The notes under the pieces were generated by a model. It saw only the letters and a list, made by a program, of their open reading frames with translations. It was not told the origin of the DNA and searched no databases. The position numbers and the translations under genes are program-made. A stretch of DNA of 64,000 nt from an uncultured cyanobacterium (GTDB lineage: Bacteria; Cyanobacteriota; Cyanobacteriia; Cyanobacteriales; CAWCAG01): NCBI GenBank assembly GCA_963793425.1, contig CAWCAG010000005.1, positions 512,001-576,000 of the forward strand. The letters are read 5' to 3'. Below are positions 1 through 64,000 of the stretch, piece by piece (the stretch's first letter is position 1; each line of letters starts with the position of its first letter).

Positions 1-468
1 GCCAATGAAACGTAACAGTATCTCTGCATAATTATTATTACTATCACGATTGGTTGTAGTTACCCAGCTTGTTAGGGATGAACTACGAATGCGTGCTGAG
101 TCAATATCTAACCTTTGCAAAGCAGCCGCAGTGGTAAGTAACTTAGTATTAGAAGCGGGAATAAGCCGCGTCGTCGGATTCTTACCGTAGATAACTTGTC
201 CATCCAATGACTCAACCAAAATTCCCCACTTAGCAGTCCTAAAAGCAGGAGTATCAACAATGGCATCAATGAAAAAATCCATTGAAGCAGGACAAACACC
301 ATCGCTTAGTTGCTCCGGTGGTGGTACATAAATATCTATGGGTTCAAAGTTTGGCGGCGGTAAAGTTGCAATTTCTTGGGCAACGCCTGCTTTAAATAGT
401 AGAGGATTGAAGGTTGTGATTGCGCTTAAAGCAAGGATCGTTAAGGATTTTAGCCAGGGTTGTTTCAT
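1..468 (-). CDS. dacB: D-alanyl-D-alanine carboxypeptidase/endopeptidase (peptidase S13, DacB/PBP4-like), 3' end outside window
   Basis: Manual translation from ATG at 468 gives MKQPWLKSLTILALSA...LIPASNTKLLTTAAAL...RDSNNNYAEILLRFIG: signal peptide, SxxK (PASNTK) and SxN (SNN) motifs. It is open to the window edge and absent from the ORF track. Confidence 0.85.
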   Translation of the reverse strand, partial: MKQPWLKSLTILALSAITTFNPLLFKAGVAQEIATLPPPNFEPIDIYVPPPEQLSDGVCPASMDFFIDAIVDTPAFRTAKWGILVESLDGQVIYGKNPTTRLIPASNTKLLTTAAALQRLDIDSARIRSSSLTSWVTTTNRDSNNNYAEILLRFIG

Positions 469-849
469 GCTTAATATTTAGACTACTTCGGTGACAATAG
501 CTAGATGGCTAACGAGGTTAACCCAATCTCCGCTATGATTTTTTTTGTCTCTAACTCAAAACTACGGTTATCTTAGACGATAATCTGTTCAGAAAGTTGT
601 TAGTTATAATTGATTGCTTTTTTCTTCCTTGAGGTGATATTATGTATATGGTGGAAAAGGTGCGCTCTTGAAAAGCCTTTTTCAACAAGAATTTTAGTTA
701 AATTTGCAATAAATCTGCTCTAGTCACAATCATTGACTAATAGTTGCGTAGTGAAAGCTATGTTGGATGCTTATTGTCTTTGAAAATTAAAAGCAGTGAA
801 TATTACTTGGTGAGTGGTAAACTATCTTAATTTGTCACAAATGTGATTA

Positions 850-3519
850 ATGGCTAAATCTTCTTGGCGGCAACGTTTGAACATATCGCGGTTAGCGATT
901 AAGTACTCTTGGTTAACGGTTTGTTTCTGGTTAGCCGTTACAGTGGCGGGGCTTTTCGCTTTTAGCTCCCTGAAATATGCCCTGTTTCCTGATATTACTT
1001 TTCCTGTTGTGGCGATTAATGCTACTTTGCCTTCACAAACGGCTTTAGATACGGAAAAAGAATTAACTATTCCCATTGAAAAACAGTTACAATCTTTACC
1101 AGGTTTAGATGATATTCGTTCTTCTAGTTATCCAGGGCAAGCGGCTATTACCGTTTCTTTTGATGTTGGCACTAACTTAGAATCTTCTACCACCGAAGTA
1201 GAAACTGCTTTAGAAAAAGCTGAGTTACCGAAAAAAGCAACTTTTCAAGTTATTCCCTTAAACTTAAATGAATCTCCGGTTATTAGTTATGCCATCAAGA
1301 GTGAAGAAACTAAACTTGAGGAATTAATTGATGTAGCAGAAGCAGAAATAATTCCTCCCTTAGCTAAATTAGCTGGGGTTTTGCGAGTGGATTTTTTAGG
1401 TACTGCAACCACTCCAAAAACGGACTCAGTAACTCAGAATCAGTCTACTCTGGTACGTTTTAATGGCGAAGATGCTTTAGCTTTTCAAGTCATTAAAAAA
1501 GGCAATGCGAATACCTTAGAAGTAGTAAATCGGGTAGAAAAGGAAGTTAAAAAATTACAAAAAGACTTACCGGAAATACAACTAGTTTTAGCAGCAACTC
1601 AAGCTGATTATATTCAAGAAGCAACCCAATCCACTATTGAAGCCTTGGTTTTAGCCATTGTACTGGCGGTTTTAGTTATTTTTGTCTTCTTACGTAACTG
1701 GCGGGCAACCTTAATTACCGCCTTAGCCATTCCTATCTCGTTGTTGGGAACTTTCATAGTCATGGCAGTAGCAGGGTTTAACCTGGAAACTATCACCCTA
1801 CTTGCCTTAGCTTTGGTAATTGGCATCATTGTCGATGATGCCATTGTCGAAGTGGAAAACATCATTCGCCACATTGAAGAAGGGCAAACCCCCCAAGAAG
1901 CTGCCTTAACTGCCACCAGAGAAATTGGTTTAACGGTTTCTGCTTCCACAATCACCATCGTAGCAGTATTCTTACCCGTTGCTTTAATGGGGGGAACAGT
2001 AGGGCAGTTTTTTAAACCCTTTGGTTTAACAGTCTCTGCTGCTGTTATCACTTCCTTGCTAATTGCCCGTACCCTTTCTCCCGTTTTAGGAGTTTATTGG
2101 TTAAGAAGGAAGCAGGGAGTAGGAAGCGGGGAGCAGATTTCTCCGTCAACTGGATTTAATCTTAATAGGTACTATCGCAACTTGCTTAGTTGGTCATTGT
2201 GCCATCGCTCTATTGTAATCGGTTTAGCAATTGTTAGTTTTATAGCCGGGGTTGCCTTAATTCCTTTAATTCCCAAAGGATTTATCCCGAAATTAGATCG
2301 GGGAGAATTTAATGTTACTTACATTGCACCTTTACCGCAATTGGATAGCAGGGAGGTGAGTGAAGGTGAAAACATTGCAAACCAAAATAGAGAAGATAAT
2401 GCTGCAAACCTTTCTCCTGAAGAGGGAATGAAGCTTTTATTAACAGATTCCCTCAAAACAGCTAAGAAATTAGAAACAGAAATTTTAGCGAATCCTAACG
2501 TTGCTTCTGTTTTTACCATCAGTGGCGATCGCGGCGAACCGAATCGAGGTAAACTCTATGTCAAATTAAAAGGCAACCGCCAACTTAACACCTCCCAAGT
2601 ACAAAAACAACTCCGGGCTGACTTACCTACCCTCAAAGGAGTAACCACCAGCGTTGAAGATATTCAGTTTGTAGAATTAGCAAGTACCAAACCCTTGCAA
2701 GTCGCTTTATTAGGAGACAAAGTACAAGCCCTACAAAGCAAAGCCACCGAACTTAAAAAACGCCTCCAGAAACTACCAGGATTTGAAGATATTACCGCCA
2801 CAGGAGACGAAGAAGAAACGGCAAGTAAGGGAGTTAGGGAACGCCTCAACGGCAAACAGGTTGCCTATCTGAGTGCTAACTTAGGAGAAGAATTAGCGTT
2901 AGGGGATGCCACCGAAAAAGTAGTGGCAATCGCCGATAATATTTTACCTGCCAACATCACCTTAGACTTAAAAGGAGATGCAGGAGTTAGTAATCATGTC
3001 CTCACTAGCTTTGCTGGCACTTTGACCCTTTCTGTTGCCTCCATGCTAGGGGTGTTACTCCTCTTATTTGGCAGATTGTTAGAACCATTAGTGGTAGGTT
3101 TATCTTTACCCCTCGCTATTGTGGGGGCAATGTTAGCTTTACTAATCACCCAAAGCGACTTTGGTATGATTTCTTTGATCGGGCTAATCTTCCTTTTAGG
3201 TTTACTGGATAAAAATGCCTTGTTGTTAATGGATTATGCCAACCAGTTACGTAAAGCTGGCTTAGATCGTACCGAAGCAATTCTGCAAACCGGAGTTATT
3301 CGCCTCCGCCCCATTCTTATGACAACTGCTTCCACTATTTTAGGCATGATGCCCATTGCTTTTGGTTTGGGGGCTGGGGCAGAATTGAGGCAACCAATGG
3401 CTGTGGCGATTATTGGTGGTTTGTTTACTTCTACTCTGTTGAGTTTAATTGTTGTCCCTGTACTTTATAGTTTGTTGGAGGATTGGTGGCTAAAAATTAC
3501 TAATATTGGTTTGAAGTAA
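850..3519 (+). CDS. AcrB/AcrD/AcrF-family RND transporter permease (short, 889 aa)
   Basis: LFPDITFPVV start, GIIVDDAIVEVENI (TM4), KNALLL and RLRPILMTT motifs, two blocks of TM helices. Confidence 0.92.
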   Translation: MAKSSWRQRLNISRLAIKYSWLTVCFWLAVTVAGLFAFSSLKYALFPDITFPVVAINATLPSQTALDTEKELTIPIEKQLQSLPGLDDIRSSSYPGQAAITVSFDVGTNLESSTTEVETALEKAELPKKATFQVIPLNLNESPVISYAIKSEETKLEELIDVAEAEIIPPLAKLAGVLRVDFLGTATTPKTDSVTQNQSTLVRFNGEDALAFQVIKKGNANTLEVVNRVEKEVKKLQKDLPEIQLVLAATQADYIQEATQSTIEALVLAIVLAVLVIFVFLRNWRATLITALAIPISLLGTFIVMAVAGFNLETITLLALALVIGIIVDDAIVEVENIIRHIEEGQTPQEAALTATREIGLTVSASTITIVAVFLPVALMGGTVGQFFKPFGLTVSAAVITSLLIARTLSPVLGVYWLRRKQGVGSGEQISPSTGFNLNRYYRNLLSWSLCHRSIVIGLAIVSFIAGVALIPLIPKGFIPKLDRGEFNVTYIAPLPQLDSREVSEGENIANQNREDNAANLSPEEGMKLLLTDSLKTAKKLETEILANPNVASVFTISGDRGEPNRGKLYVKLKGNRQLNTSQVQKQLRADLPTLKGVTTSVEDIQFVELASTKPLQVALLGDKVQALQSKATELKKRLQKLPGFEDITATGDEEETASKGVRERLNGKQVAYLSANLGEELALGDATEKVVAIADNILPANITLDLKGDAGVSNHVLTSFAGTLTLSVASMLGVLLLLFGRLLEPLVVGLSLPLAIVGAMLALLITQSDFGMISLIGLIFLLGLLDKNALLLMDYANQLRKAGLDRTEAILQTGVIRLRPILMTTASTILGMMPIAFGLGAGAELRQPMAVAIIGGLFTSTLLSLIVVPVLYSLLEDWWLKITNIGLK

Positions 3520-3538
3520 GTTATTATCAAATCTCTCT

Positions 3539-3659
3539 GCAAGGGCAGGTTTTTATATATCCCTGTCGTTGTTGAATAATTGTGTAAGGGTGGGTTTTTA
3601 TACATCTCTGTCGTTGCCAAATATCTAAACAAACCCGCCCCTACGAAACCTGTCCCTAC
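3539..3659. repeat. REP/REPIN-like cluster left of the RAYT
   Basis: gtaagggtgggttt(3584)...aaacccgcccctac(3644), nested inside gcaagggcaggttt(3539)...aaacctgtccctac(3659); includes an imperfect ~45 bp tandem duplication. Confidence 0.8.
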
Positions 3660-3686
3660 GTTAATCTGTGTCATTTAGGATAACAA

Positions 3687-4271
3687 ATGCAATACAATCC
3701 TAACATTTATCATCGGCGTTCTATTCGCTTAGTTGGATTTGATTATACAAAGCCAGGGGCATATTTTGTCACCGTTTGTATTCGGCAACGTGAATGTTTG
3801 TTAGGAAAATGCCAGGATAATCAAGTACAGTTAAGTCGTTATGGTGAAGTAGTAAAATTTAACTGGCTTAATTTAACAAATGTCTATCCTCACGTGGCAT
3901 TAGATGCTTTTATTATTATGCCTAATCATATTCATGGGATTATTATCTTAAAAGATTGTCCAGAAAATAAATTAGAAACTAAAGAGAAACAGACTGGATT
4001 ATCAGAAGTTATCTGTAGTTTAAAAAGATTCTCTGCACGCCGCATCAATCAACTTCACAATATTAAAGGCATTTCTGTGTGGCAACGTGGTTATTATGAA
4101 CATATTATCCGTAATGAGCGATCGCTAAATAATATTAGAGAATATATTGTCAACAATCCCGTAAATTGGCAAGAGGATGAAATGCACCCTTCACAATCTT
4201 TTCTAGGGGCTAAAAAACTCAATGTTCAATTAAATAACAATGACGAATTACCAATAAATTTACAAAAATAA
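3687..4271 (+). mobile_element. REP-associated tyrosine transposase (RAYT, Y1 HUH family)
   Basis: HRRSIRL..DY...GAYFVT, IMPNHIHGII (HUH), WQRGYYEHIIR and EYIVNNP motifs; flanked by GTAG-type palindromes. Confidence 0.92.
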
Positions 4272-4286
4272 CCTTTCCAAACACCC

Positions 4287-4347
4287 GTAGGGGCGGGTTT
4301 ACTTGGATGTTTGGCAATAGCAGAGATATTGAAAAACCCGCCCTAAC
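4287..4347. repeat. REPIN-like unit right of the RAYT, inverted copy of 3584-3644
   Basis: gtaggggcgggtttacttggatgtttggcaatagcagagatattgaaaaacccgccctaac closely matches the reverse complement of 3584-3644. Confidence 0.85.
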
Positions 4348-4370
4348 ATCGGTATCTGGCTTACACTACG

Positions 4371-5294
4371 TTAATTTTCAACCTTCAATCGCCTTTCCAT
4401 CAAAGCTTGCACTGCTTCTTGAGGAGTTGTCTTACTTTTGAGTAGCTGATCAACTTGTTGGGCAATTGGTACAGAAAGTTGTTCTTGTTTAGCAATTTTA
4501 ATTAAAACTTGGGTAGTATTAACCCCTTCTGCTGTCCCTTCTAAATCCTCTAAAATTTGCTTTAAAGTTTGACCTTTCCCCAATCTGTAACCCACTTGAT
4601 AGTTGCGAGAAAGGGGACTATTGCAAGTAGCGAGTAAATCTCCTAAACCAGATAAACCGAAAAAAGTTTCTACCTTTGCCCCTAACTGGCTGCCAACACG
4701 AATCATTTCTGGTAAGGCACGAGTTAATAAGCCTGATTTCGCGTTTGTTCCTAATTCTAAACCATCGCAAACTCCTGCTGCGATCGCCATAACATTTTTC
4801 AATGTTCCTCCCAATTCTGTCCCTAGAGGATCATCGTTGATGTAAACCCGAAAGTTTTCTGAAGAGTAAAGCTGTTGTACTGTTTTTGCTGCCTCTAAGT
4901 TGCTGCTAGCTACCACTGTTGCTGCGGGTAAACCTTTTTGAATTTCTTTAGAAAGATTCGGACCAGATAACACGGCTACGGTATGATTAGGAAAGGCTGC
5001 TTGCCAAATCTGCGAAGGTGTAAGAGTTGTTGCGAAATCTAATCCTTTAGTGGCGGTGACAATAATTGTGTTTTCAGGTAAATTGCTTGCTGCAACCCTT
5101 TCTATGGTTGGTAATACCCCTGCCATAGAGACGGCAGAAACTATTACCTCTGCGGCTAAAGCCTCTGATAAATTCACCTCATTACTGCGCGACCAAAGAT
5201 GAACTTGGTGATTGTTGCGACTAGCTAAAGTTCCTAATGCTGTTCCCCAAACTCCCTTACCCAAAACTGTTAAAGTCTTCTTTGCATTTATCAT
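4371..5294 (-). CDS. gpsA: NAD(P)H-dependent glycerol-3-phosphate dehydrogenase
   Basis: GKGVWGTALG Rossmann motif, LSGPNL, GGTLKNVMAIAAG, GLGDLLATC..SRN. Confidence 0.96.
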   Translation of the reverse strand: MINAKKTLTVLGKGVWGTALGTLASRNNHQVHLWSRSNEVNLSEALAAEVIVSAVSMAGVLPTIERVAASNLPENTIIVTATKGLDFATTLTPSQIWQAAFPNHTVAVLSGPNLSKEIQKGLPAATVVASSNLEAAKTVQQLYSSENFRVYINDDPLGTELGGTLKNVMAIAAGVCDGLELGTNAKSGLLTRALPEMIRVGSQLGAKVETFFGLSGLGDLLATCNSPLSRNYQVGYRLGKGQTLKQILEDLEGTAEGVNTTQVLIKIAKQEQLSVPIAQQVDQLLKSKTTPQEAVQALMERRLKVEN

Positions 5295-5505
5295 TTATCA
5301 TTGGCTCTGATAGCGATTTTTTAGAGCGCAGCTTTTCCACCATATACATAATATCACCTCAAGGGAGAATAAAAAAGCTTTTTTCGCCCTACCCAACTAT
5401 TTATCAACAAATCATTGAGGTTTTGCGATACCAAATCCTACTCTTTACTCCCTACTCCCTGCCCTCACAAACAACCTGTGCCACTAAACATGGTTTTGGG
5501 TGTGA

Positions 5506-6135
5506 CTAATGCTCAGAGCGTAAGGCTGGTGCTAAGAAAGCAACCAACTTCGACACAGTAGTTTTGATAGTTTTGGGGGAATCATCTTGAATCAGAGCAT
5601 GAGGTTTTTTTGCTTCAGTCAACACCCGTAATAAAACAGCAATGATTAGATCGAGTTTCCAGGTAAGTTCCTGGCGAGAAAGATTAGGAAGGGAGCGCCC
5701 CAATGCGTCTAGATAAGCTTCTTGACTCCCTCGAAACTCTCGATCAGCAACTTCTCGAATTGAATCGGGTTCAAGGCGGCAACGTCCCATAAATCGAGCG
5801 CAATTCAGGCTGCGATCGCCACTATCGAGAATAACTTCAAGAGCAGGAGTCAAAAATGTTTCTAAAATAGCTTCAACCCTAAGAGGATCATTTTGGGCTT
5901 CACACTTTGCCAATCTTTTTAGTTGCTCCTTGACTAATGGTTGGGCAATTCGTGCTACAACTGCATGAAATAATTCTTCTTTGGAACCAAAGTGATAATG
6001 AACCGCAGACAAGTTAACATCCGCTTTGCGGATCACGCTTCGCAGTGATGTACCAGCAAAACCATTTTCGGCGAATAGCTGTTCGGCAACATTAAGAATC
6101 TGTTCTTTGGTATCAATGGAAGAAGTTGAGGTCAT
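5506..6135 (-). CDS. TetR/AcrR-family transcriptional regulator (PsrA-like)
   Basis: TKEQILNVAEQLFAENGFAGTSLR...VNLSAVHYHFGSKEEL HTH; divergent from the efflux genes. Confidence 0.93.
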   Translation of the reverse strand: MTSTSSIDTKEQILNVAEQLFAENGFAGTSLRSVIRKADVNLSAVHYHFGSKEELFHAVVARIAQPLVKEQLKRLAKCEAQNDPLRVEAILETFLTPALEVILDSGDRSLNCARFMGRCRLEPDSIREVADREFRGSQEAYLDALGRSLPNLSRQELTWKLDLIIAVLLRVLTEAKKPHALIQDDSPKTIKTTVSKLVAFLAPALRSEH

Positions 6136-6182
6136 AAGCTTAAATGAAATTTTGAGGATTTACCCGAAAAAACTTGCTATTA

Positions 6183-6200
6183 TTTCAAACGTTTGTTTTA
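6183..6200. promoter_or_regulatory. Putative TetR operator, copy 1
   Basis: tttcaaacgtttgtttta, near-palindromic CAAAC-N4-GTTT, repeated at 6294-6311. Confidence 0.65.
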
Positions 6201-6293
6201 ATAACTTTAAGGGCTACAAATTCTAAATATTTTTACACTCTCTATCAAAAGAGGAGATAACTCAACATTCTAGTTGCTGGATATATTAACATT

Positions 6294-6311
6294 TTTCAAA
6301 CATTTGTTTTA
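6294..6311. promoter_or_regulatory. Putative TetR operator, copy 2
   Basis: tttcaaacatttgtttta, 17/18 identical to 6183-6200, just upstream of the MFP start. Confidence 0.65.
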
Positions 6312-6328
6312 TTCAGAATTTTGATATT

Positions 6329-7672
6329 ATGACTTCTAAAGAAATATCCGAGGCAAATTCCCCTTATCCATCTTCATTAGAATTCCCCGAACACTTACAG
6401 AAGAAACGAGGTAAATACTTTTATCTACTATTCGGAATTGCTGGTGTCGGACTAATACTCATCTTTGCTCGTCCGCTACTAACTCCAACATCAGATAGTC
6501 CTCCTGAAGCGACAACTAAGGTTCTACCTGTAGAAACAATAGAGGTTAAACCTGTTGATTCTTATCAGATATCACGGGCTTATACAGGAGAAATTTCTGC
6601 TTCAAGGACAAGCAATTTAGGATTCTCTCGTGGTGGTGACATAGAACAGGTTTTAGTTAAAGAAGGCGATCCTATCACCAAAGGACAATCCTTAGCTAAG
6701 TTAGATATTCGTAACCTGCAAACCCAACGCCAGCAACTGGTAGCAGAAAAAGCCCGTGCCGAAGCACAATTGGTTGAACTACAAAGAGGTGCGCGTCAAG
6801 AAGACATTGATGCAGCCCAAGCAGGAGTGACAGAAATAGAACAGCAGCTTAAGCTGCAAGAAACGCAACTACAAAGAAGGGAATTTTTATATAACGAAGG
6901 GGCAATCTCAAAAGAAGAATTAGATGAGTTTTCTTTTGGCAAAGGCTCATTACAAGCCAAATTAAATCAAGCACGTAGCAGGCTTGCAGAACTACAAAAT
7001 GGTACAAGGTGGGAACAAGTAGCAGCACAACAGGCAACATTGCAGCAACTAGAAGCCCGTATTGCAGATGTTGATGTAAACATTGATAAAAGTACCCTCA
7101 AAGCCCCATTTAATGGCATTGTGGCAACGCGAGAATTAGATGAAGGAACTGTGGCTGATGCAGGGCAACCAATCCTGCGTTTAATGGAGAATACTGCCCC
7201 TGAAGCGCGGGTGGGGATACCCAATCAAGTGGCAAATAAGTTAGCTGTCGGTAGTTCTCAAAACCTCAAACTTGGCTCCCAAACTTATGAAGCAACCGTA
7301 GCCTCTATCCTCCCGGAAGTGAATTCTAACACTCGCACTCAGACAGTTGTCTTTAATTTAGACCCTGCTACGATTAACACAATAAATCCTGGTCAAACCG
7401 TGAGGCTGGAACTAGTAGAAGACATTAAGACTGAAGGTTATTGGCTACCAACAGAGGCTTTAACTCAAGGCATTAGAGGACTTTGGACTTGCTATGTTTT
7501 ATCTGAGTCAGAAGAGACAGAAAACTATCAAGTTAAACAACATTCCGTAGAAATTATTTATCAACAAGGGGATCGCGCTTTGGTTAGAGGCACATTACAA
7601 CCAGGGGATGAGGTTGTGGCCAATGGTACACATCGTCTTGTACCAGGACAGCAGGTTAAGACTCAGAAGTGA
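6329..7672 (+). CDS. RND efflux periplasmic adaptor (membrane fusion protein, HlyD family)
   Basis: N-terminal TM anchor, lipoyl halves VKEGD...GQSLAKLD and LKAPFNG, long coiled coil, GTLQPGDEVV. Confidence 0.93.
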   Translation: MTSKEISEANSPYPSSLEFPEHLQKKRGKYFYLLFGIAGVGLILIFARPLLTPTSDSPPEATTKVLPVETIEVKPVDSYQISRAYTGEISASRTSNLGFSRGGDIEQVLVKEGDPITKGQSLAKLDIRNLQTQRQQLVAEKARAEAQLVELQRGARQEDIDAAQAGVTEIEQQLKLQETQLQRREFLYNEGAISKEELDEFSFGKGSLQAKLNQARSRLAELQNGTRWEQVAAQQATLQQLEARIADVDVNIDKSTLKAPFNGIVATRELDEGTVADAGQPILRLMENTAPEARVGIPNQVANKLAVGSSQNLKLGSQTYEATVASILPEVNSNTRTQTVVFNLDPATINTINPGQTVRLELVEDIKTEGYWLPTEALTQGIRGLWTCYVLSESEETENYQVKQHSVEIIYQQGDRALVRGTLQPGDEVVANGTHRLVPGQQVKTQK

Positions 7673-7687
7673 TTCAGGATTGAAAAG

Positions 7688-10600
7688 ATGATGGTTAAAC
7701 CGTTTTATCGCAACATACGTTTATTAATTCTGACATTTATCCTCATAATAGCCTGGGGTATCTTATCTTTCCAATCTTTGCCGCAACAAGAAGATCCTGA
7801 ATTGGTTTCGCGAGTAGCTGTGGTTAAAACAGCTTTTCCTGGTGCGAGTGCAGAGCGAGTTGAAGCACTGGTTACGGAAGCTTTGGAGGGGGAAATTACT
7901 GAGATTGAAGAAATTGATACCCTACAATCCGATTCGCGGGTAGGATTTTCTACTGTAACGATAGAGTTAGTAGATTCCGTGGCTAATGCTCAGCTAATCT
8001 GGTCTAAAGTTAGGGATAAAATTAATGATGCTTCTGCTTTTTTTCCTCCTGGTGCAGGAGTCCCTGAATTAGAAGAAGTAAAAATCAAAGCTTATACGGC
8101 GATCGCTTCTTTAACTTGGAATCAACCAAGTGAGCCTAACTATTCTGTGTTACGACGCTATGCAGAGCAGTTAGAAGTAGCAATGCGGGGGGTGGAAGGA
8201 ACAGAAGAGGCAAAAAGTTTCGGCGCTCCTAATGAAGAAATTACCGTAGAAATCAACGCTCCAGATTTAGTGACGGTGGGGCTTTCCCCCCAAGAATTAG
8301 CTGAGCAAATTAATTTTAGTGATGCTAAAGTAACGGCGGGACAGTTTCGTAGCGATCGCTCTAATATTGCCATTGAGGTAGATAGTGAATTAGCGACCAT
8401 CGAAAGAATTAGACAAATACCGATTCAAAGTAATGCTGGACAATTTACTCGCCTGAGCGATATTGCTCAAGTCAATCGTACTATTCTACAGCCTCCTACG
8501 AATCTGGCTCTGGTTAGTGGCAAACCGGCGATAGTTGTGGGGATAATCATCAAGTCGGGATTGAAAATTGGCCAGTGGACTGAGGATGTAAAAGCGGAAA
8601 TAGCCAGGTTTGAAGCTGGTTTACCCCAGGGAGTTAGCTTAGATTTAATTTTTGACCAAAGTGAATATGTAGAGGCTCGCATCGGCTCGTTAATTTCTAA
8701 CTTAGTTGTGGGTGCGTTGTTGGTAGTGGGTGTCAACTTAGTTTCAATGGGTTGGCGTTCGTCTTTAGTTGTGGGTGTGGCTTTGCCTCTAACTACCTGT
8801 ATGGTGTTTGGCTGGATGAGTTTGCTTAATATTCCCATCCATCAAATGTCGGTGACGGGGTTAATTATTGCCCTGGGTTTACTTATTGATAATGCTATTG
8901 TCGTTGTCGATGAAATTCAGGTGGAAATGCAACATGGAGCAAAACCTTTAGAAGCTTTGCTTAAAACGGTAAATTATCTCAAGGTACCTCTGTTTGCCTC
9001 TACTATAACAACGGTGCTAACTTTTTTACCGATTGTCTTACTTCCCGGCGCGGCGGGGGAGTTTGTGAGGTCAATTGCTTTGAGTGTGATTATGGCTTTG
9101 ATTTCATCTTTGGCACTCTCCTTGACGGTAATTGCTTCCTTAGCTGCGCGGATGTTGGCTAGAAGTCCGGAAGAAGCTGAACAGCTAAAATTTAAAAAGA
9201 CCCAGCCTCAGAAGATCATTCAAAAAATCAAAACCTTTCTTTCCCGACCTGAAGCTTGGTGGAATCAGGGTTTTACCTCTCGATCATTAGCTCGTCCCTA
9301 TCGTCAATCCCTAAAATTTACGGCTTCTAAACCACTACTAGCTATTGCTCTTACTTTCTGTATTCCTTTAATTGGTTTTATTAGCGCCAAAACTTTAGAC
9401 AATCAGTTTTTTCCTTCGGTATCTAGAGATCAGTTTCAAATTGAGGTGGAATTTGCTTCCTCAACTGCTATCGCTGAGACTGAGGCAAAAATGTTGCAAG
9501 GGCGAGAGATTATTTTAGCAAACCCCCTCGTTAAAGATGTTCACTGGTTTATGGGAGAAAGTGCGCCCAAATTCTACTATAACTTTACCGGCAACAGACA
9601 AAATCAGTCAAATTATGCTCAGGCAATGGTGCAGTTGAATACTGACCAAGACCTTGAAGCTATTGTACAAGAGTTGCAAAATGAATTAGATGTTCAATTT
9701 CCCTCAGCCCGAATCTTAGTCAGACAGCTACAGCAAGGGCCTCCCTATGATGCTCCTGTGGAAATGCGAATTTTTGGCCCTAACTTAGCAGAGTTAAGAC
9801 GCTTGGGTATGGAGGTAAGAGGGATCTTAGCTACTGTACCGGATGTGATTCATGTCCGGGATGACTTGACTGAAGCTTTACCCAAATTAGGGTTGTCGGT
9901 GGATGAGGAACAAGCAAAACAGGCTGGTTTAACTAATACCGCCATTGCCCAACAGTTGGAGGCTTATTTGGAAGGTGCAATTGGTGGCTCAATTCTAGAA
10001 GCAACGGAGAATCTACCAGTGCGAGTTAGGGTAAGTAATGTAGACCGTGCAGATTTGAGTCAAATTGCTTCAATAGATTTAAGTGCTAAGGGTGGCGGGA
10101 ATAGTGACTTTGTTTCTACATCAGCTTTAGGAGAGTTTAATCTCACACCAGAATTAGCAAATATCGCTCGCTACAATGAGCAACGAGTTAATACTGTTCA
10201 GGGATACATCACAGCCGGGGTTTTACCGGCTGCTGTCTTAGCTAAGTTTCAAGCAGAGTTAGCAGCAAACAAATTTCAACTACCTTCAGGTTATCGTTAT
10301 GAGTTTGGTGGAGAACAAGAACAAAGCAGCCAAGCACAGGGGAATTTAGCTCAATATGTACCTTTGTTGCTAGTTGTGATGATAACAGCTCTGGTGCTAT
10401 CTCTCGGTTCTTTTCGTCAGGCGGGGATTGTAGGAGGGGTTGCTGTTGGTTGTATTGGTACAGCTTTGTTTTCTCTTAAGGTGGCCAGTGCGCCTTTGGG
10501 GTTTATGGCAATTATCGGTATCATGGGTTTGGTCGGCATTGCTATCAACGACACAGTGATTGTCCTCTCTGCTTTGAATGAACATCCCCAAGCTAGAGAA

Positions 10601-12538
10601 GGCAATCCCAGTGCTATAGAAGATGTAGTCGTTAACGCTACCCGTCATGTCATTACTACTACCGTAACAACTATTGCTGGATTTATCCCCCTGTTGGTGA
10701 GCGGAGGCCCTTTCTGGCAACCTTTGGCAATTGCCATCGCCGGAGGAATTAGCGGGTCTTCTCTACTCGCTCTCTATTTTGTCCCGGCGGTTTATTTAAT
10801 TATTAAGGGCAAACCAAAGCCCCATCAGTTCAAGAGGCAATATGAACCTAGTTTGCCCGATGAGCAAAAATTCAACTCAAAACCTCAAACCATTCCTTTA
10901 ACTACAAACACAATTATGACTAAATCAACAGTAACCATCTTTAGCAAACCAAACTGTCAATATTGTGTTCGCGCGAAAGCACTTCTAGATTACCTTGAGG
11001 TCAAGTGCCAAGAATATGATGTCACCGCCAGTCAAAGAAATGCTGATGCTTCAGTTTATTTTAGTGGTGTTGCTACCGTACCACAAATATTCATTGGTAA
11101 CTATCATATCAACGGTGCAGAAGACTTAGAGAAACTGGAAACAACAGGAAGGCTTGAAGAAATCCTGGAAATAGCCAAAGGTGATTTAGCTTTAGATACT
11201 TTTTCTGCTCAAGAACTACATCAGGGTGCAAAAGATGTCCCCCTACGGGAGTATATTCCCATGAGTGATGGTAGCAGAGATCAAGACGATGAAAGCTTAC
11301 CAATTCTACACTTCTACAAAGAGTTTTTCGGTTTTTGGCCCCATACCTTTGCTTACCTACATCATTGGCAAGAAGCCTACAAGCTTTTTGTCTACTGCCA
11401 CAACTTTTCTGCCGTAGGCTATGGTAAGCATTTCCTGAGTATGAAGTTAATGTCGGCTATTGGCTATGCCACGTCCCATGCTCATGGTTGTTCCTATTGT
11501 CAGGTACATAGTGCAGCAGCTGGGGGTGAACAATCTCAAGAGATTGTCAAACAGCTCAAACAAGGGCATCAAGGAAACAATAGTCTCTTTAATTCCTCAG
11601 AAATTGCCCTTGTAGATTTAGCAGCAGCAGCTAGTAAAAATGCAGTAGATAAAACTTTGCTGGCATCTGTGCAGAATACAGATGCCAGTCTGCAAAATCA
11701 GCTTGAAGGAACAAAGTTGATTACGGCTGCTTTTGGTTTTCTCAATGTTTTCAACGATTTGACTGGACTAGAAATCGAGGGGGATTGGGCAAGTCAAGCA
11801 CAAGAGAAAGTGGGTATTGAACCAGGACGACATGGCAAAGCAGATGCTAACCCCAACAATCTTGATTATGAAATAGCAAAGGGTGATTTGTCTATTCAAG
11901 ATATGTTGGCAAAATATGATTATGCCATAGATGATCTTGAAACTTATGCCCAAGAAGAATTTGGCTTATTTCCAGCCTGGATGCAAAATTGGACACAGCC
12001 ATTACAAAAGCGTCATGCTTATCTCTATGGCGAATTGATGGGTGATCGCAGAGATAGTTTAATTTCCTCTGAACTCAAGCATCTGATGGCGCGGGTAAGT
12101 GCGATCGCTAAGGGTCACGATTACCTAGCCGCAGTTGAGGGCTACATGGCTCATCATACAGCTAGTAATCAAGAAAAGGTGTTAGAGCGTATCCGTCAAT
12201 GTTTTGTCGCCGCAACTAGCCAAGAAGATACTAGCAGCATCTTTAAGGAAAAAGAACAAGCTGCCCTAAAACTTGCTTGGTTATCAGCCCAAGTCCCTTT
12301 GACAACACCTTATAAATTCATCAAGCCAGTGATTGAGTTTTATCAACCCCAAGAATTAATTCATTTGATTGTTGTTTGTTCCGTTGCTTCAATGGTGCAA
12401 CGCTTTGTTGCTATTGACAAAACAGCAATGGAAACAGAGGTAAGTCAGTTTTATATTCAACATTCAATGGCAACAAATTCTTTTCAAGTTCGCTATTCAT
12501 TGTCGGTTAATCAGCCGGATTTAGCTAAAAAATGTTAA
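7688..12538 (+). CDS. AcrB-family RND permease fused to glutaredoxin and tandem AhpD/CMD-like domains (1616 aa)
   Basis: Residues 1-~1040 are RND (LPQQEDPEL, GLLIDNAIVVVD, WQPLAIAIAGG). From Met1077 (ATG 10916) a Grx fold follows (SKPNCQYC, TVPQIFI..IxG), then an AhpD-like region (HGCSYCQVH). No stop codon separates them. Confidence 0.88.
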   Translation: MMVKPFYRNIRLLILTFILIIAWGILSFQSLPQQEDPELVSRVAVVKTAFPGASAERVEALVTEALEGEITEIEEIDTLQSDSRVGFSTVTIELVDSVANAQLIWSKVRDKINDASAFFPPGAGVPELEEVKIKAYTAIASLTWNQPSEPNYSVLRRYAEQLEVAMRGVEGTEEAKSFGAPNEEITVEINAPDLVTVGLSPQELAEQINFSDAKVTAGQFRSDRSNIAIEVDSELATIERIRQIPIQSNAGQFTRLSDIAQVNRTILQPPTNLALVSGKPAIVVGIIIKSGLKIGQWTEDVKAEIARFEAGLPQGVSLDLIFDQSEYVEARIGSLISNLVVGALLVVGVNLVSMGWRSSLVVGVALPLTTCMVFGWMSLLNIPIHQMSVTGLIIALGLLIDNAIVVVDEIQVEMQHGAKPLEALLKTVNYLKVPLFASTITTVLTFLPIVLLPGAAGEFVRSIALSVIMALISSLALSLTVIASLAARMLARSPEEAEQLKFKKTQPQKIIQKIKTFLSRPEAWWNQGFTSRSLARPYRQSLKFTASKPLLAIALTFCIPLIGFISAKTLDNQFFPSVSRDQFQIEVEFASSTAIAETEAKMLQGREIILANPLVKDVHWFMGESAPKFYYNFTGNRQNQSNYAQAMVQLNTDQDLEAIVQELQNELDVQFPSARILVRQLQQGPPYDAPVEMRIFGPNLAELRRLGMEVRGILATVPDVIHVRDDLTEALPKLGLSVDEEQAKQAGLTNTAIAQQLEAYLEGAIGGSILEATENLPVRVRVSNVDRADLSQIASIDLSAKGGGNSDFVSTSALGEFNLTPELANIARYNEQRVNTVQGYITAGVLPAAVLAKFQAELAANKFQLPSGYRYEFGGEQEQSSQAQGNLAQYVPLLLVVMITALVLSLGSFRQAGIVGGVAVGCIGTALFSLKVASAPLGFMAIIGIMGLVGIAINDTVIVLSALNEHPQAREGNPSAIEDVVVNATRHVITTTVTTIAGFIPLLVSGGPFWQPLAIAIAGGISGSSLLALYFVPAVYLIIKGKPKPHQFKRQYEPSLPDEQKFNSKPQTIPLTTNTIMTKSTVTIFSKPNCQYCVRAKALLDYLEVKCQEYDVTASQRNADASVYFSGVATVPQIFIGNYHINGAEDLEKLETTGRLEEILEIAKGDLALDTFSAQELHQGAKDVPLREYIPMSDGSRDQDDESLPILHFYKEFFGFWPHTFAYLHHWQEAYKLFVYCHNFSAVGYGKHFLSMKLMSAIGYATSHAHGCSYCQVHSAAAGGEQSQEIVKQLKQGHQGNNSLFNSSEIALVDLAAAASKNAVDKTLLASVQNTDASLQNQLEGTKLITAAFGFLNVFNDLTGLEIEGDWASQAQEKVGIEPGRHGKADANPNNLDYEIAKGDLSIQDMLAKYDYAIDDLETYAQEEFGLFPAWMQNWTQPLQKRHAYLYGELMGDRRDSLISSELKHLMARVSAIAKGHDYLAAVEGYMAHHTASNQEKVLERIRQCFVAATSQEDTSSIFKEKEQAALKLAWLSAQVPLTTPYKFIKPVIEFYQPQELIHLIVVCSVASMVQRFVAIDKTAMETEVSQFYIQHSMATNSFQVRYSLSVNQPDLAKKC

Positions 12539-12582
12539 ACGTTAAACGTTAAATGTTAATCATTAAATTTTAGCTGAACAAG

Positions 12583-13017
12583 ATGTTGACTTACCGTAAT
12601 CCTGCCCCCACAGTTGATATTATTATCGAATTAATTGACCAACCTCAACGCCCTATTGTCTTAATTGAGAGGAAAAATCCTCCTTACGGTTGGGCTATTC
12701 CTGGGGGATTTATCGATTATGGCGAATCTGTAGAAACTGCTGCCCGCAGGGAAGCAAAAGAAGAAGTTAGCTTAAAGGTAGAATTAGTTGCCTTGTTGGG
12801 GGTTTATTCCGACCCTAACCGCGATCCTCGTAAACATACAATGAGTGCGGTATATATCGCTACAGCAACAGGAAAGCCCCAGGCAGATGATGATGCTAAG
12901 AGTTTAGGAGTTTTCCTGCCTTGGGAGTTTCCTAGCAACCTTTGTTTTGATCACGATCTCATTCTTAAAGATTACAGACGCTTCCGCGATTATGGCTTGC
13001 TGCCGATTGTGAAATAA
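12583..13017 (+). CDS. NUDIX hydrolase
   Basis: Nudix box [29 protein letters not shown]. Confidence 0.95.
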
Positions 13018-13126
13018 GGAAGATTAGTGAAGTAGCGTCATGAAACTCCCTACCCGAAGCAATAAACCTTGTAACCTAACAGAATTTGGTATGATTTAAG
13101 AAAAAGCTTTACCAAAGGAGAATTAT

Positions 13127-13339
13127 ATGGCTGAATACAGAAAAATTGAATATCGTATTGGTAAAGATGGCAAAATTACCGAAAAAGTACTCAATGGTTC
13201 CGGAGAAGGCTGTCAAGAAACCACGAAAGTTATTGAAGAAGCTTTAGGGAAAGTTGAGTCTCAAGAATTACTGCCAGAATATTATCAAGGAGATAATTAC
13301 TCCTCTACAGAAGATACTCAATCCTTAACTCAAAATTAA
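13127..13339 (+). CDS. DUF2997 family small protein
   Basis: IEYRIGKDGKITEKV..G.G..C.E.T..IEEALG pattern; SD aggag upstream. Confidence 0.8.
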   Translation: MAEYRKIEYRIGKDGKITEKVLNGSGEGCQETTKVIEEALGKVESQELLPEYYQGDNYSSTEDTQSLTQN

Positions 13340-13353
13340 GCCAAGGTAAGAAA

Positions 13354-14124
13354 GTGGAGAGTCTTAATTTCTTTTTATTTGGTTGCATTCTTTGGTTGGG
13401 GATTGCTTGGTTAGGTTTAAGCTATTTGAGTTTAAACTTTTTTGCTAAGTCAGAACCAGAAAGAACATTTGCCTACGATTTGTTACTTAAAGAACGAATG
13501 CAGGAATTAGCTATACCAAATTGGCAAGTGTTACAAGAAAAGTCAGGGTTAACTTCTTTAAGTCTTACCAAAATACGTAAAGGGAAATTAGGACAACTTA
13601 GTGTTGATAAGTTAGAAAGATTGGCTACGGTTTTACACTGGGGTTATCAAGATTTGCTCCAAAATTTCAAGTCAATTTCTTTACAAGATTCTCCATCTCC
13701 TACAGTTGACTATCAAGAAAGAATAGAAGAATTACAAAAGCAATGTTCTCGCTTACGACAGGAATTAGACCAACAAAGCAAACATCTAACTGAAGATTGG
13801 CAAAGTTCAACTTTTCAAGAATTGCAAACCCTGTTAACTAATTATCCTACAGCTAAAAAGATTGCTCAGGTGAAAACGGATTTGCCTGCGAAGAATTTAG
13901 TTGCTTTATTTACTTCTCTGGATAATTTATTAACCAGTTGGAATTATGAAACTATAGGGCAAGTTTGGCAACAGGTTTGCTATGATCCCCAATTACATCA
14001 ACCTGACAAAGATGATATTGAACCCGGAGAAGAAGTTTATATTCGCTTCGTTGGTTATCGCCAAGGTGAAAAGATTATTTGTCCAGCTAAAGTAAGCCGC
14101 AGCCTACCACCAGGTGCGGGATAG
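13354..14124 (+). CDS. GrpE-like protein with N-terminal TM segment and XRE-type HTH
   Basis: Hydrophobic N-terminus, HTH-like LQEKSGLTSLSLTKIRKG, coiled coil, GrpE-like beta domain YDPQLHQ...RFVGY...PAKV. Confidence 0.7.
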   Translation: MESLNFFLFGCILWLGIAWLGLSYLSLNFFAKSEPERTFAYDLLLKERMQELAIPNWQVLQEKSGLTSLSLTKIRKGKLGQLSVDKLERLATVLHWGYQDLLQNFKSISLQDSPSPTVDYQERIEELQKQCSRLRQELDQQSKHLTEDWQSSTFQELQTLLTNYPTAKKIAQVKTDLPAKNLVALFTSLDNLLTSWNYETIGQVWQQVCYDPQLHQPDKDDIEPGEEVYIRFVGYRQGEKIICPAKVSRSLPPGAG

Positions 14125-14160
14125 GTAAGTCAGTAACAAAAGTAATAAGTGTTATAAATT

Positions 14161-15741
14161 ATGACAGTGGTGGCCATTGATTTTGGCACTAGTAATACCG
14201 TTGTTAGTATCTTGGAGCCAGATACTAATATTCCTAGAACTCTACGCTTTCCTAATATTTCTCGTCTTTTTAGTCTCTCTTTTTTAGAAACAAGTAAAGA
14301 GACAATTGCCGCAGTTCCTAGTTTGGTTTTTGTTAAGAGTCCTACAGAAATCATCTTAGGAGAAAGAGTTCGTTCTCAGCGTTTAGGTTCTACACAACCG
14401 GAGCGTTTATTTAAAGCTTTTAAACGGGATTTAGCTACAGATTTTTGCCCCCCGCCCCGTAATATTGCAGGAGAAAGCTATACTCCAGAGTTAGTTGCTG
14501 AAGTTTTTTTACAAAATATTTATCAACAATTACAAGAGTTAAATATAGAAGCAACTCAAATTATTTTCACAGTCCCTGTAGGAGCATCTGAACGCTATCT
14601 TGATTGGTTTTGGGACTTGGCAGAAAAGTTAAGTTTACCTCAAGTACAGTTAGTAGATGAATCCACCGCAGCAGCTTTAGGTTATGCAATTAAGCGCCCC
14701 GGTTCTGTGGTTTTGGTAGTAGATTTTGGTGGCGGTACTTTAGATTTAAGTTTAATTCGTACCTCAGCAAGACAAAATCAGACAAATAAGGTGGTTTTGC
14801 AAGCAGAGGTTATTGCTAAATCTGATGCTTATGTGGGTGGAGAAGATATTGATATTTGGATTGTTGAAGATTATTTACAGCAAACCAATTCCTCAAGAGA
14901 GGCTATAGGAGAAATTGGCTGGCAAAATTTATTAGAATTAGCAGAAAAACTAAAAATACGTCTTTCTCAGACCACAGAAGCGAAAGAAAGTTGGTTTGAT
15001 GAAGAAAGTTTTATGTCTTATGAGTTGCAACTTACCCAGGATAAGTTAGCTGAAATTCTGGAGAATCGCCAGTTACTAGAACAATTGAGAAATGTTTTAG
15101 ATGAAGTTATCAGAACTGCTTTTAATCAGGGTGTGAATAAAAGTAGTATTGAACAGGTAGTATTGGTAGGAGGTAGTTGTTTAATCCCTGCAATACAGCA
15201 ATTAATCCAGTCTTATTTTGGTAAAAACAAAGTCAAACTAGATAAGCCTTTTCAAGCAGTTTCCCACGGGGCTTTAACTTTAAACAATTTAGAAAATATT
15301 CAAGACAATCTCCGCCATAGCTATGCGATTCGCATCTGGGAACCATTTAATAATAACTATTTCTATTACACTCTTTTTCCTAAAGGAACCTCCTATCCTT
15401 GCCAGCGAGAAGAAATTCTCACCCTACGGGTAGCAAATGAAGGACAAACCGAAATACGTTTAGATATTGGGGAATTGGCGGAAACAACTCAAGGAGAAGT
15501 AGAATATGATAGCCAAGGCAGAATGACTAGTGGCTATTTACTGCAAAATCAAGAATACCGTTCCTTACAAAGCGCTAGTGAGGAAGTTTGTCTAGCTAAA
15601 TTAAACCCCCCAGGAGAAATTGGCATAGATAGACTCGCTATAGAATTTGCAGTGAATGAACGTAGGGTATTGTTAGCAACGGTAACAGACTTACTAACCC
15701 AAAAAGTTTTGTGGCGAGATAAAGTGATCGCTAGGTTATGA
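14161..15741 (+). CDS. Atypical Hsp70/DnaK-family protein
   Basis: AIDFGTSNT, DESTAAALGY, VDFGGGTLDLS and VLVGGS motifs; 526 aa with no recognisable canonical DnaK lid. Confidence 0.9.
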   Translation: MTVVAIDFGTSNTVVSILEPDTNIPRTLRFPNISRLFSLSFLETSKETIAAVPSLVFVKSPTEIILGERVRSQRLGSTQPERLFKAFKRDLATDFCPPPRNIAGESYTPELVAEVFLQNIYQQLQELNIEATQIIFTVPVGASERYLDWFWDLAEKLSLPQVQLVDESTAAALGYAIKRPGSVVLVVDFGGGTLDLSLIRTSARQNQTNKVVLQAEVIAKSDAYVGGEDIDIWIVEDYLQQTNSSREAIGEIGWQNLLELAEKLKIRLSQTTEAKESWFDEESFMSYELQLTQDKLAEILENRQLLEQLRNVLDEVIRTAFNQGVNKSSIEQVVLVGGSCLIPAIQQLIQSYFGKNKVKLDKPFQAVSHGALTLNNLENIQDNLRHSYAIRIWEPFNNNYFYYTLFPKGTSYPCQREEILTLRVANEGQTEIRLDIGELAETTQGEVEYDSQGRMTSGYLLQNQEYRSLQSASEEVCLAKLNPPGEIGIDRLAIEFAVNERRVLLATVTDLLTQKVLWRDKVIARL

Positions 15742-15824
15742 TTCAACAGTTAATTGCTAATTGTTTCAGGGTTGACAAAAGTATAGGATAATTTAACTTA
15801 ATAAAACTAAAAGAAGATTAACCC

Positions 15825-16313
15825 ATGAAGTACCTGAAACGACTATTAGCCCTTATTTTAATTACTATACTTCTGGGTTTACCTTTACCCGCCCAAGCCG
15901 TAGAAAGTAAGTTGATTTATAATAATCTTTCTCTCAAAGGAGATGATTTTTCCAACCGAGAATTAGTTGGGGCAGAGTTTGGCAAAACTAATTTAGAAAA
16001 TGTCAATTTTAGCAACTCTAATATGCAAGGAGTCGTTATTAATGCTTCTCCGGTTGCCGGGGCTAATTTACATGGAGTAGATTACTCCTACGGTATCACC
16101 TATCTGGAAAACTTTAAAGACTCCGACTTCACTGATGCCCAGTTTTTCCAAGCTTTGATGCTGCGGACTACTTTTAATAATGTAGACATTACAGGGGCAG
16201 ATTTTACTGATGCAGTTTTAGAAAAAACAGAAGTTAATAAACTTTGTCAAATTGCTAGGGGTGTAAATTCTGTCACAGGAGTTGCGACTCGTGATTCTTT
16301 AGGATGCAAGTAA
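15825..16313 (+). CDS. Pentapeptide repeat protein with signal peptide
   Basis: Signal peptide ending AQA, pentapeptide repeats, C-terminal LC..A.G.N..TGVATRDSLGC. Confidence 0.92.
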   Translation: MKYLKRLLALILITILLGLPLPAQAVESKLIYNNLSLKGDDFSNRELVGAEFGKTNLENVNFSNSNMQGVVINASPVAGANLHGVDYSYGITYLENFKDSDFTDAQFFQALMLRTTFNNVDITGADFTDAVLEKTEVNKLCQIARGVNSVTGVATRDSLGCK

Positions 16314-16321
16314 TCAATAAT

Positions 16322-16342
16322 GCCTACGGCAACGGCAAAGCC
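16322..16342 (+). repeat. Small dispersed repeat (gcctacggcaacggc..) copy
   Basis: Inverted copy at 36682-36706; degenerate copy at about 35809-35833. Confidence 0.6.
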
Positions 16343-16414
16343 TTGTAGTTATTAGTGATCTTTGATTTAAGAAACAATGCTTATCACAGGAGTTGCAACC
16401 CGCGAGTTATTATT

Positions 16415-17545
16415 ATGTCCTTAAAACGAGTTGGTGTCATTGGTGGTGGGCAATTAGCTGGGATGATGGCAGCCGAAGCAGAAGCTTTGGGTATTGAATT
16501 GGTGGTGCAAACTCCCGATTCTCAAGATCCCGCTGTTGCAGTAGCCAATGAAGTTATTTATGCCCCGGTAGATGATGCGGTGGCTACAGCTAAATTAGCT
16601 ACTCACTGCCAGAGTATCACCTTTGAGAATGAATTTATTAACCTAGCTGCCTTAAGCAAATTAGCCCAGGAAGGGATTTGTTTTCGCCCCAGCTTGGAGG
16701 CTTTAGCCCCCCTATTAGATAAATATAAACAACGCCTTTACCTAAAAAAAATTGGTTTACCTGTACCCAAATTCATTCTTTTAGAATCAGGGCAAGAAAT
16801 AACTTCTCCCTTTGGTTTTCCCGCTGTACTTAAAACTAGGCGCAACGGTTATGATGGCAAAGGTACATTTATTGTTAAAAACCTAAATGACCTCAAAACC
16901 ACCTGGGAAAGCCGAGAATGTCCCGACATTCTTTTAGAAGAATTTGTTCCTTTTAACCAAGAATTAGCGGTTATGGCTGCCCGTAGCCTCAAGGGAGAAA
17001 TCGTTATCTATCCAATAGTGGAAACCCAACAAGTAAACCAGGTTTGCCGCCGCGTCATTGCCCCAGCCCAAATCAACCCGGAATTGGTTTCTCAAATTCA
17101 GGCGATCGCAACTACCCTACTAGAAAAACTCCAAGTTGTGGGCATTTTTGGCATTGAACTATTCCTCACCGAGGATCAGCAAGTCTTAGTTAATGAAATA
17201 GCCCCCCGTACTCATAATTCCGGACATTTCACCCTTGATGCTTGCGAAACTTCCCAATTTGCTATGCAACTACAAACCGTAGCAGATTTACCCCTCGGTT
17301 CACCGCAAATGAAATATCCAGGGGCAGTGATGGTTAATCTTTTAGGTGATGAAACCTCTGTAAGTGACTACCAAGCAAAAAGAAGCCGACTCCAAGCAAT
17401 GCCCCAAACCTTCGTTCATTGGTACGGCAAAAAAGAGTCTTACCCAGGGCGTAAATTAGGCCATGTCACAACTTTATTAAAATCTCCAGATAGATCCGCT
17501 GCCCTAAAAATGATTCAAGCAATAGAATCCCTCTGGTACAGTTAA
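16415..17545 (+). CDS. purK: 5-(carboxyamino)imidazole ribonucleotide synthase
   Basis: GVIGGGQLAGM, ITFENE, GYDGKG, NEIAPRTHNSGH, GRKLGHV; probable start ATG 16415. Confidence 0.96.
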   Translation: MSLKRVGVIGGGQLAGMMAAEAEALGIELVVQTPDSQDPAVAVANEVIYAPVDDAVATAKLATHCQSITFENEFINLAALSKLAQEGICFRPSLEALAPLLDKYKQRLYLKKIGLPVPKFILLESGQEITSPFGFPAVLKTRRNGYDGKGTFIVKNLNDLKTTWESRECPDILLEEFVPFNQELAVMAARSLKGEIVIYPIVETQQVNQVCRRVIAPAQINPELVSQIQAIATTLLEKLQVVGIFGIELFLTEDQQVLVNEIAPRTHNSGHFTLDACETSQFAMQLQTVADLPLGSPQMKYPGAVMVNLLGDETSVSDYQAKRSRLQAMPQTFVHWYGKKESYPGRKLGHVTTLLKSPDRSAALKMIQAIESLWYS

Positions 17546-19080
17546 ACCTCCTGTTTACCCATTTCCCTGTCAGGGTCTATAGGAATTTCTATCCAAAATT
17601 CTGTTCCCTCTCCGGGGGCAGATTTGCACTTAATAATACCTCGGTGATATTTAACAATAATTTGGTGACTTATAGACAAACCTAAACCTGTACCTTTTCC
17701 TACGGGTTTAGTAGTAAAAAAAGGTTCAAATAAACGCTCTTGTACTGAAGTATTTATACCACCACCATTATCTTTAATAATAATGGCGATCGCGTCATTG
17801 TTTTGTAACTTAGTACGCAGATGAATTTGCGGTTTAGTAAACTGATCATTTAATTTACACTCTTCTTCGAGGGCATCTATGGCATTACTGATTATATTCA
17901 TAAATACCTGATTAAGTTGGCTAGGGAAGCAATTAATTAAAGGAAGCTTGCCATAGTTTTTGATTACTTTTATCTCTGGCCTCTTACCTCTTGCTTTCAA
18001 GCGATGTCTTAAAATCAATAAGGTGTTATTAATACCTTCATGAATATCAACTTTCTTCCTCGTAGCCTCTTCTTGGCGAGAGAATTTACGCAAATTAAGT
18101 ACAATTTGTTCAATACGTCCCGTCCCTAAACTCATAGAATTAAGAATTTTAGGTAAGTCTTGAATAAGATAATCAAGCTCTAAATCTTCTATTTTATCTT
18201 TAATTTCTTCTTTTGGTTGAGGATAATGTTTTTGATAAAGCTCAAGAATATCTAAAAGGTCTTGAGTATAAGATTGAGCATAGTCAACGTTAGCACTAAT
18301 AAAGGTTAAAGGGTTATTGATCTCATGTGCCACACCAGCTACTAACTGACCCAAGCTAGACATCTTTTCGGCTTGGATGAGTTGAGTTTGAGTAGTTTTC
18401 AAATTTGCTAAAGCATTCTGAATTTTTTCTGCTTGCTGACAGGCTTTTTTTTCTGCTAAGCGGCTTTGCCTAATCAGTTCAGCTTGTTCAAGATAAACTG
18501 ATGATTCTTGAGCTTCTTTTTCCTTTTGATACTGACTAACTGCTATGTCTAAACTTTTGAGGAGAATTTTACTTTCAGAAGAAACATCAAGAATATATTT
18601 TAAATGAAGATTATCTAAATTCCAATTCTCCCTTTTACTTTCAACTAAGGACTTGATAGCATGAAGATAATCTTGTATTTGTTGCTCTAAATTAATTGGT
18701 GCTTCATAATAAATTCTCTTTAACGCTAAGGAAGGTTCCCCAGGCAGATTAAGGCTAGAATTACCGTGAATTAGTCCCTGGTGTGATTTACTCATTAAAG
18801 CAACAACACCTAAAAGATTTTGGCAGAGCTTTTCTTGTTCTTCTTGATCTGATGTTGAAACTAATCTTAGGGCATAAAGGGCTGCCTGCTGAGATAGCAT
18901 TCTTTGTCTGCCGCTAATATTAATTACTGCTGCATTAATCTCTTGCCAATCAGCTATGTTGTTTATGTTAAATTGAGCGACCAAAGTTAAAGAAAGTAAT
19001 AGTTGAAAATCAAGTTTACTAGCAATAAATTGAGAGGAAGCTTGCTTGTTAGAAGTTGATACAGATACACTTGTCACCAC
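17542..19080 (-). CDS. Sensor histidine kinase with N-terminal PilJ/NarX-like domain
   Basis: INISGRQRMLSQ P-box-like motif; H-box GVAHEINNPL; N, G1, F and G2 boxes (NAIDA, DNGGG, FEPFFTTK, GTGLGL). Confidence 0.9.
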   Translation of the reverse strand: MVTSVSVSTSNKQASSQFIASKLDFQLLLSLTLVAQFNINNIADWQEINAAVINISGRQRMLSQQAALYALRLVSTSDQEEQEKLCQNLLGVVALMSKSHQGLIHGNSSLNLPGEPSLALKRIYYEAPINLEQQIQDYLHAIKSLVESKRENWNLDNLHLKYILDVSSESKILLKSLDIAVSQYQKEKEAQESSVYLEQAELIRQSRLAEKKACQQAEKIQNALANLKTTQTQLIQAEKMSSLGQLVAGVAHEINNPLTFISANVDYAQSYTQDLLDILELYQKHYPQPKEEIKDKIEDLELDYLIQDLPKILNSMSLGTGRIEQIVLNLRKFSRQEEATRKKVDIHEGINNTLLILRHRLKARGKRPEIKVIKNYGKLPLINCFPSQLNQVFMNIISNAIDALEEECKLNDQFTKPQIHLRTKLQNNDAIAIIIKDNGGGINTSVQERLFEPFFTTKPVGKGTGLGLSISHQIIVKYHRGIIKCKSAPGEGTEFWIEIPIDPDREMGKQEV

Positions 19081-19203
19081 AGCTCAGAATCCTCAAGAGG
19101 CAATATCATTTACTTGAAGGCTTGGAGTACGGAAGTCAGAGATTGAAAACGTAGAAACACCAGCTTATCTAAACTAGGATGAACTATAAACGCAAATGTA
19201 GTT

Positions 19204-19217
19204 GTACTTGTTGATAC
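19204..19217. promoter_or_regulatory. Putative NtcA box upstream of the histidine kinase
   Basis: GTA-cttgttga-TAC (perfect GTAN8TAC); a second GTT-N8-TAC at 19279-19292. Confidence 0.55.
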
Positions 19218-19366
19218 GAAACTATCAAAAAGGAAGTTGAAGTTTTTCTAAAATCGTGCTATTAGATTCATTGATGTAGTTATCTTTTATACAAAAAGTC
19301 ACTTTTTTCAACTTTTGCATTGGCGTTTAGCTTCGTTATAAAATAATGAGAACGTAGCCATCTTTT

Positions 19367-19828
19367 ATGTTAAATATCTCTTCAGAACATCTTGAGAAGA
19401 TCCGTAAACAGGGAGAAAGTACTTATCCTGAAGAATGCTGCGGTTTACTGATCGGAACATTACAGGATAGTAAAAAGATTGTACGCAATATTTTGCCGCA
19501 AAAAAATAGTTGGGGGGAAGACAATTCTTTTCCGGGAGAAAATTCTCAATTTGACAAACGCCGTCGCTTCAGCATCGCCCCCCAAGCTTTATTAAAAGCA
19601 CAAAAAGAAGCGAGAAAACTCAACTTAGCCATTATTGGTATCTATCACTCTCATCCCAATTATCCTGCCCAGCCTTCAGAGTTTGATCGGGCGATCGCTT
19701 GGTCAGAATATTCTTATATTATAGTTTCTGTAACCGAAGGCAAATCTGGAGACTTGTTTAGTTGGGTTTTAGATGATGAGGGGAAATTTCAACGGGAAGA
19801 AATTCTGCAAACTATTGAAACTGGGTAA
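19367..19828 (+). CDS. M67/Mov34 (JAB/JAMM) metallopeptidase
   Basis: YPEECCGLL and GIYHSHP...PSEFD JAMM motif. Confidence 0.93.
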   Translation: MLNISSEHLEKIRKQGESTYPEECCGLLIGTLQDSKKIVRNILPQKNSWGEDNSFPGENSQFDKRRRFSIAPQALLKAQKEARKLNLAIIGIYHSHPNYPAQPSEFDRAIAWSEYSYIIVSVTEGKSGDLFSWVLDDEGKFQREEILQTIETG

Positions 19829-19853
19829 AAAAAAGTACGGGTGCAAAGTTATT

Positions 19854-20069
19854 ATGTCTGACAATCAAGACGAGTCTTATTTTCGAGATTTCCTAGTTCC
19901 TAACTTAAAAAATACTGTAGAGTCAGCCAATTTTCAACATAAAATAGGCAATCATGACATCGCAAACTATTTCCTTCAACAGGCTAAGAAAGGGCTAGAA
20001 GAGTGCATTGAACAAAATAAGAAAGACAAAACCGAAGCAGAAGGAACAGGAGAAGATGAGGAAAACTGA
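19854..20069 (+). CDS. Hypothetical small protein (71 aa, acidic tail)
   Basis: Internal ATG 19854 of ORF 19773-20069; overlaps the next ORF; family not recognised. Confidence 0.5.
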   Translation: MSDNQDESYFRDFLVPNLKNTVESANFQHKIGNHDIANYFLQQAKKGLEECIEQNKKDKTEAEGTGEDEEN

Positions 20070-20409
20070 TAGCTTTACAATTTGTCCTTGGCAGGAAATG
20101 GCTAGCGTTGTAACTCACTCCCGCTTGAGTGGCAAGAAACTAAGCAGTTTCCTGAATTTTGTCTTTGAATATTACTCACCAGTAGTAGTAATTTGTCAGT
20201 CAATGGAAAGTAGTTCCTACGCCTATATTTTTGCACAATCTGATAAATTTGTTGATGTGGCAAGTTTGTTAAAGATTCTGACTCGTTGGGAAATGGGCTG
20301 GAATTTGAGTGATGGCCTTTTATACTCACCTCGCCCCAGCAAATTGGAACCTCCTGAATTACAAAGGGCGATCGCCTCTGCCCGTAGGAAAGTTTTAGCT
20401 AATAAATAA
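20056..20409 (+). CDS. Hypothetical protein (117 aa)
   Basis: ATG 20056 preceded by SD aggag; 14 nt overlap with the upstream ORF; family not recognised. Confidence 0.55.
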   Translation: MRKTDSFTICPWQEMASVVTHSRLSGKKLSSFLNFVFEYYSPVVVICQSMESSSYAYIFAQSDKFVDVASLLKILTRWEMGWNLSDGLLYSPRPSKLEPPELQRAIASARRKVLANK

Positions 20410-20466
20410 AAGAAGCCATTAGAGTACCAAAATCAAAGAAATATTCTCACCAATTCTGAGATTTTC

Positions 20467-20499
20467 GCAACTAGCAACTAGCAACTAGCAACTAGCAAC
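20467..20499. repeat. Heptamer tandem repeat (gcaacta)n, STRR-like
   Basis: Four full copies plus a partial copy between convergent genes. Confidence 0.9.
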
Positions 20500-20504
20500 A
20501 AATC

Positions 20505-21776
20505 CTAATTCCAAACCTTAATAACCCGCCCAGTAACTTCTTTTTCCCACCAAGGAGTATTGGAACTTAAAGAATAAAGATTTTTTCTATCAACTTGCCA
20601 GGTTTTTTGTGGGGCAAATAAAACTAATTCTGCTTTTGTACCTGGAGTTAAAGGGGATGGTTTTTGCCCAAGACAATTTTTTGGCCCGACTGTTAAAGCT
20701 CTCCAGAGATCGATGGCAGATAAGATGCCTAGGGCGACTAATTTCTCCCACAATAAAGGTAGCATTAACTCTAAACCAATAGCTCCTGGGGGGGCTTCAG
20801 CGAAGGCGACGGTTTTTTCTTCGTAGGTGTAAGGACAATGATCTACTGCGATCGCCTCAATAATACCTTCTTTCACTCCCTCAATTAAAGCAATTCTATC
20901 TTCAGGATTTCCTAAAGGAGGTTCTAAACGTAAGTTGGGATGATAACTTTGAGTATCCTGGCTATCTAGAAGTAAGTGTAACCAAGAAGTACTTGCTGTG
21001 ACAGGAACACCACGCTTTTTCGCTTCAGCGATCAATTCTACACTACGGGCTGTGGATATAGCCATAATATGTACCTTCGTTCCCACTGCTGCTACCACTT
21101 CTAGTAAAGCAGCCAGGGCAGCAGCTTCTGCCATAGCAGGGTTTCCGGGCAAGCCGTAACGTAGGGAACAAGCCCCCTCACGCATCACCCCATTGCCCTG
21201 TAAATGAGCATCAACCGCCCTCAAAGCCACTGGTTTATCAAGAGGTTGCAAGTACTCTAATAACCTGCGTACCAGGGCGAGATCCCTCACTGAGGTTGCA
21301 TCTGTAAAGCCTATAACCCCCGCTGCACAGAGTTTAGCTAATTCGCTCATTTGTTCTCCTTTTCCCCCAACGGTAAGATTACCCCAAAAATTCATTTTTA
21401 CTGGGGCAATGAGGGAACTTTGAATTGCTTGTTGTTTGTGCTGAAGCAATACTAATTCTGCGGGATTATCAAGGGGAGGGGAGGTATTAGGCAAAATATT
21501 TAACTGAGTAAAGCCTCCCGCTGTAGCAGCCTGAGCTAAACTTAAAAGGGTTTCTCGCTCTTCATATCCTGGCTCTCCACTACGACTATAAAGGTCTATT
21601 AACCCAGGAGCAAGTATTAATCCCTGGCAATCGGTGACTATTGCCTCTGAGGGGAATTCTTGAATTTGAGGAGCAATAGCTTTAATAATTCCATTCACCA
21701 GCAAAACATCAGCTATGGCCTCTTTTCCCGAAACCGGGTCTAATACTCTTACTTGTTCCAGGAGTTCGCTATTCAT
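20505..21776 (-). CDS. pyrC: Dihydroorotase-like protein (PyrC'/PyrX type, metal-ligand histidines absent)
   Basis: Amidohydrolase motifs LAPGLIDLYSRSGEPG, AGGFT, PNT.P..D, AVDHCP; the HxH ligands are replaced by Y-S-R. Confidence 0.8.
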   Translation of the reverse strand: MNSELLEQVRVLDPVSGKEAIADVLLVNGIIKAIAPQIQEFPSEAIVTDCQGLILAPGLIDLYSRSGEPGYEERETLLSLAQAATAGGFTQLNILPNTSPPLDNPAELVLLQHKQQAIQSSLIAPVKMNFWGNLTVGGKGEQMSELAKLCAAGVIGFTDATSVRDLALVRRLLEYLQPLDKPVALRAVDAHLQGNGVMREGACSLRYGLPGNPAMAEAAALAALLEVVAAVGTKVHIMAISTARSVELIAEAKKRGVPVTASTSWLHLLLDSQDTQSYHPNLRLEPPLGNPEDRIALIEGVKEGIIEAIAVDHCPYTYEEKTVAFAEAPPGAIGLELMLPLLWEKLVALGILSAIDLWRALTVGPKNCLGQKPSPLTPGTKAELVLFAPQKTWQVDRKNLYSLSSNTPWWEKEVTGRVIKVWN

Positions 21777-21957
21777 GAGCAAAGATTCTAGACTGAACCA
21801 GTAATTATGTCATCAGTAGAAAAGAAGAATTTGATGACTCTTTTTTACCTTTGACTGAGCTAGACGCAATAATTCCCTACTTTGAGCCATTAAACAATCA
21901 AGAACAAATGACTCATTTCTATTAAAATATGTAAATAAACTGAGAAGGAAAACCTAA

Positions 21958-23472
21958 ATGCGCGTTGCGATAGTTGGTGCGGGACTAGCAGGAATGGCTA
22001 CAGCCATTGACTTAGTTGATGCTGGTTATGAGGTAGAAATTTTTGAATCTCGTCCCTTTGTGGGAGGGAAAGTGGGTAGTTGGGTGGATAAAGACGGTAA
22101 TCATTTAGAAATGGGTTTACACGTCTTTTTTGGCTGCTACTACAATCTGTTTGGGTTGATGGAAAAGGTGGGGGCTATTGATAATTTACGCCTCAAGGAA
22201 CATACCCACAGTTTTATTAACCAAGGAGGAAGAGTTGGGCAACTTGATTTTCGCTTCCTCACCGGGGCCCCTTTTAATGGTTTGAAAGCTTTTTTCACTA
22301 CATCTCAACTTTCTTCGGTAGATAAAATTGCTAACTCCTTAGCTTTGGGAACAAGTCCTATTGTGCGGGGTTTAGTAGATTTTGAAGGGGCAATGAAAAA
22401 TATTCGCGCCCTGGATGCTATTAGTTTTGCTGATTGGTTTCGCAAACAGGGGGGCAATAATGGCAGCTTGAAAAAAATGTGGAACCCGATCGCTTATGCC
22501 CTGGGTTTCATTGACACAGAAAATATTTCTGCCCGTTGTATGCTGACCATTTTCCAACTCTTCGCCGCTAAAACCGAAGCTTCCGTTTTAAGGATGTTGG
22601 AAGGTTCGCCTTATGAATATCTCCACAAACCAATTATTGATTATTTAGAAGCGAGGGGAACAAAAATTCATACCCGCCGCCGAGTCAGAGAAATTCTTTT
22701 TCAAGGTGAAGGAAAAGAAACTCAGGTAACTGGTTTGGTAGTGGCTAACGGAGAAAGAGAAGAAACTATCACTGCTGATGCTTATGTTTGCGCCTGCGAT
22801 CTACCGGGTATACAAAGAATTTTGCCTCAAGAATGGCGCAAGTGGTCAGAGTTTGACAACATTTATCAACTAGAAGCTGTCCCTGTGGCTACAGTACAAT
22901 TGCGTTTTGATGGTTGGGTAACAGAGATGCAAGATCCTCAAAAGCGTCAACAGTTAGAAGCTGCAGCAGGTATTGATAACCTACTTTATACCCCTGATGC
23001 AGATTTTTCTTGTTTTGCGGATCTCGCCTTAACTAGTCCGGGAGATTATTACAAACAAGGAGAAGGTTCTTTACTACAATTAGTTTTAACTCCTGGAGAT
23101 CCTTTTATTAAAAAGAACAACCAAGAAATTGCCCAACACGTTTTGGCACAAGTGCAGGAACTTTTCCCCTCAGCTAGGGAATTGAATATGACTTGGTATA
23201 GTGTAGTGAAGTTAGCCCAATCTCTATATAGAGAAGCCCCCGGCATGGATGTTTATCGCCCGGCACAACAAACCCCAATTACTAACTTTTTTTTAGCTGG
23301 TAGCTACACTCAACAAGATTATATCGATAGTATGGAAGGAGCAACTCTTTCTGGTAAACAAGCTGCCCAAGCAATATTAGCAAGTCAAAAGCCAAAGGGC
23401 AAAAGTCAAAAGCCATTAGCAAAAGCTGTAGTCAAAAGCCAAAGGGCAAAAACTAGACAGCTTTTGCCATAG
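21958..23472 (+). CDS. zds: 9,9'-di-cis-zeta-carotene desaturase
   Basis: [47 protein letters not shown]. Confidence 0.96.
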
Positions 23473-23529
23473 ACTATGGTTAGGGTTAAGTCAAAAATTT
23501 CTCTCAACAGTAGGTAATAGTATTACTGC

Positions 23530-23557
23530 TTATTACTTATTACTTATTACTTATTAC
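23530..23557. repeat. Heptamer tandem repeat (ttattac)4
   Basis: Direct reading; same unit at about 32490-32518 and 40511-40547. Confidence 0.9.
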
Positions 23558-23566
23558 TTGAATCAA

Positions 23567-24004
23567 ATGTCCAAGTGGTTAGAACATAGTGTACAAGTCG
23601 AAGTTGATATTCCCATTGAACTAGTATGGGGTTTGTGGTCAGATTTAGAACAAATGCCCCGTTGGATGAAGTGGATTGATTCGGTTAGAGTCTTAGAAGA
23701 TCAGCCGGAAATTTCTCGCTGGAAACTAGCTAGTGGTGTTTGGGAATTTACTTGGCTATCTCGTATTTTAAAGTTAGTTCCCCAACAAATTGTGCAATGG
23801 GAATCTGTGGATGGTTTACCAAACCGAGGGGCAGTACGCTTTTATGATCGTAAAGGTAGCAGTATTGTCAAATTAACTGTAGCCTATCAGGTTCCGAGGA
23901 TTTTAGAAATTGTCGATAATCTCTTTCTGGGGCAAATTGTCGAATCTTCTCTCCAAGCTGATATGGAAAGATTTAAAGAATATGCAATGCAGGTGCAAGA
24001 GTAG
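23567..24004 (+). CDS. SRPBCC/polyketide cyclase-like protein (usual zds neighbour)
   Basis: WLEHSVQVEV, WSDLEQMPRWM, WESVDGLPNRGAVRF. Confidence 0.9.
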   Translation: MSKWLEHSVQVEVDIPIELVWGLWSDLEQMPRWMKWIDSVRVLEDQPEISRWKLASGVWEFTWLSRILKLVPQQIVQWESVDGLPNRGAVRFYDRKGSSIVKLTVAYQVPRILEIVDNLFLGQIVESSLQADMERFKEYAMQVQE

Positions 24005-24052
24005 AGCCCAAATCCTAAGCAAAGAATTTTAAGTGAGGGGGAAAAATGAGCA

Positions 24053-24568
24053 ATGAGTGATGATTCATTTCCATCAGTAGAACAAACTTTGGGGGCTTGC
24101 TTAGCGCTTACTGGCTTAACTTTAACTTTTGCTGTAGATGGTTCTGTTCCTGAAACGCAACAAGCCAGTGTAAACTCAAACAAATTACTACCCAAAGTTA
24201 GTTTAAACAATGATGGGCAACGTTGGCTAGAAATAGACCTTTCTGACCAAAGATTGTTTGCTTGGGAAGGGAATACTCAAGTTCATGCTGTCATTGTCTC
24301 TACTGGCAAGAGTAGCACTCCTACCCCGACAGGAAAGTTTACTATTGGGCAAAAGCTTCCTCAACAGCGAATGCAGGGGGCTGGGTACAGTCTCCCCAAT
24401 GTCCCTCATGTCATGTACTATTCTGGCAATTACGCTATACACGGTACTTACTGGCATAACAACTTTGGCATTCCTGTTAGTCATGGTTGCATTAATTTGG
24501 CCCCGGATCAAGCTAGTTGGTTTTATGACTGGGCTGCTTTGGGGACACCTGTGGTTATTCATGAGTAG
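24053..24568 (+). CDS. L,D-transpeptidase (YkuD family)
   Basis: IDLSDQRL, VSTGK, TPTG.F, AIHGTYWH...SHGCINL. Confidence 0.93.
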   Translation: MSDDSFPSVEQTLGACLALTGLTLTFAVDGSVPETQQASVNSNKLLPKVSLNNDGQRWLEIDLSDQRLFAWEGNTQVHAVIVSTGKSSTPTPTGKFTIGQKLPQQRMQGAGYSLPNVPHVMYYSGNYAIHGTYWHNNFGIPVSHGCINLAPDQASWFYDWAALGTPVVIHE

Positions 24569-24673
24569 AATTGCTGGAAATGGGGAGCTGGGGAAATGGG
24601 GAAGTAATAATTTGAGAATTTACTGTTTCCTCTGCAATAGGAATTGCCGTAAATCGCAAATGTAGAGTCTTTC

Positions 24674-24688
24674 ATGCACTATTAGCAT
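24674..24688. promoter_or_regulatory. NtcB-type LysR binding site
   Basis: ATGC-actatta-GCAT, an exact ATGC-N7-GCAT upstream of nirA. Confidence 0.65.
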
Positions 24689-24785
24689 CAAATCAAACAC
24701 AAGACGCATTGAAGTACAGGTTAATGTATAAGGCTACACATTTTATCTCCTCAAATACTAATAACTTAAACAGAAACTAACAAAA

Positions 24786-24827
24786 GTAGTTTTTTTTACT
24801 GAAGGAAGTAGCCTCAACCATTAAGCT
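24786..24827 (+). promoter_or_regulatory. Class II NtcA-activated promoter of nirA
   Basis: GTA-gttttttt-TAC (24786-24799), 22 nt spacer, TAAGCT -10 box (24822-24827). Confidence 0.85.
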
Positions 24828-24922
24828 GTTACACGAACTAGGGGAAAACACTTTTAATATCCATAAGGCTGCATCTGAGGCTAAATCAGTATAAATAGAG
24901 GAATCTTTAATAGGGAAAATAT

Positions 24923-26464
24923 ATGACTAGTGCTACCAAGCCAGCTAAATTAAACAAATTTGAAAAATTTAAAGCCAAAAAAGATGGATTAGATATTAAA
25001 GATGAACTAGAACATTTTGCCCAAATAGGTTGGGAAGCCGTTGAAGCAGACGACTTACAACATCGCCTCAAGTGGGTAGGAGTTTTTCATCGCCCCGTAA
25101 CTCCTGGCAAATTTATGTTGCGGATGCGTACCCCCAACGGCATTCTTAATAGTACTCAGTTGCAAGTATTAGCGGAGATTGTCCAGCGCTATGGAGAAGA
25201 TGGTAGCGCCGATATTACTACCAGGCAGAATCTTCAGCTAAGGGGAGTACATTTAGAAGATATTCCTGATATTTTCCGCCGCTTTGATGAAGTAGGCTTA
25301 ACTTCCATGCAATCTGGTATGGATAATGTCCGCAACATCACCGGTTCCCCCGTTGCGGGTATTGATGCTAATGAATTGATTGATACCAGGGAATTGGTAC
25401 AAAAAGTTCAAGATGCCATCACTAATAGCGGTGAGGGAAACTATGAATTTACTAATCTACCTCGCAAATTCAACATTGCTATTGAGGGAGGAAGGGATAA
25501 CTCAGTTCATGCTGAAATTAATGATATTGCTTTTGTTCCTGCCTACAAAGATGGGGAATTAGGTTTTAATGTTGTTGTTGGTGGTTTCTTTTCTGCTAAG
25601 CGTTGCGAAGCTGCAATCCCTCTTCATGCTTGGGTTGCTCCTCAAGTAGAAGATGTTGTTGATCTTTCTTTAGCTATCCTCAAAGTCTATCGTGACAATG
25701 GTTCCCGTGCTAATCGCCAAAAATCTCGCATGATGTGGCTGATTGATGAATGGGGCATTGCCAAATTCCGGGATGAGGTAGAAAAAGAGTTTGGTCGTCC
25801 CTTGGCATCAGAAGCCCCAGAAGATGCTATAGACTGGGATAAACTTGACCACATTGGCGTTTATCCTCAAAAACAAGCAGAGTTAAACTACGTTGGTTTA
25901 TATGTTCCTGTGGGTAAATTATCTGCCCAGGAGATGTTTGATTTGGCGCGGTTAGCAGAAGTTTATGGCAGTAGCGAAGTGCGCTTCACTGTAGAACAAA
26001 ACGTCATTATTCCTAACATCAATGATGCTAACTTAGATGCGTTTTTGGCAGAACCTCTTTTGCAAAAATTCACCATTGCCCCTAACATTTTGGAGCGATC
26101 GCTAGTTTCCTGCACTGGGGCGGAGTTTTGCAACTTTGCTTTAATTGAAACCAAAAATCGCGCTTTAGCAATGATTCGTGATCTACAAGCTGAGTTAGAA
26201 ATACCTGAAAGGGTACGTATTCACTGGACAGGTTGTCCTAATTCCTGTGGACAACCCCAGGTTGCTGATATCGGTTTGATGGGAACCAAGGTACGCAAAG
26301 ATGGCAAAACCACAGAAGGAGTTGATCTTTATATGGGAGGTAAAGTCGGTAAAGATGCTCATCTGGGTAGTTGTGTGCAAAAGGGCATTGCTTGCGATGA
26401 TTTGCCGGAATTTCTACGCACTTTGTTAATTAAAGATTTTGGTGCAAAACCCCGAAAAAGTTAA
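24923..26464 (+). CDS. nirA: Ferredoxin-nitrite reductase
   Basis: TTRQNLQLRG, GMDNVRN, LPRKFN, SCTGAEFC and TGCPNSC siroheme/[4Fe-4S] cysteines. Confidence 0.97.
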   Translation: MTSATKPAKLNKFEKFKAKKDGLDIKDELEHFAQIGWEAVEADDLQHRLKWVGVFHRPVTPGKFMLRMRTPNGILNSTQLQVLAEIVQRYGEDGSADITTRQNLQLRGVHLEDIPDIFRRFDEVGLTSMQSGMDNVRNITGSPVAGIDANELIDTRELVQKVQDAITNSGEGNYEFTNLPRKFNIAIEGGRDNSVHAEINDIAFVPAYKDGELGFNVVVGGFFSAKRCEAAIPLHAWVAPQVEDVVDLSLAILKVYRDNGSRANRQKSRMMWLIDEWGIAKFRDEVEKEFGRPLASEAPEDAIDWDKLDHIGVYPQKQAELNYVGLYVPVGKLSAQEMFDLARLAEVYGSSEVRFTVEQNVIIPNINDANLDAFLAEPLLQKFTIAPNILERSLVSCTGAEFCNFALIETKNRALAMIRDLQAELEIPERVRIHWTGCPNSCGQPQVADIGLMGTKVRKDGKTTEGVDLYMGGKVGKDAHLGSCVQKGIACDDLPEFLRTLLIKDFGAKPRKS

Positions 26465-26981
26465 ATGATTTAGCTGTTTTTTCCTTTTTATAAAAGCAGG
26501 AAATTGTCTTATTGAGGTAATTTTTTGGTTAATAGATTACCAGCTATTAACCAACATTATTGCTATGAAAATTTCACTTGTAACTTTCCTTTATGCGTTT
26601 GCATCATAACATCATAAAAAAAACGAAATCAATTAGTTTTTTTGTTACGAAGAATACTAAAACAAAACTGAATAGGGTTAATTATATGTAGCTATATTGC
26701 ATCAATTTCAATGTTCTTACTTAGTCAAACAAAAAATCTTAATCAACTTGACTAGCTAAAGAAGAACTGGATTTTTTAAGTCCTCTTTGTTTAACAAAGT
26801 TAAGACTAGATAAGAGAAACATCATCAAACCCCCTGAATATGTTGACTTTCCTGAATGATTTTATTCCTGGGTTAAGCGAACATCAAAAATGTTTTTTTA
26901 ACCTTAACTAACGAGAGTGCATACTGCTTTTTAAAGTTGAAGTCTTTTATTGTTGTCCCCTCCATTGAAAGGAAGTAAAAA

Positions 26982-28499
26982 ATGCTCAAAGAAATGTGGT
27001 CGTTCCGAGGTAGATATAAAATCCTCCACATGACCTGGTTTGCCTTTTTCCTAACCTTTGTAATCTGGTTTAACTTAGCGCCTTTTGCCACCTCAATTAA
27101 GGCAGATTTTGGCTTAGAGGAAGGTCAAATTAGAACCCTAGCAATTTGTAACGTCGCCCTAACAGTTCCTGCCCGAATTATCATTGGGATGCTGTTAGAT
27201 AGATTCGGACCAAGAATTACTTTCACCTGTCTACTAATTTATGCAGCTATTCCTTGTCTAGCTTTTGCTTCAGCCCAAGACTTCGGACAATTAGTAGCCA
27301 GCCGTTTAGCCCTGAGTATTGTTGGTGGTGGTTTTGTAATCGGCATCCGCATGACAGCAGAGTGGTTTCCTCCTAAAGAAATTGGCTTGGCAGAAGGTAT
27401 TTATGGTGGTTGGGGTAACTTTGGTTCGGCGGCATCAGCTTTCACCCTCCCCACCATTGCTGCTTTGCTAACTTTTGGTGCTGGTGGTGATATCCTTAAC
27501 TGGCGCTTAACTATCGCTTTGACAGGTATTATTGCAGCTATCTATGGCGTAATTTACTACTTTAGCGTTCAAAATACTCCTCCCGGCAAAGTTTATCAGC
27601 GTCCTGCTAGTGCTAGAGGAATTGAAGTTACCAGCAAAGGTGATTTTTGGTTCTTACTTTTAATGAATGCGCCCCTTTCCCTCATTCTTGGTGTTCTTGC
27701 TTGGCGCTTAAACAAAGTTGGCTTCTTTACAACCAACGCAATGTATATCACCTGGGCTGGTTTAGTTGCTTTATATCTGTTCCAAGCTTACAACTGCTGG
27801 GTTGTTAACAAAGACTTAATGACAGGCAGAAAACGCTATGCCCCGGAAGAACGTTATAACTTTGCTCAAGTTGCCATTCTCGAACTTACCTATGTCGTTA
27901 ACTTTGGTTCAGAACTAGCGGTAGTTTCGATGCTGCCAGCATTCTTTGAAGCAACTTTTGGTTTAGATAAGCAAGCTGCGGGTATGATTGCAGCTAGTTA
28001 CGCTTTCATGAACCTAGTGTCCCGTCCTGGCGGTGGTTTAATCTCTGACAAACTGGGCAGCCGCAAATTAACCATGGGGGTACTAACCTTCTGTATGGGT
28101 GTTGGCTACCTAATTTTCAGTACCGTAACTGGAGGTTGGTGGCTTCCTGCTGCTGTATTGCTAGTCATGGCTTGTTCTTTCTTCGTCCAAGCTGGTGAAG
28201 GTTCCACCTTTGCTATGGTTCCTTTAATTAAGCGTCGCGTTACTGGTCAAATTGCTGGTAACGTTGGTGCTTACGGTAACGTTGGTGCAGTAGCTTACTT
28301 AACCATGTACAGTTTGTTACCTGAAGGAGACGTTGGCAACCGTATCTTCTTCCAAGTATTGGGAGTTGCGGCTGTGGTAGTGGGCTTCCTATGTTTCTTT
28401 GTTCTCAAAGAACCCAAAGGTTCCTTTGCCGATTTCCATGAAGGAGAAGATGCTCACTCAGAAGAGCCTATTGTGGAAACTAGAGAAGTTGTTAATTAA
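26982..28499 (+). CDS. nrtP: NarK/NRT2-family nitrate/nitrite MFS transporter
   Basis: 12-TM MFS with nitrate signatures GIYGGWGNFG and GNVGAYGNVG; between nirA and narB. Confidence 0.95.
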   Translation: MLKEMWSFRGRYKILHMTWFAFFLTFVIWFNLAPFATSIKADFGLEEGQIRTLAICNVALTVPARIIIGMLLDRFGPRITFTCLLIYAAIPCLAFASAQDFGQLVASRLALSIVGGGFVIGIRMTAEWFPPKEIGLAEGIYGGWGNFGSAASAFTLPTIAALLTFGAGGDILNWRLTIALTGIIAAIYGVIYYFSVQNTPPGKVYQRPASARGIEVTSKGDFWFLLLMNAPLSLILGVLAWRLNKVGFFTTNAMYITWAGLVALYLFQAYNCWVVNKDLMTGRKRYAPEERYNFAQVAILELTYVVNFGSELAVVSMLPAFFEATFGLDKQAAGMIAASYAFMNLVSRPGGGLISDKLGSRKLTMGVLTFCMGVGYLIFSTVTGGWWLPAAVLLVMACSFFVQAGEGSTFAMVPLIKRRVTGQIAGNVGAYGNVGAVAYLTMYSLLPEGDVGNRIFFQVLGVAAVVVGFLCFFVLKEPKGSFADFHEGEDAHSEEPIVETREVVN

Positions 28500-28532
28500 T
28501 AGCTTTTGGTAAAACCTCAAGTAAGAAGGACG

Positions 28533-28556
28533 GGGCGATCTTGTTGAAGATTGCCC
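28533..28556 (+). other. Intergenic stem-loop between nrtP and narB
   Basis: gggcgatctt-gttg-aagattgccc, a 10 bp stem with one G-U pair and no U-tract. Confidence 0.6.
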
Positions 28557-28640
28557 TAACTTCACTCCTAAATCAGATTAGCCAATTAGATGTTTGACAT
28601 AAACTGACTAATAGTAATCAAGTTATTAAACCAGGAAGCA

Positions 28641-30860
28641 ATGACCGATTCAGCAAAAACTCTTTGTCCTTACTGTGGCGTTGGTTGTGGGCTGGAAGTC
28701 TCGCCTCCTGCAATTCCTGGTCGTCCGACAAATCGCGATAGTCAAGGAAATCCGATCTGGAGAGTGAGGGGCGATCGCGAACATCCTTCTAGTAAAGGGC
28801 AAGTTTGTGTCAAGGGAGCAACCGTTGCTGAATCCTTAGATAAAGACCGTCTTAAATATCCCATGTTCCGGGAGTCTTTAACAGAACCATTTCGCCGCGT
28901 GAGTTGGGAAGAAGCTTTTGAGGAGATAGTAGAGCGAATCAAAAATATTTGCCTTACTCAAAGTCCGGAAGCAATCTGTATGTATGGTTCCGGTCAATTC
29001 CAAACAGAAGATTATTATACTGCCCAAAAATTGCTTAAAGGTTGTCTTGGCACTAACAACTTTGATGCTAACTCCCGTCTTTGTATGTCCTCAGCAGTGG
29101 CTGGTTATAGTCAAAGTTTTGGTTCCGATGGCCCCCCTTGTTGTTACGATGACCTAGAAGAAACCGATTGTGCTTTTTTGATTGGTACGAACACCGCAGA
29201 ATGTCACCCCATCGTTTTTAATCGCTTGCGGAAGCATCACAAAAAAAATCGCCATGTGAAAATGATTGTGGTTGATCCCCGCAGAACCCCAACAGCAGAA
29301 GTTGCGGATTTGCACTTGGCTATTAAACCAGGAACAGATATTGACTTGCTTAACGGTATTGCTAACCTTTTGATGCGTTGGGGTAAGTTAGATACCCTTT
29401 TTATTGATAGCTGTACCAAAGATTTCGCTGCCTATGCAGAAATTATTCCTTATTACCCCCCAGAATTAGTCGCCCGTAGATGTGGCATTCGCCTCGATGA
29501 ATTAGAACAAGCTGCTCGTTATTGGGCAAATTCTAACCGTGTCCTCTCCATGTGGTCGATGGGCATTAACCAATCTTCGGAAGGTACAGCGAAAGTACGT
29601 ACTATTATCAACCTTCATCTCATGACTGGCAATATTGGTAAGCCGGGGGCAGGGCCTTTTTCTTTAACGGGGCAGCCCAATGCCATGGGAGGAAGAGAAG
29701 CAGGAGGACTGGCACATATTTTACCGGGTTATCGAGTAGTTAAAAATCCTCAACATCGCGCTGAAGTCGAACAGGCTTGGGGACTGGAATCAGGTAGTAT
29801 TTCTGCTTATCCCGGCAAAGATACTTGGAGTATGATTACTGGCTTGGAGCGAGGTGAGGTAGGTTTTTTGTGGATTGCTGCTACTAATCCGGCAGTGAGT
29901 ATGCCGGATATCCGCAGAACTCAAGCAGCTTTAAGAAAGTCTCCCTTCACGGTTTATCAAGATTCCTACTACCCTACAGAAACCTCAGAATACGCCCACT
30001 TGCTGCTTCCTGCTGCCCAGTGGAGTGAAAAAACTGGTACAATGACAAACTCAGAACGAGTTGTTACCCTTTGCCCTGAGTTTCGCTACCGTCCAGGGGA
30101 AGCAAAAGCAGATTGGGAGATTTTTGCGGAGGTGGGGCGGCGTTTAGGTTTTGAAAAAGAATTTGATTTTCCTAACTCCGCTGCTGTTTATGCTGAGTTT
30201 ACCCAACTAACTCGGAATCGCCCTTGTGATGCCAGCGGAATTAGTTACGAACGGTTGCAAGAAGAAGGACCAATTCAATGGCCTTGTCCAGAAAATCAAG
30301 AAGATGCCCATGTCCCTAATGACCATGGGAAAAGACTTTATACAAATCTCCAGTTTAATACCCCAGATAAAAGAGCAGTTTTCGCTGCGTTCCATTCACG
30401 AGGTTTAGCAGAACCCCCCGACGAGGGTTATCCTTTCGTCTTAACCATAGGTCGGGTTTACGGCCACTGGCACACTCAAACCCGTACCGGACGTATTGAA
30501 AAGATTGTGAAGATGCACTCCGAACCTTTCGTTGAAATTCATCCCCAAGATGCTAAGAAAGTTGGCATTAAAGATGGGGACTGGCTCTTGGTGCGATCCC
30601 GTCGCGGTACTTGTCGCTTACCCAGTATCGTTACCAAAGCAATCGCACCTGGTACAGTGTTTGCACCAATGCACTGGGGCGCTCTTTGGGCTGATGATGC
30701 GGAAGTAAATGCCCTTACTCATGCAGAAGCCTGTCCTTCCTCCCTTCAGCCGGAGTTGAAAGCTTGTGCTGTTCAACTCGTACCCGTTGCTGCTGAGTCG
30801 AATGAATCAGATGCTCTGGTCAATCTCAAAGAGCAAGTAACCACGGAATTAAGGACTTAA
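28641..30860 (+). CDS. narB: Ferredoxin-dependent assimilatory nitrate reductase
   Basis: CPYCGVGC...CVKG [4Fe-4S], [37 protein letters not shown]. Confidence 0.97.
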
Positions 30861-30861
30861 G

Positions 30862-31074
30862 TTATTTTCCTAAGCTACTCCAAACACCAGCTTCTCCAAT
30901 AACTGGGACGTTCTGGTTGCCAGAATTAGTAAAACCAGCAATGATAGGAATTAATCCGAAAATAAAGGAAGCAATAACTACCAAGAAAATTGTACTAAGA
31001 GAAGAATGGTCGCCAGAAACAGAGGAAGCGCTTAGTACAGAGGAATTGTTGTGTTTAATATCTTGGCTGTTCAT
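30862..31074 (-). CDS. Small single-TM hypothetical protein (70 aa)
   Basis: ATG start, one hydrophobic helix, stop abutting the narB stop, NtcA box upstream. Confidence 0.6.
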   Translation of the reverse strand: MNSQDIKHNNSSVLSASSVSGDHSSLSTIFLVVIASFIFGLIPIIAGFTNSGNQNVPVIGEAGVWSSLGK

Positions 31075-31127
31075 AATGAATTAATTGAATTATCTTTATG
31101 TACATCCTACATCGTTTCAGGTAAAAA

Positions 31128-31141
31128 GTAGCAGTTGTTAC
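31128..31141. promoter_or_regulatory. Putative NtcA box
   Basis: GTA-gcagttgt-TAC, 53 nt upstream of the 70 aa ORF start. Confidence 0.6.
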
Positions 31142-31545
31142 AGAAATATATTTACAGTTCGTGATTTCTCTGTCTAAACTTTAAGGATATTTAGTTGTAT
31201 AAGTACAGGTTATGCAATAGGCTCTTGAAAATCATGATTCTTAAAGTTACACAACTTCATAACTTGACAAGAATCAAGAAAATTATTCTTGTCAAACCCA
31301 GTAAATTCGTGGTTTAATCAATATTAGCGAAATGTCACTTTGGGGTTTTTATAGCTAAAAGTAGTTTTCAGGCTTTACAAGCTCGATAAGACGTTGTTAA
31401 CAAAAAGAAAATTATTTAATTAAGGGTAAGATGACGAACAAAGTTTTGTAACAAAATCAAATTTGGTTTGACAAAACCGCACTTTCATGAATCAGAAGGT
31501 TTTTTAGTTACCACTTCACCATCACCTCATCAATCCCAAAACTCA

Positions 31546-32415
31546 TCATCTAAAAAACAGCACTGGAATATGAGAACGCCGTAGAACTTGAGCCGTAGTG
31601 CTACCGAGAACTAAATGGCGGATGCGACTGTGACCATAAGCTCCCATAATTAAAAAATCAATATCCTCTTTGTTAGCATAGTCAACAATCGCTACATCAG
31701 AATCACCTTGTAGTAGTTGGCAAACTGGCTTAAACCCCCATTCAATCAAGCTTGTTTCTGCTTTTTCTAAACGGGCGATGGCAACTTTGTCTTCATATTT
31801 TTTAGCTACGGTAATCACATGAAGTTCTAAGTTTTTAAAAACAGGTGTCTGTCCGATAAATTGTAATGCTTGCTTGCTGCTTTTGCCCCCGTCATAAGCG
31901 AACAAAACCTTTTTTATGGGATGGAAGTCGCGGGAAGTGACTAAACAAGGTTTATGGCTAGAACGAGCAATCCGTTCTAGGTTCGCCCCTAAATGTTCTG
32001 TGGCGAAATTAGCAGTTTCCCCTCGCTTACCTAAGACAATCAGATCCGCCCCTTTTTCCAGTTCATGGAATTTATCCACTAGGAAACCAGTTTCGTGGGT
32101 GAGGGTAATAGCTTCAGGAGCAAGATTATGGCTGAGGAAAAACTGTTGAGCAGATTCTAAAATAATTTTTGCTCGGAGGTGATTAACTTTTGCTCTTTCA
32201 TGCTCTAAGTCTACTAATTTATCTAACAATTCTTGGTAAGTATCAATGCCCAAGTTCCCACTAAAATCATGGGTTTGCACAGCTTGTTCTTTACGCCTAT
32301 CAGTAACGTACAAAACTTCTATTTCTATAGGTATTCGCTTTGCTAACCAAGCAACGTATTCATAACCAATTTGAGCAAAAGCCGAACCATCGGTGCAAAG
32401 GAGGATTTTTTTCAT
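31546..32415 (-). CDS. Universal stress protein (tandem USP domains)
   Basis: ILLCTDGS, ADLIVLGKRG, AYDGG, LIMGAYGHSR...LGSTT. Confidence 0.95.
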   Translation of the reverse strand: MKKILLCTDGSAFAQIGYEYVAWLAKRIPIEIEVLYVTDRRKEQAVQTHDFSGNLGIDTYQELLDKLVDLEHERAKVNHLRAKIILESAQQFFLSHNLAPEAITLTHETGFLVDKFHELEKGADLIVLGKRGETANFATEHLGANLERIARSSHKPCLVTSRDFHPIKKVLFAYDGGKSSKQALQFIGQTPVFKNLELHVITVAKKYEDKVAIARLEKAETSLIEWGFKPVCQLLQGDSDVAIVDYANKEDIDFLIMGAYGHSRIRHLVLGSTTAQVLRRSHIPVLFFR

Positions 32416-32416
32416 A

Positions 32417-32518
32417 GGGAGTTGGGGAGTTGGGGAGCTAGGGAATTAGGGAACTAGGGAGCTAGGGAGTTGGGGAGCTAAAACCAACCTATTACTTATT
32501 ACTTATTACTTATTACTT
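32417..32518. repeat. Short tandem repeats (gggagYtR octamer-like and ttattac)
   Basis: Direct reading of the sulP-usp intergenic region. Confidence 0.85.
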
Positions 32519-32520
32519 AA

Positions 32521-33999
32521 CTAGTGGCTTGCTAAATCTTTTAATCCTTCAGGTTTATCATGAATGGCGAGTTTATCTAACAGAGTGGCACTTGCTTTAT
32601 TGAGTCCTACAAGTTTAACTTCAGCCCCCTTACGACGAAATTTGAGGATGATTTTATCAATAGCAACAATCGCAGATTGATCCCATAAATGGGCCTGGGT
32701 TAAATCGATAATTACCAGTTCTAAATCTTCCCTAAAGTCAAAAGCAGCCAAGAAATCATTAATAGAAACGAAAAAGATTTGACCACTGACATAGTAAGTC
32801 AGCTTGGTTGCATCGGCGCTAAGTTCACTTTCTACAAATACCAATTGAGCAATTTTACGAGAAAAGAACAAGGTACTTAAGGCAACACCAAATAGAACTC
32901 CTAAAGCCAAGTTGTGGGTAATCACAGTAATGGCAACTGTAACCAACATCACCGTTGTTTCACTTTTTGGTAAGCGCTGGAAATTTAAAGACTTCCAATT
33001 AAAAGTACCAATGGAAACCATAATCATCACTGCTACCAATGCTGCCATGGGAATTCTTTCTACCCAACTGCCCAAAATTAGCATGAAAAGAAGTAAGAAA
33101 ACCCCAGCACTAAAGGTAGAAAGGCGAGTTCGTCCCCCAGATTGAATGTTGATAACCGATTGCCCAATCATGGCACAACCGGCCATACCCCCAAAAAAGC
33201 TAGTAATAATATTGGCGATGCCTTGACCCCTTGCCTCTTGATTTTTGTTGCTTGGGGTGTCAGTGAGATCATCAAGTACTGAAGCAGTTAAGAAAGATTC
33301 CAACAAACCCACTACTGAAAGGGTGAGGGCGTGGGGAAAAATAATTCTCAGGGTTTCTAAATTATAAGGAACTTGGGGGATATGAAATGCAGGTAAAGTC
33401 CTGGGCAAATCTCCCATATCCCCTACTGTTGGGACATTCACATTACCAATTAAGGCAATTAAAGTAAGAATAATAATCGCAATTAAAGGGGAAGGAACCG
33501 CTTTTGTCAAGCGAGGTAGCAGATAAATAATTGCCAAACCCCCAGCCACCATAGCATACATTTCCCAACCCACCCCCACAAACTGGGGCAGTTGAGCCAT
33601 GAAAATCAAGATTGCTAGGGCATTGACAAAGCCCACCAAAACGGAACGGGGTACATATTTCATCTGCCGCCCTACCCTCAGCAGTCCCCAAATAATTTGC
33701 AAAATCCCCGTGAGGATACCCGCAGCAAAAAGGTACTCAATGCCATGGTCTTTAACTAAATAAACCATCAGCAAGGCCATAGCCCCAGTTGCTGCTGAGA
33801 TCATCCCCGAACGACCTCCAGTAAAGGCAATAGTCACCGCCATAATAAAAGAAGCGTACAACCCGACTTTCGGGTCTACCCCAGCCACAATGGAAAAGGC
33901 GATCGCTTCTGGAATTAAAGCGAGGGCAACCACAACTCCTGCTAGTAAGTTACCTGGAATATCTGAGAACCATTCGTTTTTTAGAGTTGTTGCCTTCAA
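32521..33999 (-). CDS. SulP/SLC26 inorganic anion transporter with STAS domain
   Basis: [38 protein letters not shown]-terminal STAS; TTG start. Confidence 0.95.
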
Positions 34000-34066
34000 A
34001 GTTTTTTTTAAGTTTCGTCACCAAATAGTAACATTTTGCCGGAAACCAATGAGCAGCGACGAAAGA

Positions 34067-35203
34067 TTATCGTTTTTCTATACCCAAATAAGGTGCATTA
34101 TGGTTTCCTGTATAAACTTGAGTGGGACGGAAAATGCGGTTAACGGCAAGCTGTTCTTTCCAATGTGCCAACCAACCTGCTGCCCTGGCGATCGCGAATA
34201 TAGGAGTAAATAAATCTGTCGGAATGCCCAACTTGCGATAAACCAAGCCAGAGTAAAAGTCTACGTTGGCATAAATGCCTCTATGACCTAAGTTTTCTTC
34301 CACTACAGTTTCCAACTCTAAAGCCATTTCGTAATATTTATCATCCCCAGCTTCAGCAAATAGCTTTTCTGCTAAACCCTGCAAAATAATGGCTCTAGGG
34401 TCTTTAACCTTATAAACTCGATGCCCGAAACCCATAATTTTCTGTTTATTTACCAAGCAATTTTCGATATAGGGGCGAACCTTAGCCACAGAACCAATTT
34501 CTTCTAACATATCAATAACTTCTTCATTAGCACCACCGTGTAAAGGTCCAGCTAATGTTCCTACCGCCGAAGCAATTACGCCATAGGGATCAGTTAAAGT
34601 AGAAGCTGTTACCATTGCCGAGAACGTAGAAGCATTAATCGTATGTTCGGCATGAAGAATCAGACAAACTTCAAAGATTTTTGCAGCAATAGGGTCTGGT
34701 TCTTTTTCAGTCAGCATATACAAAAAGTTAGCTGCATAACCAAGATCATCTTTTGGCTTGACCGGATCATGACCCTTACGCATCAACTTAAAAGCTGCCA
34801 CCATTGTCGGAATCTTGGCTAACAGCCTCACCACCGCTTCGCGAATATATTCTGGGTTATCCAAAGCACGGCGAGAATAAAACAAACCCAAAGCTGCTGC
34901 TGAGGTTTGTAGGGCATCCATGGGGTGACTAGTTTCCGGGAAACATTTCATCATATCCCGAATACGATACTTAATACGCCGATGATGATTAACATCGTAT
35001 TTAAAAAGGGTAAGTTCTTCTTCTTTAGGTAACTTGCCCCAAATCAATAAGTAGGCTGTTTCTAGAAATGTAGACTTTTCTGCCAATTCTTCAATACGAA
35101 TACCGCGATACTCAAGAATTCCTTGTTTGCCATCCACATAGCTAATATCAGACCGGGCTGCGGGAATACCTTCTAAACCTGGTTTATATTCACAAACTGT
35201 CAT
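34067..35203 (-). CDS. gltA: Citrate synthase
   Basis: GLEGI, LHAEHTINAST, GPLHGGANE, GFGHRVYK..DPR, NVDFYSG. Confidence 0.97.
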   Translation of the reverse strand: MTVCEYKPGLEGIPAARSDISYVDGKQGILEYRGIRIEELAEKSTFLETAYLLIWGKLPKEEELTLFKYDVNHHRRIKYRIRDMMKCFPETSHPMDALQTSAAALGLFYSRRALDNPEYIREAVVRLLAKIPTMVAAFKLMRKGHDPVKPKDDLGYAANFLYMLTEKEPDPIAAKIFEVCLILHAEHTINASTFSAMVTASTLTDPYGVIASAVGTLAGPLHGGANEEVIDMLEEIGSVAKVRPYIENCLVNKQKIMGFGHRVYKVKDPRAIILQGLAEKLFAEAGDDKYYEMALELETVVEENLGHRGIYANVDFYSGLVYRKLGIPTDLFTPIFAIARAAGWLAHWKEQLAVNRIFRPTQVYTGNHNAPYLGIEKR

Positions 35204-35295
35204 ACTTCTACCAATAAGCGACAAAATACTATTGAGATTAACTTGCTTTGATGGGCCAAGTAGTCATTTTTACTACAAGTAAGCCTAGATAAAAA

Positions 35296-35778
35296 TCAAA
35301 GAATCCACTGAGGAGAACTGAGTAAAAACAATTCACTATTACCTAGAGGAGGAGAATGATCGGGAAGTTTCAAACCAATGACACCAGCCTTCTTAACAAT
35401 TAGTTTCTCTGAACACTCACCCCAAACTAAAATCTCCACCCAGTTACCTAAATTAGGTTGATGACCTACCAAAGCAAGATAGCTAACTTTATTATTATCA
35501 TGCCAGCTAAGCCAATCTTGAATATTTCCCTCTGGGGCAAGGGGAGGAAAAACTTCTATCTTTGGACTTAAACCCTCTTCTTGTAAGATTTGTGCTGTTT
35601 GCTTGGCTCTAATTAAAGGGCTGGTTAAAATTAAATCAAACCCAACACCTTTTTGCCAAAGGTGTTGAGCCACTTGACGAGTCTTCTTTTCTCCTTTTTT
35701 AACTAAAGGCCTCTCCTCATCGTTGAGATAAGTCCCCCGTTCAGCAGCTATGCCATGACGAATCAAGTACAATTTCAT
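35296..35778 (-). CDS. sixA: Phosphohistidine phosphatase SixA
   Basis: LIRHGIA, SPLIRAKQTA, LVGHQP; upstream of gltA. Confidence 0.92.
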   Translation of the reverse strand: MKLYLIRHGIAAERGTYLNDEERPLVKKGEKKTRQVAQHLWQKGVGFDLILTSPLIRAKQTAQILQEEGLSPKIEVFPPLAPEGNIQDWLSWHDNNKVSYLALVGHQPNLGNWVEILVWGECSEKLIVKKAGVIGLKLPDHSPPLGNSELFLLSSPQWIL

Positions 35779-35848
35779 TCAGTTATCAGCTATTCAGTAA
35801 ACACTTTAGTCTTGGGCAACGGCTAAGTCGTACAGTTATCAGTTATCA

Positions 35849-36616
35849 ATGACACATACTATTGTTAGTTTTTATTATTTTAAAGAGCTTTCTAACTACG
35901 AGGAAATGCGCCTGGGCTTAGAATCTTTGTGCGCTCAACAAAACCTCAAAGGAACAATTATTCTCGCTTCTGAGGGTATCAACGGCACTATAGCAGGTAG
36001 TCAGGAAGGAATTGATACTTTGCTAAACTATTTGCGCCAACAATCTCGCTTCCCTAACTTAGAAGTTAAAGAATCTGTGGCGGAACAAAATCCTTTTAGA
36101 CGGCTCAAAGTCAAGGCAAAAAAAGAAATCGTTACCTTTGGTATTCCCGTCGGCGATCGCGTTAGCAAAAGAGGAACTCCTATTCAACCCCAAGAGTGGA
36201 ACCAACTAATCAGCGATCCTGAAGTGACAGTAATCGATACTCGCAACGACTACGAAGTTGGTATTGGCACTTTTCAAGGAGCAAAAGATCCTCAGCTTAA
36301 GTCCTTTCGTGAGTTCCCCCATTATGCTCAAGAAAAACTTCATCCCCAGAAGCAGAAGAAAATTGCTATGTTCTGTACAGGAGGAATACGGTGCGAAAAA
36401 GCCAGTGCTTATTTATTAGAGCAAGGTTTTGAGCAAGTGTACCAACTCCAAGGCGGCATTCTCAAGTACTTAGAACAAGTTCCTCCCCAAGAAAGTAAGT
36501 GGCAAGGAGAATGCTTCGTATTTGACGAGCGAGTCAGTGTAGACGAAAATCTACAACCAGGCACTTATACACTTTGCCCAGAAACAGGATCGCCAGTTTT
36601 AGATGGTAATGGCTAA
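35849..36616 (+). CDS. trhO: UPF0176/TrhO-like rhodanese-domain protein (tRNA U34 hydroxylase family)
   Basis: EGINGT, DTRNDYE..IGTF, MFCTGGIRCEKA, GECFVFDER. Confidence 0.88.
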   Translation: MTHTIVSFYYFKELSNYEEMRLGLESLCAQQNLKGTIILASEGINGTIAGSQEGIDTLLNYLRQQSRFPNLEVKESVAEQNPFRRLKVKAKKEIVTFGIPVGDRVSKRGTPIQPQEWNQLISDPEVTVIDTRNDYEVGIGTFQGAKDPQLKSFREFPHYAQEKLHPQKQKKIAMFCTGGIRCEKASAYLLEQGFEQVYQLQGGILKYLEQVPPQESKWQGECFVFDERVSVDENLQPGTYTLCPETGSPVLDGNG

Positions 36617-36741
36617 TGGCTAATAGCTAATGGCTAGTTGCTAGTTGCTAGTTGCTAATCGCTAACTGATCAATGATCATTGTTCGGCTTGCCGTTGCCG
36701 TTAGGCATCATTGATAACTGAATAACTGACAACTGATAACT
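36608..36741. repeat. Heptamer repeats (aatggct, tagttgc, taactga) with an embedded small dispersed repeat at 36682-36706
   Basis: Direct reading; gttcggcttgccgttgccgttaggc is an inverted relative of 16322-16342. Confidence 0.75.
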
Positions 36742-36744
36742 TAA

Positions 36745-38208
36745 ATGTCCAACTCAGACCACAACATTAATAGATTCAACCGACTGCAACCATTAGATAG
36801 AGTTGCTTTGGGTACTATTTTGGTCATTTTAGTACTGGTTAGTATCTTGCTTCTAGTTGGCGATCGCACTTCTGTTCGAGTTGCAGATTTTAGTTGGCAG
36901 AACAAACAGGTAGGAGTTGGGGATCGCTCTTTCGCCTTGACTTTCAACGCCCCTATTAACCCAGCAAGTGTAGAAAAAGAAGCTTTATCCATCAAACCTG
37001 GCTTAGATGGGAAAGTTAGTTTGGTAGGAAGGCGGATGTTTTATAATCTCACGGAGATCCCCGCCTATGAAACTAAATATACTGTCGTCTTGAAAAGTGC
37101 GAAAGATGAATTAGAACCTTTTAGCAGTAACTTTATCACCCGCGATCGCTACTTAGCTTATATAGGGGTTAAAGGAGAAGAAAAAGGGCGATTACTGCTC
37201 TATAATTGGGCAGAGAAAAGTAAGGTTATACTTACGCCTCCTGCTTTAGTCGTAACTGACTTTGTAGCTTATCGAGAAGGAGATAAGTTATTGTTTTCTG
37301 CCTGGAGAATTGGTAGCAAAACCCAAAAGTTTTCTCAACAGAAACTTTATACCGTTACCACAGGATTAAACTTTGCTTCTACTACTCAAGCAAAACCTTC
37401 AGGAAGACTGGAATTAATTTTAGATGCTAAAGACTACCAAAATCTCCAGTTTTCTTTATCTCCAGCAGAGGAAAAAATTATTGTCCAAAGAGTTAGTCGT
37501 ACTAACCCAGGAGAGTTTGGCTTATGGTCAATATCTTCAGATCAAGAAGCAGAATCTTTGGGGATCAAAGGAGGAGAGTTTCAGATTACTCCCCAAGGAG
37601 ATACCATAGCAGTTGCTCAAACCCAAGGGATCAAAACCTTTCCCCTCATTCCAGAAGCCTCTACAGAAGTACTTTTCTCTAATTATGGCCGCATACTTGA
37701 TTTTTCTCGTCAAGGTAGCAAAGTGATGGTAAAGTTCAACCCGGATGCTACCCAGTCCTTGTTTTTAGTTGAGCAAACAGGACAAGGAGAAGGAGAAGCA
37801 AAAGAAGTACTCAAAACTCAAGGCTCTATTTTTAGCTGCCAGTTTGAACCGCGTCAAGAAGAAGCTCTTTATTGTTTAATCACGCAACGAACAGAAGAAA
37901 CAACCTCAGAGCAATCTACTCTAACACTTATTAATCTTAAAACATTTCAAGCAACTCCTCTCATTGCTTTACCTAATCAACAAGCCGTTAAAATGAATAT
38001 AGCCCCTGACGGGAGTAATTTGGTTTTTGAGCAATTATTAGCTCCTATACCCGGTTCTTCTACTCTATTGCAAGGAAATGATGGACAAGGGATTTCATCA
38101 GGAAAGATTTGGTTACTAAATTTACCAAATATTCCTTCTCCAGATAATTTAGCCGCAGAAAAACCGCAACAACTAGTACCTGGTTTTAAACCAACTTGGC
38201 TACCTTAA
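36745..38208 (+). CDS. Membrane-anchored protein with Ig-like domain and TolB-like beta-propeller
   Basis: N-terminal TM, LTFNAPI.P.SV Ig-like segment, repeated xPxG propeller blades, C-terminal PTWLP. Confidence 0.7.
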   Translation: MSNSDHNINRFNRLQPLDRVALGTILVILVLVSILLLVGDRTSVRVADFSWQNKQVGVGDRSFALTFNAPINPASVEKEALSIKPGLDGKVSLVGRRMFYNLTEIPAYETKYTVVLKSAKDELEPFSSNFITRDRYLAYIGVKGEEKGRLLLYNWAEKSKVILTPPALVVTDFVAYREGDKLLFSAWRIGSKTQKFSQQKLYTVTTGLNFASTTQAKPSGRLELILDAKDYQNLQFSLSPAEEKIIVQRVSRTNPGEFGLWSISSDQEAESLGIKGGEFQITPQGDTIAVAQTQGIKTFPLIPEASTEVLFSNYGRILDFSRQGSKVMVKFNPDATQSLFLVEQTGQGEGEAKEVLKTQGSIFSCQFEPRQEEALYCLITQRTEETTSEQSTLTLINLKTFQATPLIALPNQQAVKMNIAPDGSNLVFEQLLAPIPGSSTLLQGNDGQGISSGKIWLLNLPNIPSPDNLAAEKPQQLVPGFKPTWLP

Positions 38209-39005
38209 TCGACTACAAAATGAGGGAATACTAGGTAAGTTGTTGAGGCAACAAATTCAATAAAACTGGTCAGGAATTTGTTAGAATTTTTATTTACTTT
38301 TTTCGAGTAGATAATATAAAATTAGGTTAAGTATGTATATAACTTTTTTTCTCTAGTTATATGCAGAAATATCTAAGCTAGATTTGAGCAAGTAGGAAAT
38401 TTTAATCTCAGCATAATCTCTGCCAAACAAACTTTTGTCAGACAGACTAGAGAGATAGGGCATCTACACTTCCAGTTTTTTTATACATAAGGAATTTACT
38501 GTTGAGGCGCAAGATGGTAAAAGCGGTTGCTCTATCAATTGATCAAGGCTTGCAAGGTGAAAACTTGCAATATTGCCACCAGCCTAGTGTTGAAAAATAT
38601 CTCTATCCATTAAAAAGTAAGCTCATCCTTTTAAACATTAATAAGTTAATAAATTTCCTTACGTTATTAAAGTAGCCATCATTTTAAAGTACATCCCAAC
38701 AAGTGCAAGTCGCTCATGCCGATGTTAATCCTCCACCAAGATGAAGATTAGCATCAACAAGTGATTAGTAGAGCCTACTAGCAAACCTTTAAATATTTTT
38801 TTAGGGAAGATTAAGAGCAAAATTCCCTGAAACTTCCCAATCTAAAAGTAAAAAAGAAAAGACCGGGAATGTCTTTTTGTAACTCAGAGTAGTCAAAGAA
38901 ATATTTTTTACTCTTTGCCGTAGTTGTGGGCAGCAAAAGGCAGTCAGCACTTATGAAAAACAACTAAGTATTAAAACAGTTTCAAGCACTAAGGAAAATG
39001 GGGAA

Positions 39006-39692
39006 ATGATTGTTGGTAAAGACGCAGATAATAACGAACCATTCGCTATACCACAAGAAGAAATAGAAGAAACACCGGAAATTAGAACTTCTCAATTAAA
39101 ATTTACTAATCGAGAATTTTATCAAAGACTACCTCAAAAACCGTTATTACTTCTGGGGGTAGGTTATTTCTTTTTAGGTATATTACTAGGGTTTCATCAA
39201 GCGCCTTGGTTAACTTGGTTGTTAACCGGGTTTAGCTCTTTGTTAGGAGTATTCAATAGTTCTTTAACTTTTTTCGTCCCCGTAATCGCTACTTTTTGTG
39301 TTCTTAGCTCTACCTCTATGTCCATTGTGACCGTAGTATTAGGGGCAGTAATGGCTTTAGTATTTCTGGGCTTACTCTTCTCCCTGGATTTTGATATTAC
39401 CAAAGCCTTAGAAGGAGGAGTATGGATCGGGGGGTTAATCTCTGGGGTTTTGTTACTAACTGACTTGTTTTTCAATGGCATCAATGCTTTTAGTAGCGAC
39501 GAGGAAATTTTTGCCGGTGCTGTTCCGATGGGGATCACTCTTTTGGTGGGCATAATCACCATTACCTTTGGTGCTAGTGCTTGGGTTCCGATGGGTTCTA
39601 AAGGCTTTGCCAAAAAGCAAACTCTACAAACTTTCGCTTTAGTTACAGGAATAGGCTTATTCCTCGGTTGGGGATTGGAAATGCTTCTTTAG
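39006..39692 (+). CDS. Hypothetical multi-pass membrane protein
   Basis: 228 aa ORF with about six hydrophobic helices. Confidence 0.7.
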   Translation: MIVGKDADNNEPFAIPQEEIEETPEIRTSQLKFTNREFYQRLPQKPLLLLGVGYFFLGILLGFHQAPWLTWLLTGFSSLLGVFNSSLTFFVPVIATFCVLSSTSMSIVTVVLGAVMALVFLGLLFSLDFDITKALEGGVWIGGLISGVLLLTDLFFNGINAFSSDEEIFAGAVPMGITLLVGIITITFGASAWVPMGSKGFAKKQTLQTFALVTGIGLFLGWGLEMLL

Positions 39693-39851
39693 ATGTAGAT
39701 TGGCGACCACAAGAACCAAAATTTGCCACGATGTTAAGGATTGATGCACAATTACTGTCAAAGTAACGGCAATAAGCTAAGATTCAGTCTCAAATGCTGG
39801 CTAATTTCTTAACTTAGTGTTTAAAATTTTGGTTTTATGAGGAGTCGAACT

Positions 39852-40475
39852 ATGAAAAAAATTAAAGCTTCAATCTTTCTAGCTGGTGCGCTCAGTTTAG
39901 GGCTAGCCTGGGAAGCTACAGCTAGTGAAGTGAGTTTACAACCAACCAACACCCTGAACTCAGAATCAACCTCTACAGTGCAAGTAGCCCAGGGATTTGA
40001 GGGGCAATGTCGCTTAACTAACAGAACCGCAGACATTTTTTCTCAACCTTCAGTAGGTAATGCCTCCCAGCGAATCAGAATCTTAACTTCTGATACTAGA
40101 GTGACTTTAGGGAGTGTTGTTAGCAATGGCTGGATTTCAGTTACTGCTCCGGTAGAAGGTTATATTATTGCTCGTTATCTCAAAGGCTGTCCAGGAGGTA
40201 ATACTGCGGCTAACCCACAGCCCACTCCTACTCCTACTCCTACCACTGGTTCAGGTTGTCGTACCACTAACGTAGGATTAATTATCCGTCCTCGCCCCAT
40301 AGCTGGTTCTTTACCTTTAGTGGGTTCTGTAGCCGCAGGAAGTAATATCACTATCACTGGTGCAGCGGAACAAGATAGTGTCGGCAGGACTTGGTATCGT
40401 ATTTCTGCTCCCCAAGCTGGCTGGGTTTCTGGTGGTGTAGGTAATAATAGTAATTTGGTTAATTGCTCTAATTAA
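39852..40475 (+). CDS. Secreted protein with two SH3b-like domains and a PT linker
   Basis: Signal peptide, two GW/WY-xx-AP..G[YW] repeats with Cys pairs, PTPTPTP linker; SD aggag before ATG 39852. Confidence 0.8.
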   Translation: MKKIKASIFLAGALSLGLAWEATASEVSLQPTNTLNSESTSTVQVAQGFEGQCRLTNRTADIFSQPSVGNASQRIRILTSDTRVTLGSVVSNGWISVTAPVEGYIIARYLKGCPGGNTAANPQPTPTPTPTTGSGCRTTNVGLIIRPRPIAGSLPLVGSVAAGSNITITGAAEQDSVGRTWYRISAPQAGWVSGGVGNNSNLVNCSN

Positions 40476-40564
40476 TTGCTCTAATCAACAGGGAGTAGGG
40501 AGTAGTATTAATTACTTATTACTTATTACTTATTACTTATTACTTATCCCCACTCCCTTCGTTA

Positions 40565-41902
40565 TCAATAAACGTCATTAGTGGGATCAACCGCAGGGCT
40601 TTCTAAGGGCATAACCAAAACCTTATCAACTCGGTTGCCATCCATATCCATCACCTCAAAGCGTAGATTGTCCCACTCGAAATGATCCGCAGCAGTAGGA
40701 ATTCTGCCCAGGTGGGTAATAACGAATCCTCCTAGAGTGTGGTAATTGCCTCTCTCTTCTCCTGGTAATCTTTTTAACTTAAACAAATCTCGAAACTCCT
40801 CAATTGGTAAAATTCCATCAATTAACCAAGAACCATCTTCCCTACGAGTAGCTTGGGGATTGTCTTGTTCATCAACTGTAGGAATATCACCGACAATGGC
40901 TTCCATAATGTCGTTGAGAGTTACCAAACCTTGGATAACGCCGTATTCATCAACCACCAAGGTGATATGGGTTCCTGTTTGCTTAAACAACTCCAACACC
41001 TTTAAGCCCCGCGTCGTTTCCGGAACAAAGAGAGGAGGGCGCAAACTAGAGGTGAGATCAAAAGGTTCCCCAGCTAAACAACTGGCAAGTAAATTGGTTA
41101 CTTGAACAATCCCTAAAACGTTATCCAAACTACCTTGACAAACTGTAAATCGGGTATGAATACTGTTGATTATTTTATGACGATTAGTTTCAGAAGAATC
41201 TTCTAAATCTAGCCAAACAATTTCTGGTCTGGGAGTCATCAAGGTGTTGATTTCCTTATCCCCCAGTTGCAAGACTCCTTCCACCATATCTTGCTCTGCT
41301 GCCTCAAACATACCCGCTTCAGTACCCTGTTTGAGCATGACTTTAATCTCTTCTTCGGTAATTAAAGGTTCTGAAGAAACTGTTGCTTTACCAAGAAGAC
41401 GTAGTACTAAATCAGTAGATAAACCCAATAAATGAACTACCGGAGAAGACAGTTTGGCTAAATTCCTTAAGGGTAAGGCAACACGCCGAGCAATTCGTTC
41501 TGGTTCATTGAGAGCAAGACGTTTAGGAACTAATTCCCCAATGACTAAAGAAAGATAAGTAATACATAATACTACTGTAACTAGAGCGATCGCTTCACTC
41601 TGTGGTTCCAGAAAGGGAAAACCTGCCAAAAAACGGGCTAATGATTCAGCGATAGTCGCACCGCCTAAAGCTCCTGCAAAGATGCCTATTAAGGTAATAC
41701 CAATCTGAACAGTAGAGAGAATTTGATTGGGGTTATTAGCAAGTTCTAGGGCAGCTTTAGCTTTATAGTCTCCTTGAGAACTAAGTTGTTCTAAACGAAT
41801 TTTACGGGAGGAGACGATAGCAATCTCCGACATGGCAAAGATGCCGTTAGCTATAATCAGCAAAAGTAGGAAAAGAATATCACTAGTGACGGAGAACATC
41901 AA
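40565..41902 (-). CDS. Hemolysin-family CNNM/CBS/CorC domain protein
   Basis: FAMSEIA, GELVPKR, MTPR, VDEYG, TLGGF..LGRIP, DGNRVDKV. Confidence 0.95.
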   Translation of the reverse strand: MMFSVTSDILFLLLLIIANGIFAMSEIAIVSSRKIRLEQLSSQGDYKAKAALELANNPNQILSTVQIGITLIGIFAGALGGATIAESLARFLAGFPFLEPQSEAIALVTVVLCITYLSLVIGELVPKRLALNEPERIARRVALPLRNLAKLSSPVVHLLGLSTDLVLRLLGKATVSSEPLITEEEIKVMLKQGTEAGMFEAAEQDMVEGVLQLGDKEINTLMTPRPEIVWLDLEDSSETNRHKIINSIHTRFTVCQGSLDNVLGIVQVTNLLASCLAGEPFDLTSSLRPPLFVPETTRGLKVLELFKQTGTHITLVVDEYGVIQGLVTLNDIMEAIVGDIPTVDEQDNPQATRREDGSWLIDGILPIEEFRDLFKLKRLPGEERGNYHTLGGFVITHLGRIPTAADHFEWDNLRFEVMDMDGNRVDKVLVMPLESPAVDPTNDVY

Positions 41903-42106
41903 TTTATTGACTCACAGAAGGTAACTATACTTACCTCCAGATAAATGTGCTAGCTCTAGTATCTTTTATTCATCCCCCATTGTGGGCATCATCACAATTT
42001 TGTATTGATTGTTCTTACCAATAAACTTTCCTAAATCCGTTACAAAAGTTAAAATGTATAGTAACTTAGAGCAAGTCCCTTGGGGTTTGTTGCTGGAGAC
42101 TAGAGA

Positions 42107-43810
42107 ATGCTGCGATTAGAACATATTAGTAAAATTTATCCTACAGGTGAAGTTCTCAAGGATGTTACTTGGGAAGTTAAGCCAGGAGAAAGAGTTGGTT
42201 TGGTAGGAGTTAATGGCGCAGGGAAGTCTACTCAGCTCAAAATTATCACTGGAGAAACTGAACCTACTTCCGGGGAAGTAGTTCGTCCGGGGAGTTTACA
42301 CATTGCCTATCTTACCCAAGAATTTGAGGTGGAACCGACTCGTACCGTCCGAGAGGAGTTTTGGACAGTATTTACAGAGGCAAATGAGGTACAGCAAGCG
42401 ATAGGGCAAGTGACTCTGGACATGGAGACAGCAACGCCAGAGAAGTTAGAGAAATTGATTAATAAGTTAGATAAGTTACAGCGCAAATTTGAAGCTTTAG
42501 ATGGTTACGGCTTGGAGGCACAAATTGAGAAGATTTTGCCAGAAATGGGTTTTGCCAGTGAAGATGGTGAACGCTTAGTTTCTTCTTTTAGTGGCGGTTG
42601 GCAAATGCGGATGAGTTTGGGGAAAATTTTGCTCCAAAATCCTGATGTGTTGCTTTTGGACGAACCAACAAACCATTTAGATTTAGCGACTATTGAGTGG
42701 TTAGAAAATTATCTTAAGGCACTTAAGACTCCGATGGTAATTGTTTCCCATGACCGGGAATTTTTAGACCGCCTTTGTACTAAAATTGTGGAAACAGAAA
42801 GGGGAGTTGCCACAACTTATCCCGGTAATTACTCAGCTTATTTACAACAAAAGGAAGAAGCTAAATTAGCCCAACTAAGTACCTATGAGCGGCAACAGAA
42901 AGAGATTGAGAAGCAACAGGTATTTATTGAACGCTTCCGGGCTAGCGCTACCCGCAGTACCCAAGCGAAAAGTCGGGAAAAGCAATTAGATAAAATTGAA
43001 CTTGTTGATGCACCAACTGCTGATTTGAGGGGTTTACGCTTTAAATTTCCCCCTTCTTCCCGTAGTGGTAGAGAAGTTGTAGAAATTAAGGATTTAACCC
43101 ATACCTATAACGATAATATTCTTTTTGTCGGTACAGAGTTAGAAATTGAAAGGGGCGATCGCGTCGCTTTTTTGGGACCGAATGGGGCAGGAAAGTCTAC
43201 TATTTTAAGAATGATTATGGGTTTGGAAAAACCCGAAGAAGGTGAAGTTAGCTTAGGGAAACATAATGTTATTCCTGGTTATTTTGAGCAGAATCAAGCT
43301 GAAGCCTTAGATTTAAACCGCACAGTTATGGAAACTATTCATGATGAGGTTCCTGACTGGAAAAATGAAGAAGTGCGTCGTTTATTGGGGCAGTTTCTTT
43401 TCAGCGGGGAAACGGCTTTTAAAAGGGTGGATGCTTTGAGTGGAGGCGAGAAAGCCCGTTTAGCTTTAGCAAAGATGCTCTTGCAACCAGCTAATCTGTT
43501 AATTCTGGATGAGCCGACTAACCATCTTGATATTCCGGCAAAAGAGATGTTAGAAGAGGCCATTCAAAATTATGATGGGACAGTGATTGTTGTTTCCCAT
43601 GACCGTTATTTTATTTCTAAAATAGCTAACAAAGTCATTGAGATTCACGACGGCGAGTTTCGCACTTATTTAGGAGATTATCATTACTATTTAGATAAGA
43701 TTGCTGAAGAGAAAGAAACAATTAGATCAGCCAAAATAGCAGCAGAGAAAGAAGCGAAAAAGAAATCTAAGGCAGCGAAAAAGAAATCTAAAACGACTAG
43801 CAAAAGGTAG
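42107..43810 (+). CDS. ABC-F family ATP-binding protein
   Basis: Two ABC domains (GVNGAGKST / GPNGAGKST, FSGGW / LSGGE, LDEPTNHLD twice), no TM segments. Confidence 0.95.
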   Translation: MLRLEHISKIYPTGEVLKDVTWEVKPGERVGLVGVNGAGKSTQLKIITGETEPTSGEVVRPGSLHIAYLTQEFEVEPTRTVREEFWTVFTEANEVQQAIGQVTLDMETATPEKLEKLINKLDKLQRKFEALDGYGLEAQIEKILPEMGFASEDGERLVSSFSGGWQMRMSLGKILLQNPDVLLLDEPTNHLDLATIEWLENYLKALKTPMVIVSHDREFLDRLCTKIVETERGVATTYPGNYSAYLQQKEEAKLAQLSTYERQQKEIEKQQVFIERFRASATRSTQAKSREKQLDKIELVDAPTADLRGLRFKFPPSSRSGREVVEIKDLTHTYNDNILFVGTELEIERGDRVAFLGPNGAGKSTILRMIMGLEKPEEGEVSLGKHNVIPGYFEQNQAEALDLNRTVMETIHDEVPDWKNEEVRRLLGQFLFSGETAFKRVDALSGGEKARLALAKMLLQPANLLILDEPTNHLDIPAKEMLEEAIQNYDGTVIVVSHDRYFISKIANKVIEIHDGEFRTYLGDYHYYLDKIAEEKETIRSAKIAAEKEAKKKSKAAKKKSKTTSKR

Positions 43811-43825
43811 ATTGATAAATGTTTA

Positions 43826-44260
43826 ATGATAAATGACAAATGTCTAATCATACTGGGTTTTGATCCCGGCAAAGATAAATGTGGTGTTGCTGTTAAGAAA
43901 CAAGACAGTGAACTACTTTATCATCAGGTTGTAGCCTCGCCAGAAGCGATTACTTCTATTAATGGTTTATGCCAAAAGTATGGAGTGAAGCTTTTAGTAA
44001 TGGGAAATCAAACCACCTCTAAACAGTGGAAACAAAAGCTAGAAGAAAAACTAACTGCCAAAATATCGATACTGATGGTGGACGAAAGATACTCTACCTT
44101 AGAAGCCCGTGATCGCTATTGGGAAATGTATCCTCCTCAAGGGCTAAAACGTCTTATTCCGCAAGGAATGCGCCTTCCTCCTCGTCCGGTGGATGATATT
44201 GTGGCTATTTTGTTGATTGAACGCTATTGCCAAAGTCAAAGAGAAGCCGAACAGAGGTAG
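43826..44260 (+). CDS. YqgF/RuvX-like RNase H-fold nuclease
   Basis: LGFDPGKDKCG, MGNQT, VDERYSTLEAR, VDDIVA. Confidence 0.88.
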   Translation: MINDKCLIILGFDPGKDKCGVAVKKQDSELLYHQVVASPEAITSINGLCQKYGVKLLVMGNQTTSKQWKQKLEEKLTAKISILMVDERYSTLEARDRYWEMYPPQGLKRLIPQGMRLPPRPVDDIVAILLIERYCQSQREAEQR

Positions 44261-44475
44261 CTTCACCGTCTTAGCAATTCAGGAAGTTATCAAGTACAAG
44301 AATTAGATAGTAATGGTCGTTATTTTTTGTCAGCCTTGAATTTATTTCTAGGTGTATGGCAAGGGAAGAAAAGGGAAACTTGTTGCCTTGGACGGAGTCT
44401 CTAGAGAAGGAAAAGCAGAGGGCTGAAAAGTTAATTGAACAGTTGAGGAAAGCAGGACTTGAGCCAGAATTTTAG
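44261..44475 (+). pseudogene. 3' fragment of a Uma2 (DUF820) endonuclease, frameshifted
   Basis: One frame reads GRYFLSALNLFLGVWQG, another GNLLPW...EKQRAEKLIEQLRKAGLEPEF*; both resemble cyanobacterial Uma2 C-termini. The N-terminus is absent. Confidence 0.75.
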
Positions 44476-44511
44476 CTTATGTCATTTTTCTTTAGTGCGA
44501 TCGCGCCTCAA

Positions 44512-44847
44512 TCAACCGACAGCAAACTCTGTAAACTGACGAATATATGGTGTATGAAACCCAATAACAATATCTTTTTTAGGTACACCTAAATCAACCA
44601 ATTCTTTTCCCAAATCAACTTCTGTTGTGTTCTGTTGAATCCAAACTTTACCATCTTTGATATCAAGGTGCATAGGGCAGTAATAAACCCGCTTTTTATC
44701 TTCCCAGCCAATTTTAACAACTTGATAATGATTATGTTCTGTATCGAAAGCAATTTGTACTTCTATTTCTCCATAGGAATGTTTATAAGAAGCATATTCA
44801 GTGAGAATTGCTTTGATACAATCTCGATACTTTTCTAATTTTTCCAT
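44512..44847 (-). CDS. xisI: XisI family protein
   Basis: FDTEHNHYQ..IGW, HLDIKDGKVWIQQNTTE, LGVPKKDIVIGFH.P..R..TEFAVG. Confidence 0.93.
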   Translation of the reverse strand: MEKLEKYRDCIKAILTEYASYKHSYGEIEVQIAFDTEHNHYQVVKIGWEDKKRVYYCPMHLDIKDGKVWIQQNTTEVDLGKELVDLGVPKKDIVIGFHTPYIRQFTEFAVG

Positions 44848-44900
44848 AAAGCAATCAGTTCTTCTAACTTTAGATATTCAATAGTTTAATATTAATGAGC
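44835..44900 (-). pseudogene. xisH: xisH 3' remnant
   Basis: ...EELIALWKN* overlapping the xisI start, as in xisH-xisI operons; the upstream part is missing. Confidence 0.55.
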
Positions 44901-44920
44901 GAATTTAAAATATAGGGCTA

Positions 44921-45015
44921 TATAGCCTTTCTCGGACTGATGAGGTACATTTCCACTAGCCACTAGCCAAAGCGCAAAAACCAGGCTGTACCTCACTAGC
45001 CTAAGAATCGCTATA
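44921..45015. mobile_element. MITE with ~29 bp imperfect TIRs (TATAGC...GCTATA)
   Basis: tatagcctttctcggactgatgaggtaca versus the reverse complement of the right end, tatagcgattcttaggctagtgaggtaca. Confidence 0.75.
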
Positions 45016-45226
45016 TCCCTCTTCTGTCAATCTCCGGAAACAAAAGTCATTTCTAAATTCTGGAGCTTTTGTATAGTATGCGATCGCAATATTTTTTCTT
45101 CCTAAAAATTCTTGCAAGCAGCAAAATTGCCAAAATTCGATTATTGCACTCTGCATTCCCTAGTATATCATTTGTCCAGGAAGTTCAAATAATAGGAAAA
45201 ATCGGAATCTGACAGAAGAGGGATAT
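45013..45226. mobile_element. MITE or internally deleted IS with 17 bp perfect TIRs
   Basis: atatccctcttctgtca (45013-45029) and tgacagaagagggatat (45210-45226); no ORF inside. Confidence 0.75.
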
Positions 45227-45274
45227 TAGGCGGCTATAATTAATGGGGTTTTAAATCAATAATATTCAATCAGC

Positions 45275-45308
45275 CGTAACGCACCCATATTATAGGATGG
45301 TTCGTTAC
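45275..45308. repeat. REP-like inverted repeat
   Basis: gtaacgcacc ... ggttcgttac (one mismatch). Confidence 0.5.
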
Positions 45309-45375
45309 ATTAATATTTTAAGGAGTTTGTTAGACTAAAGGGTCTTAGTTAGAAAAAATCCGACAATAATCAAAG

Positions 45376-46755
45376 ATGAGAACTGCGCCAAAAATTGAGT
45401 CTAGCAACTTAAGTATCGCTGATTTATTTAGAGATTTCTACTCAGTACCTGACTTCCAGAGAGAGTATGTGTGGCAAAAATCTAATGTTGAGAGATTGCT
45501 ATCAGATATCTATTACGAACTTTACGAGGAAGATGTAACTTTAGACGACGCTGAATATTTTCTAGGTTCCATCGTGGTTTTTCGTGATGAAGATAAAACT
45601 TTTCAGTTGATTGATGGTCAGCAAAGATTAACAACTATATATTTGGTTTTTTGTGTTGTTCGCAATTTGATTGTAGATTTAGGTAGTCAGTCTAGAGCTT
45701 TAGATGATTTAATAGCTGGTGTTACCCAAGATATGAAAACTGGAGAAGATGTTAGCCGATATCATCGTTACTACATTATGTCTCACTATAATGTTGACCT
45801 AAAAAATAATTTCCCTGAAGAAGATATATACAACTGGTTCGTTGAGCAAGAATCATATCATAGAATAAATCAAGACCCTTTAAAATTTGTTGATGAGTTA
45901 ATAGAAGCCAGTCAAAATTATCGGATGTTTACAGAAGGGAAAAATACTGATAGTTCACATAATAGGTATCTAGGTAACATAAAAAAGCTTCAGGGAGGTT
46001 ATAGTCAACACTTCATATTGCTTTTAGCAGGCAGACATTTAGAAAAGGATTTGTTTGCTAAATTATGCGAACAAGTGGAAAACTTACTTTTTATCTATAC
46101 TTTTATCCGCAAAGGAAGAGGTAAAGATTTTAATCTTACTCGTGTATTTTCTCAGTGGAGTGAAAAACTGCGCTTAATAAAAAACAGTGAACAACTATCG
46201 AATTTTATAGAAGAGCATTTTAAAAAAGCTGTTCATTCTTGGAGTTCTGAATTTGAGACACTTTTCAAAGGATTAACAGAATCGGATATAGCTAAATTCC
46301 GACTCCGTTATATTTTGGCCAAACTAAGTCAATTTGTAGATGAGGAGGTTTATAGTAGTTATAAACCTTTAAGTTCCTATTTAGCTAAATCTATACATAT
46401 TGAACATATATTACCCCAATCGAGAAAAATTCAACTAATTGATGGTTTTGATAAACCAGAAAAGTATGAGAACTACGTCAAAAAACTTGGCAACTTAACG
46501 CTATTGGAAAATTCCATTAATAGCTCTATTTCTAATAATTCTTATGAGCTAAAAAAGCAAGGTTATCGACATTCCCAAATGCTTATAACTAGGTCTTTGG
46601 TGGAAAAGCCAAATGTAGGCAGCAATACTCAAATTAACCGAGGTATGAAAAATCTAGAACTTGAGCAGTATGATGATTGGACATCGGATTCTATAGATAA
46701 ACGTCAAGATAGATTAGTAAGTTTAGCAAAGAAAGTTTGGGGTTTATCTTCTTAA
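45376..46755 (+). CDS. DUF262-DUF1524 (GmrSD-like) modification-dependent nuclease, probably internally deleted
   Basis: VPDFQREYVW and LIDGQQRLTT (DUF262); IEHILPQ...LGNLTLL..N (HNH-type DUF1524); FxxxNxRG motif not seen. Confidence 0.85.
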   Translation: MRTAPKIESSNLSIADLFRDFYSVPDFQREYVWQKSNVERLLSDIYYELYEEDVTLDDAEYFLGSIVVFRDEDKTFQLIDGQQRLTTIYLVFCVVRNLIVDLGSQSRALDDLIAGVTQDMKTGEDVSRYHRYYIMSHYNVDLKNNFPEEDIYNWFVEQESYHRINQDPLKFVDELIEASQNYRMFTEGKNTDSSHNRYLGNIKKLQGGYSQHFILLLAGRHLEKDLFAKLCEQVENLLFIYTFIRKGRGKDFNLTRVFSQWSEKLRLIKNSEQLSNFIEEHFKKAVHSWSSEFETLFKGLTESDIAKFRLRYILAKLSQFVDEEVYSSYKPLSSYLAKSIHIEHILPQSRKIQLIDGFDKPEKYENYVKKLGNLTLLENSINSSISNNSYELKKQGYRHSQMLITRSLVEKPNVGSNTQINRGMKNLELEQYDDWTSDSIDKRQDRLVSLAKKVWGLSS

Positions 46756-46836
46756 GCACATTTTACTTAGGTTATTTATTTCTAATACTAAATCTATCGT
46801 CTTTTGTGTAAAAAAGGTAGGGCTGATCTAGCTTGA

Positions 46837-46861
46837 GTAGGGTGGGCATTGCCCACCCTAC
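46837..46861. repeat. GTAG-type REP palindrome
   Basis: gtagggtgggca-t-tgcccaccctac, perfect 12 bp arms. Confidence 0.85.
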
Positions 46862-47086
46862 TTGTGAGTGCGATCTATCTCATTACTCAATTAAAATCAC
46901 CCTCTATTTCTATTATTTCTATGTCTTATGATTGCTAATTCATTTAATGTCAATCAAGCTTTTACCATAAATAATTAAAGTTCCAAAAGTACATATATAG
47001 TATTTTTATTTGTTGCCTATACTTATGGTATTTGTAGCGATTTGTCTGTTGATTGTCTGTTAATTGTAGAAGTATTTTTCCTCCCC

Positions 47087-47287
47087 TTATGGTCTGCCCC
47101 ACTCAATTTCACTTACTACGTATCTATCTATTTCTTGTGTTATGATTACTGCGATACCTTCAACTTCTCCATCAAAGCAAAATTCGATATAAGCCCAACT
47201 TCTGTCTTGCTCTTTTTTGTTTGGCCAATCATCTAGTAAATTAACTAAATCAGAAGATTCTAAAGGAGAGTTTATGTATTCAATCAT
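47087..47287 (-). CDS. Small acidic hypothetical protein or gene fragment
   Basis: 66 aa ORF in AT-rich DNA; family not recognised. Confidence 0.35.
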   Translation of the reverse strand: MIEYINSPLESSDLVNLLDDWPNKKEQDRSWAYIEFCFDGEVEGIAVIITQEIDRYVVSEIEWGRP

Positions 47288-47390
47288 ATTCTCGTACTCT
47301 TCTTTTAGTATAGATTAATAAACGTTTTCACTTAATTTATCGTGTATATTATATATGTGTTTTTACAGGGTCGTCTTTAAGTAGAGGACT

Positions 47391-47435
47391 TTAAGCTGAA
47401 CTTGCGATAATATTTTCATCTGCTACGAAATTCAC
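47391..47435 (-). pseudogene. Truncated DUF5615 PIN-like toxin
   Basis: GTG overlapping the DUF433 stop (GTGA) reads MNFVADENIIASSA*, matching the MxFxxDEN start of DUF5615. Confidence 0.7.
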
Positions 47436-47677
47436 GATACTTTTTGAGGAAGAGGATAAACTGCCTCAGCCCTCAAAACTTCTAAAGCAAAAGCTAAAGC
47501 GGCTAAAATGCCCTCTGGAGTCAAGCGAGGATAGACCGCTAGAATTTCTTCGGTTGTTTCACCAGCAGCTAGTTTTTCAAGAATTAATTCAACTGTAATG
47601 CGAGTTCCGGCAATAACAGGTTTACCCATCATTACATCAGGGTTAGAACTAATTAAATGCCTAAGTTTCTGTTGCAT
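47432..47677 (-). CDS. DUF433 family antitoxin
   Basis: NPDVMMGKPVIAGTRITV..IL..LAAG...EIL..YP.L. Confidence 0.93.
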   Translation of the reverse strand: MQQKLRHLISSNPDVMMGKPVIAGTRITVELILEKLAAGETTEEILAVYPRLTPEGILAALAFALEVLRAEAVYPLPQKVS

Positions 47678-47756
47678 GATTTGAAATTAAATATTGATTC
47701 TTGTATCGTATCAGATCTGGTTGATAGCACAGGTTATCGGCGAGGGTAGGGAGCAG

Positions 47757-47831
47757 GGGGGCATCTCAAATTGGTAAATATAGGCTATTAACCTCACAGA
47801 TCAACTATTTCTGCAAAACTGAGATGCTCCC
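47757..47831. mobile_element. Small inverted-repeat element (~75 bp)
   Basis: gggggcatctca ... tgagatgctccc (11/12 complementary), downstream of carB. Confidence 0.6.
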
Positions 47832-47843
47832 GCAGCAGAAGAG

Positions 47844-50800
47844 TTAAAAATAATCCTGCAACGCCTTGACATCCAAAGGTTTGGATTGTAAGGAACGTAT
47901 TGCGGCTGCTGTTGCTTTCGCACTAGCAATAGTTGTCACCATCGGGATCTTATATGCCAGAATGGTGCGACGAATCAAACGCCCATCTTCTTGTGCCTCT
48001 TGCCCCGAAGGAGTGTTGATAATTAATTGTATTTGCCGATTTTTCACTGCATCTAAGACATGGGGACGACCTTGGTGTAACTTCAAAACCAAGTCTACCT
48101 CTAACCCTTCTTGCTGTAACTTAGCTTGGGTTCCTTCGGTGGCAATAATTTTGAAACCTAAGTCCATAAAATCTTTAACCACAGGAATAACTGCTTCTTT
48201 ATCGCGATCATTAGTAGAAACAAAAACTGTACCGGAAAGGGGTAACTTTTGTCCAGCGGCTAATTCTGCTTTCGCGAAAGCTTTACCAAAGTCTTCATCA
48301 ATACCCATCACCTCCCCGGTAGAACGCATTTCTGGCCCTAAGATGGTATCTGTACCAGGGAACTTTTCAAAAGGTAAGACAGCCTCTTTAACAGCAACGT
48401 GGCTGGGTATCACCTCTTCGGTAAAATTAAGTTCAGCCAAGGTTTGTCCTGACATCACACGGGAAGCGATCGCAGCTAAAGGTACTCCCGTTGCTTTGGA
48501 AACATAAGGGACTGTACGGGAAGCCCTGGGGTTAGCTTCGAGGATGTAAACGGTTTCTCCTTGCACCGCAAATTGGATGTTCATTAAGCCAATTACCTTA
48601 AGGGAGGTGGCTAATTGATGAGTCCAAGTCCGAATAGTCTCTACGGCTTCAGTGGCAAGGGATGTATAGGGGATAGAACAAGCGGAGTCTCCGGAGTGGA
48701 TACCTGCTTGTTCGATGTGTTCCATGATGCCACCAATCACCACCTTACCTGTATGATCGGCGATCGCATCTACATCTACTTCGATGGCATTTTCCAGGAA
48801 CTTATCAATTAAAATGGGATGATCTGGTTCTACTTGCACTGCATAAGTCATGTAGCGTTCTAGTTCTGTATCAGAGTAGACAATTTCCATTGCCCTACCC
48901 CCCAAAACATAGGAAGGGCGTACCACCACAGGATAACTAACTCGGTTGGCGATAACTAACGCCCCTTCATAGCTACGGGCAATACCATTGGGAGGTTGTT
49001 TAATGTCTAACTCCCGCAGAATTTTCTCGAATTTTTCCCGATCTTCTGCTGCATCAATAGAGTCGGGGGAAGTTCCCCAAATTTTAGTATTTGTTTCCTG
49101 TTGCTGTAAGTATTCCTGGAGGGGAAGTGCCAATTTTAGGGGTGTTTGACCGCCAAACTGAATAATAATCCCTTCAGGATGTTCAACCTCAATAATATTG
49201 AGAACATCTTCTTTAGTTAAGGGTTCAAAATAAAGGCGATCGCTGGTGTCATAATCGGTAGAAACAGTTTCTGGGTTGGAGTTGACCATAATTGTCTCAA
49301 AGCCTTCCTTACTCAAAGAAAAAGCAGCGTGACAACAGCAATAATCAAATTCAATTCCTTGCCCAATACGATTTGGTCCACCACCTAAAATCATCACCTT
49401 ACGTTTCTCAGAAGGCATAACTTCAGATTCTTCTGGTTCGTAGGTAGAATAATAGTAGGGGGTAAAAGCTTCAAATTCTGCCGCACAGGTATCCACAACT
49501 TTATAAACAGGAACAATGCCTAAACCCCTACGATAGCTGCGTACCTCATCTTCATGAGTATTAGTGGCAAAAGCAATTTGGCGATCGCTAAATCCTTGTT
49601 GTTTGACTTCCCTTAAGTGTTCTTTGCTTAATTGATTTAAGGGAGTACGTTTGAGGAATCTTTCTGTCAGCAGTAACTCAGCAAACTTATCCAAAAACCA
49701 AATATCAATGCCGGTGAGTTCATAAATCTGTTCGACACTCAAACCTAACTGTAAGGCATTGCGGACGGTGAAAATTCTTTCTGGGTTGGGGGTACGCAAA
49801 CTCGCCCTCACTTGGGGCAGGGAAGGTAACTTTTCTTTTTGATCACAACCAAAGCCATAGCGTCCTGTTTCGAGGGATCTTAAGGCTTTTTGGAAAGATT
49901 CTTGAAATGTACGTCCAATGGCCATAACTTCACCCACAGATTTCATTTGGGTAGTGAGGGTAGCTTTGGAACCGGGGAACTTTTCAAAGGCGAAGCGAGG
50001 GATCTTGGTTACGACATAATCAATAGTTGGCTCAAAAGAGGCAGGAGTTTTTTGGGTAATATCATTAGGGATTTCGTTTAAGGTGTAACCCACAGCTAAT
50101 TTAGCAGCGAATTTAGCAATGGGGAAACCTGTGGCTTTAGAAGCTAAGGCAGAAGAACGAGATACTCTGGGGTTCATTTCAATGACAATTAAGTCCCCAT
50201 TCACTGGATTAACAGCAAATTGAATATTAGAACCTCCTGTTTCTACACCAATTTCCCGAATAATCTTCAAAGAAGCATCTCGCAATCTTTGGTATTCTTT
50301 ATCCGTTAAAGTTTGGGCTGGGGCAACGGTAATGGAGTCTCCGGTATGAATGCCCATGGGGTCAATATTTTCAATGGAACAGATAATCACCACATTATCT
50401 GCCAAATCTCGCATCACTTCTAATTCGTATTCCTTCCAACCCAAAAGGGATTTTTCTACCAAAATTTGGGAAACAGGGCTGGCATCAATACCCCCTTGGG
50501 CCATTTCCTCATATTCTTCTTGGTTATAGGAGATACCCCCACCAGTTCCCCCCATAGTGAAAGCAGGACGAATAATTAAAGGATAAGTACCAATCTGGGT
50601 AGCAATTTCTTTAGCTTCATCAAGGGTACTTGCAATACCAGAAGGACAAACACCAACGCCAATTCTGGCCATTGCTTCTTTAAATAGCAAGCGATCTTCG
50701 GCCATTTCGATGGCTGGAAGTTTGGCCCCAATTAATTCAACTCCATACTTTTCTAAGACACCACTTTTAGCCAAGTCTACAGCCACATTCAGGGCTGTTT

Positions 50801-51077
50801 GACCTCCCATAGTCGGTAACAGGGCATCGGGTTTTTCTTTGGCAATAACCTTCTCAACAATTTCCGGAGTCAGGGGTTCAATGTAAGTCCTGTCGGCAGT
50901 TTCGGGATCAGTCATAATCGAAGCAGGATTGGAGTTAACCAAAACTACTTCATAACCTTCTTCTCGCAGGGCTTTACAAGCCTGAGTTCCAGAGTAATCA
51001 AATTCGCAAGCCTGTCCAATGACAATTGGACCAGAACCAAGAAGCAGAATTTTGTGTAGGTCGTCGCGGCGTGGCAT
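47844..51077 (-). CDS. carB: Carbamoyl-phosphate synthase large subunit
   Basis: [43 protein letters not shown] domain. Confidence 0.98.
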
Positions 51078-51240
51078 AGTTGTTGATGCAAGTAGATACG
51101 GTTGGGCAAATTCTCCCTATTCTATAGGTTATTGGTCATCCTGGTAGTTTTATTTTTGACAGCTTTTTTCTGGTTATTAGAGAAAAAACCAATAAAGCAT
51201 TGATTTATCGAACCTTTTAAGTGCTATGGCTAAAGTACCA

Positions 51241-51873
51241 TCACAGAAAAGAAGCTTGTATATTCTTCATTGCTTGTAATACTTGGAATATTTCATTTTC
51301 TTGAGGATTTAAAAGAGTAAACTTTTTAGATAAAGCGTAGCGTTTGATTTGCTTATTCAATTTCAGAAAAATATAGTCTTCTCCGTTGGTAACTAAACCA
51401 AAAACAGAAGTTTCTGTCTCCGGCTTAGCCATCATATAAGCCAAAGTTTGGGGAATAGCCAGAGAAACATTAAAGCCGTAGCGCTTAGCTTCAATAACCA
51501 CAACCCAAAATTGATTTTGAACCACTAAACCATCAATAAAACCTTTTAAAGGAGTTTCTGAATCATCTATTTCCACTGCAACAGATTTTTCGGCTTTAAG
51601 CTTAAAAGGAGGGTCACACCAAGACAGTAACTCTAATAAAGGAGAAATCATAATAATATTGATCGTCCCTTCGGTAATGGCGTTGTCGTCGGCATAGTAC
51701 CAGTAACGCCTTTTTAAACGCTCTAAAGTTAACTGTTCTGATTCTGTTAGTTCTGGTAATTCTGCATACCATTCAGGGAAAAAATCAGAGTCATGAGTAA
51801 TCTCAAGAGCAAATTTTTCTCTAATATCTCTGAGACTTTTAATTCGATCAGTAACGGCAAGTGATTCAACCAT
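51241..51873 (-). CDS. PD-(D/E)xK nuclease-like protein (type I restriction HSDR N-terminal-like)
   Basis: EGTI...ISPLL, GFIDGLVV...VIEAKR, QTLAYM, GLVTNG.DYIF. Confidence 0.8.
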   Translation of the reverse strand: MVESLAVTDRIKSLRDIREKFALEITHDSDFFPEWYAELPELTESEQLTLERLKRRYWYYADDNAITEGTINIIMISPLLELLSWCDPPFKLKAEKSVAVEIDDSETPLKGFIDGLVVQNQFWVVVIEAKRYGFNVSLAIPQTLAYMMAKPETETSVFGLVTNGEDYIFLKLNKQIKRYALSKKFTLLNPQENEIFQVLQAMKNIQASFL

Positions 51874-51889
51874 CAAAACTGCTCCCTGC

Positions 51890-54160
51890 TTAGACAATCT
51901 GATAAACAAAGCTCAAACTTGCCCAAGTCTTAACATCTAAAGCATAAACATCAGCAGCAGAACCTGTAACTTCTGAGTCTACAGCACTCCCTTGATGTAA
52001 ATCTTCTAAGATTGCTTTCGCTACCGCCAGGGGCTTTTCTAAATAGACTACCTCTTCCTCCATTTTGAGCCTTTGGGTGCTGTTGATAGCTTCCAGGGTG
52101 GCTTGGAAAGGAGAATAGCTAGCAATAAGCTGAATTTTAGCTACTCCTGCTGGTCCACGGGCTTTCATTTTTACCGCAGCAAGGTTAGGAAGAGCTAGGG
52201 TTTCTCCGCTTGCCACTAATACATTTTGTAATAAGCGCTCATTCTGAGAATTTCCCTGTTCCTGATTATAGGGTTGGGGAGAAGAAAATGCGATCGCATT
52301 TCCGGCGGAATCTATACCTACCAAGATGGCATAAATTGGTTGATTGCTAGTATTTTTGATACGGAACTGAATTTGACTATTAGCTGCGATCGCTGGTATT
52401 TCTTGGGAGGTTCCTGTTTCTATTTGGCGAAGACTTGGGGAAGATAATCTCAAGGTTTCTAGGGTGGTTAAGGGGGTAACCTCCTTCGTACCCTCATCTA
52501 CCTTTTCCAAAATAGCTTTAATACCTAAGCGGGAAGAGCCTTCGTTGGCGCTTAAGTGCCAGAATTTTGCGGCTAGTAAGCTTTCTAATTTGAAAGCTAA
52601 CCTGTTTACAGCAGGTTTAATCGCCTCATAAGCAATTCCTTCTGTGTTTGGTATGGGTAAACCGCTGATCGTATATAGCCCATAACCCCCTTGTGAATTT
52701 CCTGAGAGAATTTTACTCTCATCGTGGGGAATTGATTCGGCAAACCGACCAAACAAACAATCTACTTTTTGTTCTCCTAATGTCGCTAGAGAGGAGACAG
52801 CATCCAAGTTAGCAAAAGCGCTGGTGGCATCAACTCTTTCTATTCTTTCTAATTCTTGGGTAAAAGCCACTGTTAAGGTTAAATTACGGGGCAAGATCCT
52901 AATTAGTTCTTGTACCAATTGTCCAGAGGTGATTTGATAATCTTCTTGGGCTGTTTTATCTACCAAGCGGGCTTTAGCTGTTAATCCTTCCCGTGAACGA
53001 AGTTGTAGTTGAGTTGTCTTACTGACGCTTGGCTGCTCTGAAGGGTTGAGAAGCAGAAAACGAGAATTTAGACCATAGTTGTCTAAGAGTAGAGGAGGAA
53101 GACCACAAAGCTTCACCTGAGCGCTTTTGCCAGCATCTTCTACTCCTACTACCACCCCTTCTGCCCCTACCGGTTGAGCTGGAAGTAAATAGTAAGCTAA
53201 AAGCGCTTGTTTGAGTTTATCTCCTGCTAAGCGAGGTTGCTGTTGTTTGCCCATAACTTGCTCAACAGTTTTATTGACCCTTTTTAGGCTAATTTGTACT
53301 GAACTTGGGGGAGTAACCTGCCAGAGATATTGAGTTAGGGCATAGGTAAACAAACCAGCACTAAAACCATCCCATTTTCCTTCTACGGCTATTTGGTTAG
53401 CCCCGGCTGCTGTTAACCAAGAACCCACTAACTGGGATTTAGTTCGTGGGTCAATTTTTTTGCCTCCAGTATTGATTTTGAGGAGTAACTTTTCTTGGAA
53501 AGCTAATTCTTCGGGGCTTGATTTTTTCGCCGGTAGTTTAGGATAAGAGCGCAGTTTCAAGTTACCCTGAAAGTCCTTGCCAGTATTCACATAGCTGGTA
53601 TCTAAGACCATAGTGACTTTTTTGGTGGCTAAGGATTGAGCCAGTAAGATTAGGGTATCTTCTAAAAGTTCATTGACTACTGGGCTACCTTTGGTTTGTA
53701 AACTCCCATCCACGGGTATTAAGCTATTGGCAAAGCCTTCTGTTCCCGGTATGTCTACCTGAGAGCCATAGCCGCTAAAATGAAAGACGACAACATCATC
53801 ACTTTGGGCTTGTCCGGTGAGATGTTCAATGAAAGCCGTTTCAATATCCTCCCTTGTCGCTTGCTTATCTTTAAGAATTAAGATATCTTCAGGCAAAAAA
53901 CCGAAACGGTGAATTAATAATTCCCGTTGCAATTCCACATCTGTTAGGCAACCCATCAAGTTCTGGCCGCGAGGATATTGGTTAATGCCCACCAAAAGGG
54001 CTAATTTCCTGGCACTAGGTTGAGCCAGAGTTTGTAAATAACGATCAATTAAAGGAGCAGCTAAGCTACTCTTGCCCCAAGGTAACAGCCCTTGTGCTGC
54101 CCCAAGAGAGAGAATTGCCTTAGCAGTTCTTTGTAAAAAAGTTCGCCGATCCATTCCCAT
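51890..54160 (-). CDS. Caspase-family (C14) pseudo-orthocaspase with Tat signal and C-terminal DUF4384-like domain
   Basis: MDRRTFLQ twin-arginine motif; KLALLVGINQY, L.GC..DV; dyad positions read FSGYG and LDTSY. Confidence 0.88.
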   Translation of the reverse strand: MGMDRRTFLQRTAKAILSLGAAQGLLPWGKSSLAAPLIDRYLQTLAQPSARKLALLVGINQYPRGQNLMGCLTDVELQRELLIHRFGFLPEDILILKDKQATREDIETAFIEHLTGQAQSDDVVVFHFSGYGSQVDIPGTEGFANSLIPVDGSLQTKGSPVVNELLEDTLILLAQSLATKKVTMVLDTSYVNTGKDFQGNLKLRSYPKLPAKKSSPEELAFQEKLLLKINTGGKKIDPRTKSQLVGSWLTAAGANQIAVEGKWDGFSAGLFTYALTQYLWQVTPPSSVQISLKRVNKTVEQVMGKQQQPRLAGDKLKQALLAYYLLPAQPVGAEGVVVGVEDAGKSAQVKLCGLPPLLLDNYGLNSRFLLLNPSEQPSVSKTTQLQLRSREGLTAKARLVDKTAQEDYQITSGQLVQELIRILPRNLTLTVAFTQELERIERVDATSAFANLDAVSSLATLGEQKVDCLFGRFAESIPHDESKILSGNSQGGYGLYTISGLPIPNTEGIAYEAIKPAVNRLAFKLESLLAAKFWHLSANEGSSRLGIKAILEKVDEGTKEVTPLTTLETLRLSSPSLRQIETGTSQEIPAIAANSQIQFRIKNTSNQPIYAILVGIDSAGNAIAFSSPQPYNQEQGNSQNERLLQNVLVASGETLALPNLAAVKMKARGPAGVAKIQLIASYSPFQATLEAINSTQRLKMEEEVVYLEKPLAVAKAILEDLHQGSAVDSEVTGSAADVYALDVKTWASLSFVYQIV

Positions 54161-54415
54161 ATCAGCCCCAAACTCTCAGACACTAGGTATCAGAGTACCA
54201 GTAATAAACGATTCTCGGTTAGCGAATGTTAGGGATTTGACATAAAACAGGGAGCAGGGTTAGCGTTAGGCTGGCTGTAAGCGACAGGGGCCTGTGAACT
54301 TTATTAGGTCGATTTTATAAAGGTACTTTAGTAACCTGATTTGATATAAAATTCCCCATCACCCCATCACCCCATCACCCTAGCTCCCTATTTTCCTAGC
54401 TCCCTATTTCCCATT

Positions 54416-55582
54416 CTAATCGTGCATAGCTTTCGCTAATTCTGCTGCCACTTCTGGGCGAGAAAATTCTGGTGGTGGCAACTCCCCATTACGAAGCATG
54501 GCACGTACTTTTGTTCCGGAAAGGTGTACCCTTTCTTCTGGTTTACTAGGGCTGGTTTTTGCGGTAGCCATCTGTTTGGTTCGGGTACAGTAAAAGGCGT
54601 GTTCAAATTTCATGGGGGTGATGCCTAGTTCTTCAGGAGAAAATTCGTTGAAGATTTCTTGGGCATCATAGGTTCCATAATAGTCCCCAACTCCGGCATG
54701 ATCACGACCGACGATAAAGTGGGTACAGCCGTAGTTTTTGCGGACGATGGCATGGAGAATAGCTTCTCTCGGCCCCGCATAGCGCATGGCGGCGGGATAA
54801 ATGGCGAGGATAACTCTGTCTTGGGGATAATAATTTTCTAAGAGAATTTCATAGCAGCGCATTCGCACGTCAGCAGGAATATCATCACTCTTGGTTGCCC
54901 CCACCAAAGGATGTAAAAACAACCCGTCAACGGTTTCTAAGGCGCATTTCTGGATGTATTCGTGGGCGCGGTGGATGGGGTTGCGGGTTTGGAAACCGAC
55001 GATGGTTTTTAAGCCCTTTTCCCTGAAAATGTTTCTTGAATCTACTGGGTCGATTTGATATTTAGGAAAAAGTGGGTGAGGATCTCTTTGCAGTAGCCAA
55101 ACTGGTCCGGCTAAGTTAATTGCTCCTTGGTCATAAACTACTTTAACTCCGGGATGTTTATCCTCATCAGTTAAGTAGACGTTGGTGGCTTCTTTTTTCT
55201 TGTCGTAGGCATATTTTTGGGTTAATTCCAAAATACCAACGAAGTTTCCTTGAGGATCATCAAGACGAATATCGCTACCGATGGTTAAAGGTTCAGCAAT
55301 TTCTTCGCTAACGGAAAGGGTGATGGGAATTGACCAAGGAATACCACTCATCAGCCGCATATTTGTGACTACCCGTTCGTAGTCTGCTTGTTCCATGAAG
55401 CCTTCTAGGGGGCTAAAACCCCCAATAGCAATCATAATTAAGTCAGACACAGCACGTTCATCTAGTTGAACGCGAGGTAAGCTTTTTGCTTTTTCTATAT
55501 ATTCTTCTTTTTGTTCCGGACTAGCAATACGATTGATTAGCTGTCCGCCATGAGGAGCAATGTTACCAGAACTAACATTCAT
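54416..55582 (-). CDS. sat: Sulfate adenylyltransferase
   Basis: [42 protein letters not shown]. Confidence 0.97.
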
Positions 55583-55719
55583 ACTTTTTTTAGATTTGGG
55601 CTTCCAAGGATAGATCCTATCAGTTATCAATGATCAATGGTCAATGATCAGTCTTATTGCGGAAACGGTAACGGTATAAGATAGTGTTACTGAGGGCAAT
55701 TGGGGAGGTCTTAATTGAG

Positions 55720-57092
55720 ATGCGTAGACCAATTTTAGTGGGTGGGGTTAGTCTTTCTTTGGGTTTGTGGCTATGGCAAAGCTGGCACGAATCTATTATG
55801 CAGGTGGGGGAGTTTGGTTTGGTGGGGGCGATCGCCCTTGGTACGGGTTTTTGGTTATGGAAACAAAAAAGTTCTTTTTCTTCTTCTGTTTCTGTTTCTG
55901 AGGTTTTGTCCCCTGTGGATCAAGAAACTGTGGAAGCTGCGATCGCCACAGCAGAGAAGACGATTGATTATTTAGAGTCGGAAGCAGACAGTTTTGCTGT
56001 TGAGGCATTGAGGGTTAAGTTAAATCAGTTACCAGAGTTACTGCACCGCGAGGTTTTACAAGTTGCGATCGCTGGGGGGAAGAAGGTTGGGAAAAGTAGT
56101 TTACAAGCAATTTTGGGGGCAGGGGAAGAGGAAGATATTATTTGGCAAGAGATTCCGGTTGAGGAGAAAGTTCCGGTTGCTGCTGATTTGGTTTTATATC
56201 TCACCGGGGGAGATATAACGGATTCTGAGTTGAAAGTTTTGCAAAAGTTGAGTGGGAATCGCTATGGTATTTTGCTGTTGTTGAATAAACAAGATTGCTA
56301 TTTGCCAGAAGAAGGGATGGCAATTATTCAGCAGTTGCGAAGGAGAATAGAAGGGGTTTTAGTTAAGGAAAATGTTTTGGGTATTGCTGCTGCCCCCGGA
56401 GATGTGAAGGTACGGCAACATCAAGAAGATGGTGCGGTAGAGGAATGGTGGGAACCACAACAGCCAGATATAGAGGGTTTGCATTTTCCTTTGCAGCAGT
56501 TATTGAAGGAAGAAAAGGAACAGTTAGTTTGGGCAACTACTTGGCGGCAAGCTATGGCGTTGCAAGAGGAAGCTAAGGAAGTTATTAATAATCTCCGTCG
56601 CGATCGCGCTTTACCAATTATGGAGAAATACCAATGGGTAGCAGCGGCGGCGGCTTTTGCGAACCCAGTCCCCGCGTTGGATATGTTAGCGACGGCGGCG
56701 ATTAATGCTCAGTTAGTAGTGGATTTGGGGGCTATTTATCAACAAAAGTTTTCCCTTGCCCAGGCACAAAATGCGGCGGAACTTTGGGTAAGCTGATGGT
56801 GCAATTAGGGCTGGTGGAACTTTCAACCCAAACTATTGGCAGCATTCTCAAGAGTCATGGTTTGACTTATGTGGCGGGGGGTGCTGTGCAAGGAGTGAGT
56901 GCAGCTTATTTGACTAGGTTGGCAGGGTTGAGTTTGATGGCTTATTTTCAAGAACAACAGCTTGATTCTAGTTGTGGGGAAGGTTTCAATTTTGCTAAGT
57001 TAGGGGAGAAGTTACAAGCGGTTTTCCAAAGTAACCAGCGTCAGGCTTTTTTACAAGGGTTTGTTAAGCAAGTTATGGCGAGTTCGCTTTGA
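55720..57092 (+). pseudogene. DUF697/YcjF-like (GTPase-like) protein split by a -1 frameshift near 56779
   Basis: ORFs 55684-56796 and 56784-57092 join as AAGTLGKLMVQLG if one G is restored in gcggcgg[g]aactttg; may be a sequencing error. Confidence 0.8.
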
Positions 57093-57224
57093 GGTTTTTT
57101 GCTCAAAACAAAGGCACACGAATTAATTCGGCGGCTTATCTCATACCGAAATCATTAATTCTTACCTCTTTTCCCTGTAGCCTACAAAATCTAGTCCGTA
57201 CCTCACAAGTTATAGAATTGCTAT

Positions 57225-58856
57225 ATGAATCTTATCTATCTTCTGCTACGTACTTCCTGGTTAACGGTGGTTTTAGCTGTTCTTACCGGTTTATTGAGTG
57301 GAGCTAGTAGTACAGGTTTAGTTGCTTTAACCAATACGGCTTTAACTAATAATAGTCGTTGGTCGGAGCAACAGCTTTTGATTAGCTTTATTGTGCTGTG
57401 CTTCACTTTATTAATCACTAACTTTTGTTCGCAAATTCTTCTCGCTCGTCTTTCCCAAAGTGCTGTATTTGATTTAAGAATTTACCTCAGCCGTCGTATT
57501 CTCGCTTCACCCCTACGGAGGTTAGAAGAAATCGGTATAGCTAGTTTACTCGCAACTCTTACAGATGATGTACAATCTGTTTCTTTAATTCTCTCTCGCT
57601 TACCTTTTATTTGTACAAACTTGGCTATCGTGGTTAGCTGCTTAATTTATTTAAGCTGGCTTTCCTTAGCCGTTTTTTGGTTAATGTTAGTTGTTTTGAT
57701 TGTAGCTGTTGTTAGCAGTGAATTATTAATTGCTAAAGGTCAAAAAATGTTTTCCTTAGCAAGAGAGGAACAAGACAAGCTCTTTCAACACTTTCGTACT
57801 ATCACAGAAGGAATCAAAGAACTTAAATTACATCAACCTCGCCAAGAAGCTTTCTTTAACCAAGACTTGGTGACAACAGCCAATGCCTCCCGGCGTTACA
57901 CTATCAAGGCTTTTACAACTTTTTCTATTGCCTCTAGTTGGGGACTAATGAACCTTTTTATCGCTTTGGGGATAATTGTTTTTCTGGTTCCCAATTTAGT
58001 AGAAACAACCCCAGAGATTTTATCTGGCTATGCTTTAGTTACCATTTATTTGATTTTGCCCTTAAATGCAGTAATCAATGCCTTACCGGATTTTAGTAAA
58101 GCAGCGATCGCCCTAGCTAAAATTGACTCATTAGGCTTATCTTTAGCAGCAGAAACCAAAGAAAAAGAAGTCAGTAATTTAGCCTCTCCACAAAATTCCT
58201 GGCAGCATTTACAGCTTACAAACACAGCCCACAATTACCACAACGAAAAAGAAGACAGTCGCTTTACGTTAGGCCCTATTAACCTCACCATCAAAGCTGG
58301 AGAGCTAGTTTTTATTGTTGGGGGTAACGGTAGCGGCAAATCTACTTTAGCTAAATTAATTACCGGGCTATATTCTCCTGAATCTGGGATTATCTATTTG
58401 GATAAACAACCTATAAGCGATCATAATCGAGGTTGGTATCGACAACATTTTGCCGTTGTCTTTGCTGACTTTTATCTTTTTGAGCGTCTCGTCGGATTAG
58501 AGCAGCCTGAATTTGAGAAACAAGCCCAAAAGTTTTTAAAAACCTTGCAACTCGAACATAAAGTGAAAATCAACTCAGGAAAACTTTCTACCACTGCCCT
58601 ATCCCAGGGACAACGTAAAAGATTAGCTTTGTTGAATGCTTACTTAGAAGATCGTCCCATTTATTTATTTGATGAGTGGGCTTCAGATCAAGATCCTCTG
58701 TTTCGGGAGATTTTTTATACTCAATTATTACAGGAACTAAAAAATAGAGGTAAAACTCTACTAGTAATAAGTCATGATGATCATTATTTCCATTTAGCAG
58801 ACAGAATCATCAAATTAGATTATGGTCAAGTTGAGTACGACAATTATCAAAGATAA
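57225..58856 (+). CDS. Cyclic peptide export ABC transporter (SyrD/PvdE/YojI family)
   Basis: TMD plus GGNGSGKST, LSQGQRKRLAL, FDEWASDQDP, ISHDD. Confidence 0.93.
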   Translation: MNLIYLLLRTSWLTVVLAVLTGLLSGASSTGLVALTNTALTNNSRWSEQQLLISFIVLCFTLLITNFCSQILLARLSQSAVFDLRIYLSRRILASPLRRLEEIGIASLLATLTDDVQSVSLILSRLPFICTNLAIVVSCLIYLSWLSLAVFWLMLVVLIVAVVSSELLIAKGQKMFSLAREEQDKLFQHFRTITEGIKELKLHQPRQEAFFNQDLVTTANASRRYTIKAFTTFSIASSWGLMNLFIALGIIVFLVPNLVETTPEILSGYALVTIYLILPLNAVINALPDFSKAAIALAKIDSLGLSLAAETKEKEVSNLASPQNSWQHLQLTNTAHNYHNEKEDSRFTLGPINLTIKAGELVFIVGGNGSGKSTLAKLITGLYSPESGIIYLDKQPISDHNRGWYRQHFAVVFADFYLFERLVGLEQPEFEKQAQKFLKTLQLEHKVKINSGKLSTTALSQGQRKRLALLNAYLEDRPIYLFDEWASDQDPLFREIFYTQLLQELKNRGKTLLVISHDDHYFHLADRIIKLDYGQVEYDNYQR

Positions 58857-58974
58857 AAGGTAGTGATGATGAGATGATGATGAAGAAACAATTAGCCATT
58901 AGCCACTAGCTATTACCTGTTTCAATATCTGTAACGGCGGATCTAATAACTTTGTATTTGTTTAATCTATATTT

Positions 58975-59562
58975 ATGCAGCCCACCGTGACGACGTACCC
59001 GTCTGTTCCTCAGTGGGAGGAATTGTCCCTCGCCCAAGCACCCGATGCTAAGCAACTCGACAATATTAAATCCCACTTGGACTTAGTATTACTAGCCCTA
59101 GAAGCTCTTACCGCCATCGGTTCGGAGGCTATGCTCAAAGCAGCCAGAGATTTGGGGTTAGAGTCGGTGATTGGTGATCGTGTTGCTCTATGGCGGCTGC
59201 GTCAAGCTAATCCTCAACGTAAAAGTTCAGGAGGAAGGAAAAAACTTGATGTGGAAGAAGCGCGATCGCTCGTTCTGATTATTTGTTACTTAGCCCAAGA
59301 GTACCAAGAATTAATCCGCCGTGCTGTTAGTTTGCTCGAACAAATGGCAGAACAAAACCAAGAACCCCATCGCAGCGCTTTATTAGGAGACTATTTAGAT
59401 GTATTCAGCAATACCTATCAAGAACGCATGGAAGATGGAGAAAATATATCTTCTACCTTTTTGTCTCAGTTGGCATTCAAACTCTTGATTGATCTACTCT
59501 TTTACAGTTCTCCCAAAGGGCATCGTCGCCTCTGGCTAGCTTTATTAGATTATGCCAAATAA
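58975..59562 (+). CDS. DUF3038 family protein
   Basis: LDLVLLALEAL, LWRLRQANP, LLFYS...G..RLW. Confidence 0.85.
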   Translation: MQPTVTTYPSVPQWEELSLAQAPDAKQLDNIKSHLDLVLLALEALTAIGSEAMLKAARDLGLESVIGDRVALWRLRQANPQRKSSGGRKKLDVEEARSLVLIICYLAQEYQELIRRAVSLLEQMAEQNQEPHRSALLGDYLDVFSNTYQERMEDGENISSTFLSQLAFKLLIDLLFYSSPKGHRRLWLALLDYAK

Positions 59563-59668
59563 AGGTTTTTGCGCTTTTGCTAACAGCTAATCGAAATATA
59601 TTTTATAACGATAAAAACTACTTTATGTTTCTCTTGCTCCGCTTATCCTTATTCTCACTTCTTCGGCA

Positions 59669-61162
59669 ATGGTAATTTCTAACTCAGTTGTCAGAATTTA
59701 TACTCCTCCTACTTGTACCTTAAAAATTGTGGGTAAAAGTTCTCCTTTGGCACGTTGGGTAGGGGGAACAGTGTTGAAGAAAATGCGTTTCGAGTTACGC
59801 TTTGATGATCCTCGTAAGCATAAAGATCAGCAGATTAAAGTCAAAGGAGAACAAGAAGAATTAGAGTTGTTATCCGAAGTTGTCACAGAGTATATACAAA
59901 AATTCCTCCATCGTTCAGCTTTAGATTTGCCTTTGTTAACTCCAGAAGCAAGCACTTTAGAACGTTCTTTTTCCGAAGTCTTAAACAATCAAAGTGAGCA
60001 AGTCATTCCTTTTCCTGGGCTTGACAGTTCCGAACCAGAAACAGAAGGGGAAGAAGCACAAACATCCTCTCTGAGTCCCCCTCCTTTCGCAAGAGGCCCT
60101 CGTTTAGAGCCAAAGGGTTTGTTAGCTCATCAATTATATTTAGGTTACTTAGGAAGTGAGGAAACGGGAGAAAGTGTTGCCTTAAGCACTACACAACTAT
60201 TTGATTTAGCTACGGCTTTAGATGAGTATGCTGAAGATATCGTTGCTTTACCTTTCCTTAAAGATAGCGATCGCTCCGTAATCCCATACTGGGCAGGGAC
60301 TGCTGCTGCTGTGGTGATGGCTGTGGGCTTAACTGCTATTGGTATGAGAATGTTAGACAATTCTCCAGAAGCAGAAACCGTTGCTGATGCAGGAAGTCCT
60401 AATACCCAAGCCCCCATTGGTATTGTACCTCCTCCTTCTGCCCCGGCAGTTTCTCCTACTCCTACTCCCACTCTTCCCTCAGATTTAAAATCGAAAGAAA
60501 AACAAAAACCTCCTGGGCCTGTAAAAAGAGGCAGTGAGGGAAGCTTAACTCAACCTGGTGGTAATACAACCAGTGGCAGTGAAGTTACTACTGTTCCCAA
60601 TCAACCACCCAGAGTTTCCAATTCTAATCAAAAAACTATTCCTTCTGTGAGGCCAGCCCAACCAGCTAAGCCTCCTAATGTAGCCCCAGGAGCAACAGTT
60701 ATCAAACCCAATTTAAGACCCGCACCTCAAGAAATCAAGCCATCTGTCCCTTCTAGAAATGGGGAAACACCTAGTATACCAGGAAGGTTGCCATCCCTTG
60801 ATAATAATAAAAGGGTTGCTGGTGCAGGAGATGATCGTACTTTTAATACTCCCTCTTCTACTAGAGAAAGTCCCCTATCTGATGCGATATCTCAAGAGGC
60901 TGAGGTAAAAAGCTATTTTCAAAGAAATTGGAACCCTCCCCAAGGTTTTACCGAAACTTTGGAATATCGATTAGTTTTAGACAACGATGGTTCCTTGAGA
61001 ACCATTACTCCTATAGGAAGTGCTGCAAATACTCATATAGAATCTACTAATATGCCAAAATTGGGACTACAGTTTGTTTCACCATTTTCAGGGGGAGAAA
61101 GTAAGACTATTCGCTTGGTTCTTTATCCTGATAGTAAAGTAGCAACATTTTTAGAAAAGTAG
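59669..61162 (+). CDS. DUF4335 family protein with TM helix and proline-rich region
   Basis: YTPPTCTL, LSTTQLFDLATALDEY, TM helix, YFQRNWNPP...LEY C-terminal domain; follows DUF3038. Confidence 0.82.
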   Translation: MVISNSVVRIYTPPTCTLKIVGKSSPLARWVGGTVLKKMRFELRFDDPRKHKDQQIKVKGEQEELELLSEVVTEYIQKFLHRSALDLPLLTPEASTLERSFSEVLNNQSEQVIPFPGLDSSEPETEGEEAQTSSLSPPPFARGPRLEPKGLLAHQLYLGYLGSEETGESVALSTTQLFDLATALDEYAEDIVALPFLKDSDRSVIPYWAGTAAAVVMAVGLTAIGMRMLDNSPEAETVADAGSPNTQAPIGIVPPPSAPAVSPTPTPTLPSDLKSKEKQKPPGPVKRGSEGSLTQPGGNTTSGSEVTTVPNQPPRVSNSNQKTIPSVRPAQPAKPPNVAPGATVIKPNLRPAPQEIKPSVPSRNGETPSIPGRLPSLDNNKRVAGAGDDRTFNTPSSTRESPLSDAISQEAEVKSYFQRNWNPPQGFTETLEYRLVLDNDGSLRTITPIGSAANTHIESTNMPKLGLQFVSPFSGGESKTIRLVLYPDSKVATFLEK

Positions 61163-61172
61163 TAGTTAATTT

Positions 61173-64000
61173 CTAATTACTAACCGTTATATTCCGAAAA
61201 GCTATAGCTCCTTTAGCCAAAAGGGATTCCAAAGTTTCTAGTTTTTCTGGGGTAAATGCTCCGGAAACTAAATTATTTTCTAAATAGAGAATGCCGAGCA
61301 ATTTACTATCGTTAATGAAGGGGGTTGCCAGGAGCGATCGCGGTTGATATTTTTCAATATAAGGATCACGGCTAAAAGAACTTTCTTGTAGTGCATTACC
61401 AATAACTAGACTTTTTTTGGTGCGTTTGACATAATTAATCACACTAAAAGGTATTTTGAGGGCGTTGAGAGGTAGAGAATTAAGAACCTTAATTGCAAAA
61501 GGATCACTCCTTGCTTCAGCTTCAATCAGAAACTTCTCTTGCTTTGGTTTTGTTTCTGATCGATTTGGTAAGTATTGAGAATCTAAAACTAAAATTCCAA
61601 GTTGCGCCCCAGCATTTTTCAGGGAAACTTCTACTAATTTACTTAGTAATCTTTCTAAAGATAATTCTGAAGTAATAATCTCATGAGGACATGTCAATAT
61701 AGCTAAATCGTCAAGGTTTTGTGATTCTTCTGCCTGGATTTTTAAAAAAGGATAACGACTTTCCAATTCTTCGTACTTACTCTTTGCTCCCCATTTTAAA
61801 TAACAATAGTAAGCATCTTGAAGATAAGTTTGGGCAAGGTTGTTTTCTTGCCTACCTAGATAAAATTGACCAGCTAATTCATTACTTAAAGCTTCATCTT
61901 GAATAAATTCGTGCTTTTTAGCTAAATCGATTGCACATTCATAAGCCTGTGTTGCTTCTTGGTTAAAACCTAAAACTCTGTATCTTTCTGCTTCTACTAA
62001 ATAAAATTTATGGAGATGGTTTTGGGGTGCATATTCTACCCATTTCTGTAATTTCTTTTGGTTATGAGCTACTTTTTCAAGAATGGCTTTTTGTTCAGTT
62101 AAATTAGCTGTAGCATAAAGAGCTAACCTAGTGAGAGAATCATAGCAATGAAAAAGAGTGTAGGCGAACATTGCTTCAACTGATTTTAAATACTTTTGGG
62201 CTTGTTGGGAATGTTCTGAAGCCTGTTGATAATTTTGGAATAAGTAGCAAAGGATCAGTTTTTCTAAGTGTACTCTATGCAGCACTGAGCCATCTCCTGC
62301 TTCAAGATGAAGGGGAAGCATTTCTGCTTCTTGATAAGCTTCTCCATTTAATTGGCAAGGATGGGTTGATTCTCCTAATAAATTCAAGACAACTTGATGA
62401 TATAATTCATTCAAAGCCAAGTTTCTTTGCTGTTTAATTTGGCGAAGTATTTTACTGTAGCTAGCCATCTCTTGAGATAATGGTTTGAGTTCTTTACCTG
62501 TTAAATATGAGTAGTAGCAGTAAACAAAAGCACTATGAGAAACATATTCTAAATCTCCTGTTTCTAAGCCGAAAAAGTAAGCCTGTTGCAAAGAGTTTAA
62601 AGTGGCTTGCAAAGGTTCTTGACGATGGCGAATAAAGGTGTTGGCAACCAAAATAGTGCGGCATTTCAAAGGTGCTATTTCAGGTTTGTCAAAATTTTGT
62701 AAAAGGGTTAATGATAACTGTCCTAATTGATAAGCCAGATCAATATCTTCTAGCACTTTGCACATAATTAAACCAGAGGAAACATAGGCAAAGGCAGATT
62801 CTGGAGCATTACCATACTTAAGAGATAATGCTACTTCTTGAAAAACGATTGAGGGGAAAATTTGAGGAACAGCAAAAAAAGCAGCAGAACTAATACGAGA
62901 CATGATTTTCATTGCTGCTAGCTTGTAAGCATCCTGCATAAGAGGCTGATTTACTAAATCAGTAATCTCTTTACTCTCTAAACTTAATTTTGTTTTGAAA
63001 ATTCCTAACAAAATCTGGATTTTATTAGGGTGATGAGGAATAGTCACACCTAGAAACTTTAGTATAGTTAATCCTGTTTTAACTGCTGCTTGAGGCTTGT
63101 TTTGAGCAATATAAGCCTGGATTTCGATCTCATATACTTTTACCTGTTCTAAAAGAGAAGGAACATTTTTTTTAACTAAACTAATTAATTCCTCCATTGT
63201 GGAAAATCTACCATCAAGATAGGCTGTTTCTGCCGCTGCTTCATGAAGTTCTAAGGTAAGATAATAGTCACTTTGCCAACTAGATAGGTTTAAGAGCTGT
63301 AGACCTTGGCAAAAATAATTAAATGCCGTAGCATAAGCAGAAGAAGTTTGTGCTTTCTTTCCTGCATCTAAGTTCAATTGAGCTAACTTTAATCTCTCTG
63401 TTTCTTCCTCTATTAAATCAATACCTAAATTTAATTGATTAACAATCGTAAAAATTTGCTGCTCTCGGTTTTGGGGAGTTAGCCTATCAAGAAGCCTTTT
63501 ACCCACTTGATAGTGAAAAGCTGCTTTATCTTCCCCTAAAATAAGAGAATAGGCAGCCTGTTGAATACGATCATGGGCAAATTTATATTCAATATTTGAG
63601 ATATCTAACTCTTGGGATAAATCTTGCTGAATATCTAGTTCAATCAACTTATGCTTCTCACCAAGGGGTAAAATTAATCCCGCAGCGATCGCCCCTTTTA
63701 AAGCTAAAGCAGTTTCTTGGGAAGATTGATAAGAAATAATGCCCAACTTCTCTAGGTCAAAGCAACTACCAATACAAGCTGCTAGTTGTAAACTTTCTTG
63801 AGTTTTGATAGGCATTTTTTGTAGCTTATCAGTCATGAACTCCACCACATTATCAGTAAATTCTTGCCGATAAATACTCTCTAAATTCCAATACCATCCC
63901 CCAGGATTATCTTTTTTATCTAAATAACTAAAGTCAAAATAAACTAACTTTTCTGCATAAAGGCGCTTAATAAACTCATTAACAAAAAAAGGATTACCTC
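61173..64000 (-). CDS. C-terminal part of a STAND/AAA ATPase-TPR-GAF signalling protein, 5' end outside window
   Basis: The frame stays open past 63848 to the window edge (GNPFFVNEF...TDNVVE); FAHDRIQQAAY, TPR-like helices, GAF motif GILYLENN. Confidence 0.9.
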   Translation of the reverse strand, partial: GNPFFVNEFIKRLYAEKLVYFDFSYLDKKDNPGGWYWNLESIYRQEFTDNVVEFMTDKLQKMPIKTQESLQLAACIGSCFDLEKLGIISYQSSQETALALKGAIAAGLILPLGEKHKLIELDIQQDLSQELDISNIEYKFAHDRIQQAAYSLILGEDKAAFHYQVGKRLLDRLTPQNREQQIFTIVNQLNLGIDLIEEETERLKLAQLNLDAGKKAQTSSAYATAFNYFCQGLQLLNLSSWQSDYYLTLELHEAAAETAYLDGRFSTMEELISLVKKNVPSLLEQVKVYEIEIQAYIAQNKPQAAVKTGLTILKFLGVTIPHHPNKIQILLGIFKTKLSLESKEITDLVNQPLMQDAYKLAAMKIMSRISSAAFFAVPQIFPSIVFQEVALSLKYGNAPESAFAYVSSGLIMCKVLEDIDLAYQLGQLSLTLLQNFDKPEIAPLKCRTILVANTFIRHRQEPLQATLNSLQQAYFFGLETGDLEYVSHSAFVYCYYSYLTGKELKPLSQEMASYSKILRQIKQQRNLALNELYHQVVLNLLGESTHPCQLNGEAYQEAEMLPLHLEAGDGSVLHRVHLEKLILCYLFQNYQQASEHSQQAQKYLKSVEAMFAYTLFHCYDSLTRLALYATANLTEQKAILEKVAHNQKKLQKWVEYAPQNHLHKFYLVEAERYRVLGFNQEATQAYECAIDLAKKHEFIQDEALSNELAGQFYLGRQENNLAQTYLQDAYYCYLKWGAKSKYEELESRYPFLKIQAEESQNLDDLAILTCPHEIITSELSLERLLSKLVEVSLKNAGAQLGILVLDSQYLPNRSETKPKQEKFLIEAEARSDPFAIKVLNSLPLNALKIPFSVINYVKRTKKSLVIGNALQESSFSRDPYIEKYQPRSLLATPFINDSKLLGILYLENNLVSGAFTPEKLETLESLLAKGAIAFRNITVSN

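Follow-up and report, generated by a model that had tools for sequence, protein, structure and literature searches.

In-frame fusion of an RND permease to a glutaredoxin and tandem AhpD-like module in a TetR-controlled cyanobacterial efflux operon

What role could a thiol-redox module have when it is part of the same polypeptide as an efflux pump? This question is raised by a single ORF of 1616 aa (7688..12538, + strand) in the 64-kb stretch of DNA analyzed here (the window), which runs without interruption from an RND permease into a glutaredoxin (Grx) followed by AhpD-like domains. A first-pass annotation had drawn attention to this ORF, and all of its coordinates checked out. We refer to the part appended to the permease, and to its homologs elsewhere, as GrxX.

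The locus comprises a tripartite-efflux operon under TetR control (TetR <> MFP - RND). The gene for a 209-aa TetR-family repressor (5506..6135, - strand) is divergent from the pump operon, and above cut-off its product matched both TetR_N (54.3 bits) and TetR_C_30 (68.1 bits). The best NCBIfam match of this repressor was the PsrA type, at 102 bits under a cut-off of 300, and its nearest solved structure was 2fbq (81 bits). TetR orthologs with 52-77% identity adjoin the pump and/or GrxX in relatives. The periplasmic adaptor (MFP) gene (6329..7672, + strand, 447 aa) matched TIGR01730 (RND_mfp) with 177.8 bits (cut-off 94.9), as well as HlyD_D23 and HlyD_3; thus, Pfam/NCBIfam profiles bore out both the upstream MFP and the divergent TetR of the first-pass annotation. 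Residues 13-1039 of the fused ORF (7724..10804, + strand) constitute the RND permease, which matched Pfam ACR_tran at 493 bits from position 12 to position 1020 of the 1021-position profile. Since this match spans residues 13-1039, the permease ends near nucleotide 10804, in agreement with the earlier claim of a complete permease to about 10810. Unfused RND orthologs in relatives are 1058-1067 aa long.

Two operator-like boxes that form a direct repeat were found, as the claim of duplicated operators had it. Box 1 (TTTCAAACGTTTGTTTTA, 6183..6200; direct repeat D1, palindrome I3) contains the perfect palindrome CAAACGTTTG, and box 2 (TTTCAAACATTTGTTTTA, 6294..6311), which is identical to box 1 at 17 of 18 positions, precedes the start codon of the MFP gene by 18 nt. 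The pattern CAAAC.TTTG occurs three times in the whole 64-kb window. Of the 13 regions examined (window included), 8 had CAAACGTTTG in the spacer on the TetR side. It also precedes the GrxX ATG by 29-145 nt in 6 of 66 loci, with 17 matches across all loci. This operator-like palindrome thus stands before the pump operon in certain genomes and before GrxX in others.

DNA alignment with relatives indicated how the two proteins became joined. In relatives, the YLIIK motif of the permease is followed by 22-26 tail residues, a stop codon, a spacer of 159-175 nt containing AAGGAG or AGGAAA, and the ATG of GrxX. In the window, YLIIK is followed by 36 read-through residues with no AAGGAG or AGGAAA site, and the distance from YLIIK to the ATG is 132-136 nt shorter than in the nearest relatives (L030 and L033). 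The linker (residues 1040-1076, 37 aa; 10805..10915, + strand) consists of a few old RND-tail codons followed, in the same frame, by what used to be the RND-GrxX spacer, and contains deletion scars at about 10809/10810 and 10821/10822. A deletion of about 130-140 nt has thus joined RND in frame to GrxX. Lost with it were the C-terminal tail and stop codon of RND, some of the spacer, the GrxX ribosome-binding site and GrxX's own operator. Met1077 (ATG at 10916) coincides exactly with the start Met in all 35 aligned unfused homologs. The suggestions that Met1077 was formerly an independent start and that the fusion followed from recent stop-codon loss were therefore both sustained; free GrxX could still be produced from Met1077.

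The first domain of GrxX (residues 1-86 of this C-terminal part; 10916..11173, + strand) is the glutaredoxin announced by the first-pass annotation, with CQYC at 10955-10966 and the cis-Pro motif TVPQ within TVPQIFI. Pfam Glutaredoxin (PF00462) matched residues 1082-1141 of the fused ORF with 58.6 bits (cut-off 22.9), the match to TIGR02181 (Grx3) reached 69-71 bits under a cut-off of 90, and comparison with Synechocystis GrxA gave a VIA Z of 13 (rmsd 1.8, 86 residues). In the AlphaFold model (pLDDT 92.6, pTM 0.94), the remainder forms two AhpD-like domains, although the sequence match to Pfam CMD/AhpD was weak and under cut-off (17.5 vs 23 bits). The proposed tandem module thus stood as a fold, but only domain 1 keeps the Cys motif. 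Domain 1 (residues 108-300; 11237..11815, + strand) carries HGCSYCQVH at 11483-11509, including the CSYCQVH noted before at 11489-11509, whereas domain 2 (residues 336-514; 11921..12457, + strand) has the degenerate site KGHDYLAAVEG and an invariant C488. Residues C14, C17, P56 and Q57 of the glutaredoxin and C192, C195 and H198 of domain 1 were invariant in 36 aligned sequences.

The supposed kinship with the peroxidase AhpD gave way to another relative, since by sequence profile and structure the nearest characterized protein is the thiol-dependent debrominase Bmp8. Bmp8 ranked first by Foldseek and by sequence profile (E 7.7e-11, motif aligned), whereas the AhpD core 2prr matched the profile of the C-terminal part with E 1.4e-4. 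Superposition of domain 1 on Bmp8 (6ohj) gave a VIA Z of 15.1 (rmsd 2.3, 183 of 187 residues aligned), compared with 11.7-11.8 for the AhpD-core/CMD structures 2prr, 3lvy and 6e8l. In the profile alignments, GC-YC--H of domain 1 falls on Bmp8 GCMYCKSH, the first Cys of which is A in the C82A entry, and, for domain 2, the profile stretch 292-423 aligns to Bmp8 66-188 but lacks cysteines where the catalytic ones would be. Domain 2 gave VIA Z scores of 11.1 (3c1l) and 10.6 (2gmy), and domains 1 and 2 together gave 20.7 with Sestrin2 (5dj4; rmsd 3.4, 274 residues, model range 116-504). GrxX is a compact, uncharacterized family of about 540 aa in which a dithiol glutaredoxin precedes two AhpD-fold domains, packed in the model as in Sestrin2.

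Elsewhere GrxX is a separate protein of about 540 aa. None of the 206 homologs found is fused, all 66 GrxX loci are unfused, as are the best 150 representatives (longest <=773 aa), and the only protein of 888-2828 aa bearing the GrxX part was the window's own (1 among 7996 scored candidates). The fusion was found in only one near-clonal lineage. By contrast, the order TetR <> MFP-RND-GrxX was met with in many cyanobacteria. Of the 29 cyanobacterial loci, 15 had orthologs of both MFP and RND in the range from 10 kb upstream to 6 kb downstream of GrxX, as did one locus of an unclassified MAG. Distantly related RND genes (25-32% identical) lie downstream on the same strand in three proteobacterial loci (L058, L080, L088), and an HlyD-FtsX-ABC pump lies upstream in three Rivularia loci; the range around GrxX contained no pump in 45 of 66 loci. 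As the cyanobacterial synteny is largely inherited, independent pump-GrxX associations number about three or four rather than twenty. With no stop or indel in the contigs that cross the junction, a gene order shared with relatives, and glutaredoxin and AhpD folds in the C-terminal part, none of the three observations that the first-pass annotation had named against itself was made.

Regulatory and enzymatic genes also recur beside GrxX. A TetR gene was within range in 33 of 66 loci and directly divergent from GrxX (<400 nt) in 11 loci of four phyla; in Myxosarcina, a 75%-identical TetR is divergent from GrxX and no pump is present. At least 9 of the 66 loci have a glutathione-reductase-like gene in range, several immediately downstream (408 bits to GR models, under their cut-offs). 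An RdhA-like gene lies 33-630 nt upstream in all four Chloroflexota loci (TIGR02486 76.5 bits, under cut-off; PceA E 1.9e-20), a CmlS-like flavin halogenase (under the curated cut-off) lies directly upstream in two Actinomadura loci, and class-A aromatic hydroxylase-type genes were in range in 13 of the 66 loci. No peroxiredoxin (AhpC/Prx) gene was found among the recurrent neighbor clusters. The same-genus genome G001 yielded neither GrxX nor a close ortholog of the pump with the window's proteins as queries, indicating that the module is dispensable.

We consider that GrxX is probably a Grx-recycled cysteine reductase of a hydrophobic toxin, now tethered to the partner pump of the same regulon. 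Electrons from glutathione or from the glutathione-reductase-like flavoprotein would pass to the Grx CxYC and then to the CxYC of AhpD-like domain 1, where a hydrophobic toxic compound would undergo two-electron reduction. Our first-choice substrate would be a halogenated aromatic (Bmp8-like reductive dehalogenation), followed by an organic or lipid hydroperoxide and then by a quinone. The RdhA-like, CmlS-like and aromatic hydroxylase-type neighbors hint at organohalogens, but a lipid or peroxide reading would suit the PsrA-like TetR and the AhpD/Sestrin fold just as well. The TetR would sense, and the MexK-like pump would expel, the same compound class that GrxX reduces. The C-terminus of AcrB-type RND pumps is cytoplasmic, and the fusion would thus place three reductase copies at the foot of the pump trimer on the cytoplasmic side, where any gain might lie in local coupling or obligatory co-expression. 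The linkage is conserved and an operator is shared, in support of the proposal that the substrate may be modified before export, and the fusion is best read as a 'Rosetta-stone' joining of two members of one regulon. The occurrence of GrxX beside such pumps, under the same repressor, in many bacteria suggests that the enzyme and the pump share toxic compounds.

Each part of this proposal has competitors, beginning with the fusion itself. The genome is metagenomic and the junction was checked on contigs, but it is highly improbable that an assembly or sequencing artefact has merged two separate genes. Rather than a frameshift of 1-2 nt, the junction shows a clean loss of 132-136 nt across which the reading frame stays open, and three non-identical protein sequences on different contigs cross the junction. 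The 90% cluster of the fused protein includes another full-length sequence of 1616 aa, which differs by 5 substitutions, and a fragment of 623 aa that covers residues 994-1616 and differs by 1. Contigs from three runs (X1, X2 and X4) bridge the junction without differences and contain no stop or indel. The window may itself derive from X1 and X2, but a 670-nt contig of a further sample crosses with 0 differences. Because the same junction occurs in three non-identical sequences and in contigs of several runs, the assembly error that had been allowed for can be set aside, and at the DNA level the fusion is real. A real but inconsequential fusion, in which a deletion was in frame by chance, GrxX acts as the soluble enzyme it is elsewhere (perhaps also translated from Met1077), and the tether brings neither benefit nor coupling to the pump and perhaps partly impairs the fused protein, is possible, although we doubt it. 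Only one lineage carries RND::GrxX, such that the fusion may be neutral or harmful; its variants differ by <=5 residues in 1616 and it is therefore young; the linker is old spacer read through, and the module was not found in G001. Conversely, the fused copy is the sole GrxX in the genome and keeps 54 of 54 invariant family residues, three non-identical sequences share the fusion, and a related genus has an RND::Grx fusion of its own, independent of this one. Moreover, with the ribosome-binding site and the GrxX-proximal operator gone, GrxX expression depends on the pump operon. That the thiol module is instead a redox sensor gating the pump without acting on its substrate is suggested by geometry only, a redox-active domain being tethered at the cytoplasmic face, and is very improbable: because GrxX is free in every other genome, often with no pump nearby, because its catalytic-type site is conserved and because reductases often accompany it, an enzyme fits better than a pump-specific regulator.

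The chemistry could also differ from that of our proposal. GrxX might be an AhpD/sestrin-type (lipid) hydroperoxide reductase or a peroxiredoxin reductant, with TetR sensing fatty acids or oxylipins, the pump exporting free fatty acids or products of their oxidation, and no halogen chemistry involved. PsrA responds to long-chain fatty acids, and the PsrA type is the best family match of the TetR. The AhpD fold is present in both domains (Z 11-12 against peroxidase-related proteins with the AhpD core, 20.7 against Sestrin2), the profile match to 2prr has E 1.4e-4, and recycling of a peroxidase by a Grx fused to it has a precedent in the Haemophilus Prx5-Grx hybrid (1nm3). In the available text of PMC11429811, the Sestrin2 site is described as favoring hydrophobic hydroperoxides, which also suits such an enzyme. 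We nevertheless regard this alternative as unlikely. The His spacing of GrxX (C-x-x-C-x-x-H) is that of Bmp8 and not that of 2prr (C-x-x-C-x-x-x-H), Bmp8 outscores the AhpD/CMD entries (E 7.7e-11 vs 1.4e-4, Z 15.1 vs 11.8), the recurrent neighbor clusters lack a peroxiredoxin, and such a reading leaves the RdhA-like and halogenase neighbors unexplained.

Among known systems, the nearest solved relatives of the RND part are MexK (389 bits) and 6vej (382 bits), which we take to be TriC, with AcrB at only about 142. The locus resembles the MexJK/TriABC-type pumps of Pseudomonas aeruginosa, which export triclosan, in its adjoining MFP gene and divergent TetR-type repressor, but no known member of that group has a C-terminal cytoplasmic enzyme. 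A full-text literature search returned no published account of a glutaredoxin domain fused to an RND efflux pump, and glutaredoxin was mentioned in none of the matches listed for C-terminal domains of AcrB/RND transporters.

On the enzyme side, the best sequence-profile and Foldseek match of the non-Grx part is Bmp8, the tetrabromopyrrole debrominase of marine Pseudoalteromonas (6ohi, 6ohj), and GC-x-YC-x-x-H of GrxX aligns on the residue changed in the Bmp8 C82A entry. Bmp8 is described in the available text of PMC5577590 and PMC7918430 as a cysteine reductase that has the CMD/AhpD fold and needs no cofactor, and in that of PMC5577590 as stripping bromine reductively while its own cysteines are oxidized to a disulfide. 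However, identity to GrxX is only 18-19%, and one domain of about 190 aa makes up the whole of Bmp8, whereas GrxX combines in one chain a Grx with two such domains, the second without cysteines. GrxX is found beside TetR, efflux pumps and reductases rather than in a bmp-type biosynthetic cluster. Human Sestrin2 (5dj4) gave the top structural score for the modeled 390-residue non-Grx part, and both proteins have two fused AhpD-like domains, of which one has diverged and one keeps a Cys-Ser-Tyr redox site. GrxX gave no match to Pfam PA26, identity is 10-12%, and GrxX differs in its second resolving Cys and N-terminal Grx, whereas Sestrin2 is eukaryotic and has GATOR2- and leucine-binding functions. 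PMC11429811 discusses bacterial 'sestrin analogues' with fused AhpD domains, and its available text mentions no bacterial family fused to a Grx.

Mycobacterial AhpD and the AhpD-core/CMD proteins (2prr, 6e8l, 3lvy) share the fold of GrxX (Z 11-12), with CxxC...H on the equivalent helix. The thiol relay logic is also similar, with a pyridine-nucleotide disulfide oxidoreductase as the feed, as in the Lpd-SucB-AhpD-AhpC relay. However, AhpD proteins are single-domain oligomers with a different His spacing, the Pfam CMD match of GrxX is under cut-off, and its recurrent neighbors include no AhpC/Prx. Finally, the Haemophilus hybrid Prx5-Grx (1nm3) and thioredoxin-glutathione reductase, both among the matches of the GrxX Grx domain, are cases in which a fused Grx recycles a thiol enzyme with glutathione, although their partners are a peroxiredoxin or a flavoprotein rather than a tandem AhpD, and neither is membrane-tethered.

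The genome to which the window belongs is cyanobacterial, 5.28 Mb in size and assembled in 9 contigs. A TetR gene (5506-6135, minus strand) is divergent from an MFP gene encoding a periplasmic adaptor (6329-7672, plus strand); the fused RND::GrxX gene (7688-12538, plus strand) comes next, with a NUDIX gene 3′ of it (12583-13017, plus strand). As the first-pass annotation had claimed, the fused gene is a single open frame of 1616 aa that contains a complete AcrB-type permease. ACR_tran (PF00873) matched residues 13-1039 with 493 bits and covered profile positions 12-1020 of 1021, its full length. All motif coordinates of that annotation proved exact when the translation was checked. MexK (389 bits to the RND part) and 6vej were the nearest solved relatives, and the permease has a cognate adaptor in that the MFP gene adjoins the RND gene. 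At the presumed TM4 site of the proton-relay acidic pair, where AcrB-type pumps have DD, the RND part reads GLLIDNAIVVVDE.

The window holds a further RND-type ORF (850-3519, plus strand) of 889 aa only, which ACR_tran matched with 574 bits in 4 stretches, the best beginning at profile position 265. An IS200-like Y1 transposase-like ORF follows it (3687-4271, plus strand; E 6e-7). This RND-type ORF may be what truncation or disruption has left of a second pump gene.

The C-terminal 540 aa of the fused protein, beginning at Met1077, and its stand-alone homologs are called GrxX. The presence of a glutaredoxin behind the permease was borne out: PF00462 matched residues 1082-1141 (58.6 bits, cut-off 22.9), CQYC and TVPQ are present, and C14, C17, P56 and Q57 (counted from Met1077) are invariant in 36 sequences. 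GrxX residues 1-86 form a glutaredoxin on a thioredoxin fold (Z 13, rmsd 1.8 against Synechocystis GrxA) in an AlphaFold2 model built on the 36-sequence alignment (pLDDT 92.6, pTM 0.94). The Grx3 equivalog TIGR02181 scored 69-71 bits, under its cut-off of 90, and the domain is thus not a Grx3 ortholog. At the position of the glutathione-binding GG..DD-type motif the GrxX family has INGAEDL. Because this departs from the classic motif, present as GGCSDL in the glutaredoxin tail of another candidate fusion (genome G002), use of glutathione by GrxX is not assured.

When the GrxX part was compared with proteins of 888-2828 aa, the single match among 7996 candidates scored was the window's own protein; the comparison with proteins of 297-945 aa gave 206 matches (8000 candidates scored). 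The 120 of these 206 that were listed are 389-636 aa long and 45-76% identical, and those that bear a name are annotated as 'glutaredoxin domain-containing protein'. Cultured strains with a homolog include Rivularia sp. PCC 7116, Synechococcus sp. PCC 7335 and Acaryochloris sp. CCMEE 5410. Run against 1.84 billion representatives, a profile of the non-Grx part matched 363 proteins at E ≤ 0.001, including 37 at E ≤ 1e-30, and the best 150 of the 363 are all 773 aa or shorter. The start Met of every homolog in the 36-sequence alignment fell exactly on Met1077, which upholds the proposal that this residue was formerly an independent start. The alignment contains 54 invariant columns, both cysteine pairs included. 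Elsewhere GrxX is normally a separate protein; a recurrence of the fusion, for which the first-pass annotation had asked, was not found in these searches, which gave separate proteins only for other lineages.

The origin of the fusion could be traced by comparison with relatives, in which the pump orthologs, 1058-1067 aa long, stand alone. The two closest loci that have both genes come from a Pleurocapsales isolate (L030) and a Waterburya MAG (L033); in them the RND frame runs 22-26 residues past YLIIK to a stop, and between this stop and the GrxX ATG lies a spacer of 159-175 nt that contains AAGGAG or AGGAAA. The window has 36 read-through residues after YLIIK, lacks an AAGGAG/AGGAAA site and, by direct counting, is 132-136 nt shorter than these two loci; the linker (residues 1040-1076) therefore consists of a few RND tail codons plus a remnant of the spacer, read in frame. 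The 90% cluster of the fused protein contains a second 1616-aa sequence from another contig with 5 substitutions, a 623-aa fragment corresponding to residues 994-1616 with 1 substitution, and an N-terminal fragment. The junction was also crossed without differences by Logan contigs (not raw reads) from sequencing runs X1 and X2, which are possibly the source samples, and by a 670-nt contig from X4, another sample of the same study. Run X5, from a second study, covers 10616-10848 only and was not counted as bridging the junction. None of the sequencing runs listed was an RNA run. It had been cautioned that the fusion could reflect stop-codon loss or an assembly error. The former holds, with part of the spacer lost along with the stop codon; misassembly is improbable. 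The fusion is of recent date and occurs in a single near-clonal lineage. The observation of a fused ORF is confirmed, and the interpretation first attached to it is partly supported and is refined here.

A candidate second, independent RND::Grx fusion of 1152 aa was seen in a genome of the same family (L014:5034-8492, minus strand, on G002:C84). In it a different, AcrB-like RND paralog (ACR_tran 982 bits) is followed by a classic Grx (CPFC, GGCSDL), the beginning of which is again an internal Met. The G002 assembly comprises 280 contigs with 6% contamination. None of 32 orthologs of this RND in relatives carried a Grx tail, no grx gene lay beside the 5 orthologs fetched, and the tail had no match at E ≤ 0.001 among long proteins (83 candidates).

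One genome per species was scanned, which yielded 66 loci encoding GrxX relatives in cyanobacteria, Alpha- and other Proteobacteria, Actinobacteria, Chloroflexota and halophilic Bacillales. Linkage was counted by tblastn with the window's proteins and with HMMs from neighbour clusters, within 10 kb upstream and 6 kb downstream of GrxX. In high-GC loci, greedy ORF maps were contaminated by shadow ORFs (cluster c1) and were rejected as a source of neighbour counts; the counts were therefore taken from an HMM scan of all ORFs.

Of the 29 cyanobacterial loci, 15 had MFP and RND orthologs in range of GrxX, usually on the same strand, as did 1 unclassified MAG locus. The gene order tetR-MFP-RND-Grx/AhpD, the recurrence of which the first-pass annotation had put as a question, does recur. 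The gap between RND and GrxX varied from 160 nt to several kb, and one locus (L055) had the order GrxX-MFP-RND. Distant RND genes (25-32% identical to that of the window) were found 3′ of GrxX in three proteobacterial loci (L058, L080, L088), and an HlyD-FtsX-ABC pump was found 5′ of GrxX in three Rivularia loci. No RND gene was in range in 45 of the 66 loci. Genomes G038, G002 and G029 have the divergent TetR and MFP-RND arrangement without GrxX, and neither GrxX nor the pump gene was found with these queries in G001, a genome of the same genus. Since synteny within cyanobacteria is largely inherited, the independent associations of pump and GrxX number three or four.

Several of these loci carried additional genes. 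PIN-domain genes with a small upstream ORF, toxin-antitoxin-like, are inserted between RND and GrxX at L031:8615-9872 and L065:7399-8102; in both, GrxX has retained a CAAACGTTTG box of its own, which lies about 60 nt upstream. A Coleofasciculus MAG encodes between RND and GrxX a class-A flavoprotein monooxygenase with a C-terminal DoxX membrane domain (L039:7847-9832, plus strand), which is another soluble-enzyme/membrane-protein fusion within the pump-GrxX module. In several filamentous cyanobacteria (L040:6353-9166, L044, L055) a P-type cation ATPase (937 aa) and a Na+/H+ exchanger lie between pump and GrxX, together with two small conserved ORFs of about 97 and 110 aa (clusters c66 and c16) that had no family matches. 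Paired GrxX paralogs a few kb apart occurred in L082 (5665-7287 and 10001-11611), L044 (8161-9792 and 14315-15931) and L064, and a glutathione-reductase-like gene lies between the two copies in L082.

TetR genes were in range in 33 of the 66 loci and directly divergent from GrxX (<400 nt) in 11 loci from four phyla. In Myxosarcina (L032 in genome G035), where 16 kb contained no pump, GrxX has as its divergent neighbour a TetR 75% identical to that of the window. The TetR of the window has a TetR_N HTH and a ligand domain, and palindromic predicted operators lie in the spacer that its divergent gene shares with the MFP gene. The claim of an upstream MFP and a divergent TetR with duplicated operators agreed with our results: the adaptor scored 177.8 bits against TIGR01730 (cut-off 94.9), and the 193-nt TetR-MFP spacer contains two 18-nt boxes (6183-6200 and 6294-6311) that agree at 17 of 18 positions. 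At the core of both is the palindrome CAAAC(G/A)TTTG, a pattern found only three times in 64 kb. The PsrA equivalog scored 102 bits against this TetR, under its cut-off of 300. The half-sites CAAAC and GTTTG presumably resemble the Pseudomonas PsrA box, here without a spacer between them, and this likeness fits the sub-threshold PsrA match.

Of 13 regions examined, 8 had the palindrome CAAACGTTTG in the spacer on the TetR side, including the window and the Myxosarcina TetR-GrxX spacer. Among the 66 loci, it also preceded the GrxX ATG by 29-145 nt in 6 (L030, L031, L065, L044, L035, L037), and only 17 matches were found over all 66 loci. Because this palindrome is common to both, pump and GrxX look like members of one TetR regulon. 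The GrxX-proximal box of the window is decayed into coding sequence.

The first-pass annotation had also predicted a tandem AhpD-like module. Two all-helical AhpD folds were indeed modelled, at GrxX residues 108-300 (domain 1) and 336-514 (domain 2), whereas the family match was sub-threshold, CMD/AhpD PF02627 reaching 17.5 bits at the CSYCQVH motif (cut-off 23, E 0.004), and the Cys motif is in domain 1 only. Domain 1 resembled the AhpD-core/CMD structures 2prr, 3lvy and 6e8l (Z 11.7-11.8) and domain 2 resembled 2gmy, 3c1l and 6k40 (Z 10.6-11.4); for helical folds a Z under about 13 calls for caution, a level exceeded by Bmp8 (15.1, domain 1) and Sestrin2 (20.7). The debrominase Bmp8 ranked at the top of the Foldseek search with the GrxX model. 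The sequence profile of the non-Grx part likewise placed Bmp8 (E 7.7e-11) far ahead of the AhpD-core protein 2prr (E 1.4e-4), and the profile alignment put SnAhGCnYCqvH of GrxX on SSAAGCMYCKSH of Bmp8, such that the catalytic Cys pair and His coincide. The invariant GC-x-YC-x-x-H thus lies on GCMYCKSH of Bmp8, with alanine at the first Cys in the C82A structure. Domain 2 aligned to Bmp8 residues 66-188 and has KGHDYLAAVEG at the Cys-motif site. GrxX is therefore sestrin-like in arrangement: domain 1 has a Bmp8-type dithiol site, predicted to be active, and domain 2 is degenerate.

Genes near GrxX offered hints to its function, although every neighbour match was under the curated family cut-off. 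At least 9 of the 66 loci had a glutathione-reductase-like (GR-like) flavoprotein gene in range (408 bits to GR models), often directly downstream of GrxX, and at least 11 had DoxX-type membrane proteins; both counts are minima because ORFs with a called start overlapping GrxX were dropped. In 6 loci a pyridine-nucleotide disulfide oxidoreductase of another type (604 aa) was in range, and in 13 class-A flavoprotein aromatic hydroxylase-type genes. All four Chloroflexota loci have a reductive-dehalogenase-like gene 33-630 nt upstream of GrxX (TIGR02486 76.5 bits, cut-off 160; PceA E 1.9e-20; 6zxu/4ras E 2e-9), and a CmlS-like flavin halogenase gene is followed by GrxX in two Actinomadura loci only.

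In the mechanism that we consider most likely, NAD(P)H would supply reducing equivalents, which glutathione or a dedicated GR-like reductase would pass to the Grx CxYC; they would go on to the CxYC of domain 1, which would reduce a hydrophobic toxic compound. TetR would sense, and the pump would remove, the same compound class. The C-terminus of AcrB-type pumps is cytoplasmic, and the three reductase modules would thus be tethered under the pump trimer. As substrate we rank a halogenated aromatic first, a possible but tentative assignment; an organic or lipid hydroperoxide is ranked second and is more doubtful, and a quinone or other electrophile is third. The tether itself may be a tolerated accident that merely exposes a functional link; if it is irrelevant, the locus is still a Rosetta-stone argument for a functional connection between GrxX and efflux. 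Returning to the proposed mechanism, its broadest form strikes us as rather improbable when taken whole: GrxX would be a new class of cofactor-free, glutaredoxin-recycled cysteine reductive dehalogenases/electrophile reductases with a sestrin-like tandem AhpD, and would constitute with TetR-controlled tripartite pumps a widespread marine/saline bacterial defence against polyhalogenated phenols and pyrroles, the fusion showing that enzyme and pump act on the same molecules in the same place. The compound would be reduced and then expelled, or the enzyme would clear what the pump misses.

RND pumps are commonly seen as transporters and nothing more. That one is naturally and covalently fused to a cytoplasmic redox enzyme, the two being a conserved and apparently co-regulated pair in several phyla, is a concrete lead and suggests that a compound's efflux is coupled to its chemical detoxification. 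The parts fall into known superfamilies (RND, Grx, AhpD/CMD), and the GrxX family itself is uncharacterised. The papers listed by our full-text searches described no RND permease to which a glutaredoxin or AhpD part is appended, in keeping with the earlier statement that no such characterised RND is known, and in a survey of Grx domain fusions (PMC2679010) the terms AhpD, alkylhydroperox-, carboxymuconolactone, AcrB and transporter do not occur. We place the main value in the conserved TetR-pump-GrxX module and in the Bmp8/sestrin-like GrxX, above the single-lineage fusion.

Among known systems, GrxX shares with Bmp8 a significant profile match and the aligned catalytic Cys pair and His. The reviews PMC5577590 and PMC7918430 describe reductive bromine removal by Bmp8, in which its cysteines become a disulfide. 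However, Bmp8 is a single domain of about 190 aa encoded in the bromopyrrole (bmp) cluster, whereas GrxX comprises 540 aa with a Grx and two further domains and adjoins TetR genes, pumps and reductases instead. GrxX could extend thiol-based dehalogenation, or the reduction of hydrophobic peroxides or quinones, beyond the sole characterised debrominase. For the two AhpD-like domains together, the best match was human Sestrin2 (Z 20.7, rmsd 3.4, 274 aligned residues, model range 116-504). Pfam PA26 had no match in the GrxX part at E ≤ 0.01 and identity to Sestrin2 is 10-12%; GrxX is therefore an architectural analogue and not a sestrin. The excerpted part of a review of sestrin evolution (PMC11429811) names bacterial fused-AhpD analogues such as YciW and makes no mention of a Grx-fused bacterial family. 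Like the sestrins, GrxX has two fused AhpD-like domains, one of them redox-type, with its Cys motif in domain 1 only, and it could supply a bacterial context for the sestrin architecture.
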